49,735 nucleotides of DNA from Chrysochromulina tobinii. Taxonomy: Eukaryota. Made by a program: the position numbers and the translations under genes. The notes under the pieces were generated by a model, which did not search any database, had not been told where the DNA came from, and worked only from the letters and a program-made list of their open reading frames with translations. Positions 1 to 49,735 of this stretch are shown here, piece by piece. The first letter of the stretch is position 1. Each line of letters starts with the position of its first letter. The DNA lies in the NCBI GenBank assembly GCA_001275005.1, contig JWZX01003376.1, positions 1 to 49,735 of the forward strand. The letters run 5' to 3'.

Positions 1-7
1 ACATCGA

Positions 8-105
8 AATACATGCAAGATACATGCAGGATACATGCAGGATACATTAGGATACGTATTGTATAGGAAACCACCCCCAATTTGTATATAGGAAACCCCC
101 CGTCA
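8..105. repeat. Short tandem repeats (GATACATGCAG)n and duplicated TATAGGAAACC; possible end of a repetitive element
   Basis: atacatgcaagatacatgcaggatacatgcaggatacatt, and tataggaaacc twice. Confidence 0.55.
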
Positions 106-945
106 CCCCCCCGAGCACCTCGGGGCTCTGGAAGGCCAACCCCAACCCGACTACAACCCGATCAACCGCCCAAGTGTGCCGAACCCTAGCCGAGCCGACC
201 CAGCACCCCGACTGAGATGAGTCGCTGAAGCACACTGGAGAGTCAGACACAGAAAGTGCGGGAAGAGGTTACGACCTCTTAAGTCATCTTGTTTCATGGA
301 CAGTGAGAGCCGCCCAGCGTTTCGTCACCGATTTCCACAGTTTCCTGTGGGGGGAATCCTGAGGAGGGAAGAGACTCAAGAGCGTGTCTAACGGTTGACA
401 TCCCATGTCGACCGCCTGTATGCTTCCATTGTATGAGGAGCCGGTGTGTGAATGGAACCGGCCGGTTGTGTATTTGTCGCAGGCTCCGCACCGCGTTGCA
501 CGCGGTCTGGCTCGCGTGATGTCGATTCGATCGTTTCACGCAGGGTTTCACGTATCACGGTTGCTTGCGTGCCGTCTCCTCAAGCTTAACAGTAACACTC
601 CTGGCACCGCGTCGTACAAAATTGATGTCGCGCGCGTCTCGTCCGCTCGCCGCGGTTCCGGCTTCCGCCCCGCCCCAGGGGATGACCCTCGAGGGTGCGC
701 GGCGCGGTGTAACGCTTTTTTGGCTATAGCTACTAGGGGGTAGGGGACCGTCCCTACGCGGGACCCTTAATACGATTGTATACACCGACGTAAATATTTA
801 CGATTGTTCCTCGATCTACACGGACCCGTCGTCTATTCTACGCGTCACGACGACGATGGCTCACGGCGCGTGACCGCTGTTCGGAAGCTGCTTCCTCTCT
901 CTACATGATTGTACGCTTAGTATGATTGGCTACCGATTGGATACT

Positions 946-3637
946 TCACGCCTCCACAGCCTTTTTGCTGAACGATCCGTCTTGGCTTTTTTCCGTTTTG
1001 CTGAACGATCCGTCTTGGTCCGTTGAAGGCTCCGTGCTGTTGCGGCGGGTGCGAGGCGATTCAGCAGTCTTTGAAGGCGACTTGACGCCGCCCCGGCGCT
1101 TGGCTTCGATTCGAGCAGCAAACTCCGCTTTTTCTTGAGCTGCTGCTTGCTTCTTCTCTTCGATAATTGCGAGCCTGGCCGCCTTGGCGGCCTCTTTGGC
1201 CTGCGCTTTCTCCTGCGCTTCCATCTCCTTGCGCTCTGCGCGCTCCCTTTGTGCCACCTCCTCGGCCTCCTGCAGCTTCTTCCACTCTGCCTGCCTGGTC
1301 TTGACCTGATCGGTTAGCTCCTTAATAGTCTCGCCATAGCGCTTGAGAGTGTGCTTCATGTCCTCCGTTTCGTTCTGAAGCCTCTTCAAAGCCACGCGGA
1401 CCTCCTCAGCTGTGATAGCACCATCATTGTCGGTGTCAAACGAGCTAAAAAGTTCGTCGATTTCAGTCGTCCTCACCCCCTCCACCCCTAATTTCAGGAC
1501 GCATGTGCGAAACTGCGGCGGCGGGACTCGTTGGCGCGCACGCTGTCAGAATACGAGGCGAGCGGAACGGTGGAGACATGCCGCGGGAGATAACGGCATC
1601 GCTCGTTCGAAATTCGTCGAGTCGGGGAGTTACCTCATCCTTGTCAAGTCGGCCGTCCCCGTTCACGTCCCACTGTTTGACAATGTCGCCGGGCTTGAGA
1701 CCTTTCTTCACGGCTATCGCACCAATTTGAACGCCCACACTCTTAGAGTTCGCCTTCTCAATTGCCTTCTTTGCACCCTCGAGCTCTCCAGTGAGAGATG
1801 CCAACGCTTCATACTCCTTCGCCTGCTTCCGCAGCGCTTCCACTTCAAGTAACATGTTGGCCTTGTCCACGGATGCAAGTGCCGCCTCGTTCTGAAGCCT
1901 CTTGAGCGCAATCTTGATCTCGCCAACGTCGAGTGCACCGGACTTGTCCAGGTCCAGATCGTTGAAGAGCGCGTCAACTTCCGAGATGACTAGCCCGGCG
2001 TGCAGTTCCGTGGGTAGGAGCTTGCGCACGTTCTGGCGGAACTCCATGGGGCTAATTTCTCCGTCTCCATTTGGGTCCCATTCGCGCATCAAGTCAGCAA
2101 CCACAACCTTTCTCTTCTGAAGAGCCTCGCCCATCTGCACTGTAAGTGGCTTCCTACCTCTGATTGCTTTTGTTTCCAAGTCCAACGCCTTCCCAAACAG
2201 TTCGTTTGCAACCTTCCTTATGGTACCCGACGGCAAGAGCTCATCCACCCTGGACTTTTTGCTTCCTTCATCTTTCTTAGTTTTGGAGGCCTGGTTCATC
2301 TTCATCACCGACTGACCTGCCGTTTTTTTCATCTTAAAGCTTCCTGTCGCTGGCGTTTCGACGGCCGACGATGGTACCCCTTCTCCGACGCCCGAAAACG
2401 TGATAGCGTCTGTTGGATTGGAAGCAGTGGGGCTCGTTAACGCCTTCTGGCTTCGATGGAATGAATCGGAGTTTCTACTCCCTGCTGGCGTTCGTCCCTG
2501 CGGACCTCCGCTTCCGCCAGATCGCTCGCTCTTAGGAGTCCTGCGGCTCGACGAAGACGCTTCATTGAATTCGTCTGACAGGCTGCCCCGAGGCGTGAGG
2601 CTCACACGAGGATCAATATCATCGTCCGCCTCTCGCCGCTGCGCCAATCGCCTATCGGTTAAGCCCGTCGAGAATGGCCTAGCGGGCTTTGGACGCTGAT
2701 GTTCTCCGACAAATGCCGACGCCGTGCGCGGCCGAAAGGGAATCGAGTCGGCGTGAGGCACGTTTGTCTCACGAATCAATCGGACGCCATCTTCGTTCCG
2801 GTTGGCAGTAATCCAGCCAATGGGCCCACACTTGGCATTCATGCCCCATGGGTTGCCCACAAGCATTACGCAGACGCGTAGCGTTCCCTCTAAAAGCTTC
2901 CTTGATTCGACGACATGCAGTTTCGTGCCTTCCTCAAGCTGTGTGACAAACTTGGAGGTCAGCTCAAATTTCTCACGCACCTTGGTTGGGGTTGCCACCT
3001 CGTATAGAGGACGCGCATAGATGTGAATATTGGCAATGCCATCTGCAGTCGTGGCCGTCAACCAGCCAAGAAGCTTACCATTCGACTCGAGCATAATGCA
3101 GGCACGCTCCGTGCCGTCAGGAAGCGAACGCGTTGACAGCACGCGCAATCGCTGAAACGGACGCAGGTGGGCCACAACGTCTGAGTCCAGCTCGTACGTC
3201 TTGTGCACGCTCATCTGGTAAGAAGCTCGACGTTTAGCCGTCCCCGCCCAAGGTTCGGCAACCTCCATGAGCGGCTGTGACTTGAGCCAGAGGTTTGCGA
3301 CCACATTACTCTTGGACGCAACCTTGTGCAGGCTCTCGGGCGGTGCGTCCTTCCATAAGGGCAGGAAGGGATTGTGAACTGGAGACGCCGTATCAATCGG
3401 AGCAGCAGATGTTTTGCTGGGCGATGATGGGTTGTGCAATTCGTGAGCATCCAGAGGCCATCTATGATTGCGGGTGCTCTTGGGGCTGATCAATGGCTGT
3501 GGCTCGCTGGGCCCAGCGGACGTGGCCGCAAATCTTGACGACAATCTTGACGTGGCCACGTCGTAGGGAGTCTGTAGCTCAATCTTGGGACGCGGTGTGG
3601 CAACCCAAGCCTGATTGCGCACTGACCACTGCGGCAT
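946..3637 (-). CDS. Multi-EF-hand Ca2+-binding protein with two N-terminal SH3b-like repeats and a C-terminal coiled coil; intron 1513-1633
   Basis: EF loops DPNGDGEISPMEF, DLDKSGALDVGEI, DVNGDGRLDKDE and DTDNDGAITAEEV. A phase-0 GT(1633)..CAG(1513) intron joins ORFs 1463-3682 and 946-1485 to give DKDE|FRTCVLKLGVEG. First ATG at 3637. Confidence 0.8.
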
Positions 3638-4021
3638 TCTAGAGGTTCCAATCCAGCGGCAGTCCACGACCAAGTACAGCACAGGGTACTTGAAGGAAGG
3701 CGCGTTCGTCCCCCTCGAGGGCGCGGTACAGAACAGTCCACCACTGAATGGTGTTTTGTGCGACGCGCGCGTGCGAACACGAGTTGAAGGAGAATTGGGT
3801 TTTGTGGGTGAGCCGTTTCACGGATAGGCAGCCGACACAACGCGTCCGGGTACAGTACCGGGTACAGTACCTGGTATAGTTTTGGTTCTGACGAGCCTCT
3901 TCCCCGACTATTTTACTCGTCGCTTAATAATTTACGTACGGAAGGAGCGCGGGAACCGAGAAGGCACCATTTCACGTTGAAAGGTCGTGGCGCACCTCCT
4001 CCCTGGCGAACCTTCGATTCC

Positions 4022-4300
4022 ATGGCTTCGGGCGGCCGCACCACTGTTTGGGCCCTTGTGCTGTCTACTGCTTCAGCAATGCAGCTTTTGCGAGCGCCGG
4101 TCCGCGCACTGCATCGCCCGACCACCCAGCAGTGGCGTGTCCCCGCTAGCCCAAGCCTCGGGCCGCCTCTTCCAACACCGCCTCAAGAAGAGGGGGACTC
4201 ACTCTACAACACCCCAAAGCTGGAATTTGATGCCTTCACGGTGCTCGCTATTCTCGGTGGTGCCATCGCCTTCAACTTCTTCGTCCTCGCAAATCTGTGA
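4022..4300 (+). CDS. Small protein (92 aa) with signal/transit-like N-terminus and one C-terminal TM helix; possibly plastid-targeted
   Basis: Hydrophobic leader (TVWALVLSTASA), an Arg/Pro-rich spacer and a terminal hydrophobic helix FTVLAILGGAIAFNFFVLANL. Confidence 0.55.
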   Translation: MASGGRTTVWALVLSTASAMQLLRAPVRALHRPTTQQWRVPASPSLGPPLPTPPQEEGDSLYNTPKLEFDAFTVLAILGGAIAFNFFVLANL

Positions 4301-4837
4301 GCGAGCCTCAACGAGCACGGCAGTGCATGTGCAGACGGACCAGTCCGTCCAGGCGTGATTTGTATGTCGTACTCAAGCCATGAGTAATAGCATGATACTT
4401 TTACATGATACTTTTCCCTGGGATGTCATGTGTAATACGGTGACGCGCACACTGCATACACGGAACGTTATTAAGTGTTTACATCAGGCGCACATACCGG
4501 AAGCCAGCACGCGGGGCAGTCACGCCACCAACGACACGCGCACGCCACCTCAGGTCAGTCCAACACTCAGTCCTCTCCACCCCCCCACCGCACTCCGAAC
4601 GCTCACGCGGCAGATGGGGCACGATACGTCAACGTGACACATGAAGAGGCGGCCGAAGAGCCCGCGGCAACCACCGAGGCCGGCACTGAAGGCGCAGGAA
4701 CCAGCCGGCCGAGACGCCCACGTGGACACCCTCGCCTCAACCTAACCGCCGCACTCCATGGTTGCGGCGCACTCACAGGCGAACGCGCCATCCCGTCGCG
4801 CGCATACGATACGGTGCCCAGAACCCACGGAAAGCGC

Positions 4838-5094
4838 TTAAATTCCAGAACTAAATCCACGGAACGCCACAGGCACCCACCTGTTCAGAAGCTGTTGGTG
4901 TGCATGGCTAATTCATCCACTGATGACCTGTCTCACTCGGGCAATCACGCCTCGCCCCAGAGCCTAAAATCCAGAACTAAACCCACGGAACGCCACAGGC
5001 ACCCACCCGTTCAGAAGCTGTTGGTGGCATGGCTAATGGCATGGCTGATTCCACTGATGACCTGTCTCGGGCAATCTCGCCTCGCCCCAGAGCC
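4838..5094. repeat. Imperfect tandem duplication, two copies of ~125-130 bp
   Basis: The block tccagaactaaa(t/c)ccacggaacgccacaggcacccacc...cgcctcgccccagagcc occurs twice in succession with small indels. Confidence 0.85.
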
Positions 5095-7079
5095 ACTATA
5101 TGACGTGCGATGTGCAAGCTGCTCGCCACCTGGTCATTGTCATGTGCGAGCGCCAGCAAGCGCTGCCCAAAGACGTGAGGCATGCAACGCGCCATTTGGA
5201 TTGTGGAAGGGCGAATCTGCTCCGCCGTCCTTGGTGGCGTCTCCTGAAGCCGCAACGCCTTGAGCAACGCGGGGATGCGCTCCACCCGCACAAGTAGCCC
5301 GGCGGCTCGCTGGGCATACGGGCACGGGCACGGCGTGATCTCGGATGTGATCTCGGAGCCATTCCGCGGGTGCTCTGACAGTCCTTCTGTGTGCCCGATG
5401 GCCGCCGGCCGCTCGGCGCCGCGCAGCGCCTGGAGCCACGCATCCGACTGGGTGTCGGTATTGGCACCTGCTTCCTCTGTATGAGCACCATGCCCCATGA
5501 GGCACGAGAGCTGCCGAAAGAGCTGAAGCCGTGCTTTGCGACGTAACGACGGCACGGGGTCGGCAGTCATGCCGATGCTGCCTCGCAGTGTGAGCAGAGT
5601 AACATCGGGCGTGCCGACGCGGGGGACCGGGTCGCTCCTCTTGCCCTTCTTCTCGCCGAGAGAGCCCGATGATGATGATGGTGATTGGATGGCCGCATTG
5701 ATGGCTGTGGAGTTGGTCTCTTCGCGCTTCATTCGGTCGATGAGCAGCAGCGCACTCCGAAGCAGCTCGGAGGTCGCATTCGGCACACTCTGAAGCAGCA
5801 GAAATGGGAGGGGCAGCACCAATGCGTATGCTGGGGCACCTGCCTGCAAGGTCCCATCGTCACGCAGGCCCACCGCTGCTAAGCGGAGCGCACGCTCAGT
5901 GGCCGAGTCGATGGTGACGTCGAGGACCTGCACGTGAGCAGGTAGTCCCAACCGCCCAGCCCCAGGCAGCAGCAGTGCTGAGGGACTGGAACTGCCGCCC
6001 GAGCGATGCCTTCGAGTACTGCGCTCGGCACGGCGCTCGTAGTTGTGCTCCAGCATGCTTGCGCTCGAGCCAGACGACATCGCCCCGAGCGCCTCAATGC
6101 AGTCGGTATCGTTCCCACCATCCGCACCGACGGAGTACACGTGCAGAGGCACCGTCGTCAGGGCGGTGCCGCGCAGCAGCATCCACGATCGCCTCCAATT
6201 GTTGAAGACAAACGCGCGAGCCGTGCGCTTGTACTTGGCATGTTCGAAATGTGCGCCGTCAGCGGGCTGTGTCAGCAGCGGCTGCGTGACGTAGGAGCCG
6301 CTCACATTGAACAGTATCTGGTCTGCGACGGGGTAGAGCTGAGAGGTCATGTCGATGGTAACATCGGCGCCGAGGCGCGGCCAGTTCGGCCAGAAGCGTC
6401 GAAGCAACGTGCTCGCGCCCTGCCGACTGACGGCGTAGGCGGCGGCCGACCAATAGGGGCGCACCCACGTCTGGTTGGCAATCACTTCGCGTCCAGGCGT
6501 GAAGGGCCAGGAGAGACCGCGCAATGAGTCGCGCAGCACGATGGGTGCAGGTGTGGTGCCACGTCCGCTGCGATTGGGGTGTGAGGCTCGAGCCTCCGCG
6601 CTCTTGAGGCGGCCATGGAGGTGGCGCAGGTACGGGATCTCGGCGATGATGGCCGCTTGGAGGACGTGCCAGTGGCGTGGCATGACGTCGAGGAGCGCAC
6701 GAAGCGCATCGTGCGGCGAGGAGAGCAGCATGGAGCATTCTGCATCCTCCTCAAAGATGGCAAATGCCAGCGATCCGGATTCGTATCCCGCTGCCATGGC
6801 GCGCAGATGCGATGACAGGATGGCGAGCTCGAGCTCGTGCACGGCAAATGTTGTCAGGTGAACGAACGGGTACCGGTACAAAAGGCGCGCTCCGGTGCTG
6901 AGCCGTGCGGATCCATTCGTCTCGATGCGAATCTCCGTGCGCCTCGTCGCCCGAATGCAATTCATCTTGGGCACAAGGACCTCGAGTTTTCGTCGGAGCG
7001 GCACGCAATGCCGCTCAGGGTCCATCATGATGACGTAGGATGGCACGTCGACGGCCGCGTGCGTCGAGACGGTCGGCAT
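4977..7079 (-). CDS. Glycosyltransferase family 25-like protein with a long C-terminal extension (3' end uncertain)
   Basis: GT25-like motifs ELAILSSHLRAM, FAIFEEDA, YWSAAAYAVSRQGASTLL and PVADQILF. Confidence 0.6.
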   Translation of the reverse strand: MPTVSTHAAVDVPSYVIMMDPERHCVPLRRKLEVLVPKMNCIRATRRTEIRIETNGSARLSTGARLLYRYPFVHLTTFAVHELELAILSSHLRAMAAGYESGSLAFAIFEEDAECSMLLSSPHDALRALLDVMPRHWHVLQAAIIAEIPYLRHLHGRLKSAEARASHPNRSGRGTTPAPIVLRDSLRGLSWPFTPGREVIANQTWVRPYWSAAAYAVSRQGASTLLRRFWPNWPRLGADVTIDMTSQLYPVADQILFNVSGSYVTQPLLTQPADGAHFEHAKYKRTARAFVFNNWRRSWMLLRGTALTTVPLHVYSVGADGGNDTDCIEALGAMSSGSSASMLEHNYERRAERSTRRHRSGGSSSPSALLLPGAGRLGLPAHVQVLDVTIDSATERALRLAAVGLRDDGTLQAGAPAYALVLPLPFLLLQSVPNATSELLRSALLLIDRMKREETNSTAINAAIQSPSSSSGSLGEKKGKRSDPVPRVGTPDVTLLTLRGSIGMTADPVPSLRRKARLQLFRQLSCLMGHGAHTEEAGANTDTQSDAWLQALRGAERPAAIGHTEGLSEHPRNGSEITSEITPCPCPYAQRAAGLLVRVERIPALLKALRLQETPPRTAEQIRPSTIQMARCMPHVFGQRLLALAHDNDQVASSLHIARHIVALGRGEIARDRSSVESAMPLAMPPTASERVGACGVPWV

Positions 7080-7379
7080 CGATCATGAACGCCGACGGCC
7101 GCCTCGCAGCCGCGAGCGGGCGAGGGTGACGTTGTGCGAAAGATAGATATTGGATATATCGCATGCAACAACATGCATGCGTACAAGATACGGTGCTCGC
7201 GATCTCTTGGACTTCTCATACTGCATTCCGTCGCCCCGAGGGCGTGCAAAAAGGCGCTGTTTCGGGCGAATTGCGCTGCTGCATGCAGGACACCGCGAAG
7301 CGATGCATCTCGTTCGGTTGCTTCCGGCGGACTCCGCCCGGCTCTTGCCCTCTGCCGGGAGCTCCGAGGGCGTGGAGCG

Positions 7380-8473
7380 ATGCGAGGTAGTCACAAATCC
7401 CTGGGCGGGCGAACCTGCGTTGCCGCGGTGATGTGTGCGGCACTATCCGCCGTAGCTGATTACGTGGTCGACCGTGATGTTGTACGTCAGCGGCCGGGCC
7501 ATTGGCGTTGCTCGCAGCATCACCTCGCAGCATCGCTGGACCAGGCACTGCAGACCAACTACTCTACGCTTGGGTGGTCGGCGGACCTCGTCGCGCCGCT
7601 CATGGCGGACATGAGGAAGTGCCAGGAGCTCGTGCTGGATCAGATCCTGCAGCGGTCGGATTATATGTCGCCACTAGTCACTGCGCTTACGGCAAGCTGC
7701 GCTCGACCTGCGCATGAGTTTCGACTGCTCGTCGTGAACATGGACGGCAGCCTCTTGGGCGACACAGGCATTGCGACGTTCGCTCCTGTGCTGAGTGCGT
7801 GCACAACCATCGAATCCTTGTCATGCGCTTAGGCAGCCGCCTCGGCGACCACGGCGCATTGGCGCTGGGCGCCGCACTGCAGTTGCACCCGAACCTGCGG
7901 GTGCTCGATCTCGGCGGCAATGCGATCGGTGATGAAGGCGCGGCGGGGCTCGGCGCCTCTGTGCTACGCAGCCGGGGCGATGGGACCTTGGTTTTGCCCC
8001 TGACGGATTTGCGCCTGCATGACAACCTGATCGGCGCCACTGGGGCCGTCGCGCTGGCTGATGAGCTCCGCAATTCTCCAGCTCGCCTCGAGAGCCTCAT
8101 GCTCGATGGGAATCCGGTGGGCGACATCGGCGTGATGGCGCTCGCACTCGCGCTGCGGGGATGGCCACATGGCACGCTGCGCCGCCTCGGCCTCGTCTCG
8201 ACCAATGTAAGCGACCTTGGGATTGACGCCTTGCTGACTGCTCTGCGCGAGGCGCGCAATCCGCCGCCTCTTGAGACGATCACTCTCGAGGGCAATCCTG
8301 GCGTATCCGAGGCGATGCTCCTCCGAGTGGAGGCGGCGCTCGTGCGGCCAACGGAGGCGAGCAGCAGCAGCAGCAGCAGCACGCGCGCGGACGACCACGT
8401 GCTGCGAATCGTGCCGCCGACAGGGCTTTTCCCGGTGCATGCAGCGCGTCCAGGACAGCCGAATTTCGTCTGA
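7380..8473 (+). CDS. RNI/NLRC3-type leucine-rich repeat protein; apparent frameshift near 7825
   Basis: Repeats LRVLDLGGNAIGDEGA, LRLHDNLIGATGA and LMLDGNPVGDIG. The upstream ORF ends with a similar repeat (SLLGDTGIATFA) in a different frame. The start is uncertain. Confidence 0.7.
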
Positions 8474-8538
8474 GCCTAGATATTTGTCATTGTCTCGGAC
8501 CGGTCGTCTGAGCCTAGATACGTAGTCTTAGCTAAAAT

Positions 8539-8877
8539 TCAGGAAATTTGTGTCCGCATCAATGTGGCAGGAAGCAACACACTCGCCGCATCCATAAATG
8601 TGCGTCGCTGCTGCTTCTTTACAGCCCCCACAACGACAACATCCATCCCAGCGCTCAGAACGCCGATGACATCACGTCCGCCTTCGTCGACGTGCTCCAG
8701 CTGCACGATGAGCTTCGCGCCGTTGGCAGCAATATCCAGTCGGCCGAGCGCAAGATCTAGCAGCACGCACTTGCCAGCAACACGGACCGTCCGGCCTACA
8801 AAGGCGGCAGGGTCGAAGATGACTGCCTGTACAGTCACGTCGTGGTCCACAGCGAGTGCCGTGGGAGCCACAGACAT
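8539..8877 (-). CDS. Small OB-fold protein, TEN1/RPA3-like
   Basis: 112 aa. The pattern GRTVRVAGK...GAKLIVQLEHV...GMDVVVVGAV resembles the TEN1 OB fold. ATG at 8877. Confidence 0.5.
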   Translation of the reverse strand: MSVAPTALAVDHDVTVQAVIFDPAAFVGRTVRVAGKCVLLDLALGRLDIAANGAKLIVQLEHVDEGGRDVIGVLSAGMDVVVVGAVKKQQRRTFMDAASVLLPATLMRTQIS

Positions 8878-8999
8878 TTTTCTTGAGAGGGTGTGAATAT
8901 GTGCGTCGAGGAGGCGAGTGACGGGGATGGTACATGTAGGAACCCCAACCCGAGTGTTGATCAACAGCCCATACTCTGCCAATTCACACTCCTGGTGAG

Positions 9000-10799
9000 A
9001 TGGCGTCCTTCTTCTTCACGTTGGCGCTCACCTCGGCATTCGTGGCGCAGCCTGCGCAGCAATCATGTTCGCCGCACTTGACGCGGCCAGTACCAAGTGC
9101 CGTCCGCAGTGCTGTGCTCGCGAGCGCCTCCTCTCCGACGCCCACGGCAGCAGAAGCTGACGAGGACCTCAAGTTCCCGCAGGAAGCCACCGCACTGGTG
9201 CAGGCGCAGCGCGGGCTCACGTTTGCGGCGAAGGCGGTGCCCATCGTGGCCTCGTACTTACGGCTCTTCCTCACGCTGCGGTTCCGCGAGCAGGTGCTGA
9301 AGGAGTGCCTCGATGAGGAGGAGTGCGAGATGATGTGGCAGGAGGAGCACGAACGTGGATCGACGACCTTTGCGGCCGTCATCAAGGAGCTCAAGGGCTT
9401 CTACACGAAAACGGGGCAGATTATCGCGACGCGGCAAGACCTCTTCCCGAAGCAGTACACGGACCGGCTCGCGGGACTCACTGACCTCGTCGACCCGATG
9501 CCGGTGTCGCTTGTCAAGGCCGTCATCGAGCAGGAGCTGCTCCACGACGACGAGAGCTTCGAGAGCGTCTTTGCCGAATTCGACCCAGAGCCGCTCGGTG
9601 CGGCCTCGGTCGCGCAAGTCCACCGGGCAGTCCTCACGCCAGCGTACGGCGGCGGAGAGGTTGCCGTCAAGGTCCAACGGCCTGCCATCGAGGCGAAGCT
9701 GCTCGGCGACGTGGCGGCGCTCAAGGCGCTCGCGAAGAGCGTACGCGGCATCGAGGCGATCCCGGTCGACTACTACACCGTCTTCTCGGAGCTCGAGGTG
9801 CAGCTCGGCGACGAGTTCGATTTCGTCAAAGAGGCGGCGGCCATGGAGCGCATCGGTCGTACTCTGAGCACGGACCCCATGACTGGCAGCCCCGTCACGC
9901 CGGTCGTCGTGACGCCGCGCCCGGTGGGCGGCCTCGTGACCAAGCGCGTGCTTGTTATGGACTTACTGCAGGGCGTGCCGCTTTCGCGCGCGGTGGAAGC
10001 CATGGAGAAGCGCGGTATCGACCCCGGCTCTCCAGAGGCTCAGCTGTTCGGCCGTCGACTGCTCGCCGCGCTCACGGAGGCGTTCGGGATCACCATCCTC
10101 TTTGGCGGCTTCTTCCACGCGGACCCGCACCCCGGGAACATCTTCGTGCTCGATGACGGCCGCATTGGGCTCATCGACTTCGGCCAGGTGAAGCAAATCG
10201 GGCAGCGTGCCTCCGCCACCCTCGCCAAAGTGATGGTAGCTCTCTCCGAACGGACTTCGGACACCGACCCGGCACAGCTCGATGAGATCTCGCGCCTCGC
10301 GCTCGAGCTCGGCGTGCGCTTGCGTGAGGGCGCACCGCGCGAGGGGCCCGCGGCCACGGCCATCTGGCTCTTTGATGGCTCTGTGAAGACCCTTCCCGGG
10401 GGCTTCGACACCAACGAGCTCTCTCCCGACTCGCCGGTCAAGGTGCTCAAGTCGTTTCCACAGGAGCTCACACTCGTTGGCCGTTCGACGGTGCTCATCA
10501 AGGGGATTGCCGCGCGCCTCAACGTCACGTGGTCGCTCGCCGATGAATGGGCGCCCATCGCGCGAGCCCTGCTAGCTTGCCAGGCGGCAGGCAAGCTCGC
10601 GCCGCTGGGGGCGCCGCCGCGCTTCATGAGCATCATGCGTCTGCTCGGGCAGTGGGCGGCTGCCAAGCTGAGCGCCCTCGTGCTGATTCTGCCTCCTCCT
10701 CTGCGCCGAGTGGTCGCTTCCGCGGCGCTGCGCGTTTCGAAGCTACGGCCGCCACCACCACGGCGGCGCTATCGTGAAGGGTATAGCGGGGGCGGTTGA
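9000..10799 (+). CDS. ABC1/ABC1K (UbiB-family) atypical kinase with a signal/plastid-type leader
   Basis: KGFYTKTGQ, PLGAASVAQVHRA, VAVKVQRP, FFHADPHPGN and LIDFGQ motifs. Confidence 0.93.
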   Translation: MASFFFTLALTSAFVAQPAQQSCSPHLTRPVPSAVRSAVLASASSPTPTAAEADEDLKFPQEATALVQAQRGLTFAAKAVPIVASYLRLFLTLRFREQVLKECLDEEECEMMWQEEHERGSTTFAAVIKELKGFYTKTGQIIATRQDLFPKQYTDRLAGLTDLVDPMPVSLVKAVIEQELLHDDESFESVFAEFDPEPLGAASVAQVHRAVLTPAYGGGEVAVKVQRPAIEAKLLGDVAALKALAKSVRGIEAIPVDYYTVFSELEVQLGDEFDFVKEAAAMERIGRTLSTDPMTGSPVTPVVVTPRPVGGLVTKRVLVMDLLQGVPLSRAVEAMEKRGIDPGSPEAQLFGRRLLAALTEAFGITILFGGFFHADPHPGNIFVLDDGRIGLIDFGQVKQIGQRASATLAKVMVALSERTSDTDPAQLDEISRLALELGVRLREGAPREGPAATAIWLFDGSVKTLPGGFDTNELSPDSPVKVLKSFPQELTLVGRSTVLIKGIAARLNVTWSLADEWAPIARALLACQAAGKLAPLGAPPRFMSIMRLLGQWAAAKLSALVLILPPPLRRVVASAALRVSKLRPPPPRRRYREGYSGGG

Positions 10800-10930
10800 T
10801 GTTTGTATAGAAGTGCTCAACATGACGCGCAAAACTTACAAGTCTGAGACCATGCCCGCGGACTTCGTGGGCGTCGCAGCTTAGCCCCTCAACTGCGGCG
10901 CTTATTGGGGTGAGCCTCTCGCCTTGCACG

Positions 10931-12896
10931 ATGGACTTGCCATCGCTCGTGCCATCGCTCGACTGCCCATTCATCGATGGCGTAGGCCTCGTCGCGGGCG
11001 GGAACGATGACGAGAAAATCGACAAGAAGGTGAATTCTGTGCGCTGCCACGCTCAAACTAGTCTCCAGGCACCGGAGGGTGCTGCGTGTGTGTGCCCGCG
11101 ATTGCGCACGAGTTTCACCGCTCCGCACCGTCCCACGTTCGTCCCTGTGCGCAGCGCCCATGGACCCTCGAGGAGGACGACACCGTGCGCCGGCTCGTGG
11201 CCGAGCAGCGCGGAGTCGATGGTGCCAATCGATGGGCTGAGATTGCCAAGTACCTTCCCGGGCGCAATGGCAAGCAGTGCCGCGAGCGATGGCACAATCA
11301 GCTCGACCCGGCCATCCGTAAGGATGCGTGGTCCAAGGAGGAGGACGACATCCTCATCGCCAAGCAGCGCGAGATGGGCAACAAATGGGCTGAGATTGCA
11401 AAGTACCTTCCCGGCCGCACGGACAACGCGATCAAAAACCACTGGAACTCGGGGCTGCGGCGCGTGGCCGAGGGCGGTGAGCCGGTGCCGCGGCGCAGGA
11501 GCCGCAAGCAGGGCGACGGGCAGCAGGACCTCGTCAAGGCGGCGACGGAGATGGAGGCGCGCCAGATCGAGACGCTGTTGGCCGACATAACAGGGGCCTC
11601 GCCGCTCTTCAGCATCTTCAAGACACCCGCCATCTTCCCAAGCTTTCCGGAGGACGAGGCGATAGCCGATGGCCTCGATGGCGAGGCGATAGCCGATGCG
11701 TTCCTGAACGAGGAGGCAGTCGCAGCGGGCCACGCCCCCGCCGCGACGACCACCGCGCCCGCGAAGCCCGAGGGGATGACGGGTGGCTCGGTGGACGGGT
11801 CCGACGACGGTTTCGGCATGCAGCAGAGCGAAGGGTACCACGCCCTGTTGCAGATCCTGCGAGCGCGAACCCCCGCCGACTTGCTGAGCGCCACGTCACG
11901 CCTGTGCTCCGCGGTCGTCGAGCACGTGGACGGGGGCGACACCTCATTGGACGGGTCGCGCGTGGTCCCGGGGCCGCTGAGCGTTGGAGGTGGGCGGCTG
12001 GCCGAGCTGCTCCGGAACGAGTGCAACGAGCTCCTGCTGTCGAACGGCAAGGAGGTGGACCTGACCGCGCTGCTCGAGTCGCCGGGGCGTCTCTTTTTCA
12101 ACAGCCTCTCGGCCTCAGCGAAGCGTCAGAAGACGGGCGAGTCCGGGCTCAAGAGGGACTGGAAGCCCCATGCCGCTGGTGCCGCTGAGGCCTCCATCGC
12201 CGCTGGGCTCGGTGCCGAAATTACGGCGGCCGGCGGACTGGCCGCCGCCATCGCCGCCTCCTCAGCGGCGTTCGTGCCAGGGCAGGCACAGGCGGCGCAG
12301 GCCGTGCCTTCGGCGGCGGCGGCGGCCTCATCGTCGGTGGTCGACGGCGACGGGGGCAAGGCGGGCACCGACACGACGGAAGAGCAGGACGATGGCATGC
12401 CGCCCTTGCCGCCGATCTCGCGCAGCAAGTCGCACCTCAAGCGCCCCATCGGGCTGGCACTGCACGACTTGCAGGTGCCCGCGCATCTGATTGCCTCCCT
12501 CATTGCATGCAGGTGCCCGCGCATCTGATTGCCTCCCTCATTGCATGCAGGTCGCCCGCGCATCTGATTGCCTCCCTCATTGCATGCACGGTACCCGCGC
12601 AGCCGGCGGCGATCCCCTTCGCCACCGGGACGGCGCCGCCCAAGTCGACGCGAGGGGCGGGCCCCTCGAGCGCCGCGGCGGGCGGCATCACAGAAGTGGA
12701 CGAGCTGCCACTTGCCGACGTGGCTTCTGTGCTCTCTCCCTTCCTCGCCTCGTCGCTCGGCATCGCGCCGCAGTCGATGCGCTCCTTTCTCCGCATCGAC
12801 GACCTCACCTTCGACCTGCTGTCGCCGCTCGGCGAGGGCCGGCTCGGAGAGCCCGAGCAGGAAAAGTTTGGCGGCAAGGCGCCCGCGCCTGCGTAG
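10931..12896 (+). CDS. R2R3-type Myb transcription factor; introns 11030-11154 and 12475-12512 (or to 12590)
   Basis: [26 protein letters not shown] and [22 protein letters not shown] repeats. A phase-0 GT..CAG intron joins [11 protein letters not shown]. Removing the second intron restores the frame into ORF 12507-12896. Confidence 0.88.
12475..12590 (+). repeat. Three tandem ~38-bp units forming an intron of the Myb gene
   Basis: GTGCCCGCGCATCTGATTGCCTCCCTCATTGCATGCAG occurs twice exactly, plus one variant copy. Confidence 0.9.
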
Positions 12897-13964
12897 TCCA
12901 GCTCGGAGGCGCCGGCGGCAAGGCGCCCGCGCCGGCGGACGCGCGCCCGCCCAGGCATGGCGCGCACGCCAGATCAACGGCACGTGTGCGCGGGCTTCTA
13001 TGAGTCCGACCCTCTGAGCGGACTCTAAGGAGCCATGGCGTGGCATGCCTGCCCCCAGACAGCAGCGCACATGCGGAGCCTGAGAAGGCGCACCGGGAAG
13101 ACGTGGGCAGGGCGAGAGCACGGGGAGGAGTTTGGGTGTCGCCACGACGCTTGCGCCTTGAAATGTGGCGACGAGCTGACGCGGCACGCGCGGGAAAAGG
13201 TGCGTTTCGGGTGGCAGCGGTGCCTGAGCGTCCCAATGATCCCGCAGCATGGTCATCAAGTTGAGATGAGAGATGTGTGTTCACGAAGAGGCGCGAAGGC
13301 CCGCGAAGCCGTGGCCCCATGGCGCATGGCGCCGGGCCAAGCAGCGCCGTCTCGGTCGCACACGCACTCTGCCGACATGCATAAAACGATTGCGGATTGG
13401 CGGTAAGAAAGCTTCAAAGTGTACTACATACTGTAAGTCGGAATCATGAGAGGCAATGAAAGTTGAGTTTTAGAGTTTGAAAGTTACCCTTACCGAGTTG
13501 AGACTATAAGACGGAACGTGACGCAGTCTCGAGTCTGCTGAGTGCAAGAGAGTCCGGTCGCCACACAGTCACTGCTCACTCAGCGCCATGCCCCATGACT
13601 CAGTCTCAGGTGCGTGCCCGTGCGTTAGGTTGGTGTTGCGTGTGCGCAGGCACCAGGCAGGGGGACCGCACATTCATATAACTGGCTGAACACTGTCAGT
13701 GACTACATGTATCAGGAATGTGCATAGATTCGCCGCGACCATACATTGTTTCTCGTACTCTTTCTCCTGATGATGCAATTCATCAGCACTCGGCACCGTC
13801 CGAGCCCAGAGTGCGACCGTCGCGCCTTTTGCGCGCGTCCGATGGTGCGCCGCTCACGCCTCATCAGCCCATCCCTCGGCTTCAGCTAGCCAAGCTGTGC
13901 GCACCTCCCACTGGCCCAGCCCTCTCGCGGCGTGGCTCGAGCTCACTCACCCTGTGTCCGTGCC

Positions 13965-15977
13965 ATGCAGTGGGGTTCAAAGAAGAAACAACCGGACATG
14001 ACGTATTCGAGCCACTACGAGCCAGGCGGCAGCATGCCCCCTCCCCCACTGGCGTCGGTCCCAGCGCCCTCGACGTTCGGCAAATCCGATGCTGCATCGC
14101 TCAACCTTCGGGAAACCGTCAAGGCTCGCCTGCTCAGTGACATGATGCATAGCATGGCGGGAGAGGCGGCAGGCATCGTCATGTGCGCCGACAGCTTCAC
14201 GGTGCGTGTGCTCTCGTCCGTGTTCAAAATGTCCCAGCTGCTCGAGGAGAACATCACAGTCGTTGAGAACATCACGATGAAGCAACCGAGCGGAGAGTAC
14301 CTGCAGCGGCAGCCACTGCCCGACCTCCCCGCAGCCTACTTCATCCAGCCGACGATCGAGTCGGTCAACCGGCTGATCACCGATTTCAAGGACAAGAAGA
14401 AGCCAATGTACAAGAGCTGTCACCTCTTCTTCAGCTCGCACGTGAGCGACGCCCTCTTCGGCAAGATCAAGGCCTCCAATGCCATCAACTATGTGCAGAG
14501 CTTCAAGGAGCTCAATCTCGAGTTCGTGTGCACCGAGAGCAACGCGTTCGTCTTGGACTCACCGCAGTCGCTGCCCACGCTCTTCGCGCCCGAAGACATG
14601 CCCGCGGCCTCCGAGGCCAAGCTGCAGGAGCAGCACAGGCTGGCCGCGATGCTCGCGACCCTGTGCATCTCGATGGGCGAGATACCGCTCATTCGGCACT
14701 CGACGAGGCCCGTGGCGTCGGCGGTTGCGCAGCTCTTGCAGGGGAAGCTGACCGAGCTCGCGGCGTCGGGCGCGTCCTTCGTCACGAGAACGCCCGAGGA
14801 GAAAGAGAAGACCACACTGCTGCTCCTCGACCGCTCCTACGATGCGATCTCGCCGCTGGTGCATGAGTTCACGTACCAGGCGATGGCGCACGACCTGCTC
14901 TCGATCCACGATGACAAGTACACGTACCACTTCGTGGCGAACAACAACGAGAAGCAGTCGAAGACGGTGCTGCTCAATGACACGGACCCGCTCTGGACGC
15001 GGTTGCGCTCGATGCACATCGCCGACCTGGGCACGCTCCTGCACACCGAGTTCAAGCAGTTCCTCGCCGACAACCCCGAGGCGGCCAAACTGCTCTCGAA
15101 GGACAAGTCCAAGAACCTGAAGGACATGACGGCGGGGCTGCGGGGGCTACCCAAATTCCAAGAAACGCACGCGCGCTACTCGCTGCACATGGCGGTGACA
15201 CAGGAGCTCATGACCAAGTACAACAAGCACTGCCTCGAGGCGATTGCCACGCTTGAGCAGAACATGGCCTGCCGCGAGGACTCGTCTGGCAAGGCGTACG
15301 GCAAGCAGTCGCTCACGGACCTGCGCGCGCTGCTCGAGCGCGAGGACATCCCCTTCTCGCCCGAGGACAAGATGCGTCTGCTCATGATCTACGTCGCCAC
15401 GCAGGACGGCATCAAGCAGGACGAGCGACGCCAGTTGCTCAATCTCGCCGGGATCTCGCCGGAGGACCAGGTGGCGATCCTCAATCTCTTCTATCTGAAC
15501 GTGACGATGCTCCAGGGCACCAAGGAGAAGAAGGAGAAGAAGAAGGTGCTGCGCGATTTTGAGGAGGCCACGTACGACGTCTCTCGCTACGTACCGCCTC
15601 TCAAGCAGTTGTGTGGGGACTTGCTCGATAAGGGCCTCGAGCTGGTCGAGTATCCCTATACCACGGAGCCGAAGGCGCTCGTCGAGCGGGCGCGCGAGCT
15701 GGCCGCGGAGAAGGCCGCGAAGGCGAAGGACAAGGCCGCGGCCGTGCCGGTCGAGGTGCCCGCGACAGGCAAGCGCTTGATCATCATCATGCTCGGCGGC
15801 CTGTGCTACTCGGAGCTGCGCGCCCTGCATGAGGTGAGAGTCATGTACCCAGGTCGCGAGATCATCATCGGCACCACCGCGATGCTCACGCCGCAGGCCT
15901 ACCTGCTCGGCCTCAAGGCCATGAAGCAGCTCGACGGCGCCGGCGGCGCCGGCGGCGCCTCCGTAACGAAGGTTTGA
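13965..15977 (+). CDS. SEC1: Sec1/Munc18 (SM) family syntaxin-binding protein
   Basis: RQPLPDLPAAYFIQPT, LLLLDRSYDAISPLVHEFTYQAM, YDVSRYVP and LGGLCYSELR motifs. Confidence 0.93.
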   Translation: MQWGSKKKQPDMTYSSHYEPGGSMPPPPLASVPAPSTFGKSDAASLNLRETVKARLLSDMMHSMAGEAAGIVMCADSFTVRVLSSVFKMSQLLEENITVVENITMKQPSGEYLQRQPLPDLPAAYFIQPTIESVNRLITDFKDKKKPMYKSCHLFFSSHVSDALFGKIKASNAINYVQSFKELNLEFVCTESNAFVLDSPQSLPTLFAPEDMPAASEAKLQEQHRLAAMLATLCISMGEIPLIRHSTRPVASAVAQLLQGKLTELAASGASFVTRTPEEKEKTTLLLLDRSYDAISPLVHEFTYQAMAHDLLSIHDDKYTYHFVANNNEKQSKTVLLNDTDPLWTRLRSMHIADLGTLLHTEFKQFLADNPEAAKLLSKDKSKNLKDMTAGLRGLPKFQETHARYSLHMAVTQELMTKYNKHCLEAIATLEQNMACREDSSGKAYGKQSLTDLRALLEREDIPFSPEDKMRLLMIYVATQDGIKQDERRQLLNLAGISPEDQVAILNLFYLNVTMLQGTKEKKEKKKVLRDFEEATYDVSRYVPPLKQLCGDLLDKGLELVEYPYTTEPKALVERARELAAEKAAKAKDKAAAVPVEVPATGKRLIIIMLGGLCYSELRALHEVRVMYPGREIIIGTTAMLTPQAYLLGLKAMKQLDGAGGAGGASVTKV

Positions 15978-16749
15978 GGCGGCGCCATCAGGCGCCCGTC
16001 GAGGCACAATACCGTTTGGCCATGCCACATGCCACATGATGGTAAGGGACCGACGAGTGCGATGCCGCAGGCCATCGTCATTGCATGTGCCGCGATGCCG
16101 ATGCGTGCAGTGGGCGAAATCGGGCGAGAGAGAGCAAAGCCAGAGGCGTGTACTCTCGCCCCGCCCCGCCCCGCCCGAAGCCGCCCGTGTGCAGACACAA
16201 GCGCAAGTAGATCGTATACATGCAAGAAGGAGCGAAGAGCGTTGGACCGTGGTTGCCGAGAGGTCGTGTTTCAGGCTAACTGATTAACCTCCCGTTTTCA
16301 TCGAACCGGTCAGACGCCCTTCAATAGGGGGGCCAAACGCGTCGTTTTGGGGCATTGACGATGCTCCCATGCGATGCTCCACGCGGGGAAATATCGAAAA
16401 AAAACCGGGGATTCGACATTCGTGGATCGTGCGCATAACTGTTAACTCGCGTTTTGTCGAGCAATAAAAGGCGTGGCGTTTTGTCGAGCAAAAAAGGCTT
16501 CAATAGGTAGCGCAGCAGGGCCCAGCAGCTCTGATGATAAAAAAATGCCAATAATACTGAATCGTAATGCGACGCATCGAAGACTCGACCCCGCACTACG
16601 TAGCCACTACCCGAAGAACAACGAAAGTGAGCAGTTCAAAGAAAGATAGTCCATAGTGAGAGCAACACCGTCGGTCAATACACCGGATCGGGGTGTCCGC
16701 CTAATAACTTATCACGCTTCTCTCGCTATTCACACTCAAGTCGGTGTGA

Positions 16750-19239
16750 ATGGCACGGTTCACGCTCCTTTCCCGGCGGCAGGACGCAGGAGAGTCGAAC
16801 GGTTCGTGGACGTCGCCGGGTCGAACTCGACGATCACCTCCGAAAGATATAAAGATGCAGCGCCGTGGTGCTGGAGCGGCAGCCTCTTCAGAGCCCGAGC
16901 TTGTTCTGGGTCATCAAAATCTGTCCAAGGCATTCATCCAAGCACGCTTCTCGGGCCACCTCAAGCTTCAAGCACGCGGGCTCACGATGCTCCCGCCGCT
17001 GTGTTGCAATATCGGCAGCGTCGTGCTTCCTGAGGGCTCGGCGTGGTGGGAGACGCGTGAGACGCTCGAGACCATGGACGTCTCGCAAAATGAGCTCATC
17101 TCGCTCCCGGAGGAACTCGGCACGCTCGAGGACCTACAGCAACTCGACGCGACAAACAACCGGCTGCGCGTGCTTCCGCCAGTGCTCGCCGAGCTGCCGG
17201 CACTCAAGAAGCTCATGCTAGCTCACAACCAGCTAACGCAGTTGCCCGAGCTCGGCGCCTTCAATCTGCCGCCGCTGGTGCAGCTGGTGGCCAGCCATAA
17301 TGCACTCACGGCCGTGCCGCCCAGCTTCGCCGGTCTCATCTATCTGGTGGAGCTCGACCTGTCACACAATCGGCTTGGGACACTGCCGTCGGGACTTGGC
17401 GGCATGCGTGCGCTCAAGACGCTCATGCTCGCCAAGAACGAGCTCATCGAGCTGCCCGCCGACCTCGTCCAGTCGCCTCCGCCGCTCGTGAGCCTCGATG
17501 CCTCGGAGAATCGGCTGCGCCGGCTGCGTCTGAGCGTGCCTAGCCTTCGGACGTTGCTACTCGCGAACAACCGCCTCGAGTCCCTCGAGCTGCAAGGGTG
17601 CGCCGGCCTGCAGGAGCTCTCAGCACCCTTCAATATCTTCGGGGTGTTGCCGAGCGGGATGCCTTACCTGGCGCAGCTCGCGACCGTCGACCTTAGCTCG
17701 AACAAGTTGACTGAGGTGGAGCAGCTGAGTGCTTGCGCCTCTCTCACGCGCCTGGACCTGAGCTGCAACGAGCTGCGCGAGGTGCCACCGCTGCTCGGCA
17801 ACCTCTCGCTCAACAAGCTCGCGCTCAGCGGCAACCCGCTGCGCACGATGCCATCGGCTGTCCTCAACGGGCCGACGCCCAAGCTACTCGCCCACTTGCG
17901 CGGCAAGATCGTGGACACATCGCCGCAATGGGACGGCGACATTCGCGGCCAAATGGCGCCCATGCAAATCGACCGCTCGCTCGGCGCGCTCGGCGACGAG
18001 AACCGCCCCGCGCAGACGCCGCACCAGCAGCACCGCCAGCAGCACCAGCACCAGCACCAGCAGGTGATGCCCTACGCCGCGCAGCAACAGCAGCACCCGC
18101 AGGCGACGATGCAGCAACAGTACCTGCAGCAGCAGCAGGAGATGCTACACTATGGCGGCGGCGCTGCCTACAGCGCTGGCGGCGGCGGCGGTGGCTTCGG
18201 CCGTATGGCCCCACCCCGTGGCGCAGACTGTCGAGCCAGTGAGAGGGGATTCGATGCGCTCTACAATCGGCCCCCATCACAACCGACGAGCGAGCGAGCG
18301 TCCTCATCTCGCACCTCCTCTCGCGGACCCTCTCCCGCGCTCCAACGGCCGGCCCAGCTGCAGCCGCCGCCCGCGCCTCCGCCCAGCCGGCCCACGCACA
18401 GCGTCTCTGCTTCGGCTCCCTTCCAGACGGAGACGAACTCGCGCCCCGCGCCGCCCGCCTCGGCGCTCGACGGGCTGTACAGCCACGTGATCAAAGATGG
18501 TACAGAGCTCAAGGTCGATGGGCTCAAGTTAACGGCGCTGCCCTCGGACGGGTACCCCGAGACCCTGCATACGATCCTCGCGGCGTCCAATCAACTCAGG
18601 GCACTCCCCGACGGCCTCTCAGGGCTCATCCCTGGCCTCAGGTGCCTCGACGTGAGCAAGAATGCGCTCAGCCTACTGCCCTTCGACTTGGGCAGCTGCC
18701 CAGAGCTGCAGGCCGTGCGTGTGGCCCATAACCAACTTCGCGACCTTGGCTTCGTTGGCGTGGTGCTCTCGTCCCTCACGGAGCTCAATGCTGACCGCAA
18801 CGTACTCGGCGAGGTCCCTGCTGCGCTTTGGCTCTGTCCGCGGCTCCGGACTGTCTCACTCTGTGCGAACAAGCTCACCGCCGCCTCGTTGCACATGCCT
18901 GGGGGCGGTGCCGCCGCGCCACTCGAGTACCTGGACCTCGGTGAGAACCGACTGGGTGCGCTGCCGCCGCTCGCGCTCTTCCCCCGGTTGAGAGAGGTGC
19001 ACGTCCAGCAGAATGGCATCCGCGAGCTCCCTGTGGAACACTTGATGCCGCTCCAGAAGCTGCAGACGCTCGACATCTCGTGCAACGACGTCACCATGCT
19101 GCCAGCTGAGCTGGCGCTGCTCCCGGTGCTTCAGAATCTAACGATCGTGGGCAACGCCATTCGCTCCATCCCACAGAATGTGCAGCAGCGTGGGGCGACG
19201 GCGGTGCTCGACCTGCTGAAGAAGCGGTTGCCGGGGTAA
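16750..19239 (+). CDS. Leucine-rich repeat protein (LRRC40-like) with a central Gln/Gly/Pro-rich linker
   Basis: Many LxxLxLxxNxL repeats in two blocks, each ending in a GNPLR/GNAIR cap. Alternative start at 16855. Confidence 0.88.
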   Translation: MARFTLLSRRQDAGESNGSWTSPGRTRRSPPKDIKMQRRGAGAAASSEPELVLGHQNLSKAFIQARFSGHLKLQARGLTMLPPLCCNIGSVVLPEGSAWWETRETLETMDVSQNELISLPEELGTLEDLQQLDATNNRLRVLPPVLAELPALKKLMLAHNQLTQLPELGAFNLPPLVQLVASHNALTAVPPSFAGLIYLVELDLSHNRLGTLPSGLGGMRALKTLMLAKNELIELPADLVQSPPPLVSLDASENRLRRLRLSVPSLRTLLLANNRLESLELQGCAGLQELSAPFNIFGVLPSGMPYLAQLATVDLSSNKLTEVEQLSACASLTRLDLSCNELREVPPLLGNLSLNKLALSGNPLRTMPSAVLNGPTPKLLAHLRGKIVDTSPQWDGDIRGQMAPMQIDRSLGALGDENRPAQTPHQQHRQQHQHQHQQVMPYAAQQQQHPQATMQQQYLQQQQEMLHYGGGAAYSAGGGGGGFGRMAPPRGADCRASERGFDALYNRPPSQPTSERASSSRTSSRGPSPALQRPAQLQPPPAPPPSRPTHSVSASAPFQTETNSRPAPPASALDGLYSHVIKDGTELKVDGLKLTALPSDGYPETLHTILAASNQLRALPDGLSGLIPGLRCLDVSKNALSLLPFDLGSCPELQAVRVAHNQLRDLGFVGVVLSSLTELNADRNVLGEVPAALWLCPRLRTVSLCANKLTAASLHMPGGGAAAPLEYLDLGENRLGALPPLALFPRLREVHVQQNGIRELPVEHLMPLQKLQTLDISCNDVTMLPAELALLPVLQNLTIVGNAIRSIPQNVQQRGATAVLDLLKKRLPG

Positions 19240-19299
19240 CGAGACCTGTCGTAGTGTACTTTATCCGTAAAGTCAACCAAACTGCGTGTTTCGTCGCAA

Positions 19300-21037
19300 A
19301 TGCCGGTACCGGTACGCGCCCTTTGCCGGCTCCCCCCGGTGTCTTTTTACCGGTACGCGCCCAAACACGGAAAGGCCGTCGGCTCTCCTCGCTCTTCCTC
19401 CTCGTCGGTGTCGCGTGTGTACGCTACGCAGCCTTCCTTGTCCAACATGAGGATCGGCTGGGTCGGACTTGGTGCCATGGGCGGCCCGCTGGCTGCACGT
19501 GTTGCACGCGCTCGCCCGCCACTGTCCACCTTCGACATCGCCGCAGCAAAGATGCAGCAGCACGCTGCCGAGAGCGGGTCGGTGCCGGCGGCCTCCCTCG
19601 CAGAGCTCGGGCGAAATTCCGATGTTGTCTTTCTGTCGCTTCCGACCACGAACGAGGTACGCACGGTGGTTGAGCAGCTCGTCCCCACGCTCAAGAAGAG
19701 TGCGATCATAGTCGATTGCACCTCCGGTAACCCGGTGACGAGCGCCGATGTGGCCCGCCTTCTCCCTTGTGCATACGTCGATCTGCCGGTGAGCGGCGGG
19801 CCTGCGGGTGCTGCGGCGGGCACAGTTACGGCAATGGCTGGCGGCGATGCGGCAGCAGTGGAACGCGTGCGCGACATCGTCTCCTGCTTCGCCAAGAGCA
19901 TCGTGCACCAGGGCCCCATTGGGTCAGGGCACGCCGTCAAAGCTGTCAACAACCTGCTGAACGTGGGACACTTGATGCTCGCGGGTGAGGGGCTGCTCGC
20001 GCTACGCGGCTTCGGCGTAGAGCCCGCCACGGCGCTTGCAGCCATCAATGGCTCCTCTGGTCGCTCCCTCCAGACGCAGGTGCGCCTGCCGACGGAGGTG
20101 CTGACTGGACAATTTGGCTATGGGTTCGAGCTTGGGTTGATGCTCAAAGACGTGCGCAACGCGACCGCGATTGCGGGCGCGCACTTCCCACAGGCGACGC
20201 TACTGCCCGCGGTCGAGGCCGCCGTGGCCGCAGCTACTGAGCGCGTGGGCCGCACCGCCGACTACACCGAGGCCGTCCGCTACCTTGAAGAGCTCGCCGG
20301 TCGGGACTTGCGGTGTGCCGCGCCGCCGCCGGCGCCGCCCATGCTGCATGCGGACACGCAGCTGTTGGTGTGCGACATGGCGGGCACGACCGTGGACGAG
20401 GGCGGGCTCGTGTATATCGTGCTGCGCGAGAGCATGAACGCCGCCGGCCTCGAGGTCAGCGAGGCTGACATGCACCCCTGGCACGGCGCAGCCAAAGAGG
20501 AAGTTGTCGCACACTTCGCAGCCAAGCAGCGCGGCGCCGACTTCGCGCCATCGGCGCTCGCCGAGCTCACGACGGTGATCAACAAGCGTTTTTGAGAAAA
20601 GCCTCGAGGACGCATACCTGGCCCCTGGCTCGGGCCTCTCCCTCATCGACCCGTCACTGCCCGACTACTTTGCCACGCTGCGCGCGCGTGGTTGCAAGGT
20701 TGGACTCAACACCGGCTACCCGCGCCGGCTACAGCAGGCCATAGTCGACCGCCTCAAGCTGAACGAGATTGTGGACGGGTACATCTCGGCGCAGGACGTG
20801 CCACGTGGCCGGCCGTCGCCTTACATGGTCCACGCGCTCATGGCGAAGCTCGGCGTGGAGGACGTGAGCAAAGTCGCGAAGGCAGGCGATACGGAGCGGG
20901 ATATTGGCGAGGCTCTCAATGCCGGCTGCAGGCAGGCGATTGGCGTCCTCTCCGGTGCCGACTCCGAGGCGGCTCTCAGGGCAAGCGGCGCGACGGTCAT
21001 CGTCCAGAACATCACGAAGCTCAAGATGGCATCGTGA
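19300..21037 (+). CDS. Fusion of a beta-hydroxyacid (3-hydroxyisobutyrate-type) dehydrogenase and a phosphonatase-like HAD hydrolase; +1 frameshift at ~20590
   Basis: IGWVGLGAMGGP, DLPVSGG and GSGHAVKAVNN, followed in the same ORF by CDMAGTTVDEGG. Removing one T from the T-run at ~20588-20592 gives KRFEKSL...KVGLNTGY...GRPSPYM...KAGDTERDI. Alternative start at 19447. Confidence 0.82.
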
Positions 21038-21521
21038 TCAGGCGCCATCTCGCTATCGATGATCGCGGCCGTGCCAAGTCTTCAGGCTTCGCGTTCAGGG
21101 GGTCCAATGCCTTTTGTCAATGGCCACGGGCATTCAATCACACTGTTTTATTATTAGGGCCCCGTGGGGGGCGGTCTACGCATGGGTCTACGCTAGGCAT
21201 GGGGGTAGGCCGGATCGTGTGCGTGCGTTGACTTCGTGCGTGTGCGGTGCATGCCCGGCTGCCGCTGCCGGGCGGCGGGCGGAGCCGGAAGGGCGGGTCC
21301 GGTCGCCTCCGGTCCTCAGTCCGGTCCCCGGCGGTGTGTGGCGTACCGCTAAGTCGGATAACACGGTTCCGTTCGTGAACTCCTACAGTACAGAACCGAG
21401 GTAATACCGCGGTTATCTCGCGATTACAGTACAGACTACAGGAGTACACTGTGACGGCCACACTGCACACGCGACCGCCAGCAGCAGTGGTGACGGCATG
21501 TCGGACTTATAATAGACTTCT

Positions 21522-22229
21522 TTAGTCGCGGTACACATCTTCCAAGAGACCCTCGCCGCGCAGCAGGTCAATCTGCTCGCCAAGGCTGGCCTCCGCACGG
21601 TAGGCGAGCACCGCGTTCACGCCACCGACGATGCCCCCGATCAGGATGCCGATGGGCAGCGACGCTCGCTCCTCAGTGCGCAGCTTCTGCGGGGCATCCT
21701 CCACGTCCATCGCACCAAACATGAGCCCAAAGAGAGCACCCTGCGTGACCGCGCCCGCGAGCACCACGCCAACCTGCTGTGGCGTAGACACGAGCGAGCG
21801 CTGGCGCATATCATAACTGCGCCGGTCATGGTACGCGTTCAGCAGATCCACAGCCGTGAATGATACCGAGAAGCAGAGCGAGACCCCAAGAGACATGTAC
21901 ATCGGGATCTTTGCGTTGGGCGAAATGGTCTTGAACCAATTCTTCTCGAGCAGGAAGCACGAGATGCCCGATAGAAGCACCAGTGCCGAGAAGCAAAGCA
22001 CCAGCACGCGCATGCAAGGGGCGTCGTGCGCCTCCCACAACTTTCGCCACATCATCAGGCCTCCAAGCAGGAGAAGCACGATGCCAAAGACGGCCGCAAA
22101 AAAAGGTGTGAGCGAGATTTCGATGAGTGCATTGTTGACGATCACCGAGATGCTGCCGCCGATGATGCCTCCCGCGGCCGTCCACAAGCACGTCGAGCGG
22201 ATCACCCAGGTGCGTGTCGAGCGCACCAT
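21522..22229 (-). CDS. Multi-pass membrane protein (~6 TM), function unknown
   Basis: 235 aa with about six hydrophobic segments. ATG at 22229. Confidence 0.7.
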   Translation of the reverse strand: MVRSTRTWVIRSTCLWTAAGGIIGGSISVIVNNALIEISLTPFFAAVFGIVLLLLGGLMMWRKLWEAHDAPCMRVLVLCFSALVLLSGISCFLLEKNWFKTISPNAKIPMYMSLGVSLCFSVSFTAVDLLNAYHDRRSYDMRQRSLVSTPQQVGVVLAGAVTQGALFGLMFGAMDVEDAPQKLRTEERASLPIGILIGGIVGGVNAVLAYRAEASLGEQIDLLRGEGLLEDVYRD

Positions 22230-22332
22230 AGAATTAAGTGTGAATGGTGCGTGTGAACAAGAACAGTTTAGAAATTCCACGAGGGCTGCACGGTGCTCGC
22301 TTTCCGTCCTTTCTTATGAAGTTCATATTCAT

Positions 22333-24244
22333 ATGGCGATGGACTTCTCGCTCACCTACGGCGACGACTCATCCGCTGAACGTCCGCTAAGCATCCAAGC
22401 CGCGGACATCCACTTTGAAGCCGTGCCATCCCTGCGCATTGTGCTCATCACGATGCGCCTTACCATCGTGAATGATGCCGTCTGCCGCGACATCGAGGCG
22501 GCACTGCGCTTCCCGCTGCCTGATTCGGACGCATTGGTGTGTGGTTTCGAGCTGGACGGAATCGCAGCAATCTCCGTCCCGAAGGCCAAGGCAGCAGAGA
22601 TTACGTACAAGGAGATGGAAAAGGGACGGGCCGTCGCCACAGCCGCGGCTGTGCAGGGCGCGGTGTATGAGGTGACCATCTTCCCTCTGCTGTACAACGA
22701 ACCCAAGCAGCTCACGCTCTCGTGCTTCACCAAGCTCGAGCCTGACGAAGGTGCGGCAACTCTCGCAGTGTGCCCTGCCGCTCACCTTCGCCTCGGCAGT
22801 TAGCTCGGTGATCGTGGGCGCTCACGCGACCGAGGGTGCAGTCTGCATCGAGACGGACAGCCACAAAGCCGAGGCCGCCAGCTCCATCCTCCCACCTACG
22901 ACGCTCGGCGCAACGGCACTGCCCAACGGCGTCACGCTGCACATCACGCTCTCGCCGCCATCCGACGGCTCGCCCGATGATGGCGAGGCCACTGGCGAAG
23001 TGGTGAGTGCGTTGGGCAGCAGCGGTGGCTCTGAGAGGCATCTACTCTATTGGAGTGCGCGCCTGAGTGCGGATCGCCTCGATAGGGCGCTACGCGGGGC
23101 CATGGCCTCGCGGGCCGCCTCTTCGCGGGCCGCTGCCGCCATGCTGCGCTCGGGCTCTGACCCGAGCGCGCCCCACCTCGGCCTCTTCATCGATTGCTCA
23201 CTGAGCAGCGCACCGACGGCGGCGAGCACGTTGGCGATCCTCGAGGCCATCGGTGCAGCGCACGAGGCACGTGCCGCACATGCAGCGAGCTACTCGGTCT
23301 GGAGCTTTAACCACGTGACTCAGCAGCTCACAAGCCGCGCCACCCTCTCCGAGGCCCTCACGGCCATCCGCGAGCTGCGCTATGAAGGCAACACCGACCT
23401 GAGGCTGCTCAACGGTCTCCTTGAGCAGGCATCGGTAGACGAGGAGGGTGCGCGATGCGACGTGGTCCTGCTGCTCACGGGCGAGCCCACAGTGAGCACC
23501 TCGCTCAACGGCCTCGGCGCCGGCCACTTTCCAGTCCATGTGCCCCTACCCGACTCGGGCACGACTGCCAACCTGGCGGTGCTCAAATGGATCGCGTATC
23601 AACTCGGCGGCTCGACTAGTATAGCTCGCGCCGATTCGGCTGCTGTGGCGGCGCTCGCAGCGGGCGCGGCGCCACATTTGCTGCTCACCCAGCTCACAAT
23701 CGACCTGCAAGACGATCTCGACGCTTTCGAGGACCCCACCTTGCACACGGTGCCCGACTTTCGACTCGCAAGAGTCTCACATGCTACCGAGGCCGACGGT
23801 AGCATGCGTGTCAGCGGCGTGTGTTCGCTCGCATACGGCTCACGTGCGCCGCCCACGACGACGCGTTTGACGGTGAGCCGCGGCCGCCACGAGCGCGCCT
23901 GGATCGAGTTGCCCATCCCGGCACCCCAGGTGGTGCAGGCGGAGGCGGTGCTGGCAGCTGGTACCGCGATGGCGCACGCGCACGCAGCTGCTCTTGGGAG
24001 GCTGCTCGAAGTGCAGCACGCCCGGCTCATGATCGCCGATCCGTCCCGCTGGCTACCAGCCGAGTTCACGGCGCACGCGACCAAGGTTGCCACGTGCGCA
24101 GGACTCGCCTCTGAAGACTCTAGCCTCCTGCTGCTCTCTCTGCCCGAACAGTTTCGCGAGTATGAGCTCGAGGGAGGGTCCAACACACAAACAGTACCAA
24201 AAGGGTGTGAGGAATTTGTGAATTTCGATGTTGTGAGCGGGTAA
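22333..24244 (+). CDS. VIT + vWA-like domain protein; apparent frameshift near 22770
   Basis: VIT-like IEAALRFPLPDSDALVCGFEL...KAKAAEITY...YEVTIFPL. The MIDAS-like LFIDCSLSS, YEGNTDL and VVLLLTG lie in the next frame. Confidence 0.65.
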
Positions 24245-24956
24245 ATGGAGGTCACTCAGGTGTGCGCGGAGCGAGTGAGCGCAGGTTAGAAATGTGAATT
24301 CTGAGAGCCACGCCATGTTGATTTGCACCCGCCAGTATGCAAGCGCAGGTCTCGTCTGTCGGAAAGTGATCCTCAACAGTAAAAGTTCAAGTCTATCCCA
24401 CTTGAGACTCGGCCTTGAAGTTCTGAGGTCAGGTCGGACCGCTGAGAACAATACGGTTTAGTTATGAAACAAAAACTTGGTGATCACGCACATACATGTG
24501 ACTCCGTGTCATCGTTCTCTCACATGCTGTCTACCACATCGGGTCGAATCTCTTGTTTGTGTGAACGTTAACACGACAGACGCGACAACCGGTGCTACGG
24601 CACTTTGTGTGAAAGTTTTGACGAGAGAAAGTGCGGGGTCTGGCATTTGCCGTCATGACGAGAGTTTGCGGCAATACTTCACACCTGGTCGTTCACGCTC
24701 GGAACACGCATGCCTCCTGACCCGCGAGACGGCTCTGCAGCTCCTCGCAGGGGCTCCTCGTACTGGTACCTTATCGATCGACGGCGCAAGCGCTGAATGG
24801 AAACCCTTCTTATTCACGACCAACGATGTGCCACATCGACAGTGCGCAACTGAGCTGCGCGCATTACTGCTCCAGCAATGCGGCGCCGCGGTGGCAAACA
24901 CCGTTCACAAGACGGCTCGAGGTGTGATGGATCCACTTCTTGAATCCGCGCCAGAA

Positions 24957-26234
24957 ATGCGACTCGCACTACTCGCGATCGCGATACTGCCCCTGAGTGG
25001 TGCCGCTGGGACGAAATTCCCCTACGAGCAGGTTTGTAGTCCAAGCCTTGGCACTTTCGCTCCCACCCAGTTCTTCGTGCTGGCTCTTACTGCTGCCGCC
25101 CTCGTCCGCAGACGGTGATGTCCAAACTCTCACGCATGAGCAAGGCCGAGGCTGTTCAGTACCTCGACATGCACTCAACTCGGTACATGCTGCGCGAGGT
25201 TGGTGTGCCCGATTCAAAGGTGGCCGCAGCCCGCAAGCTTCTCTCGAGCGGCGAGATCAAAGAAATGACCGGCTCTGTGGTGCCGCTTGTGCGTAAGTTT
25301 GCGTCTATTTCTGAGCTCCTTGATGCGCCCGTTCTCACCAATTGGCCGGCGCTCGGTGGTAGCGGCGCGTGGCACTCGATGCGCGGCCCTTGGCCGAAGA
25401 CGCCTGCGCGCGAGCAGTGGACGCCACCGCCGGGCTGGCAGAAGCCGAGCAAGCCAGTAACGAGCTGGTACGATCAGGGTACCAGACTCTATGCCAAACC
25501 GGCGGTGATTGCTGCGGACAAAATGTTCCTGGACGAGAGCGCGGCGCTCGCCGCTGCAGCGTTCCCGATCGACGAGGCGACGCTCATCCAGAAGGCGAAG
25601 ACCTTCCTATACTGTGCGTCGCCTTATCCCTACCTCTCTCTAACACTCGGCAAGTGCGCCACTCACAACTGGATCTGAGGGTGCTGTCTGGCGTGCCTTC
25701 GCAGATAACCAGGGGATCGAGAGGCCCGAGCTCCTGGCCGAGTCCTTCGCCTTCATGGGACCGGTCGTGGGCGGCGCGGGTGGGCTGTCGAAGACGCAAT
25801 TCCTTAAGGCCGTCGGTGGCTTCAATCTCTATAAAGCATTCCCAGACCTCAACCCAAGGTTTCACCACTTCCGGGCGGACCCACTCGACCCCGGTCGCGT
25901 TTGGTTTACGAGCCAGGCGTCAGGAACAGACAACGGCGAGGGGTTCCTCGGCAACAAGCCGACGGGCAAGTCGTTCCTGACGCCACCGCAGGCGTGCTCC
26001 GTCAAATTCAATGCCGCCGGACAAGTGATCAAGTATACTATCGGTCATGTGATGGAGAGGAGCATTGGCAACACCGGCGGCCTCGGCGGCATCTTCGGCC
26101 CCGCATACGCGATCGGCAAGGCACTGCCCTTCCCCGAGGCACAACCGTGGAAGCCGTCGAAGCGCTACCGCGCGCTCATTCTGATTGGCAAGCTGAGCAC
26201 GTGGCTCAAAGAGCGCAAGCAGCCGAAGCCCTGA
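24957..26234 (+). CDS. Signal-peptide protein with a C-terminal SnoaL/NTF2-like domain, probably plastid-targeted; introns 25032-25111 and 25614-25704
   Basis: Leader MRLALLAIAILPLSGA. Both GT..CAG introns restore one frame. The domain reads LAESFAFMGPVVG...AFPDL...FRADPLDPGRVWFT...GNTGGLGGIFG. Confidence 0.72.
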
Positions 26235-26497
26235 GCTCCCTTCTGCTTTGGAGAGGGGGAGCGCGTAAGTGCGTCCGTGTGTGCTCTCGTCGTGCTGGCA
26301 CGGGGAGCGTGTGAAGCACCCGCGCGCGAGAGCGCAGAGAACACCCCACCGGTACGGTCTCGCGTAACTAATGCGGTATAATTGTACCGGTCGCATCGCA
26401 GCGTCACGCCCGCCCCCCCGACGCGCCACCTGAATAAGCGAAGGTCACCTTTGTCGTCCTCGTGTGCTGCTCTTGAACTTAAAGTACATGTACTTGT

Positions 26498-26530
26498 CTT
26501 GACTCATGTTGACTTGACTTGACTTGACTT
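26498..26530. repeat. (GACTT)n microsatellite upstream of the Lin0512 gene
   Basis: ttgacttgacttgacttgacttg. Confidence 0.7.
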
Positions 26531-26548
26531 GCACTTCTTGAACATGTG

Positions 26549-27107
26549 ATGATCGGCGTCCGGATGAAAATGATGGCGGGCGTGGCGAGGCTGAGCACCC
26601 GCCCGCTGTGCGGAATCACGCGCATCCCACACCCTCCAATGACAACCTCCCCTCCACCACCTGGTTTCAAGCAAGTGCTCTTTCTGGAAGCCGGTGTGGG
26701 CACCGATCAACACGGGCAGAACTTGACCAAGGCTTGTGTGCGGGCATGCAAAGATGTGCGGTTGCTGCGACCAAAACTTGTCTCATTGCTCTCTGAACTC
26801 AGTTCGCTCCTTATCGCAGGCCATCAGCTGGAACTCGATCCCGTCGCTCGAGACGCTCGTGCCTGGTGGTCGTTCGAACATCCTCCTACGTGTGCAGCTC
26901 GCTGTGCCTTATGAAGGCCCGGAGCCATGCACTCCGCCGTCCATTGATTTTGACGAGGTTCGGAGCCAGTTTGCATACGGCAACGTTATGCCTATTGAAG
27001 TCGTGCGCGGTGGTGCACGCTTCGAGTCCATGTGCGCAGTGCCCAGCCTCGGAGACACTTCCGACTCTTGGGTCATGGCGATCGCCGTAGTCACCATTGG
27101 TTACTGA
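26549..27107 (+). CDS. Lin0512-family protein with an organellar-type leader; intron 26756-26819
   Basis: LFLEAGVGTDQHGQNLTKACVRACKD|AISWNSIP...FAYG...IEVVRGG...IAVVTIGY. The intron is phase 0, GT..CAG. Confidence 0.8.
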
Positions 27108-27230
27108 AACGTGATCCACCGACGTGTACACCCGCTTGGGCGTCCTGTGCTTGCCTCGCGAACTGACAATTTGATTGTCGAAACTTGGACGGTGTATGAT
27201 TCATGAAAATTAGGCAGGCCCGTAGGCGTT

Positions 27231-27803
27231 TCACTCGCTATCGGAACCGCTCTCACGGGCAACGAAGGCCGCTCCTTCGCTCGCCGCAAAAAGGCTTGAG
27301 CCATCGTAAACGCATCTTGTGCCATCATATAAGCACGAGCGACCTGAGGACGGCACGGACAGCTCGCTGACTTTTGCACCAGCCTGTGTGTACAAACGAT
27401 CAATTTGGACATCGAACAGCGCCGATGCCTCTCTAAGGAGACCATTGAGGCTTGACACGATGACTATCTGGCCGTCGGCCGCGTGGCCCTGCGGCGAGTT
27501 GCTGTAGACCTGCACTCGAAGCTGTCCTGGTGCACCCAATATTGAGCCGTTCAGGTTGCTGTCTTCATCATTGTAAACCTCGCGCGCCCATATGAGCAAG
27601 AACACCAGTGTGAATGCCCCAACCACGTAGACGACACACTCCGAGCAGCGTGAGTGCCAGGTCGGAGGCCGCGCAGCGCGCGTTTCAACCGCAGCGTCAA
27701 CCGCAGCGTCAACCGCAGCATTACCCGCAGCGTTGCCGTTGCGATACGCCCGGCGCGATAACCCAGGGATGGACCGTCGATCGATCTCTTCGCCCACGGA
27801 CAT
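27231..27803 (-). CDS. Single-TM protein with a possible doublecortin/ubiquitin-like domain
   Basis: TM segment VVYVVGAFTLVFLLIWA, then LRVQVYSN...SLNGLLREAS...RLYTQAGAKV. The 3' end is uncertain. Confidence 0.45.
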   Translation of the reverse strand: MSVGEEIDRRSIPGLSRRAYRNGNAAGNAAVDAAVDAAVETRAARPPTWHSRCSECVVYVVGAFTLVFLLIWAREVYNDEDSNLNGSILGAPGQLRVQVYSNSPQGHAADGQIVIVSSLNGLLREASALFDVQIDRLYTQAGAKVSELSVPSSGRSCLYDGTRCVYDGSSLFAASEGAAFVARESGSDSE

Positions 27804-28022
27804 CAACTCGTCACGACTTCGCAGGTCCAAAAACAACGCGAGGTTTCCCACTCAGACGCGCAAACATAATCTGCGCAAACATAACTTGAAGGCGTCAATC
27901 GTGGCTCGCGGCCTCTTCGCGAAGGGACAAACTTGTCGACTTCTCCAAAACTTATTTTCTCGTCTCGCGCGAGTTTTGGAATCGTGGTGGTGGTGCAGAG
28001 AGGGGAGGCGCCGCGAATCGCC

Positions 28023-30110
28023 ATGGGTGCAGGTCCAAGCAAAGCTTCGAAGGACCGGCGGCTCCTGCTCGATGAGCTAACCGATGTCCGCATCAAAAAC
28101 ATCGAGAAAAGGTATCAAATGCATGAGGAGCTCGGCACAGGCTTCTCCTCAGCTGTATTGCTTGCCTCCCGGCGCGACATCCCCGGCAAAGAGGAAGTAG
28201 CACTCAAAGTACTGCCACTAAAGGTGCTGCTGAATCCCAAGAGCGAACTGCTCGACACGTTGAAAACCGAGGTCGAGCTGCTTCGTGGCAAGGTCAAACA
28301 TCCGTGTATCGTGAGACTCATCGAGACCTGTTGCGACGCCAAGTCGTTTTTCATCGTGCTGGAGCCACTCAAAGGGGGCGACCTGCTTGGAGCCCTCGCA
28401 AATCGAAGGTTCTTTCCGGAAGATCTTGCGAAAGGCATCTTTGCTAACGTGGTGCTCGCGGTCGAGCACTTGCACAAGTGCAAGCTGGTGCACCGGGACA
28501 TCAAGGCTGAGAACCTGTGCACCATCGATGTCAACTCCACCGAGTACAAGCTCATCGACTTCGGCTCGTGCGCTGACACTTCTGCTGGTGACGTGAATGG
28601 GCTAGCCGCGACCGCCCACTACTGTGCGCCCGAAGTGCTCAAGTCCGCAGGGTATGCTGAGGCGACGGGCAAAAAGGGCGCCGTCTCGATCATCGGCAGC
28701 GGCCTCGGATACAATGGCCCTGCAAGCGACATGTGGTCGCTCGGCGTGCTGCTCTTCTTCATGCTCACACGCAAGCTTCCCTTCGGCTCGACGATGGACA
28801 CCAGCGGCGTCATCGTGAAGCGCATCGTCGAAACCACGTCGGTCGACCACGCTGGAGCAGCCCCGGAGCGATGGTCAGACCTTTCGGCCGAGGCGAAGGA
28901 TCTGATCGAGTCGTTGATGAAAATGGAGCCGACGGAGCGACCGACGTGGGACGGCGTGCGATCGCACCCGTGGTGCCGCGATGCGATCGAGGCGCGCGAA
29001 GCTGTGGTCGGGAAAGGAGCACCGCCCCCTACTCCAGCGAAGGCGATCGAACCGTTATTGGACGCACTTCGAGTGGCGGAGGAGGAGGAGGCGGCGGCGG
29101 CGTCCGAGGCGGCAGAAAAGGCCGCGGCCGAGGCGGCTCATTTGGCGGCGGTGGCGTCTGCCTTGGCCGAAGCCGCTGCGGCTTCGCCGGGTGACGAGGG
29201 AGCGCGTGACGCGTCTGTGGCGGCGGCGGCTAGGGCGGAGGCGGCTAAGGCGGCAGCGGAGGCGGCCAAGGCAGCTAAGGATGAGTCGGTGGCGGACCGC
29301 CTCCTGGCGGCAGCGCCATCACCTGCGGTGGCGGAGGCGGGAGAGCCGGCGCCTGCCCCAGTCAAGCCGCTCACCAAGAAGGAGAAACTGGCGGCTGCCA
29401 AGGCGGAAAAGGAGAAAGTGGCCGCTGCTAAGGCGGAAAAAGAGGCGGCGGCAAAGGCGAAGAAGGAGGAGGCGGCAGCGGCGGCGAAGGCGAAGATAGA
29501 GGAGGCGAAGCGTCTGAGGGATGAGGCGATCGCCAAGAAGAAGAAGCCTGCCAAGGGAGCCAAGGGAGATAAAGGGGATACCCTCTTCAAAGTAGGCAAA
29601 GTGGAAGATGTCGCTCCCGTCGCCGCCGAGGGTGAGGCAGTAGGGGCCGAGGGTGAGTCAGCAGGGGCCGAGGCGGCAGAGGCACCTGCGAGTGCCGATG
29701 ACATGGCCCCTGATATGAGTACGAAGGAGGCAGCGCCTGCGGTGGAGGCTGCTGCTGAGAGCCAATCGGCCCCAGCCAAGCCACTCACCAAGAAGGAGAA
29801 AGCGGCGGCTGCCAAAGCTGCCAAGGAGGCAGCTGCCAAGGCGGAAAAGGAGAAAGTGGCCGCTGCTAAGGCGGAAAAGGAGGCGGCGGCAATAGCGAAG
29901 AAGGAGGAGGCGGTGGCGAAGGCGAAGGCGAAGACTGAGGAGGCGGCTGCTGCCAAGGCTGCCAAAGCGGCTGCTGCCAAGGCTGCTAAGGATGCAAAGA
30001 AAGCCAAGAATAACAAGGCCGACTCCGCCGACTCAACGCCTCAGCAGCGGGAGAAGGTGGAAGATACGGCTGTTGAAGGCGAGGGCGAGAAAGTCGTCCA
30101 GATGATCTGA
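28023..30110 (+). CDS. CAMK-like Ser/Thr kinase with a putative N-myristoylation site and an Ala/Lys/Glu-rich repetitive tail
   Basis: MGAGPSK start, then LGTGFSS, VALK, HRDIKAEN, DFG, APE and DMWSLGV. The KPLTKKEK-AAAKA blocks are duplicated. Confidence 0.92.
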   Translation: MGAGPSKASKDRRLLLDELTDVRIKNIEKRYQMHEELGTGFSSAVLLASRRDIPGKEEVALKVLPLKVLLNPKSELLDTLKTEVELLRGKVKHPCIVRLIETCCDAKSFFIVLEPLKGGDLLGALANRRFFPEDLAKGIFANVVLAVEHLHKCKLVHRDIKAENLCTIDVNSTEYKLIDFGSCADTSAGDVNGLAATAHYCAPEVLKSAGYAEATGKKGAVSIIGSGLGYNGPASDMWSLGVLLFFMLTRKLPFGSTMDTSGVIVKRIVETTSVDHAGAAPERWSDLSAEAKDLIESLMKMEPTERPTWDGVRSHPWCRDAIEAREAVVGKGAPPPTPAKAIEPLLDALRVAEEEEAAAASEAAEKAAAEAAHLAAVASALAEAAAASPGDEGARDASVAAAARAEAAKAAAEAAKAAKDESVADRLLAAAPSPAVAEAGEPAPAPVKPLTKKEKLAAAKAEKEKVAAAKAEKEAAAKAKKEEAAAAAKAKIEEAKRLRDEAIAKKKKPAKGAKGDKGDTLFKVGKVEDVAPVAAEGEAVGAEGESAGAEAAEAPASADDMAPDMSTKEAAPAVEAAAESQSAPAKPLTKKEKAAAAKAAKEAAAKAEKEKVAAAKAEKEAAAIAKKEEAVAKAKAKTEEAAAAKAAKAAAAKAAKDAKKAKNNKADSADSTPQQREKVEDTAVEGEGEKVVQMI

Positions 30111-30573
30111 TGTTGAAGCCAAGTAGCGTGCACACATGTGCATGTCCTGTGGTTGGGTGCTGATGGGATAGTGCGATCATGTGGGCCGGTCGGCCGTCCG
30201 TGTGCGCGTGGGGTGGGCGGGCGCCCTGAGGTATTCAGCTGGGTCCTTATACGACTCTGAGGACCGCCAACGCAAGGTAGCGGTCCTCGCTACCGGCTAT
30301 ACGCTTACGGCTTCACCTACAACTTTTACGTTCAGATGTATAACTCATAAAAAGCTCGCACGGCCCTTGCACGACTAAGACGTCCTAATAACGACGAAGA
30401 CACGTGTGTAACGGTGCCGTACACAGACGAGATGACTGATGACAGAACACGCCGGCGCCAGAACTGAGAGCACAGACGCCGATACGACATAGATTCTGCA
30501 TTCGCACATCGCACTTGGCGTTATAGAATTGCATGGCCTCTCCATGCTAAATGTACTCAGAAAGTAAGGGGGC

Positions 30574-33500
30574 TCAAATCTCGGTATCCATCCCCACCTC
30601 CTCTTCGTCATCGTCGTCGTCCACGGCCGCCATGCGCGGAACCTTGCCAACCGTGCTCGCGGCGTGCCCTCCGCCGGGCTTTATGTGCACCTGCCGTCAT
30701 CAGAGGTCATCAGAGGTCATCAGAGGTCATCAGAGGTCATCAGAGGTCATCAGAGGTCATCACAGCTCCCTCCTCACAGGGCTCCTTGCGCACCTGTCGG
30801 CGCCAGTCCGAGCCCTCTTCTTTCCACGAAAACCAATCTTCCCACTGATCTGAGCCGTCGGGCAGCACGATGCGTGCCTGGAAAGTGCCATCGACGAGGA
30901 CGGCAATCACCTCGGCTGGCACCCACACAGCCGGCGCGTCCTCGCTTGCCGCGACTTCAACCTCCACCTTATCGCCCTCGAGAGGCCACTGCCAGCCGTT
31001 GGGCGGCGGCGATGAGTGCGGCGCGGCAACGAGCTTGGAGCGCTCCTCGCGCCGCCCGCCCGCAGCCTTCGCGCGATAGCCTTTGACGGGCTTCTCGGTC
31101 GGCTGTGGGTTGTCGTCTGGCTCGTCCGGTGCGCTCTTCTTGGCCTTCCGCGGTGACATTTTCTTCGCGATAAGAGCTTCGGCGGGTCCAGCTTCGCCTG
31201 TAGCCTGTTCGACTTCTGGCTCCGGGGCGCTCTCGTCCTTGGCAACCCGCGCGCGCGCTTGTTCCAAACGCTCGATGATCTCGGCCTCGCGACCCCGCAC
31301 GACCCAGCTCTTGGTCGGCACGTCCCAAAACCACTTGGGCTGCGGGCGCAGCTGGCTCGCGTCTACTGTATGGGTTGCTTCAAAGTGAACCGACTTGACC
31401 ACCCATTGGGGCGGCGCGAGCTCCGGAAGCGCCTCGGTGACCAACACGTCCCACCAGCCGCCGATGAACGAGAGTTGCACGGTATCATTCACGCGGAGCT
31501 TGGCCGCCCAGCCAGCGTCAACAGGTGGCAGCGGCAGAGGGCGCACCTTGCGCACAAACTCGAGCTGCTGCAGCCCGGGCATCTGCGCGGTATCGTCCAT
31601 CTCGTCGACGTCGTCCCCGTCCGCGAGGAGTTCTTCATACTCCACGCGTATCTTATCGGGCGCCTTGTGATCAAGTACGCGCGCTTCGAACCAGGCGCCG
31701 AAGTGCTCGGCGCTATCCTGTAGCACCTCCACGCTCATCCCGATCGGCCAATCATACGCCAACCTCTCAAGCGCCTCTTTATTCGCGAGCGCGGCGGCGC
31801 CCTTGCCCTTGGGCGCTGCCGGGACGGCGCCTTTGCCCTTGGCGCCCTTGGCTGTCTTGCCTGCCGAGCCGCCGCCGCTCGCGGCGCTGCCCGTGCTCAC
31901 GCGGCGGCGCTTGGCATCGCTGGCGCCGGGCGTGCCGTCGACGCCGCCCTCGTCGTCGTTACTCTCGTCGTCGCCCGGGGTCATAGTGGTGCTCGCCTTC
32001 CTCGCAGCAGCACGCTTCTGGCCAGCGGACCCGCCGGCGTCGCTCTTTCGCCCCTTGGCTCCCTTCTTGAACCCCCTCTCCTGCAGCTGCTCGTCGATTG
32101 GCGCCTTGATGTCGAGCTGGTATTTAGGGTCGGAGAGCACAGCCAAGTACAGGGTGAGCATCTCGTCGAGCTCCTTGAGCAGCGTGGCCTCGTCGAGGTT
32201 CGCGCCGTACTCGTACATGCGCGAGATGATGCATGCCTTCTCGTAGTCACCCGCGAGCCCGCCGTCAGCGCGCAGGTCGATCTCGCCGTTGGTGTCCCAG
32301 CCTTCGAGCTCGCCTGCCGTCGTGAGCTCGCTGAACTTGGAGCGTACGAAGTTGGCCACATGCTCCAAATGACGCATCGCTGCAGAGGAGCCGAGCACCG
32401 CCTTGAGCTTCGACGTGCCCTGCCCGAGGCACAAGTAGACGGCGGACATGTCGGCTCGGAAGAGGTACTGCATGTACAGGCCCGCCTGGGTGGACTCGAG
32501 CGGGTCAGACACAGCGATCCAGGGCACCTTGGCCCAGCCGCCGCAGCCGCACGAGGAGCGCACAGCGAATGCCTCGCCAACATTGCGCTGCAGCCCGAGC
32601 TCGATCGATTCCATCAGCGTCATCCAGCGGTGCCCTTTCTTGAACGCCTCGTGCTTCTTCCGATAGTCGTACTCGTTCATCATCTTGGCGATGCCGTCGG
32701 CGAGCCGCGTGATGTGCTGGATGTTATTCGCCAGGCACAGCTTGAGCCGCACGCGCACCGAGCCGTTTTTCTCGACCATCGTCCACAGGCTCGCGTCCAC
32801 GACGCGGCTCTTCTCGAGGGCGCGGACCTTGAGCATGTGTCGCATCTTGAAAGCCTTCTCCAGCTCCGCCTTCTCCTTCTCCTTGCGCTCGAGCTCCGCC
32901 TCGAGCGCCGCCTTCTGGGCAGCCTCCTCCTGCTCGGCCCGCCGCTTGCGTTCTTCGCGCTCGGCTTCACGCGGCGCTTTCTCGGCACGGCGGGCGGCCT
33001 TCACCCTCTCCCTCTCCTCACGCTCCATCTCGTGCACATGCATCTTGGCCGCCCGCATCACAAGCTCATCGAGATACTTGGCCACGGTCGCCCTGTCGCG
33101 CTCGTCCCGCACAGCCTGCTTCTTGGCCGCAATCTGCTCTGCTTTCTCACGCTTCTCACGTTCCTTGGCCGCATCCCGCTCGATCTTCTCACGCTCCTTT
33201 GCAACACTCGCTGCCTTGCGCCCACGCTCCTTAGCTTCGCCTGCCTGCCGGCGCAGCTCCGCCAAACGCTCGGGATCCTTACACGCCTTCGCCTCGTGTA
33301 TGAGCGACCGGAGCTCTTCGCGCGCGAGCCGCTCCTCCTCGCACACCGGCTCGCTGCCCGGCGCGCGAAGCCCACCCGGCCCGCCGCTGCCCTCTCCCTT
33401 CTTGGGTGCGGGGGCGCCGGCGGCGTGGTTGCCCTCGAGCCCCGTGATCTCCGACGGGCGCATCCTGTCAAACCCATCCGGATAGAGAGCGACCACAAAC

Positions 33501-36500
33501 GACTCGCGCTCCGCCGCCGCCACCGCGTCCTCGCCACCGGCGCCGCTCGAATGGCTGGCCTCGTTTTGCTTGAGCACACACTTCTGCCGCTTCGTGTTAG
33601 GTCCCCCGAACTTCGGCTTGTCAAGGCAAAATACGCACTCGCCACAGTCGTCCATCGCGAAACCAGGGGCGCTCACGCTACTCGGCGCGGCGCCGCCATC
33701 AGAGTCTTTGGTAGAAGTGGACGCGCCGCCAGACGAAGCGCTCGCCGCCCCGCTGGACACGCCGCCAATCCCGAGGATGGGCAGGTGGTTCAGCAGGTGC
33801 TTGAGGCGGCGCAGCATCGCGCGCGGCTCCACATAGTAGAGACGCGTGGCGCCGCCAGCGCCGCCACCGTTGCCGTCGAGATGGCGCGTGGCGAGATCGT
33901 CGAGATCGACGCGCGTGCCGTCAGGCGCCGTCGCGGGCGTTTCCTCGTCCATCTCCATGGGCACCGCGACCGATTCGTCTGCGACGGGCGACGTGGTACG
34001 CGAAGTCTTGATGGGAAGCTCGACACCTTCCAGAGCGATGTCGGCAAACACGCCCAGCGAGGCATCGGACAATATAGCCGCCCAGTTGGCATACCCGTGC
34101 GTGTGCACGCCCAAGAGCAACGCCGCGTCCTCGGCACTAGTCCACGTGCGGATGGGGACCATGCCTGCGACCGCGGCTGTCGAGGCAACCGGGACTCGAG
34201 ACGGCGCCTCATCCGGCGCCCGAGACGACGCCTCATCCGGCGCCGATGGCGCCGCAGCGGCCACCGCGTCCTCGTCCTCGTCGTCGAGCTCGACCACGTT
34301 AGCATCGCCCTCAGAGTCAGCGGCGGCCGCCTTGGTCTCGGCGAGTGTGAAGACGGGGCGTGCAAACTTGATCGGCAAGAGCGGCGCCACGAAGCCGCTG
34401 GAGGGAGCCGCCTCGACTGCGGCGTGCAGCCGGCGCAGGTCGATGAGCTGCGCGGTGAGCTGCTTCGCCTTCGAGATGATGCGGGTGTCGTACCATGTGG
34501 CCGCGGAGAGCGGCTGCGTGCGGCTCACCTCCTCGGGCACCTCGGGTGCTTCCTCTCCTGCCATCCGGTGCAAGCAGGTACCATCAATTGCAAACGGTTG
34601 CAATCAGTTGCCATCCAGTGCAATCGGGTGCAATCCGGTGCAATCCGGTGCAATCCGGTGCAATCCGGTGCAATCCGTTGCAATCCGTTGCAATCCGTTG
34701 CAATCCGGTGCAATCAGGTGCAATCGGGTGCAATCAGGTGCAATCAGGTGCAATCGGGCGCCCCTCACCCGCACGCAGCGCTTGGCCGGTCGTCACGAAG
34801 AACCAGAGGCGCGCGAGCTTCGCCGGGTCGGGCGGCTGCAGCTCTTGCTTCGCCTTGTCGACAAACTCGAGCACTTCATTGTCATACTCATCAGCGGGGG
34901 GGCGGCAGGCCGTTCGCAGGGCCAGCGCCGCAGTGTACAAGCTCGCGCGCTCCACCTCCTCGACAGTGCGAAAGCCGAGACGAGCATGCAGCCGCTCGGC
35001 GCGCCCAAAGCCGAAGGCGAAGAGGCCCGAGTAGAGAGCGTTGAGCTGCGCGCGGTTCCACTCGTTCGCCTCGCGCTTTCGCTTTGACTCCTTGGCCTCT
35101 TTGGCCGGCGCTTCGTCGCCCCAAGACGGCGCCAAGCGCTGTGGCTCACCGACAGAGCGGCGCGAGCGCCGCCGGCCGTACTCGTCTTCGTAGTCGGCCT
35201 CGTCGTCCTCCTCGCCTCCAGCCTCCTCATCACCTAGGACCTTGGTCCAAAAATCGGGATCGTTGAGGTCGAGCTGTGCCTCGGTTCCGTTGTGCGAGAC
35301 GAACGCGGCCTGCGCAAAGGTGCCCTTGACCTTCGCCTTTTCGTCTTCCTCGGTGCCCGTCTTCTTTGTGGCGCAACGGCCGAGGATCGAGTCGATGTCC
35401 TCTGCCGAGAAGGCAGCGATGCGCTCGTCGTGCTCGTCGGTGAAGAGCTCCTGCGCGCCGTGCTTGAGCAGCCCCTCGAGCTCCGCCGCCCGCTCGGCCT
35501 CCTTGACCTTGCCTCCCTTGGCCTTGACACTCGTGCTACCGCCGCCCTCGTCGTCCGCAGCGCCAGCAGTCGTCTGCGCAGCGTAGTCGCCTCGGCCGAT
35601 GATGGCCTGTTCGAGGCCGAGCTTGAAGTTGGCGCGCTCGTACATGGTCTGCTCGTACGTCCCCTTGGTGATCAGTCGGTAGACGGAGACCACCTTCGTC
35701 TGGCCGATGCGGTGGCAGCGCGCCTGCGCTTGCACGTCGTTCTGCGGGTTCCAGTCGGGGTCGTAGATGATGACCGTGTCGGCGGCCGTCAAGTTGATCC
35801 CCACACCGCCCGCACGTGTGCCGAGCAGGAACAGGAATGTCTTCGACTCCGGGTGCGAGAAGCGATCGATGGCCGCCTGGCGCTTCTCGCCAGTGATCGA
35901 GCCGTCGAGGCGCTCGTACGAGTACCGCGAGAGCTTCAGGTAGTCTTCGAGCAGGTCGAGGAGCATCGTGAATTGGGAGAAGAGGAGGACGCGGTGGCCC
36001 TGCTGCTGCAGCTTGGGCAGCAGCTTGTCGAGCAGCACGAGCTTACCCGACGAGGCTATCAGCCGCTCGAGATAGTCGCTGTCCGCGGCTGTGTGCAGGC
36101 GCTCGGCCTGTATCACGCCCTTGATGAGGAACGGGTGGTTGCAGCAGTGGCGCAGCTGCATCGCAAGGTTGTTGAACGAGGGGCCGTTGACGTGGCTCGC
36201 GCCGCGCAGCAGCAGCGATCGATTCTGCTCGAGCAGCGCGCGGTACGTCTGCTTCTGGTAGTTGGTGATCTCGACGGTCACCAGCGTCTCCTCCATCGGC
36301 GTGATGCCGAGGTCGACGTCGCCCTTGGTGCGCCGAAGCAGGTACGGGCGAAGCCGCTCGGTGAGCGCTTCCACCTGCGCAGCCGAGGTCATGTCGCCAT
36401 ACTGCTCGAGGAACGTGTCGATTGAGGGGAAGCCCTCGGCGTCCAGCAGGTTCAGAATCGACCAGAGCTCGCCCACGTTGTTCTGAAGCGGCGTGCCCGT

Positions 36501-38642
36501 CAGCGCGAGCGTCGGAATCGGCCCAAGCGATTGGAGGGCCGCGAGCGCCTTGCCAAACTTGTTCTTGAGCCGGTGCGCCTCGTCGAGGATGAGGTACGCC
36601 CAGCGCTCCACTTTTCGGAACGTCTCGGCGCACGCGGTGAATGTCTCGTACGTCGTGATGCACACGTCAAAGTTTGGGCGCGCGAGGGTCGCGCCGAAGC
36701 CCTTGGCCTTCGTGAGCGCGCGCGGCTTCGAGGCCCACTCGTAGTCGAGAAGGACCTCGCGCGCGTCCGCGGGGCCATGGAAGAGCACCGCATGCAGCGA
36801 CGTCCAATCGCGCACCTGAGGAGGGAAGCAATCAGTGGTCATCAGTGGTCATCAGTGGAAGAGCACCGCATGCATCGACGTCCCATCGCGCACCTCGCGC
36901 TGCCAGTGCGGCACCGTCGAGAGCGGCACCACGATCAGGTACGGTCCCTTAGCCTTGTGGAACGTGTGCAGGCAGTGCAACAGCGTCGCCGACTGCGCCG
37001 TCTTCCCGAGGCCCATCTCGTCACCCAGGATGACGGATCGCCCTCTGACGTAGTTCCAGCGCATCCACTGCACGCCCGCGCGCTGGTAATCGCGTAGCGT
37101 GCGCCCGCCCTTGAAGCTCATCGGCACGTCAACTTCAGGCGTTGGCGGCTCGGCATCGCTAGCAGCCCTGTTGGCAAGCACCCTCTGACGCTCCTCATAC
37201 GCGGCGATCGCGTCGGCACCAGCGATGCGTGCATACTCCCACGTGCACCCCTCGTACCCGAGGCCTCGCCACTTGACCAGGTAGTAAGTCTCGATGTCGT
37301 CCTCCTCGCCATCCTCGTCGCCCTCGGCCGCCTCCGTCGCGGCCCGCGGCACCATGGCAGCGGGCTCGGCCGAGTCTGACGAATCTTGACGAACTTTGGC
37401 AGCGGGCTCGGCCGAGTCTGACGAATCTTGACGAACTTTGGCAGCGGGCTCGGCCGAGTCTAGCGCCTCCTGCTCCTCGCCCTCCTCGACGAACAGCACG
37501 TCGCCCTCGTCGGCCTCCTCGCCCTCGGCCCCAGCCGACTCGTCCTCGTCGACCCCCTTGGGCTTGCGCTTCTTGGGCGAGGGCGGCGGAGGCGCGGCTG
37601 ACTCACTGTGCACCGCAAGGACGCGCTCCACCTCCATGCACGACAAGTACGGGTCGACGAGGCCGCCATCTTTCTCGCGCTTGCGCAGGAAGTTGGCAAG
37701 GCGCTGCTTGGAGAGGCGGCCGTTCTTCTCGATCTCAGCCGCGCTCAGCCAGAGCGCGTGCACGTGCGCCAGGCCGCGCTCCTTGCACAGGTACTCCTCT
37801 TCGCCCGGCGCGCCGCCCGCCACCATCCTCCCATCGAGGATCTTGTCAATACTGTTGAGCTCGTCCTCGGTGGGCTCGACGTTCTTCGCCAGCCCGAGCG
37901 CCGCCTCTGCGGATGCCTTGCCCTGGCTCTTGAGCTTCTTCTCCTTGGGCCCCTTGGCTACTCGGCCGCCCAGCTCGGGCGCCAGCCGATTGATCGCCTC
38001 GAGCTTGAGCTTGCACGTTTTGTGGCGCTTATTCTCGCCGCCAAATTTGGGCTTGTCGCGGCAGTTGATGCATGTGCCGCAGTCGAGCCGCGCGTTGATC
38101 TCCTGCTGGGCGGAGCGGGCCGCCTCGCTCTTGCCAGCCGGTCGATTGGTGGCCGAAGCACAGCTCGGGCAAAACCAGTCACCCTCGGGCACGGAAGCCA
38201 GCGGCGGCGTCAGGCATTGCGTGTGGAACGCCTTCGGGCACGCGTCGCAGAGGAGCAGCTCGTTGCCTTCGATCCACGACTCGACGCCACACACCTCACA
38301 CGTCTCGCCTCTATCTTCCTCCTTGTCCTCCTGAAATAAATCGTCCTCGTCCTTCTCGACATAGGACTTGCCGCCACGCGTCGGGCGCACCGAGCGCCCG
38401 GAGCGCCCGCCACCCCCTCCAGCGCCTCCCTTGTCGTCCGGATGCAACGCATCGAGCAGCGCCGATGCCTCTCTGAGAGCCTGAGCCGCCGCCGCCTCTT
38501 CATCTGCCGGCGCCACCATGTCCATGGCGGCGTCCTCATCGTCGAGCCGCTGGCGCTTGACCACGGAGGCCCCCTTGTCGTCGAGGCCGAGGGCTTCGGG
38601 CGGGTTTGAAGCCAACGGATGTCGCTTGTTCGCGCTGCTCAT
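30574..38642 (-). CDS. CHD-type SNF2 chromatin remodeller (~2558 aa): PHD, CXXC, 2 chromodomains, SNF2 ATPase, SANT/SLIDE-like, CXXC, coiled coil, McrB-N (DUF3578)-like, Agenet/Tudor; introns 36816-36893, 34558-34768 and 30691-30793
   Basis: [38 protein letters not shown] and [26 protein letters not shown]...[12 protein letters not shown]...WFCPSC. The three GT..CAG introns join ORFs 36852-38642, 34734-36842 and 30740-34603 plus a last exon ending ...GMDTEI* into a frame-consistent 7677-nt CDS. Confidence 0.9.
30697..30763. repeat. 10-bp tandem repeat (TCATCAGAGG)n, intronic
   Basis: About six perfect copies inside intron 30691-30793. Confidence 0.9.
34590..34757. repeat. 10-bp tandem repeat (CAATCCGGTG-like)n, intronic
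   Basis: About 16 degenerate copies inside intron 34558-34768. Confidence 0.9.
37355..37461. repeat. 42-bp in-frame tandem repeat (2.5 copies) in the CHD chromodomain region
   Basis: Encodes [14 protein letters not shown] twice plus DSAEPAA. Confidence 0.85.
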
Positions 38643-38876
38643 GTCGCTGGTACTCGTTCGCCTCGGTGGTGTTCGCTTTGCGCGCGCGAAGGTGCGCCGC
38701 AGCAGCGCGCTATGAAAACGCGGTGGAAGTCATGGAATTCGTCTCCACACACCTCCCCTCCTCGGCTTCAATTGATGAAACTGCACAAGGGAAAAACGTC
38801 GTCGCGGGCACGACAGAGCGTCAATGTAACTCCCAAGCTACTTGACATGTAACAAGCCTTTTCACCACCTTCGTCC

Positions 38877-41800
38877 ATGGCGGCGTCCTCATCGTCTAGA
38901 CCACAATACAGCCAGGCGTCGAGCCTCGTGTTTTGCGTCGACTGCCTCGTGTGGGCGAGGCTGCGCGGCTTCCCTGCATGGCCGTCGCAAGTCCTATCAA
39001 TGCCAAGCGACACCAGCAAACCTAAGGCCCGCATGGAGGTCATCTTCCTCGGGACGCACGACAAGTCGTTCGTAAGCGTGGCCGATGCAGCTCCGTTTGA
39101 CCCCGCCGACCGCGAGACCGGGGATCCGCGCTTCATCCCTCCCAAGAAACCGTCGCTGCGCGCCTCTTTTGAAGCCGCGCTCGCGGAAGCGGAGGAATTG
39201 CTCAAGCCGCCGCCACCACCACCGAAAGTCAAGAGCAAGGCGGCCAAGTCGAAGAGCAAGTCGGCCGTCGATCCGCAAGCCCAGGCCGAGCTCGACCGAC
39301 TATCCGCGTATGTCGAGGCACGCGGCGGCACGAGCGACATGCTCGAAGGGTGGAATTGCATCCCGAGCAACCGCACTGGGCGAAAGCCGGGCGAGCCCAG
39401 GGTAGACGTGCAGTACATTGAGCCGGACGGCAACAAGCATCGCTCGCGCAAGGCGGTGGCACGGGCGCTCGGCCTGCTCGACGACGACGAGGAGGAGGAG
39501 GCAGAGCCTCAGGAGGAGGAGGCAGGGCCGCAGCCGACGAGTGAATCGGCCCAGCTAGAGCCGTCGGAGCCTGTGCGCCGCAGCAGCCGTCCCGTCGTGC
39601 CTCTCGCGCGCTTCGGTGTGGACGACGACGACAACGAAGAGGAGTTTAGCGCGCGGTCCGCAAAGGCCGCCGCGCCGACCGCGCTGCCGGCCGGCAGTGG
39701 CGGTGAAGGCAGCCTAAAGCGCGGCGGGCGGGTGCGTTCTTCGCTAACGATGACGCGCCGGAGTCGTTCAGAGCTGCCGCCGCTGCGCAACACGGAGGCG
39801 CGTGCGATTGACCATTACGGATTCGCGGAGGTGCCGTCGATGCTGTCGGCGGACCTGTGCAAGCTGATCGCGGCCGAGCCGATGGATGATGGGGAGGGTA
39901 TCTCGAACGCCTTCCAGAAATCCCTCGAGGGTCCACTCCTCGCAGAATGCGAGAAGGCCCTCGGTGCCTCTTCAGCGGTCGCCGACGCCATCGAGGCCGC
40001 CTTTGGCGTTCGGCGCTTCGCAGTGCGTACAATCAAGATCCTGATGACCGAATTCTGCGCCGCGCCGCAGATCCCGCACGCGGACGACTTTTGCAACCGC
40101 GAGCTCTTCGGCATCGCCCATTTGCTGCCCAACCAGCCCCAGACTGAATGCCTGCCGTACAAGCATGACGCGAACTACCCGACGGGCGTGGCCGCCGAGT
40201 GCGACGCATGCGGTCGGTGGCTGCCGCTGCCGGACAAGATTGCACGCCGGCGCGCGCACTTGGTGAGCTTCACATGTCGGGACGCCAATCGATGTTGCAT
40301 CGGGGAGCCGCCCACCTCGGCGCCCGCGTCCTCCCTCGCGGCCGCCGCGTCTTCGGTCCAGCTCTCGCCGCACTCGCCCACCGCTCGACGCGGGCGAGGC
40401 GGCGACGACGACGATGAGGGTCTCGTGCCGTCGCCTTCGGCGTCCACCAACGTAGCCGAGGTTGGTGGCGGCGGCGGCGGCATGAGCCCGCCGCCATGCA
40501 AGCGGATCCAGCCGGGCGATCGCGTCCAGGGCAAGTACCAGGGGCAGATAGGTGGTCTGAACTGGTTCGACGGCGAGGTGAGGGCGGTGCACGAGGACGG
40601 CACGTGCGATCTGCACTATGACGATGGCGACTACGAGGAGCGCGTGGCACCAAGTTTCGTCAAGGTGGTCGCCTCTGCTATGGAGGAGACCAGGGAGCGG
40701 GAGGAGGTGGAGGAGATGTCGGAGATTGATGCGGCCGAGGAGGCGCGCCTACGAGCCATCGACGATGAGTTTGCCATCGACGTGCTCAACGCCTTTGGCG
40801 AGCTGCTCTACCGCCCCGCCAACGTCATCGACCGCATGCAGCCTATCGGAGCCCCTCCAAGAGCAGGAGATGGCATCGTGGCGCTGCCGACGCTCGTGCA
40901 CCGCGGGCCGGGCGGCAACGACGCGGGCGCGATGGAGCGCAGCGTACTCTTCTTCACCATCGTGCCTCTCTTTGACGACGACGACGGCTTCGAAGACACG
41001 ATTGGCCAATATGATCCAGACGCGCAGATCCACGCGGGCTGGCTGATCTGGCGAACAGGCGCCCTGCTGGGTGACGCCCGGATCGAGCGCATTATGGACG
41101 CGTACGGACAGCTAGGCTTCGAGCTGCGCGCCTTTGGCAAGGGCGCGAAGCTCCTCTTCAAGACAGATAATGGCGAGGCCGCGGCCAAGCCCAAGCGGCG
41201 GCGCCTCACCAAAAAGGGTGCCGACGCGGCTGCTGCTTCTGCTTCTGCGGCTGCTGCTGCTGACAGCAAGCACAAGCCCAAGGGGAAGCCCGGGAGTCGC
41301 AGCGGCCCCTCGGGCCGCACTGGGCGGCGCAAGCCGAAGTACGAGGTGGACGACGATGAAGACGAAGAGGACAAGGACGAGGAGGTGGAGGAGTCCCTTC
41401 GCGCTAGGCCGGTCAATTCCAAGGTAGACGCGGTCGAGCCGGGCGCAGACACGCGGAGCGCGAAGGCCGAGGCGAAGGTGCACGCGGCCGCCGCCAAGAA
41501 GGCTACCGCCGCCGAGGACATGGCGCTCGGCAAGGCGCTCGGCAAGGCCAAGGCCAAGACCGACGCCTCGCATGAAGTGAAGATGGACGCCGATGGCGGC
41601 AGCGGCGGCGGCGGCGGCGGCGGCGAGTCGAGCCAGCATTGGAAGTGGACGAGCCTTGGCGTCGGCGACTCTGTGGAAGATACGAGCGCGGCGGACTGCG
41701 AGGGTGTGGTTGGCACTGCTGCTGAGGGCGCAGCAGATGGCTTGGGGCGTCAAGTGGACGCCCCTACATTCGCCCCTGCAGCGTCCGAACGCTCTTCGTC

Positions 41801-42395
41801 GGCGCCGCGTCCTCGCCCCTTTGTGTGCCGCTACCCGGGCTGTGGTAAGGAATACGTCAACCTCGATGGCTACCGGCGGCACGCGAATAACTCAGGCCAT
41901 GGGTACCTGAACCCACGCAAAGCTGGCGCATCGACAGCACAGGGATCTGCTGCGCCCGACGAATACACCGTATCCGAGACGATGATGGGGCCAGCGATGA
42001 TGGCAGTGCGAGCGCCACAGCCACCATCAGCCCAGCTTCGGACGGAAGTGCAGATGGAAGAGTCCGACGGAACGAACCTGGTCGCCAAGGCCGAAGCCGA
42101 GCTCAGGGCAGCGATGGCTGCGGGCGACCCCGTGCGAATTAAGGCCGCGATCGCCCGTGCCTCCGCGACACTGGCCAAGATGACCGCCCGCGGCAGCCAC
42201 GAGGTCGCCCAGCACCAGGTCAGCCAGCACCAGGTCGGCCAGCACGGTGCCGATGGCCAGCATATGCCCGAGATCGCGTATCCGATGGCCTATCCGATGG
42301 CCTATCCGATGGCCTACCCTTCGGAACTCGAGAGTGCATGGCACCATTACGGTGGCATGATGAGCGTGCCAGAGGGTTGTGGGATAATGGATTAA
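38877..42395 (+). CDS. Multidomain chromatin protein: PWWP, MBD-like, 2OG-Fe(II) dioxygenase (PhyH-like) with inserted zf-CW-like and Tudor domains, and a C2H2 finger
   Basis: PWWP: VWARLRGFPAWP. MBD-like: LEGW..R..VDVQYIEPDGNKHRSRKAVARAL. Dioxygenase: QIPHAD / LVHRG / ERSVLFF. CW-like: ECDACGRWLPLP..FTC. Tudor: PGDRVQGK..WFDGEV..DLHYDDGDYE. C2H2: FVCRYPGCGKEY..H..H. Confidence 0.8.
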   Translation: MAASSSSRPQYSQASSLVFCVDCLVWARLRGFPAWPSQVLSMPSDTSKPKARMEVIFLGTHDKSFVSVADAAPFDPADRETGDPRFIPPKKPSLRASFEAALAEAEELLKPPPPPPKVKSKAAKSKSKSAVDPQAQAELDRLSAYVEARGGTSDMLEGWNCIPSNRTGRKPGEPRVDVQYIEPDGNKHRSRKAVARALGLLDDDEEEEAEPQEEEAGPQPTSESAQLEPSEPVRRSSRPVVPLARFGVDDDDNEEEFSARSAKAAAPTALPAGSGGEGSLKRGGRVRSSLTMTRRSRSELPPLRNTEARAIDHYGFAEVPSMLSADLCKLIAAEPMDDGEGISNAFQKSLEGPLLAECEKALGASSAVADAIEAAFGVRRFAVRTIKILMTEFCAAPQIPHADDFCNRELFGIAHLLPNQPQTECLPYKHDANYPTGVAAECDACGRWLPLPDKIARRRAHLVSFTCRDANRCCIGEPPTSAPASSLAAAASSVQLSPHSPTARRGRGGDDDDEGLVPSPSASTNVAEVGGGGGGMSPPPCKRIQPGDRVQGKYQGQIGGLNWFDGEVRAVHEDGTCDLHYDDGDYEERVAPSFVKVVASAMEETREREEVEEMSEIDAAEEARLRAIDDEFAIDVLNAFGELLYRPANVIDRMQPIGAPPRAGDGIVALPTLVHRGPGGNDAGAMERSVLFFTIVPLFDDDDGFEDTIGQYDPDAQIHAGWLIWRTGALLGDARIERIMDAYGQLGFELRAFGKGAKLLFKTDNGEAAAKPKRRRLTKKGADAAAASASAAAAADSKHKPKGKPGSRSGPSGRTGRRKPKYEVDDDEDEEDKDEEVEESLRARPVNSKVDAVEPGADTRSAKAEAKVHAAAAKKATAAEDMALGKALGKAKAKTDASHEVKMDADGGSGGGGGGGESSQHWKWTSLGVGDSVEDTSAADCEGVVGTAAEGAADGLGRQVDAPTFAPAASERSSSAPRPRPFVCRYPGCGKEYVNLDGYRRHANNSGHGYLNPRKAGASTAQGSAAPDEYTVSETMMGPAMMAVRAPQPPSAQLRTEVQMEESDGTNLVAKAEAELRAAMAAGDPVRIKAAIARASATLAKMTARGSHEVAQHQVSQHQVGQHGADGQHMPEIAYPMAYPMAYPMAYPSELESAWHHYGGMMSVPEGCGIMD

Positions 42396-43356
42396 TGGTG
42401 CCTCAGCAACTGAGAGATGTGGGGGAGCTGGAGCCTGGACGTGTGGAGAGTTTGGACCTCGGTACATACCGATACCATACTCTATAGGACTCTATAGCGA
42501 CAATTTATCGGGTCGAGACTCGAGTTGAGCGCACCATTTTATTGTCGAGTGAGCTCCACAGTGGCCCGCGGCGCGTACGGGTCACTCGCTAAACTCGCGG
42601 CTCGCCGGGGGCTCGGAGAATTCGCGGACCTGTCACCGGTGTCGGGTACGCGACCTAGTTGTCGGACCGTTCCACAAAGCACAATCCGACAAGCGACATG
42701 GTCATTGCATCATACAATGCGCACAATCTTAAGCACAATCCTGAATCCAGCACAAGGCAATAGCGAGGAACACTCTGGTCTCTGCAACTGCCTTTATGCT
42801 TTAATTGAGTAACTCCTTACCACGCCCAGTGAGGTGTGTTGGAGGAGCCGTCTAACCGTCTTATTAATCTGACTACATGTATGTGAATCTCTACACAGTG
42901 CATCTTTCAAATCAGAATCTCCAACACTTTTGTCACGAATCCCGGCTACCACGTAGGAACTCCTACACGCAACACGGGACCTATACCAGCTGTCACGGCG
43001 GGTCGACGCCCGCGTCACGGCTCACGCAATCGGTCCCAATCGGCGTCACGACTCACACGATTGGTCGATTCACGTCCGAGGTGGACTTGATCGGCTCCGC
43101 GGCCCGACGATGTAGAACGGCAAAAATGTTGTCAACCCACAGGTCGAAGACGGCCTTTGCCACCGTCGCGTACTTGGGCTGCCGCGAGGGCGGTGAAAAC
43201 ATCTCCGAGCAGCGCGGGCGGATTGCATTCATTAGTTCCCTATTCCTAAAAGGGGGTACCGGTAAACCGGTAGGGTACGTCTCTATTCGGTGTTCGTGCG
43301 TTCCTGCGCCTGCGCGGTGGTTGCTGGTTGCCAAGCAACTCACCGACGCCTGTCAT

Positions 43357-44338
43357 ATGAGTTGGCGCAAGCCGCGCGTGGCGCCCTTCAAGATTGATCG
43401 TGATAGGCCTGACAACTCGTCCTTGGACACTTTGACAGAGGAAATGATCCATGATCTCGACGAGGCCTTTAAGCTTTTCGACAAGGTGCGCCACTGTAGG
43501 GAGTGGGGTCCATGTTGCTGAGATCCAGCTGTTTTGTGACCACGCCGTTGACAAGAGGTCGTCGTATGTTGTTTCGCAGGATGGTAGCGGGACGATCAGC
43601 CTCGACGAGCTGAGAACAGTCTTCGAGACGTTTGGACAAAAGACAAAGCCAACCTGGGACATTTTCTCAGGAAGAATACAGAATCGGGAAGACCAGGATG
43701 CAATGAGAGAACAGGCCGAGAGAGAATTCGATGAGAACATATTGAAAATGATGCGTGAAGTCGACACAGATAATTCGGGCAGCATCGATCCTATTGAATT
43801 CGCCGAGCTCATGAGTGCGCCTGCTGCCATTGAGTGCGCGCGTGCATGCCATCTCGTCAGCTCACAGGCTGCGGTGTTTTGCTTTGCAGTCCGAAAGATG
43901 AACGAACAAGACGACCCAGCGGTCCTGGAAGAGGCCTTCAGATTTTTTGACCAAGACGGCAGCGGATCCATCACAAGGGATGAGATCAAGGAAGCGTTCA
44001 AATCTGTCATGGCGGAGACTGGGGAGGAACTGCCTGAGGATGACATTGACGACATGATCCAAGAGTTCGACGCAGACGGCGACGGGACTATCGACTTTGA
44101 GGAGTTCAAGAATTATATGACTCAAGGGGACGAAGGGAGGCAAGCAAACGCCATCAATAATTTGGCAAAAGGTTTTCCGAAGAATCGTTCGACTGCTCGC
44201 GAGCGACGCCTCTCGACCTGGGAGTGGAGGACAAAACCATCGGGAGCTCCCGTAGATGCTCCCGCTCCTGCACAAGCTCCCGTGGCCGTTAACGCACCGA
44301 CCCGAAAGGAAAAGCATAGCATATGTACTATTCAGTAG
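43357..44338 (+). CDS. Calmodulin-like 4-EF-hand protein; introns 43486-43579 and 43815-43889
   Basis: EAFKLFDK|DGSGTISLDEL, DTDNSGSIDPIEF, DQDGSGSITRDEI and DADGDGTIDFEEF. The splices are frame-consistent. Confidence 0.9.
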
Positions 44339-45289
44339 GCAGCGCGATCAAGAACATCGGCTCGTCGTCGGCAAACAGCCTCCGGCGGTGCAAGAGGGCT
44401 TCACGCGTACTGAGGATCTTCCCTTGCTTGGGATTGCTAAATAGCGACGAGAGGGTGGACGCAGCGCATCCTGTAGGGATCAGCATCTAGGGAATGACAT
44501 CTCGCATCAGCAAGCATCAGGTATCAGGTCGAATAGCGATCGACGACTCCCATGGCGGTTATGGCACATGGCGACATGGCCGGCATGTCTGAGTCCTCAA
44601 GGATTCCCCATGTGATCCTGTGGAGGGACCAGCGGATCAGCATCATCATCTAGGGAATGAGCTAGGCAGTCGCGGCAGCGGGCCGACGGCGGAATCCGCG
44701 CGCATGAGTCATGAGAAGCCGGCGCGCCGACAGGTGCTCAGTGGACTCAGAGCGAGCGTTTCCGGAAGGCCAACCGCAAGGTGAAGGCACGAAAGGCACG
44801 ATGCCGCATGTGTGGGGGCGTGCGTGAATGTCAGTACCGCGAAAATCTGCAGGGGAAATCTGACGCTTAAGACCACGGAAAACCCCCGCGCGAGTACTCG
44901 CGGCTGACCGCGCTCCGCGGCGACGAGGGCACACTGAGGCCAAGGCGCCGCCGCCGGCCCGACATCACCCGCCCACACACGCGGCCCGCCTGCACACGCG
45001 ATGCCCACACGGTGTGATCATGATGATCGGATCATGCACATCACAGATTCAAGTCCCACAACGCGCCGCCGCGGGCAGCGCCCGCGGAACACTTGAACAC
45101 ACGCGTTGGGCGTTGCAACCGAAGTTCAAAGTCCGCACCTTGAGCCATTCGCCAGCGAAGGAAACGCCAAACGATGCCAACGCGCGCCGCCGCCAGACGC
45201 CAGCTGCCACCAGCTGCCGCCACAACCACCACCGCGCCGGCGCGACGCGGGCTCAACCAGCCAGATTCGACCAGTTGCCTGACTGCCAT

Positions 45290-47871
45290 TTATTCAGCGA
45301 GGTAGTAGCCCACGCACGCCTTGCGTGAGTCGAGGAACTTTTGGGCGCCAGGGCAGACGTCGAGGAGCTGGGCGAGCTGTGGGGCCTGCAGGAGCGAGCG
45401 CCATCGCGGGCGTCCCGACTTGAGCCGCAGCGCCTCGGACTCGAACTCGGAGACGCCGACGGGCGCGTCGAGCACGAGGTCCTGTATGGGAATGAGCCCC
45501 TCGAGCTCGAGCACCATCGTGTTGGGGTGGGCCGCGACGTTCTTACAGAAGGTGCGATACTGCTCGATGTCGAGCTGCACCTTCTCGTACGAAGCGACGG
45601 TCGTCGGCGGCTCGAGGGGCGCCGTGGGCACGCGTACTGTCGGCAGCGGGTGGCGGGTGGCGTTGATTGCGTACGGCTGGCGCGCGAACCGATCGTAGTC
45701 GAATTGGGAAAGAATCCGGTTCTGGTAGCACTGGTCGGGTCCTCCCGGCCGCCACGTGCCCGGCGCGAGGTGGCAGACCGGCTTCTCCTTGGTGCCAGTT
45801 GCAACGACGCTCGGGTGGCTTACGCCGAAGCGCGAGGAGGCGGACAGGTCCTGGGCGCGCTGCTGCGTCGCGCGAACGAAGCCGCACGGTACCGTCGGGA
45901 TTACCGGCTTTCGGTCGACAAGGGCCGCGAGCGTGACAAGATTGTGGATGAGGGCATGCATGCGCCGAAAGGCGAGCCAGCGCATGCGTGCCGTCACGCC
46001 CATGGCCGGATCACCACTGTGCGGTGGCGTGAGCGCGTCGACGGCCGCATAGAAGCTCAACGGAAGCGCGAGCGCGCGCGTTTGGGGCGAAAAGGGCGCG
46101 CCCCGCGGCGTGATCTGCATGTCGTCGAGGCGCTCGTCCCAGAAGCCATGTGCACGCAGCCAAAAGAGGCGACCCGCCTTGGACCAGCACATGTGAGGGA
46201 AGCAGTGCCACATGTTCGTCAGGTGCAGGTACGAGAACGCCGGCGGGCTCGCCGCCGCCCACGCAGGCTCTGGGTCAGATCCGAGAGATGCGAGCCAGAT
46301 GGGCGCGATCATCATCCGGCCCCGCCGTAGCGGTCGGCTATCCTCCGCCACCACGCCGAGGGGGACTCCCTTGAATGTGGTGCCGGGCGACACCTGCACG
46401 TCGGCGCCCGAAGACTGGTTGACCGGAGGGCAGAGTGCCAGCCACGGAAGGGGCTGGCGAAGCGTGCCCCTCCAGAAGCGTCTAGCATGCTCTTCTTTAG
46501 GTGGCTTCCATGGAGGAAGTGACTTATCGAGCTTGAGGCTCTTCCACTTGACCCACCTGATGAGGAGAGGCAATCAGGAGCGGTCAGCGGCAACCAGCGG
46601 CAATCAGCAGCAATCCAAAATAGGATCATCCGATCGACCCACTTCTCCTGATGCAGCATGCCGCCGATCACGGTGCGCTTGTATCCGAGGAGAGGCCACA
46701 GGTCGCTGTCCTTGCCGTAGCCCACCGCCCAAGGAAACACGCGACGGTTGAGCTCAAGGCTCTTGGCCAAATCGTTCCATGCGTCTTGTTCCCACAGGAC
46801 CTCCCGCACAGGCGAGTCGGAGAGCGATGATCGGCGCAACTCAAGGAAAAGCGCGATGCGATCCCACACGGCGCGCGCGACCCACTCGGCGGCAGGCACG
46901 CCGTCCGCCTCAGCCGCCTCCGAATTCGGATCGTGGGCCGCCGCGCAGCTCTTGAGCTCTTGGCGGGCCTTCGTGCCCAGCTCACGGTTGGTGGGCGGTG
47001 CCTTGCCCGCGGCGTCGCGGTTGAAGTAAACGAAACCACAGTTGAGCGACTTTGACGCGTCTGCGTTCTGTGTCAGGATTACGTCCTGCTCGCTCAGCGG
47101 CGGCGCGCGCAGCAGCTGGTAGATGTCCGTGAGCAGGACCGCGTCCACGTCGAGGGACAGTACGTTGGCGCCCTCCTTGAGGAACTGCCACGAGACCCAC
47201 CAGCGCGACGCCCACAGCACATACACGTAGTGCAAATCATCGTGCACGCTGTGCTTCGGCTTCCACTGCTCCCAGCCGGGGTGCGATTTGGGGTACGACG
47301 AGTAGGCGCACGAGAGTGCCTCCTCTCCGAAGCGCTCCACCATCGGCTTCCAATCTTTTTGCAGAGTGTGGCAAGTACTCTCCTTATCCCCGAGGATGAG
47401 CCAGTGCTCGTATCCACGCTTGCGCATCTGATTCACCCAGTGGCCAGCCCACCCAATCATCTGGTGGTCGGACGTGAACATAATGATCTCTTTCTTGTAG
47501 CTACGGCGCTGCACCACGTACCGTGCCATCCCTGGGGCGGCCACATCGACCACGCGTGTGAGAGGACGCAGCTTGCCAACGCTCCAATAGCTATCCGCCG
47601 CGGCTACAGTGGGCGTGGGAGATGTCTCGTCCACTGCCGCCTGGATCTGCTCTGCCGCGGCTACGGTGGGCGTGGGAGGTGCATCGTCCACTGTCGCCTG
47701 GATCTGCTCTGTCGCTGGCGGAGGCACGGTCAGGCCGAGCGCCAACGGCCGATTACGCTCAGATGCCACCCGAACCTGCTGCGGCGAGTCTTGTCCCGAG
47801 TACTGCCACCAGCCGGTGGAGCCGAGGATGACGCCGATGAGCATGCCGCCGGCAAAGGGCCTGCCGCTCAT
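45290..47871 (-). CDS. Type II membrane glycosyltransferase, GT77 / nucleotide-diphospho-sugar transferase-like; intron 46557-46642
   Basis: N-terminal TM, DxD motif LSLDVDAV, LNCGFVYF, WEQDAWN and HLT. The intron joins ORFs 46312-48006 and 45290-46573 as QEK|WVKWK. Confidence 0.8.
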
Positions 47872-48090
47872 GATTCGCCGATTCGACTCGAGGCACAAGT
47901 GAAGTGCCGCCAGGCGCCGGCCGCCACGCTCGCACAAAACCCCTTTTTTTATTTTCACGGTCACGCCCAGTGGCCTGTTACCCCATGACACTCTAACGAT
48001 TGCCAAGTTAGTATATGATCTCGCGGCGTCGAAACGTCCGAAAAAAACTTCTGCAAACCTGGGTGCTGCTCCGTCCAGGAGCAGCCCAAC

Positions 48091-49512
48091 ATGGCAAGCC
48101 AGCTCAAAGCGGCCCCGTTGGGGAACGCGATGCCTGCTCCACGGCCGACTGTGCCGACCGCAGACGGGAGCACTCTCGGCACGGCAACCAAGTCGTCGTC
48201 GTTGCCGAAGAAACCTTCGGCAGAGATGCCCTCGTCATCATCATCACTGGCGCCCCTACAGCTTGCCAGGCCCTCGGGAGCGGAACCTGCCAGCAGCTCT
48301 ACCACGGGTGCTGCCAAAGCCAGCTTATTGCAGCAGTCATCCTCGCCCAGTGGCCCTTCCCAATCCTCTCGTCCCCCGATTGGTGAGATTTTGGGAAACG
48401 CCACCGAGGGCGGATTGTGGAACCTAGCCAAGATCCATTTGCCCATCATCCGGGCTATCGGGCAGGGATCAGCTGAGGAGGCTGCGGCATCGCTGGCTCT
48501 CAAGGGTGGTGAGACGGACGTGGCTCCACGCCAGCCACGTGTTAGCGTCAAAGACGTCTGTTTCGACACCAGTCCCTTCCTCGAGCGCGCGTCGCCCGTG
48601 CCCAACACAGTCTTCATCCGTTATCGAGAACAAGTTGATAACCACGCGATCGCCGAAGTGACCAGGGTGGAAAAGGAGGACCTGCTCCGACTCAAGGATC
48701 ACAATACAAACATGTGGATGGTTCGCGGTCGCGAGCTTGGTCGCGAGCGTCAGGAGCGGAAGGAGCACAGTCGCCTAGTGCAGCAGCTGCTGCAGGAGCG
48801 CAACGAGAGAAACGTGCGCGCCATGCGTGACCAGGAGGCCATCTGGCAGGCAGAGCGCGAGCGGCGACAAGAGGAGCACGAGCTGCTCACGCGTGAGCGC
48901 ATTCTCTTGGGGTCAGCACTTCAGGTGAAGATGACCCAGACTGAAGAAAAGGAGCAAGAGCACCATCGCCAACAGAGTCGACAGTATCGCGAGGAGTGGG
49001 CGCAGGCGGTGTCGAGGGCGCGCGAAGAGAAGCTCGCCACCAACAAATCCATGGTCGCACAAGTGCGCGCCATGACGGATCAGGCGACTGCGGAACAGCT
49101 CGCGTCCGCTAATCGCAAGGCTGTCGCACAGATCCGCGACAAGGCGCAGCAGTTGAAGAGCGAGCGCGAGAAGAGGGACGAGGAGTACCTCGAACGGGCG
49201 CGTGCCAACAGGCAACGAGCGGCTGCAACGCGCGTCAGCGCTAGGAGGGCGATGGAGGAGTCGCAGAACAATCGCAGGCGAGCAGCAGCGAAGGAGCGTG
49301 CCAATAATGATCTCGTCATTGAGACAAAGGTGCGAGTTCTTACCAGCAACCGCAGGGAAGTCGCGAATGTCTACAAGCAACGATTTGCTTCTGCAGAGGC
49401 CGCGGCAGAATGGGAGGCCAGCCCTCTGAACCGGCTACACGCTGCAGCCTCATTTCTCGTGCGGCTCAAGAAGCCCGCCGTAAGTACACCCCAAACATCT
49501 GTCAGGGTATGA
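48091..49512 (+). CDS. Coiled-coil protein of unknown function with a Ser/Pro-rich N-terminus
   Basis: 473-aa ORF with a long Glu/Arg/Gln-rich helical C-terminal half. Confidence 0.7.
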   Translation: MASQLKAAPLGNAMPAPRPTVPTADGSTLGTATKSSSLPKKPSAEMPSSSSSLAPLQLARPSGAEPASSSTTGAAKASLLQQSSSPSGPSQSSRPPIGEILGNATEGGLWNLAKIHLPIIRAIGQGSAEEAAASLALKGGETDVAPRQPRVSVKDVCFDTSPFLERASPVPNTVFIRYREQVDNHAIAEVTRVEKEDLLRLKDHNTNMWMVRGRELGRERQERKEHSRLVQQLLQERNERNVRAMRDQEAIWQAERERRQEEHELLTRERILLGSALQVKMTQTEEKEQEHHRQQSRQYREEWAQAVSRAREEKLATNKSMVAQVRAMTDQATAEQLASANRKAVAQIRDKAQQLKSEREKRDEEYLERARANRQRAAATRVSARRAMEESQNNRRRAAAKERANNDLVIETKVRVLTSNRREVANVYKQRFASAEAAAEWEASPLNRLHAAASFLVRLKKPAVSTPQTSVRV

Positions 49513-49735
49513 TGACGTGATCCCCGGCGGGCGAGGGAGGCCGGTGCCCATAATAAACTGCCTCAACCGTATGGAACCGTGCGTTGCGTCGGAATCGAGT
49601 TTTTTCAAGCGTCAAGGAATGTCCAGGATTACGTAACCGTTCTCCATCGGCTCCAGCTCAGGTCAGGGGTCTCAGGCCAGTAGTGGCGAGTGTGTAATCT
49701 GAGAACCCCTGGGAGTTAGGGGACCGCGATGGTAC

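What the first reader, a model, noticed from the sequence alone, without database searches (positions are those of the whole stretch)
32130..32720. Bacterial McrB-N (DUF3578)-like 5-methylcytosine reader domain embedded in a eukaryotic CHD remodeller
Seen: in frame within the CHD C-terminal region is [51 protein letters not shown]...[11 protein letters not shown]...[12 protein letters not shown]. From memory this closely follows the DUF3578/McrB N-terminal consensus (SxGxGxWAxVPWIxxxD...TxxGxYxxYLFxxDxxxVYLxLxQG...Y...LxxDLxxMLxxY). Known: in E. coli McrBC this domain binds and flips methylcytosine to target modification-dependent restriction. Canonical CHD remodellers lack it. Inference: a prokaryotic defence module was captured and reused as an epigenetic 5mC reader that steers nucleosome remodelling, much as SRA domains are used in both kingdoms.
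Basis: partly seen in the sequence, partly recalled or inferred. Interest (0 to 1): 0.92.

Follow-up and report, generated by a model that had tools for sequence, protein, structure and literature searches.

The report
Bacterial methyl-DNA reader inside algal remodeller
A spliced, expressed nucleosome-remodelling gene of a haptophyte-type alga contains a complete, strongly conserved domain otherwise typical of bacterial restriction enzymes, which likely lets the remodeller read modified cytosines in DNA, a kind of reader we found no report of in eukaryotes.

Summary
A minus-strand gene (38642-30574) has three GT-AG introns whose joints appear in RNA contigs. It gives a 2558-aa CHD-type remodeller: PHD, CXXC, two chromodomains, SNF2 ATPase, SANT-like HTH, CXXC, long charged helix, McrB-N/DUF3578 (PF12102, E 2e-33, profile 1-180 of 183), Agenet. 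The predicted domain's best structural match is E. coli McrB-N (Z 10.9). The fusion is no artefact: four other single-ORF ATPase+McrB-N proteins exist, two of them Prymnesium parvum paralogues, and one relative has introns inside the domain. Eukaryote-type copies form one clade (100/99) apart from bacterial ones. In three orthologues the DNA-facing core is 85-87% identical, as conserved as ATPase lobe 2. Pocket residues W49, Y64 and L68 (probably Y117) are kept. The intercalating Tyr41 is replaced by Cys and Asn43 mostly by Gly. Reading of 5mC is inferred only (about 55%): the one characterised member found is 11-16% identical, and methylation of this genome is not shown. No paper describing a eukaryotic McrB-N turned up in the searches.

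The parts
36894..38642 (-). Exon 1 (from the first ATG of the open frame; true start not mapped): PHD, CXXC, two chromodomains, start of the SNF2 ATPase with Walker A DEMGLGKT
38160..38300 (-). PHD finger (PF00628, E 5e-12)
38007..38090 (-). CXXC-type zinc finger, half unit with KFGG motif (profile 18-45 of 48; 25.8 bits, just under the 26.5 cut-off)
37188..37307 (-). Second chromodomain (best of two Chromo stretches; the first begins near 37853)
36816..36893 (-). Intron 1, 78 nt, GT..AG
   Evidence: RNA joint in 3 of 4 runs
34769..36815 (-). Exon 2: rest of SNF2 lobe 1 (DEAH) and Helicase_C lobe (QARCHRIG); closest solved structures CHD1 and CHD4
34558..34768 (-). Intron 2, 211 nt, GT..AG, joining the ATPase exon to the exon that bears McrB-N
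   Evidence: RNA joint in 4 of 4 runs
30794..34557 (-). Exon 3: SANT-like HTH, CXXC, charged helix, McrB-N, Agenet, all in one stop-free frame
34016..34147 (-). CHD1-type HTH / SANT-like element (PF23588, E 6e-7)
33569..33652 (-). Second CXXC half unit with KFGG (PF02008, E 9e-9)
32804..33343 (-). Charged, helix-favouring arm of about 180 residues (40 E, 24 K, 30 R, 33 A); its last 56 residues are modelled as one continuous helix
32735..32797 (-). Predicted two-strand hairpin before the domain, similar in the eukaryote-type relatives
32141..32686 (-). McrB-N / DUF3578 / ADAM domain. Codons: S70 32554, finger C73 32545, G75 32539, W81 32521, Y96 32476, Q98 32470, L100 32464, Y173 32245 (numbering of P0004)
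31541..31741 (-). Agenet (Tudor-like) domain (PF05641, E 9e-11)
30691..30793 (-). Intron 3, 103 nt, GT..AG
   Evidence: RNA joint in 3 of 4 runs, short side 30 letters, flagged 'between: not known'
30574..30690 (-). Exon 4, acidic tail and TGA stop

Best explanation
This is an expressed, spliced CHD-type nucleosome remodeller of a haptophyte-type alga that carries a complete McrB-N (DUF3578) domain, likely acquired once from a bacterial restriction system and likely kept as a base-flipping reader of methylated cytosine that would tie remodelling to modified DNA. Shown: gene structure, domain order, fold match, intact ATPase motifs, one eukaryotic clade, strong conservation of the DNA-facing core. 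Inferred: the PHD, chromo and Agenet domains would engage histone tails and the ATPase would slide the nucleosome. The charged helical arm would hold McrB-N away from the nucleosome, where it would grip the minor groove and test a flipped cytosine in the W/Y/L/Y pocket, most plausibly in linker DNA, where haptophyte CG methylation has been reported. The clade's Cys-Gly-Gly finger would change the sequence-context preference relative to E. coli's RmC.
For: Domain identity: (profile hits 3ssc at E 1.5e-7). Splicing. Single-ORF ATPase+McrB-N in P0009, P0010/P0044, P0099 and P0234; P0044 and P0099 are Prymnesium parvum KAL1519787.1 and KAL1518947.1. ATPase upstream on the same strand in 5 of 26 loci (one, L002, is nearly the window itself). 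Introns inside the domain in L014. Eukaryote-type rows on one side of a branch: SH-aLRT 100 for 34 of 152 rows, 100/99 for 22 of 68 rows. Core 85-87% identical in three orthologues against 81-83% for ATPase lobe 2 and 30-44% for the helical arm. Pocket residues in 26 non-redundant eukaryote-type rows: W81 25/26, L100 26/26, Y96 20/26 (F 5), S70 23/23, Y173 22/25. These match W49, L68, Y64, S38 and probably Y117 of PMC3424535. Other fusions are also to chromatin domains: bromodomain (P0013, P0073); Myb+chromo+zf-CW+SET (P0235). Internucleosomal 5mC in haptophytes: passages of PMC12344493 and PMC9998398.
Against: No binding data. Identity to E. coli McrB-N is 11-16%, and a single-sequence search of the PDB found nothing at E<=1. 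Tyr41 becomes Cys (22/26) and Asn43 becomes Gly (16/26) or K/R; Y41A and Y41Q compromise binding in E. coli (PMC3424535), although Gln is the commonest residue there in bacterial relatives (51/117). A strand position between the two methyl-contact residues is Gln (25/26) where bacteria have Val (98/117), which may change what the pocket holds. The Y117-Y173 match rests on position before strand 5; the sequence alignments did not give it. No CG periodicity above shuffles in the window (10 of 60 shuffles reached it; the GC control scored higher) and no CpG depletion (o/e 1.13). No hit is named Emiliania, the haptophyte with reported linker methylation. The second P. parvum paralogue is much more diverged (core 49%).
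Confidence: 0.55

Rival explanations
1. The domain binds DNA (or RNA) but reads a different mark, such as 4mC, 5hmC or an unknown base, or binds linker DNA regardless of modification, acting as an extra DNA grip like SANT-SLIDE.
For: Clade-wide changes at the finger (C73, G75) and on the pocket strand (Q98). E. coli McrB-N has been solved with 5hmC, 5fC and 4mC DNA (entry titles) and also flips unmethylated C in crystals (PMC3424535). The nearest bacterial subfamily is untested as far as my searches show.
Against: The two residues credited with methyl discrimination (Y64, L68) and the pocket Trp are retained almost without exception; a plain DNA grip would not obviously need them.
Confidence: 0.3
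2. The domain keeps a defence role: it recognises heavily modified foreign DNA (giant viruses, polinton-like viruses, transposons) and brings the remodeller to silence or package it.
For: Ancestral role in restriction. The search listing shows papers on methyltransferase-rich algal viruses, one infecting Chrysochromulina parva (listing only). Copies without an ATPase match (P0018, P0019; none within the 10-kb flanks of L008 and L012) and shuffled copies (P0006, P0235) exist.
Against: Conservation equal to the ATPase core in orthologues looks more like a housekeeping constraint than an arms race. No nuclease or McrB GTPase domain was found by Pfam in the eukaryote-type proteins scanned.
Confidence: 0.1
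3. The domain has lost nucleic-acid binding and serves as a protein-interaction module.
For: The fold is shared with proteins of other or unknown function (2a8e Z 9.7, 3mqz Z 9.0, secretion chaperones near Z 4-5).
Against: The best-conserved part is exactly the finger and pocket strands that face DNA in McrB-N.
Confidence: 0.04
4. The fusion is an assembly chimera or bacterial contamination.
For: The window appears to come from a mixed sample; no single RNA contig listed spans the whole gene.
Against: One stop-free frame with eukaryotic domains on both sides; GC like the flanks; RNA cover in all 30 bins and spliced joints; independent fusions including two in P. parvum megabase contigs; introns inside the domain in L014.
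Confidence: 0.01

Closest known systems
E. coli K-12 McrB N-terminal domain (DUF3578 / ADAM / PF12102; PDB 3SSC)
   Same: Fold (Z 10.9, 143 residues aligned), strand order, S38, G40, G42, P48, W49, G62, Y64, L68, D72; probably Y117 and the T85 hydroxyl.
   Different: 11-16% identity; finger Cys-Gly-Gly for Tyr-Gly-Asn; longer helical insert; extra N-terminal hairpin; joined to a chromatin remodeller, with no AAA+ GTPase or McrC nuclease.
Bacterial DUF3578 proteins fused to McrB-type AAA+ GTPases, EVE or PUA-like domains
   Same: Nearest relatives (up to 37-39% over the domain; 1824 hits at E<=0.001); share the SxGxGxWAxVPW and TQxGxYxxYLF motifs.
   Different: Finger mostly Gln/Lys/Ala followed by Gly-Asn; the eukaryote-type copies sit on a long separate branch (0.78 changes per column); no donor lineage resolved.
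CHD-family remodellers (CHD1, CHD3/4; sources name some cluster members CHD7)
   Same: Two chromodomains before an intact SNF2 ATPase, PHD finger, CHD1-type HTH/SANT element; best PDB hits CHD1 (E 2e-98) and CHD4 (E 2e-96).
   Different: Carries CXXC half units, a long charged helix, McrB-N and Agenet. From recalled knowledge, CHD4 reaches methylated DNA through separate MBD2/3 subunits of NuRD, not through a domain of its own.
SRA domain (UHRF1, SUVH; bacterial MspJI, SRA-HNH)
   Same: Precedent for a base-flipping 5mC reader used both in bacterial restriction and in eukaryotic chromatin (PMC3874153, passages).
   Different: Unrelated fold; McrB-N is described as a distinct fold that works from the minor groove (PMC3424535).

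Membership tests
McrB-N / DUF3578 (PF12102) | Full-length profile match above the curated cut-off | tested here: met
   115.7 bits vs 25; profile 1-180/183
McrB-N / DUF3578 (PF12102) | McrB-N fold: five-stranded antiparallel sheet backed by terminal helices | tested here: met
   Model pLDDT 91.6; top hit 3ssc Z 10.9, rmsd 3.4, 143 aligned; next 2a8e Z 9.7
McrB-N / DUF3578 (PF12102) | Pocket residues W49, Y64, L68 | tested here: met
   W81, Y96, L100
McrB-N / DUF3578 (PF12102) | Stacking residue Y117 | tested here: inconclusive
   Y173 is conserved (22/25 eukaryote-type, 114/117 bacterial-type) and lies four residues before strand 5, as Y117 does; sequence alignments placed Y117 elsewhere
E. 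coli-type McrB-N mechanism | Intercalating finger Tyr41 and Asn43 | tested here: not met
   Cys 22/26 and Gly 16/26; most bacterial family members also lack Tyr there
E. coli-type McrB-N mechanism | Preferential binding and flipping of 5mC | not testable with these tools
   Needs biochemistry
   No AAA domain in the three frames of the gene; none among 22 other window ORFs scanned
CHD remodeller | Tandem chromodomains N-terminal to a SNF2 ATPase | tested here: met
   Two Chromo stretches, SNF2 and Helicase_C
CHD remodeller | Intact catalytic motifs (Walker A, DEAH, motif VI) | tested here: met
   DEMGLGKT 541, DEAH 661, QARCHRIG 947
CHD remodeller | Subfamily (CHD1/2, CHD3-5, CHD6-9) | tested here: inconclusive
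   PDB hits CHD1 and CHD4 nearly tied; sources name members CHD7; no ATPase tree was built
CHD remodeller | ATP-dependent nucleosome sliding | not testable with these tools
   Needs assay

The most novel reading that the evidence does not exclude
Haptophytes evolved a fourth structural class of eukaryotic methylcytosine reader, beside MBD, SRA and zinc fingers, by capturing a bacterial restriction domain. Mounted on a long helical arm of a CHD motor, it reads methylated linker DNA and spaces nucleosomes by it, and would be the missing effector between linker CG methylation and nucleosome positioning in these algae.
Probability: 0.3. Interest if true: 0.92.

Novelty: new variant of a known kind. 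Interest (0 to 1): 0.78.

Why it matters
McrB-N was described as a third, prokaryotic fold for 5mC recognition (PMC3424535), and a census of McrBC systems left eukaryotes out (PMC11090510, passage). A conserved eukaryotic branch wired directly to a nucleosome motor would be a new reader class and a new case of restriction-system parts becoming epigenetic machinery. It also makes an open question testable: haptophytes are reported to methylate linker DNA in step with nucleosome positions, and this protein is a concrete candidate for an active link. A culturable carrier exists (Prymnesium parvum) and the 190-residue domain is small enough for a simple binding assay.

Tried and rejected
Single-sequence PDB search: no hit at E<=1; the profile was needed. 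No whole genome is held, so DNMT content, other readers and paralogue number in this organism were not checked. CG periodicity in the 50-kb window: not above shuffles (150-200 bp band 1.13 vs 1.02+-0.10, 10 of 60; 160-185 bp band 7 of 60), while the GC control exceeded them (1 and 0 of 60); the test is weak and gives no support. Viral carrier: 0 of 18 pattern matches in viral contigs confirmed; 0 BFVD matches at E<=0.001. Donor: six GTDB loci from five organisms of scattered groups at 31-53% best-segment identity; the sister groups of the eukaryotic clade are unresolved, and only the best 150 of 1824 hits were available, so no donor is named. Species: the Sec1 neighbour's named hits are P. parvum (53%) and a Chrysochromulina-like transcriptome entry whose name is cut off (52%); this gives the group, not the genus. 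The ESM Atlas shows only large, mainly bacterial clusters. Three look-ups of earlier scan findings returned nothing. Only 4 of the 14 RNA holder runs were laid, so full tiling of 34330-34449 by listed contigs is not shown (depth there is non-zero in all four). Complex prediction was not used: DNA cannot be a partner. Rows dropped: 11 fragments under 120 aa before the tree; near-duplicates over 95% before the residue counts (34 to 26).

Full report
Observation. Pfam MrcB_N (PF12102, DUF3578) matches at E 2.4e-33 over profile positions 1-180 of 183, at window 32141-32686. The same frame holds a CHD1-type HTH, a CXXC half unit and an Agenet domain. The two frames upstream hold PHD, CXXC, two chromodomains, SNF2 and Helicase_C. 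GC content is like the flanks. Pfam hits among 22 other long ORFs include eukaryote-typical domains (Sec1, Myb, EF-hand, PWWP), and none is a restriction-system part; 9 had no hit.

One transcript. Fourteen RNA runs hold 62-83% of the region's sampled words. All are 2019 mixed-culture libraries, possibly one campaign; four were laid. Joints with GT..AG ends on the minus strand appear for 34558-34768 in 4 of 4 runs, for 36816-36893 in 3 of 4, and for 30691-30793 in 3 of 4 (the last with a short side). Splicing at these joints gives one frame of 2558 aa from the ATG at 38642 to TGA at 30574. No listed contig spans the whole gene. One contig runs from 35726 across intron 2 into exon 3, which is stop-free through the domain. 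Walker A, DEAH and motif VI are intact. The closest solved ATPases are CHD1 and CHD4.

Fold. An AlphaFold2 model from a 70-row alignment has pLDDT 91.6. Foldseek ranks E. coli McrB-N entries first (3ssd, E 3.4e-4). The unbiased VIA-align search also ranks 3ssc first (Z 10.9, rmsd 3.4, 143 aligned), ahead of 2a8e (9.7) and 3mqz (9.0); PMC3424535 names 2a8e as the nearest structural neighbour of McrB-N. A profile search finds the same chains, but the single sequence does not. A second model shows the domain preceded by a two-strand hairpin and a continuous helix over the 56 residues included. That helix ends a charged stretch of about 180 residues; if helical throughout, it would span roughly 25 nm (my arithmetic, untested).

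A family, not an accident. The word-based search gave 17 longer proteins, 16 of eukaryote type and one bacterial McrB. Single open frames with ATPase and McrB-N are P0009, P0010/P0044, P0099 and P0234. P0044 and P0099 are Prymnesium parvum KAL1519787.1 and KAL1518947.1, on contigs over 3 Mb; these are the only organism names obtained for the family. Of 26 metagenome loci, 13 are of eukaryote type, and 5 show the ATPase upstream on the same strand within the DNA held; one of these is nearly the window itself. L014 has three repeat-filled introns inside the domain, which points to long residence in a nuclear genome. Other partners are a bromodomain (P0013, P0073) and Myb+chromo+zf-CW+SET (P0235, probably a shuffled copy). 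P0018 and P0019 have no other Pfam domain.

Origin. The full HMMER search found 1824 proteins at E<=0.001 and listed 150. Below the eukaryote-type hits, many carry AAA, EVE or PUA-like domains typical of McrB (57 scanned), and the nearest Atlas clusters are 93-100% bacterial. I labelled 34 rows eukaryote-type by score and context before building the tree. They fall on one side of a branch (SH-aLRT 100, stem 0.78; quick tree, 152 rows). A careful tree of 22 + 46 rows gave 100/99, though its bootstrap had not fully settled. A single acquisition from prokaryotes is the simplest reading. It is inferred: there is no root, the bacterial sample is biased towards the query, and no donor is resolved.

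PMC3424535 (parts 2 and 3 of 6 read) gives pocket walls W49, L68, Y117, Y64, backbone contacts at 82-85, and finger Y41/N43. In 26 non-redundant eukaryote-type rows, W81 is kept in 25, L100 in 26, Y96 in 20 (Phe in 5), and Y173 in 22 of 25. The Y117 match is by position before strand 5 and is not given by the alignments. The finger-plus-pocket core is 85-87% identical in three orthologues, against 81-83% for ATPase lobe 2, 65-73% for lobe 1 and 30-44% for the arm; the second P. parvum paralogue has 49%. Against a plain transfer of function: the finger is Cys (22/26) where E. coli needs Tyr, Asn43 is mostly Gly, and a pocket-strand Val is Gln (25/26). Bacterial relatives mostly have Gln, Lys or Ala at the finger, so the whole near subfamily departs from the characterised protein.

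Context. Passages of PMC12344493 and PMC9998398 report internucleosomal CG methylation in haptophytes (Emiliania), and DNMT5 and CMT-like enzymes in the group; they cite Huff and Zilberman 2014, which I did not read. Nothing here shows methylation in this organism: the CG periodicity test was negative and weak, and no hit was named Emiliania. The host is a haptophyte by inference from named homologues.

Novelty. Searches for DUF3578 with eukaryote, the four domain names, McrB with chromodomain and haptophyte, McrB with Emiliania and SNF2, and McrB with chromatin remodelling and algae listed no paper on such a fusion; I saw listings and abstract openings for these. Passages read in PMC11090510, PMC7641849, PMC3874153 and PMC10030836 treat the domain as prokaryotic, and PMC11090510 excluded eukaryotes from its census. 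The library lacks most subscription papers, including reviews of eukaryotic methylation domains that I recall but could not check. Supplements were not read, and automatic Pfam annotation already marks the domain on these proteins.

Verdict. This is a real, expressed, conserved fusion: a new variant of CHD remodeller with a domain of bacterial restriction ancestry. A 5mC-reading role is the most likely function (0.55), another base or unselective DNA binding next (0.30), defence (0.10), protein binding (0.04), artefact (0.01). Interest 0.78.

Noticed in passing
window 36816-36893, 34558-34768, 30691-30793 (minus strand); L014:1100-1690: Each of the gene's three introns begins with a diverged copy of the start of the next exon, followed by a short tandem repeat (36/38 identical for intron 1, 0 of 2000 random stretches as good; 22/38 for intron 3, 1 of 2000; weak for intron 2, 60 of 2000). 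Two of three introns in L014 look the same, with CCCTAA-like repeats. This suggests intron gain by local duplication plus repeat insertion. One paper search on this listed nothing.
   Followed up: partly
window 38853-42395 (+): Head-to-head neighbour whose open frame begins about 210 bp from the CHD start. It encodes a PWWP domain (E 1e-10), a weak MBD-like stretch (E 0.006, below cut-off) and, by eye, a Tudor-like segment: a second chromatin reader, possibly on a shared promoter.
   Followed up: partly
P0006; P0235 (the 9168-base contig L005 has the same length and source): Apparent exon-shuffled copies. P0006 is 98% identical over the domain to the window's protein but has an unrelated N-terminal part; P0235 places the domain among Myb, chromo, zf-CW and SET domains.
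   Followed up: partly
P0018, P0019, P0084/P0225; L008, L012: A sub-branch with McrB-N but no ATPase match within 10 kb, ending in a short conserved motif that by eye resembles an AP2-like DNA-binding element (recalled label, not tested).
   Followed up: no
window 38007-38090 and 33569-33652: Two half CXXC units with the KFGG motif, which in animals goes with binding of unmethylated CpG (recalled). The protein may thus carry sensors for both states; the units are absent from the P. parvum orthologue's Pfam list.
   Followed up: no
window 27885-30110 (+): Protein kinase with a long Ala/Lys/Glu-rich repeated tail, convergent with the CHD gene.
   Followed up: no
window 35500-36650 and 37860-38270: RNA contigs with many clustered substitutions map over the ATPase, chromodomain and PHD regions, suggesting an expressed paralogue, allele or related strain in the same cultures.
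   Followed up: no

Follow-up and report, generated by a model that had tools for sequence, protein, structure and literature searches.

A predicted PhyH-like 2OG-Fe(II) dioxygenase fused to chromatin readers in Chrysochromulina tobinii: a candidate chromatin-modifying enzyme of haptophytes and diatoms

Gene structure and transcription

The window analyzed here is a 49,735-nucleotide stretch of the Chrysochromulina tobinii genome (contig JWZX01003376.1). It contains an intronless gene whose product carries, in this order, a PWWP domain, an MBD-like domain, a dioxygenase domain that a Cys4 finger and a Tudor-like insert interrupt, and a C2H2 finger (Table 1). RNA contig X15 covers positions 38848-41585 without gaps and with 0 differences. 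As RNA contigs start at 38848-38853 and end at 42520-42529, with the DNA running on beyond, the gene is transcribed, and the RNA and DNA contigs rule out a misassembly or a chimera. An earlier note on this DNA had delimited the gene as 38877..41960; the start stands, but the stop codon shows that the ORF extends 435 bases farther.

Two relatives, P0002 (97% identical) and P0003 (88%), diverge from the gene at the Tudor-like module and are without the distal half, which reflects either genuine recombination between alleles or an assembly misjoin in the repeat. The head-to-head neighbor gene encodes a CHD remodeler with CXXC and Pfam MrcB_N domains, and no conserved linkage between the two genes was seen.

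Table 1. Features of the dioxygenase gene (positions in the window)
Feature	Positions	Strand	Evidence
Whole ORF, 1172 aa, without introns	38877..42395	+	Single frame from ATG 38877 to stop 42395
PWWP domain (residues 24-109)	38946..39203	+	Pfam (E 2.8e-10); HDGF alignment
MBD-like domain (residues 150-203)	39324..39485	+	Pfam, PDB, family profile
Dioxygenase N-terminal half, DSBH strands I-IV	39777..40169	+	Family alignment, model, fold match
Predicted iron-binding HxD motif (H401, D403)	40077..40085	+	Motif, alignment
CW-like Cys4 finger (C442, C445, C467, C474) in strand IV-V insert	40200..40298	+	Pfam, alignment
Tudor-like module, lineage-specific insert	40509..40667	+	Family profile, repeat depth
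Dioxygenase C-terminal half, strands V-VIII	40764..41168	+	Alignment, model, fold match
Single C2H2 zinc finger (residues 982-1007)	41820..41897	+	WT1 match (E 7.6e-5)

The dioxygenase domain

Three motifs had suggested a PhyH-like dioxygenase to the earlier note, and all are where it placed them: QIPHAD (H401 at 40077), LVHRG (H675 at 40899) and ERSVLFF (40935-40955, with R688 at 40938). Besides H401 and D403, the N-terminal half displays PLRN, a GF.E helix, ISNA, Q398, D404, Q420 and T423, and the C-terminal half comprises H675, R688, an acidic loop, Y712-Q717-H719 and terminal helices. Classical 2OG-Fe(II) oxygenases, as characterized in a part of PMC2938197, have HxD on strand 2, a His on strand 7 and an Arg on strand 8, and all three are present here. 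In the family alignment HxD is kept in 50/50 rows, which were partly chosen for HxD, and R688 (47/48) and T423 (49/50), neither of which was used for row selection, are almost as constant.

When searched directly, the window protein matches no 2OG family in Pfam (no PhyH match at E<=10), and its phmmer matches in the PDB are to readers only. A six-sequence profile found no dioxygenase either, and NCBIfam gave 0 matches for seven of eight proteins and an irrelevant one for the eighth. The family profile retrieves AndA (E 2.1e-5), whose HxD, distal His and Arg align with H401, D403, H675 and R688. The finger-less relative P0181 matches Pfam PhyH at E 8.7e-4; the PhyH gathering score (22 bits) is not reached by the best relatives (20.1 and 16.2 bits). 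Models of the window domain (pLDDT 78) and of relative P0060 (pLDDT 90) display the DSBH fold that the earlier note had proposed to look for. AsqJ is the best fold match of the window model (Z 14.8, rmsd 2.9, 190 aligned), and P0060 matches it as well (Z 16.9, rmsd 2.7, 183 aligned); Foldseek gives E 1.5e-8. The best fold matches are AsqJ, EasH and AndA, and the top ESM Atlas match is a PhyH cluster (0.95). Since the DSBH is modeled with confidence, the motifs fall on its matching strands and they align with the HxD, His and Arg of AndA, they are not chance occurrences. Fold, AndA alignment and conservation all uphold the assignment to PhyH-like 2OG-Fe(II) dioxygenases, with the ligands of both metal and 2OG intact; H401, D403 and H675 would form one metal site.

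Might the domain be a catalytically idle scaffold, which binds 2OG/Fe or chromatin and modifies nothing? A trypanosome RNA-editing RESC subunit (8fnc_14), which we take to be of an inactive type, is indeed among the fold matches (Z 11.5). However, haptophyte and diatom members keep the full HxD/H/R set at an identity of about 31-35%, and we regard an idle scaffold as very improbable.

Appended and inserted modules

The PWWP domain recognized earlier is well above the Pfam cut-off (41 bits versus 25.6) and matches HDGF/LEDGF in the PDB (E 1.5e-7). In the alignment F32, W35 and F57 lie opposite HDGF Y/W/F, positions that presumably form the methyl-lysine aromatic cage. The C2H2 finger downstream of the dioxygenase is likewise confirmed, and was not seen in P0005, the nearest full-length relative. 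The MBD-like domain also stands, with weaker support than the PWWP domain: the isolated piece remains under the Pfam cut-off (E 0.0025; 17.8 bits versus 21), its PDB matches at E<=10 are MBD2/3/4 in 12/12 cases (best E 0.14), and it matches a leave-one-out profile of the family MBDs at E 2.4e-11. The methyl-CpG site of MBDs consists of two Arg, an Asp and a Tyr. The domain keeps R166, D177 and R189, but the Tyr of the MBD2/4 'DVY' is replaced by Q179 and the first Arg and the Asp are absent from the MBDs of two of three close relatives, which weakens the proposed reading of methyl-CpG.

Strand order, taken from DSSP of the model, places the Cys4 finger between strands IV and V. Searched in isolation, the finger is CW-like in Pfam (E 0.0033). 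Its cysteines, which played no part in row selection either, are kept almost throughout (C442 48/48, C445 47/47, C467 47/48, C474 45/47), D453, R457 (46/48) and H461 (39/48) are also conserved, and its net charge is +1 at the family median. In CW domains, methyl-lysine is held in a cage of two Trp, found in W-x-x-C and K-W-R, and MORC3 CW has Trp at both positions. Here, the first is an Ala (residue 439), Trp being found there in 4/47 sequences and missing from 43/47, and position 448 is a Trp in 17/47. Because the first cage Trp is missing, the finger is probably not a methyl-lysine reader, contrary to what the earlier note had assumed.

The Tudor-like module is faint in Pfam (E 0.28) and has no Tudor match in the PDB; it matches a leave-one-out profile at E 8.6e-13, and 79%-identical modules carry Pfam Tudor_5. 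The module is thus present, but its status as a core part is weakened, as it belongs to a dispersed genome repeat (contig depth, summed per bin, reaches 1388 versus 69) and relatives have no Tudor at this site.

A family with recurrent reader fusions

The dioxygenase domain defines a family of 233 representatives that has no Pfam model and whose named members are one haptophyte and centric diatoms. Chromatin readers (PWWP, MBD, CXXC, Tudor or CW) occur in 12 of the 50 Pfam-scanned clusters (four of the 12 being close kin), as compared to none of 30 flanking ORFs, which strengthens the chromatin link made previously. The other 38 clusters, without a Pfam reader, include many fragments and some apparently complete 330-aa enzymes; P0059, P0060 and P0068 are compact members of this reader-less kind. 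P0034 failed the leave-one-out test (0.78) and is counted solely through a Pfam Tudor-knot match (E 0.015), and chromo-barrels seen by eye in P0064 and P0067 were dropped (leave-one-out E 0.94 and 2).

MBDs are found N-terminally, C-terminally and inside the dioxygenase domain, CXXC on either side of it, and Tudor at four positions. These varied positions, together with the location of reader fusions on separate branches of the family tree (a quick IQ-TREE search), point to independent fusions. Four distinct proteins with only about 64-66% core identity retain PWWP plus MBD. The appended domains found are of nuclear types (readers, C2H2, ZZ, RanBP-type and WRKY19-type fingers, UBA), and Pfam scans of the family clusters revealed no metabolic partner domain. 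NLS-like patches (39/52 family proteins versus 21/41 control ORFs) are too weak a signal for use.

Scans sensitive to close relatives only found no member among 21 pattern matches in viral contigs, nor among 33 and 222 in prokaryote genomes. In the ESM Atlas, bacteria and giant viruses yield look-alikes at 0.91, with low shared features. A survey of 2OG-Fe families by Iyer and Aravind (Cell Cycle, 2009) reportedly contains an algal family with varied architectures, and their 2013 NAR article is said to survey such families too. We found no description of the present family in the literature, although these two surveys may overlap with it and the supplement of PMC2938197 may list algal members.

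Comparison with known 2OG-Fe(II) enzymes

PhyH-type enzymes (AsqJ, EasH, AndA, TlxI/J, SnoK, KanJ and PHYHD1; PF05721) have in common with the family the DSBH fold, Q-x-P-H-x-D-D, GD-x6-8-H-x-G, the strand-8 Arg and an N-terminal G-F/C-V helix. Identity is 12-18%, and the family differs by the Cys4 finger and helices filling the strand IV-V insert, by extra C-terminal helices and by its chromatin-reader fusions. The PhyH-type scaffold is known mainly from small-molecule chemistry.

JmjC proteins (KDM2, KDM4, Dictyostelium CBF) share the 2OG/Fe chemistry and, from what is set out in sections of PMC2938197, the reader repertoire (Tudor, C2H2, MBD, CXXC, ZZ, PWWP/BMB); the KDM4 strand 4-5 insert supplies Zn ligands, as the Cys4 finger may do here. 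In contrast to JmjC, where 2OG is anchored by a strand-4 basic residue, the family has T423 on strand IV and R688 on strand VIII, and this strand-8 anchoring Arg argues against JmjC. Pfam gave no JmjC match, and no JmjC chain is among the 50 best fold matches listed.

TET/JBP enzymes (and CMD1) are also classical 2OG-Fe oxygenases (HxD...H...R), and the Zn module, large variable insert in the catalytic domain and CXXC fusions of TET recall those seen here. Unlike them, the catalytic half is acidic here; Pfam Tet_JBP matches neither the whole protein (E<=0.1) nor either half (E<=10), and TET and NgTET1 are absent from the 50 best fold matches listed. AlkB/ALKBH enzymes have the same oxidative chemistry and a strand-8 RxxxxxR motif, whereas no second Arg follows six residues past R688 (R688-S-V-L-F-F-T694) or at +6 in the family rows shown, and ALKBH3/6 score about 5-6 Z units under AsqJ. 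With a strand-8 Arg and no TET or AlkB signature, the motifs are indeed unlike those of JmjC, TET/JBP and AlkB, as the earlier note had stated.

Candidate substrates

We consider it rather probable that the protein is chromatin-targeted and likely that the family is a separate chromatin-modifying one in haptophytes and diatoms. As a best guess, held tentatively, the substrate would be a histone side chain: a nucleosome-tethered PhyH-fold Fe(II)/2OG hydroxylase may oxidize a side chain on histones or on another protein of chromatin, a possibility that we favor with some doubt. PWWP, MBD-like and Tudor modules would tether the enzyme to nucleosomes, these outer readers setting the address only and being swapped between lineages, and the Cys4 finger would be a built-in substrate-recognition part. 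H401, D403 and H675 would bind Fe(II), R688 with T423 would anchor 2OG, and O2 would yield an Fe(IV)=O species that hydroxylates a C-H bond. On an N-methyl group, hydroxylation would lead to demethylation with formaldehyde loss; on another carbon, it would leave a stable hydroxyl mark.

Net charge, calculated from sequence only, is -8 for the catalytic half and -8 for the post-strand-VIII loop (family medians -4 and -1), the N-half varying from -11 to +8 across the family; such acidity would suit basic histone tails better than DNA. JmjC histone demethylases use the same readers and have the KDM4 insert Zn site (parts of PMC2938197). Against a histone or chromatin-protein substrate, all top fold matches are small-molecule enzymes, and the readers do not favor histone over DNA, as MBD and CXXC bind DNA. 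Readers are also freely appended to many proteins in these algae, and the Tudor here is a repeat.

It is fairly unlikely that the enzyme is instead tethered to chromatin to oxidize bases of DNA or nascent RNA, a TET-like role on a PhyH scaffold in which it would attack 5mC, T or 6mA methyls while the conserved Arg and His of the finger (R457, H461) grip the backbone. Such an activity would fit the three positions at which MBD was gained and the two of CXXC, the conservation of these finger residues, the neighboring CHD remodeler, and DNMT5 CG methylation in haptophytes and diatoms (reported in a part of PMC9998398). However, the catalytic half is acidic and the finger only weakly positive, ALKBH3 ranks 49th in fold matches (Z 9.5 versus 14.8), methyl-reading MBD residues are not kept in close relatives, and the CHD linkage is not seen conserved. 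In addition, PHYHD1-type demethylases act on free nucleosides and are inactive on RNA or nucleotides, polymeric nucleic acid being rejected, in the assays described in a portion of PMC12709175.

These assays, in which PHYHD1 demethylates free 2'-O-methyl nucleosides, would rather suit a small-molecule PhyH-type enzyme (methylated nucleoside or amino acid salvage, or a nuclear metabolite sensor) whose readers are for parking or incidental. The best structural matches, all metabolite or natural-product oxygenases, and the compact reader-less members agree with this. Such a role is nevertheless unlikely, as appended domains are nuclear, family scans show no metabolic partner, and PWWP plus MBD is kept in four proteins despite the divergence of their cores.

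Implications for chromatin modification in phytoplankton

In the literature covered, 2OG-dependent chromatin modifiers are JmjC, TET/JBP or AlkB proteins. A PhyH-type family repeatedly gaining PWWP, MBD, CXXC, Tudor and CW would represent another route to chromatin modification. The family is open to direct testing, given its compact 330-aa natural members and the presence of the gene in named centric diatoms. Haptophytes and diatoms are major phytoplankton groups with DNMT5-based DNA methylation and poorly known erasers. It is conceivable, if somewhat less probable than the opposite, that in haptophytes and centric diatoms a PhyH-type oxygenase constitutes a further independent epigenetic eraser or writer class beside LSD1, JmjC, TET/JBP and AlkB, which, via a repurposed CW finger that lies in the active-site insert and engages nucleosomes, would remove histone or DNA methyls or lay an unrecorded hydroxyl mark.

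Gene structure and transcription

The gene forms a single open frame of 1172 amino acids with an in-frame stop upstream, and its true end lies 435 bases beyond the one placed in the earlier note. The open frame and its RNA contigs bear out that the gene is real and expressed. These contigs come from four studies (X12, X15, X16, and X18, the last barely including the gene), and the DNA run goes on beyond their ends. As one of them spans most of the gene free of gaps (see table), the PWWP and MBD-like domains, both catalytic halves, and the Tudor module lie on one unspliced transcript. That the libraries contain real mRNA follows from two spliced introns visible in the neighbouring gene. At one base outside any domain, all three covering runs differ from the window, and locus L006 likewise carries Tyr at this protein position. 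Short tandem repeats near the C-terminus, beyond a predicted helical segment, were seen in none of the relatives.

Features of the dioxygenase gene and its neighbour
Feature	Window position	Strand	Details
CHD-type remodeler	30740-38642	(-)	PHD, CXXC, two chromodomains, SNF2, second CXXC, Agenet/Tudor
Introns of the remodeler (RNA joints)	36806/36885, 34556/34768		two introns
RNA contig starts	38848-38853
Single RNA contig	38848-41585		0 differences, 0 gaps
Dioxygenase gene	38877-42395	(+)	PWWP, MBD-like, split dioxygenase domain, C2H2 finger
Tudor module	40509-40667
Base difference	41770		T in window, A in runs; F965Y
Tandem repeats	42273-42320		YPMA
RNA contig ends	42520-42529

A PhyH-type catalytic domain

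No dioxygenase model of Pfam or NCBIfam matches the protein. A 50-sequence family profile matches AndA in two pieces (E = 2.1e-5), with QIPHADD opposite QRPHRDD, H675 as the distal His, and R688 as the strand-8 Arg; the remote relative P0181 matches Pfam PhyH (E = 8.7e-4). Together with P0167 and P0173, it has the catalytic motifs of the family without the Cys4 finger, and these proteins form a bridge to Pfam PhyH. The AlphaFold predictions for the core of the window protein (pLDDT 78, with low values confined to the linker and Tudor) and for the compact relative P0060 (pLDDT 90) have the same best matches, namely AsqJ (Z = 14.8 and 16.9, respectively), EasH (14.4 and 16.5), AndA (13.9 and 16.2), and TlxJ (13.7 and 16.1), and Foldseek matches PhyH-type enzymes at E = 1.5e-8. 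These fold matches and the AndA profile uphold the PhyH-like assignment of the earlier note. Among the best 50 fold matches, AlkB homologues rank only 44th to 50th (Z = 9.5-10.9), and there is no JmjC or TET chain.

In the family alignment, H401 and D403 are found in 50/50 rows and H675 in 47/49, but most rows were picked for holding these motifs (42 of 171 proteins with both motifs, the remainder being mostly fragments). R688 (47/48), T423 (49/50), Q398, Q420, and the four Cys of the finger are also conserved, and none of them was a selection criterion. Motif alignment and fold place H401, D403, and H675 as a putative metal triad. According to the available part of PMC2938197, the strand-8 Arg marks the classical 2OG superfamily and not JmjC; R688 thus assigns the enzyme to the former, in line with the reading in the earlier note that its motifs do not resemble JmjC.

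The embedded Cys4 finger

In the model secondary structure, the strand IV-V insert consists of the Cys4 finger, a variable linker, and two helices. With 47 of the 50 aligned sequences carrying it, the finger counts as part of the enzyme itself. In several members it is similar to CW domains (Pfam E = 0.0006-0.06), and CW had been taken for a methyl-lysine reader; for the finger this probably does not hold, since the first cage Trp is found in only 4/47 fingers and the second in 17/47. D453, R457, and H461 are conserved gains, and P0259 carries an additional canonical CW (E = 7.5e-14) adjoining the finger. We therefore read the finger as a probable substrate-recognition part rather than a methyl-lysine reader. 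P0044, P0059, P0062, and P0070 form one clade with Trp at the first cage position (439) and Tyr or Phe at the second, in which methyl-lysine binding may be retained.

Reader domains and their distribution

The PWWP domain is firm (Pfam E = 2.8e-10; HDGF/LEDGF matches), with F32, W35, and F57 aligned to the HDGF aromatic residues. The MBD-like domain is under the Pfam cut-off (E = 0.0025), but its PDB matches are MBD2/3/4 in 12/12 cases, and a leave-one-out profile detects it at E = 2.4e-11. Two Arg and the Asp of its site are retained, but Tyr is replaced by Gln, and the first Arg and Asp are missing from two of three close relatives, which weakens its candidate role as a methyl-CpG reader. 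For the C2H2 finger, the match is WT1 (E = 7.6e-5). The Tudor module occurs in this genome as a repeat (summed depth reaching 1388 per bin vs 69). As it is 79% identical to the module of a named Chrysochromulina protein, the source organism is probably a haptophyte close to that genus. Of the 21 matches of the module, 14, three of them inspected, extend little past it, in unrelated proteins. Copies are inserted in many such proteins (P0008-P0021; AP2, RING, UBA, homeobox), and other family clusters have no Tudor at this insertion site. In P0002 and P0003, a common alternative tail starts at the module, and the distal His and Arg are lost.

Relatives comprised 233 representatives at E<=0.001 (150 of them listed) and 42 metagenome loci out of 163 pattern matches. 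Named members come from Phaeocystis cordata, Skeletonema menzelii, Discostella pseudostelligera, Thalassiosira exigua, and Cyclostephanos tholiformis; searches sensitive to close relatives only found no prokaryotic or viral members. In a diatom-like genome, two paralogues lie ~10 kb apart (L029/L038 on one contig, L030/L040 likewise on one), with an intron within the finger.

Both motifs were present in 119 of 191 first-motif sequences, giving 52 clusters at 80% identity, 50 of which were Pfam-scanned. Excluding the embedded finger, 12 of the 50 carry PWWP, MBD, CXXC, canonical CW, or Tudor-type domains (E<=0.02), versus none of 30 flanking control ORFs (from 39, after dropping nine near-duplicates, with some redundancy left). 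Leave-one-out profiles added two Tudors; two chromo-barrel calls were rejected by them. Although four positive clusters are kin (PWWP+MBD clade), the fusions are dispersed across a quick tree; MBD occurs N-terminal to, C-terminal to, and within the dioxygenase domain, CXXC on both sides, and Tudor at four positions. The case for a chromatin role rests chiefly on these apparently independent gains of chromatin modules by a single enzyme. Against it stand the majority of clusters, which show no reader, and the free movement of readers among proteins of these algae.

Candidate substrates

The conserved ligands would support standard 2OG-Fe chemistry. As JmjC demethylases and TET have the same reader set, readers do not separate histone from DNA. 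A basic protein is our tentative preference, at somewhat below even chances, because the catalytic half is acidic (net -8; family median -4) and KDM4 offers a parallel, with a Zn site in its strand 4-5 insert where this enzyme has its Cys4 finger. DNA is a somewhat unlikely substrate, favoured by the repeated gain of MBD and CXXC, the Arg of the finger, DNMT5 methylation in haptophyte/diatom lineages (available part of PMC9998398), and the neighbouring CHD gene. The latter is head-to-head with the dioxygenase gene (start codons 235 bases apart). It also has a Pfam MrcB_N domain far over cut-off (E = 2.4e-33), with no PDB match by phmmer at E<=1; the model is named for the N-terminus of bacterial McrB, which binds modified cytosine. 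A metabolite, hardly less likely than DNA, is favoured by the small-molecule record of the PhyH-type fold, PHYHD1 included: this enzyme acts as a demethylase on free 2'-O-methyl nucleosides and not on RNA (available part of PMC12709175). Demethylation is thus one candidate outcome among the protein, DNA, and metabolite readings.

Literature searches turned up no account of this family, including in the available parts of PMC4738411, PMC2938197, PMC3417536, PMC9998398, PMC12344493, PMC11065753, PMC13489965, and PMC12709175, and the available main text of bioRxiv 2021.11.30.470311 contains none of 'dioxygenase', 'PhyH', and '2OG'. As two surveys by Iyer/Aravind (2009, 2013) may overlap, novelty is provisional. 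These sequences point to a PhyH-type enzyme family that no Pfam model covers and to which chromatin modules have been added repeatedly.
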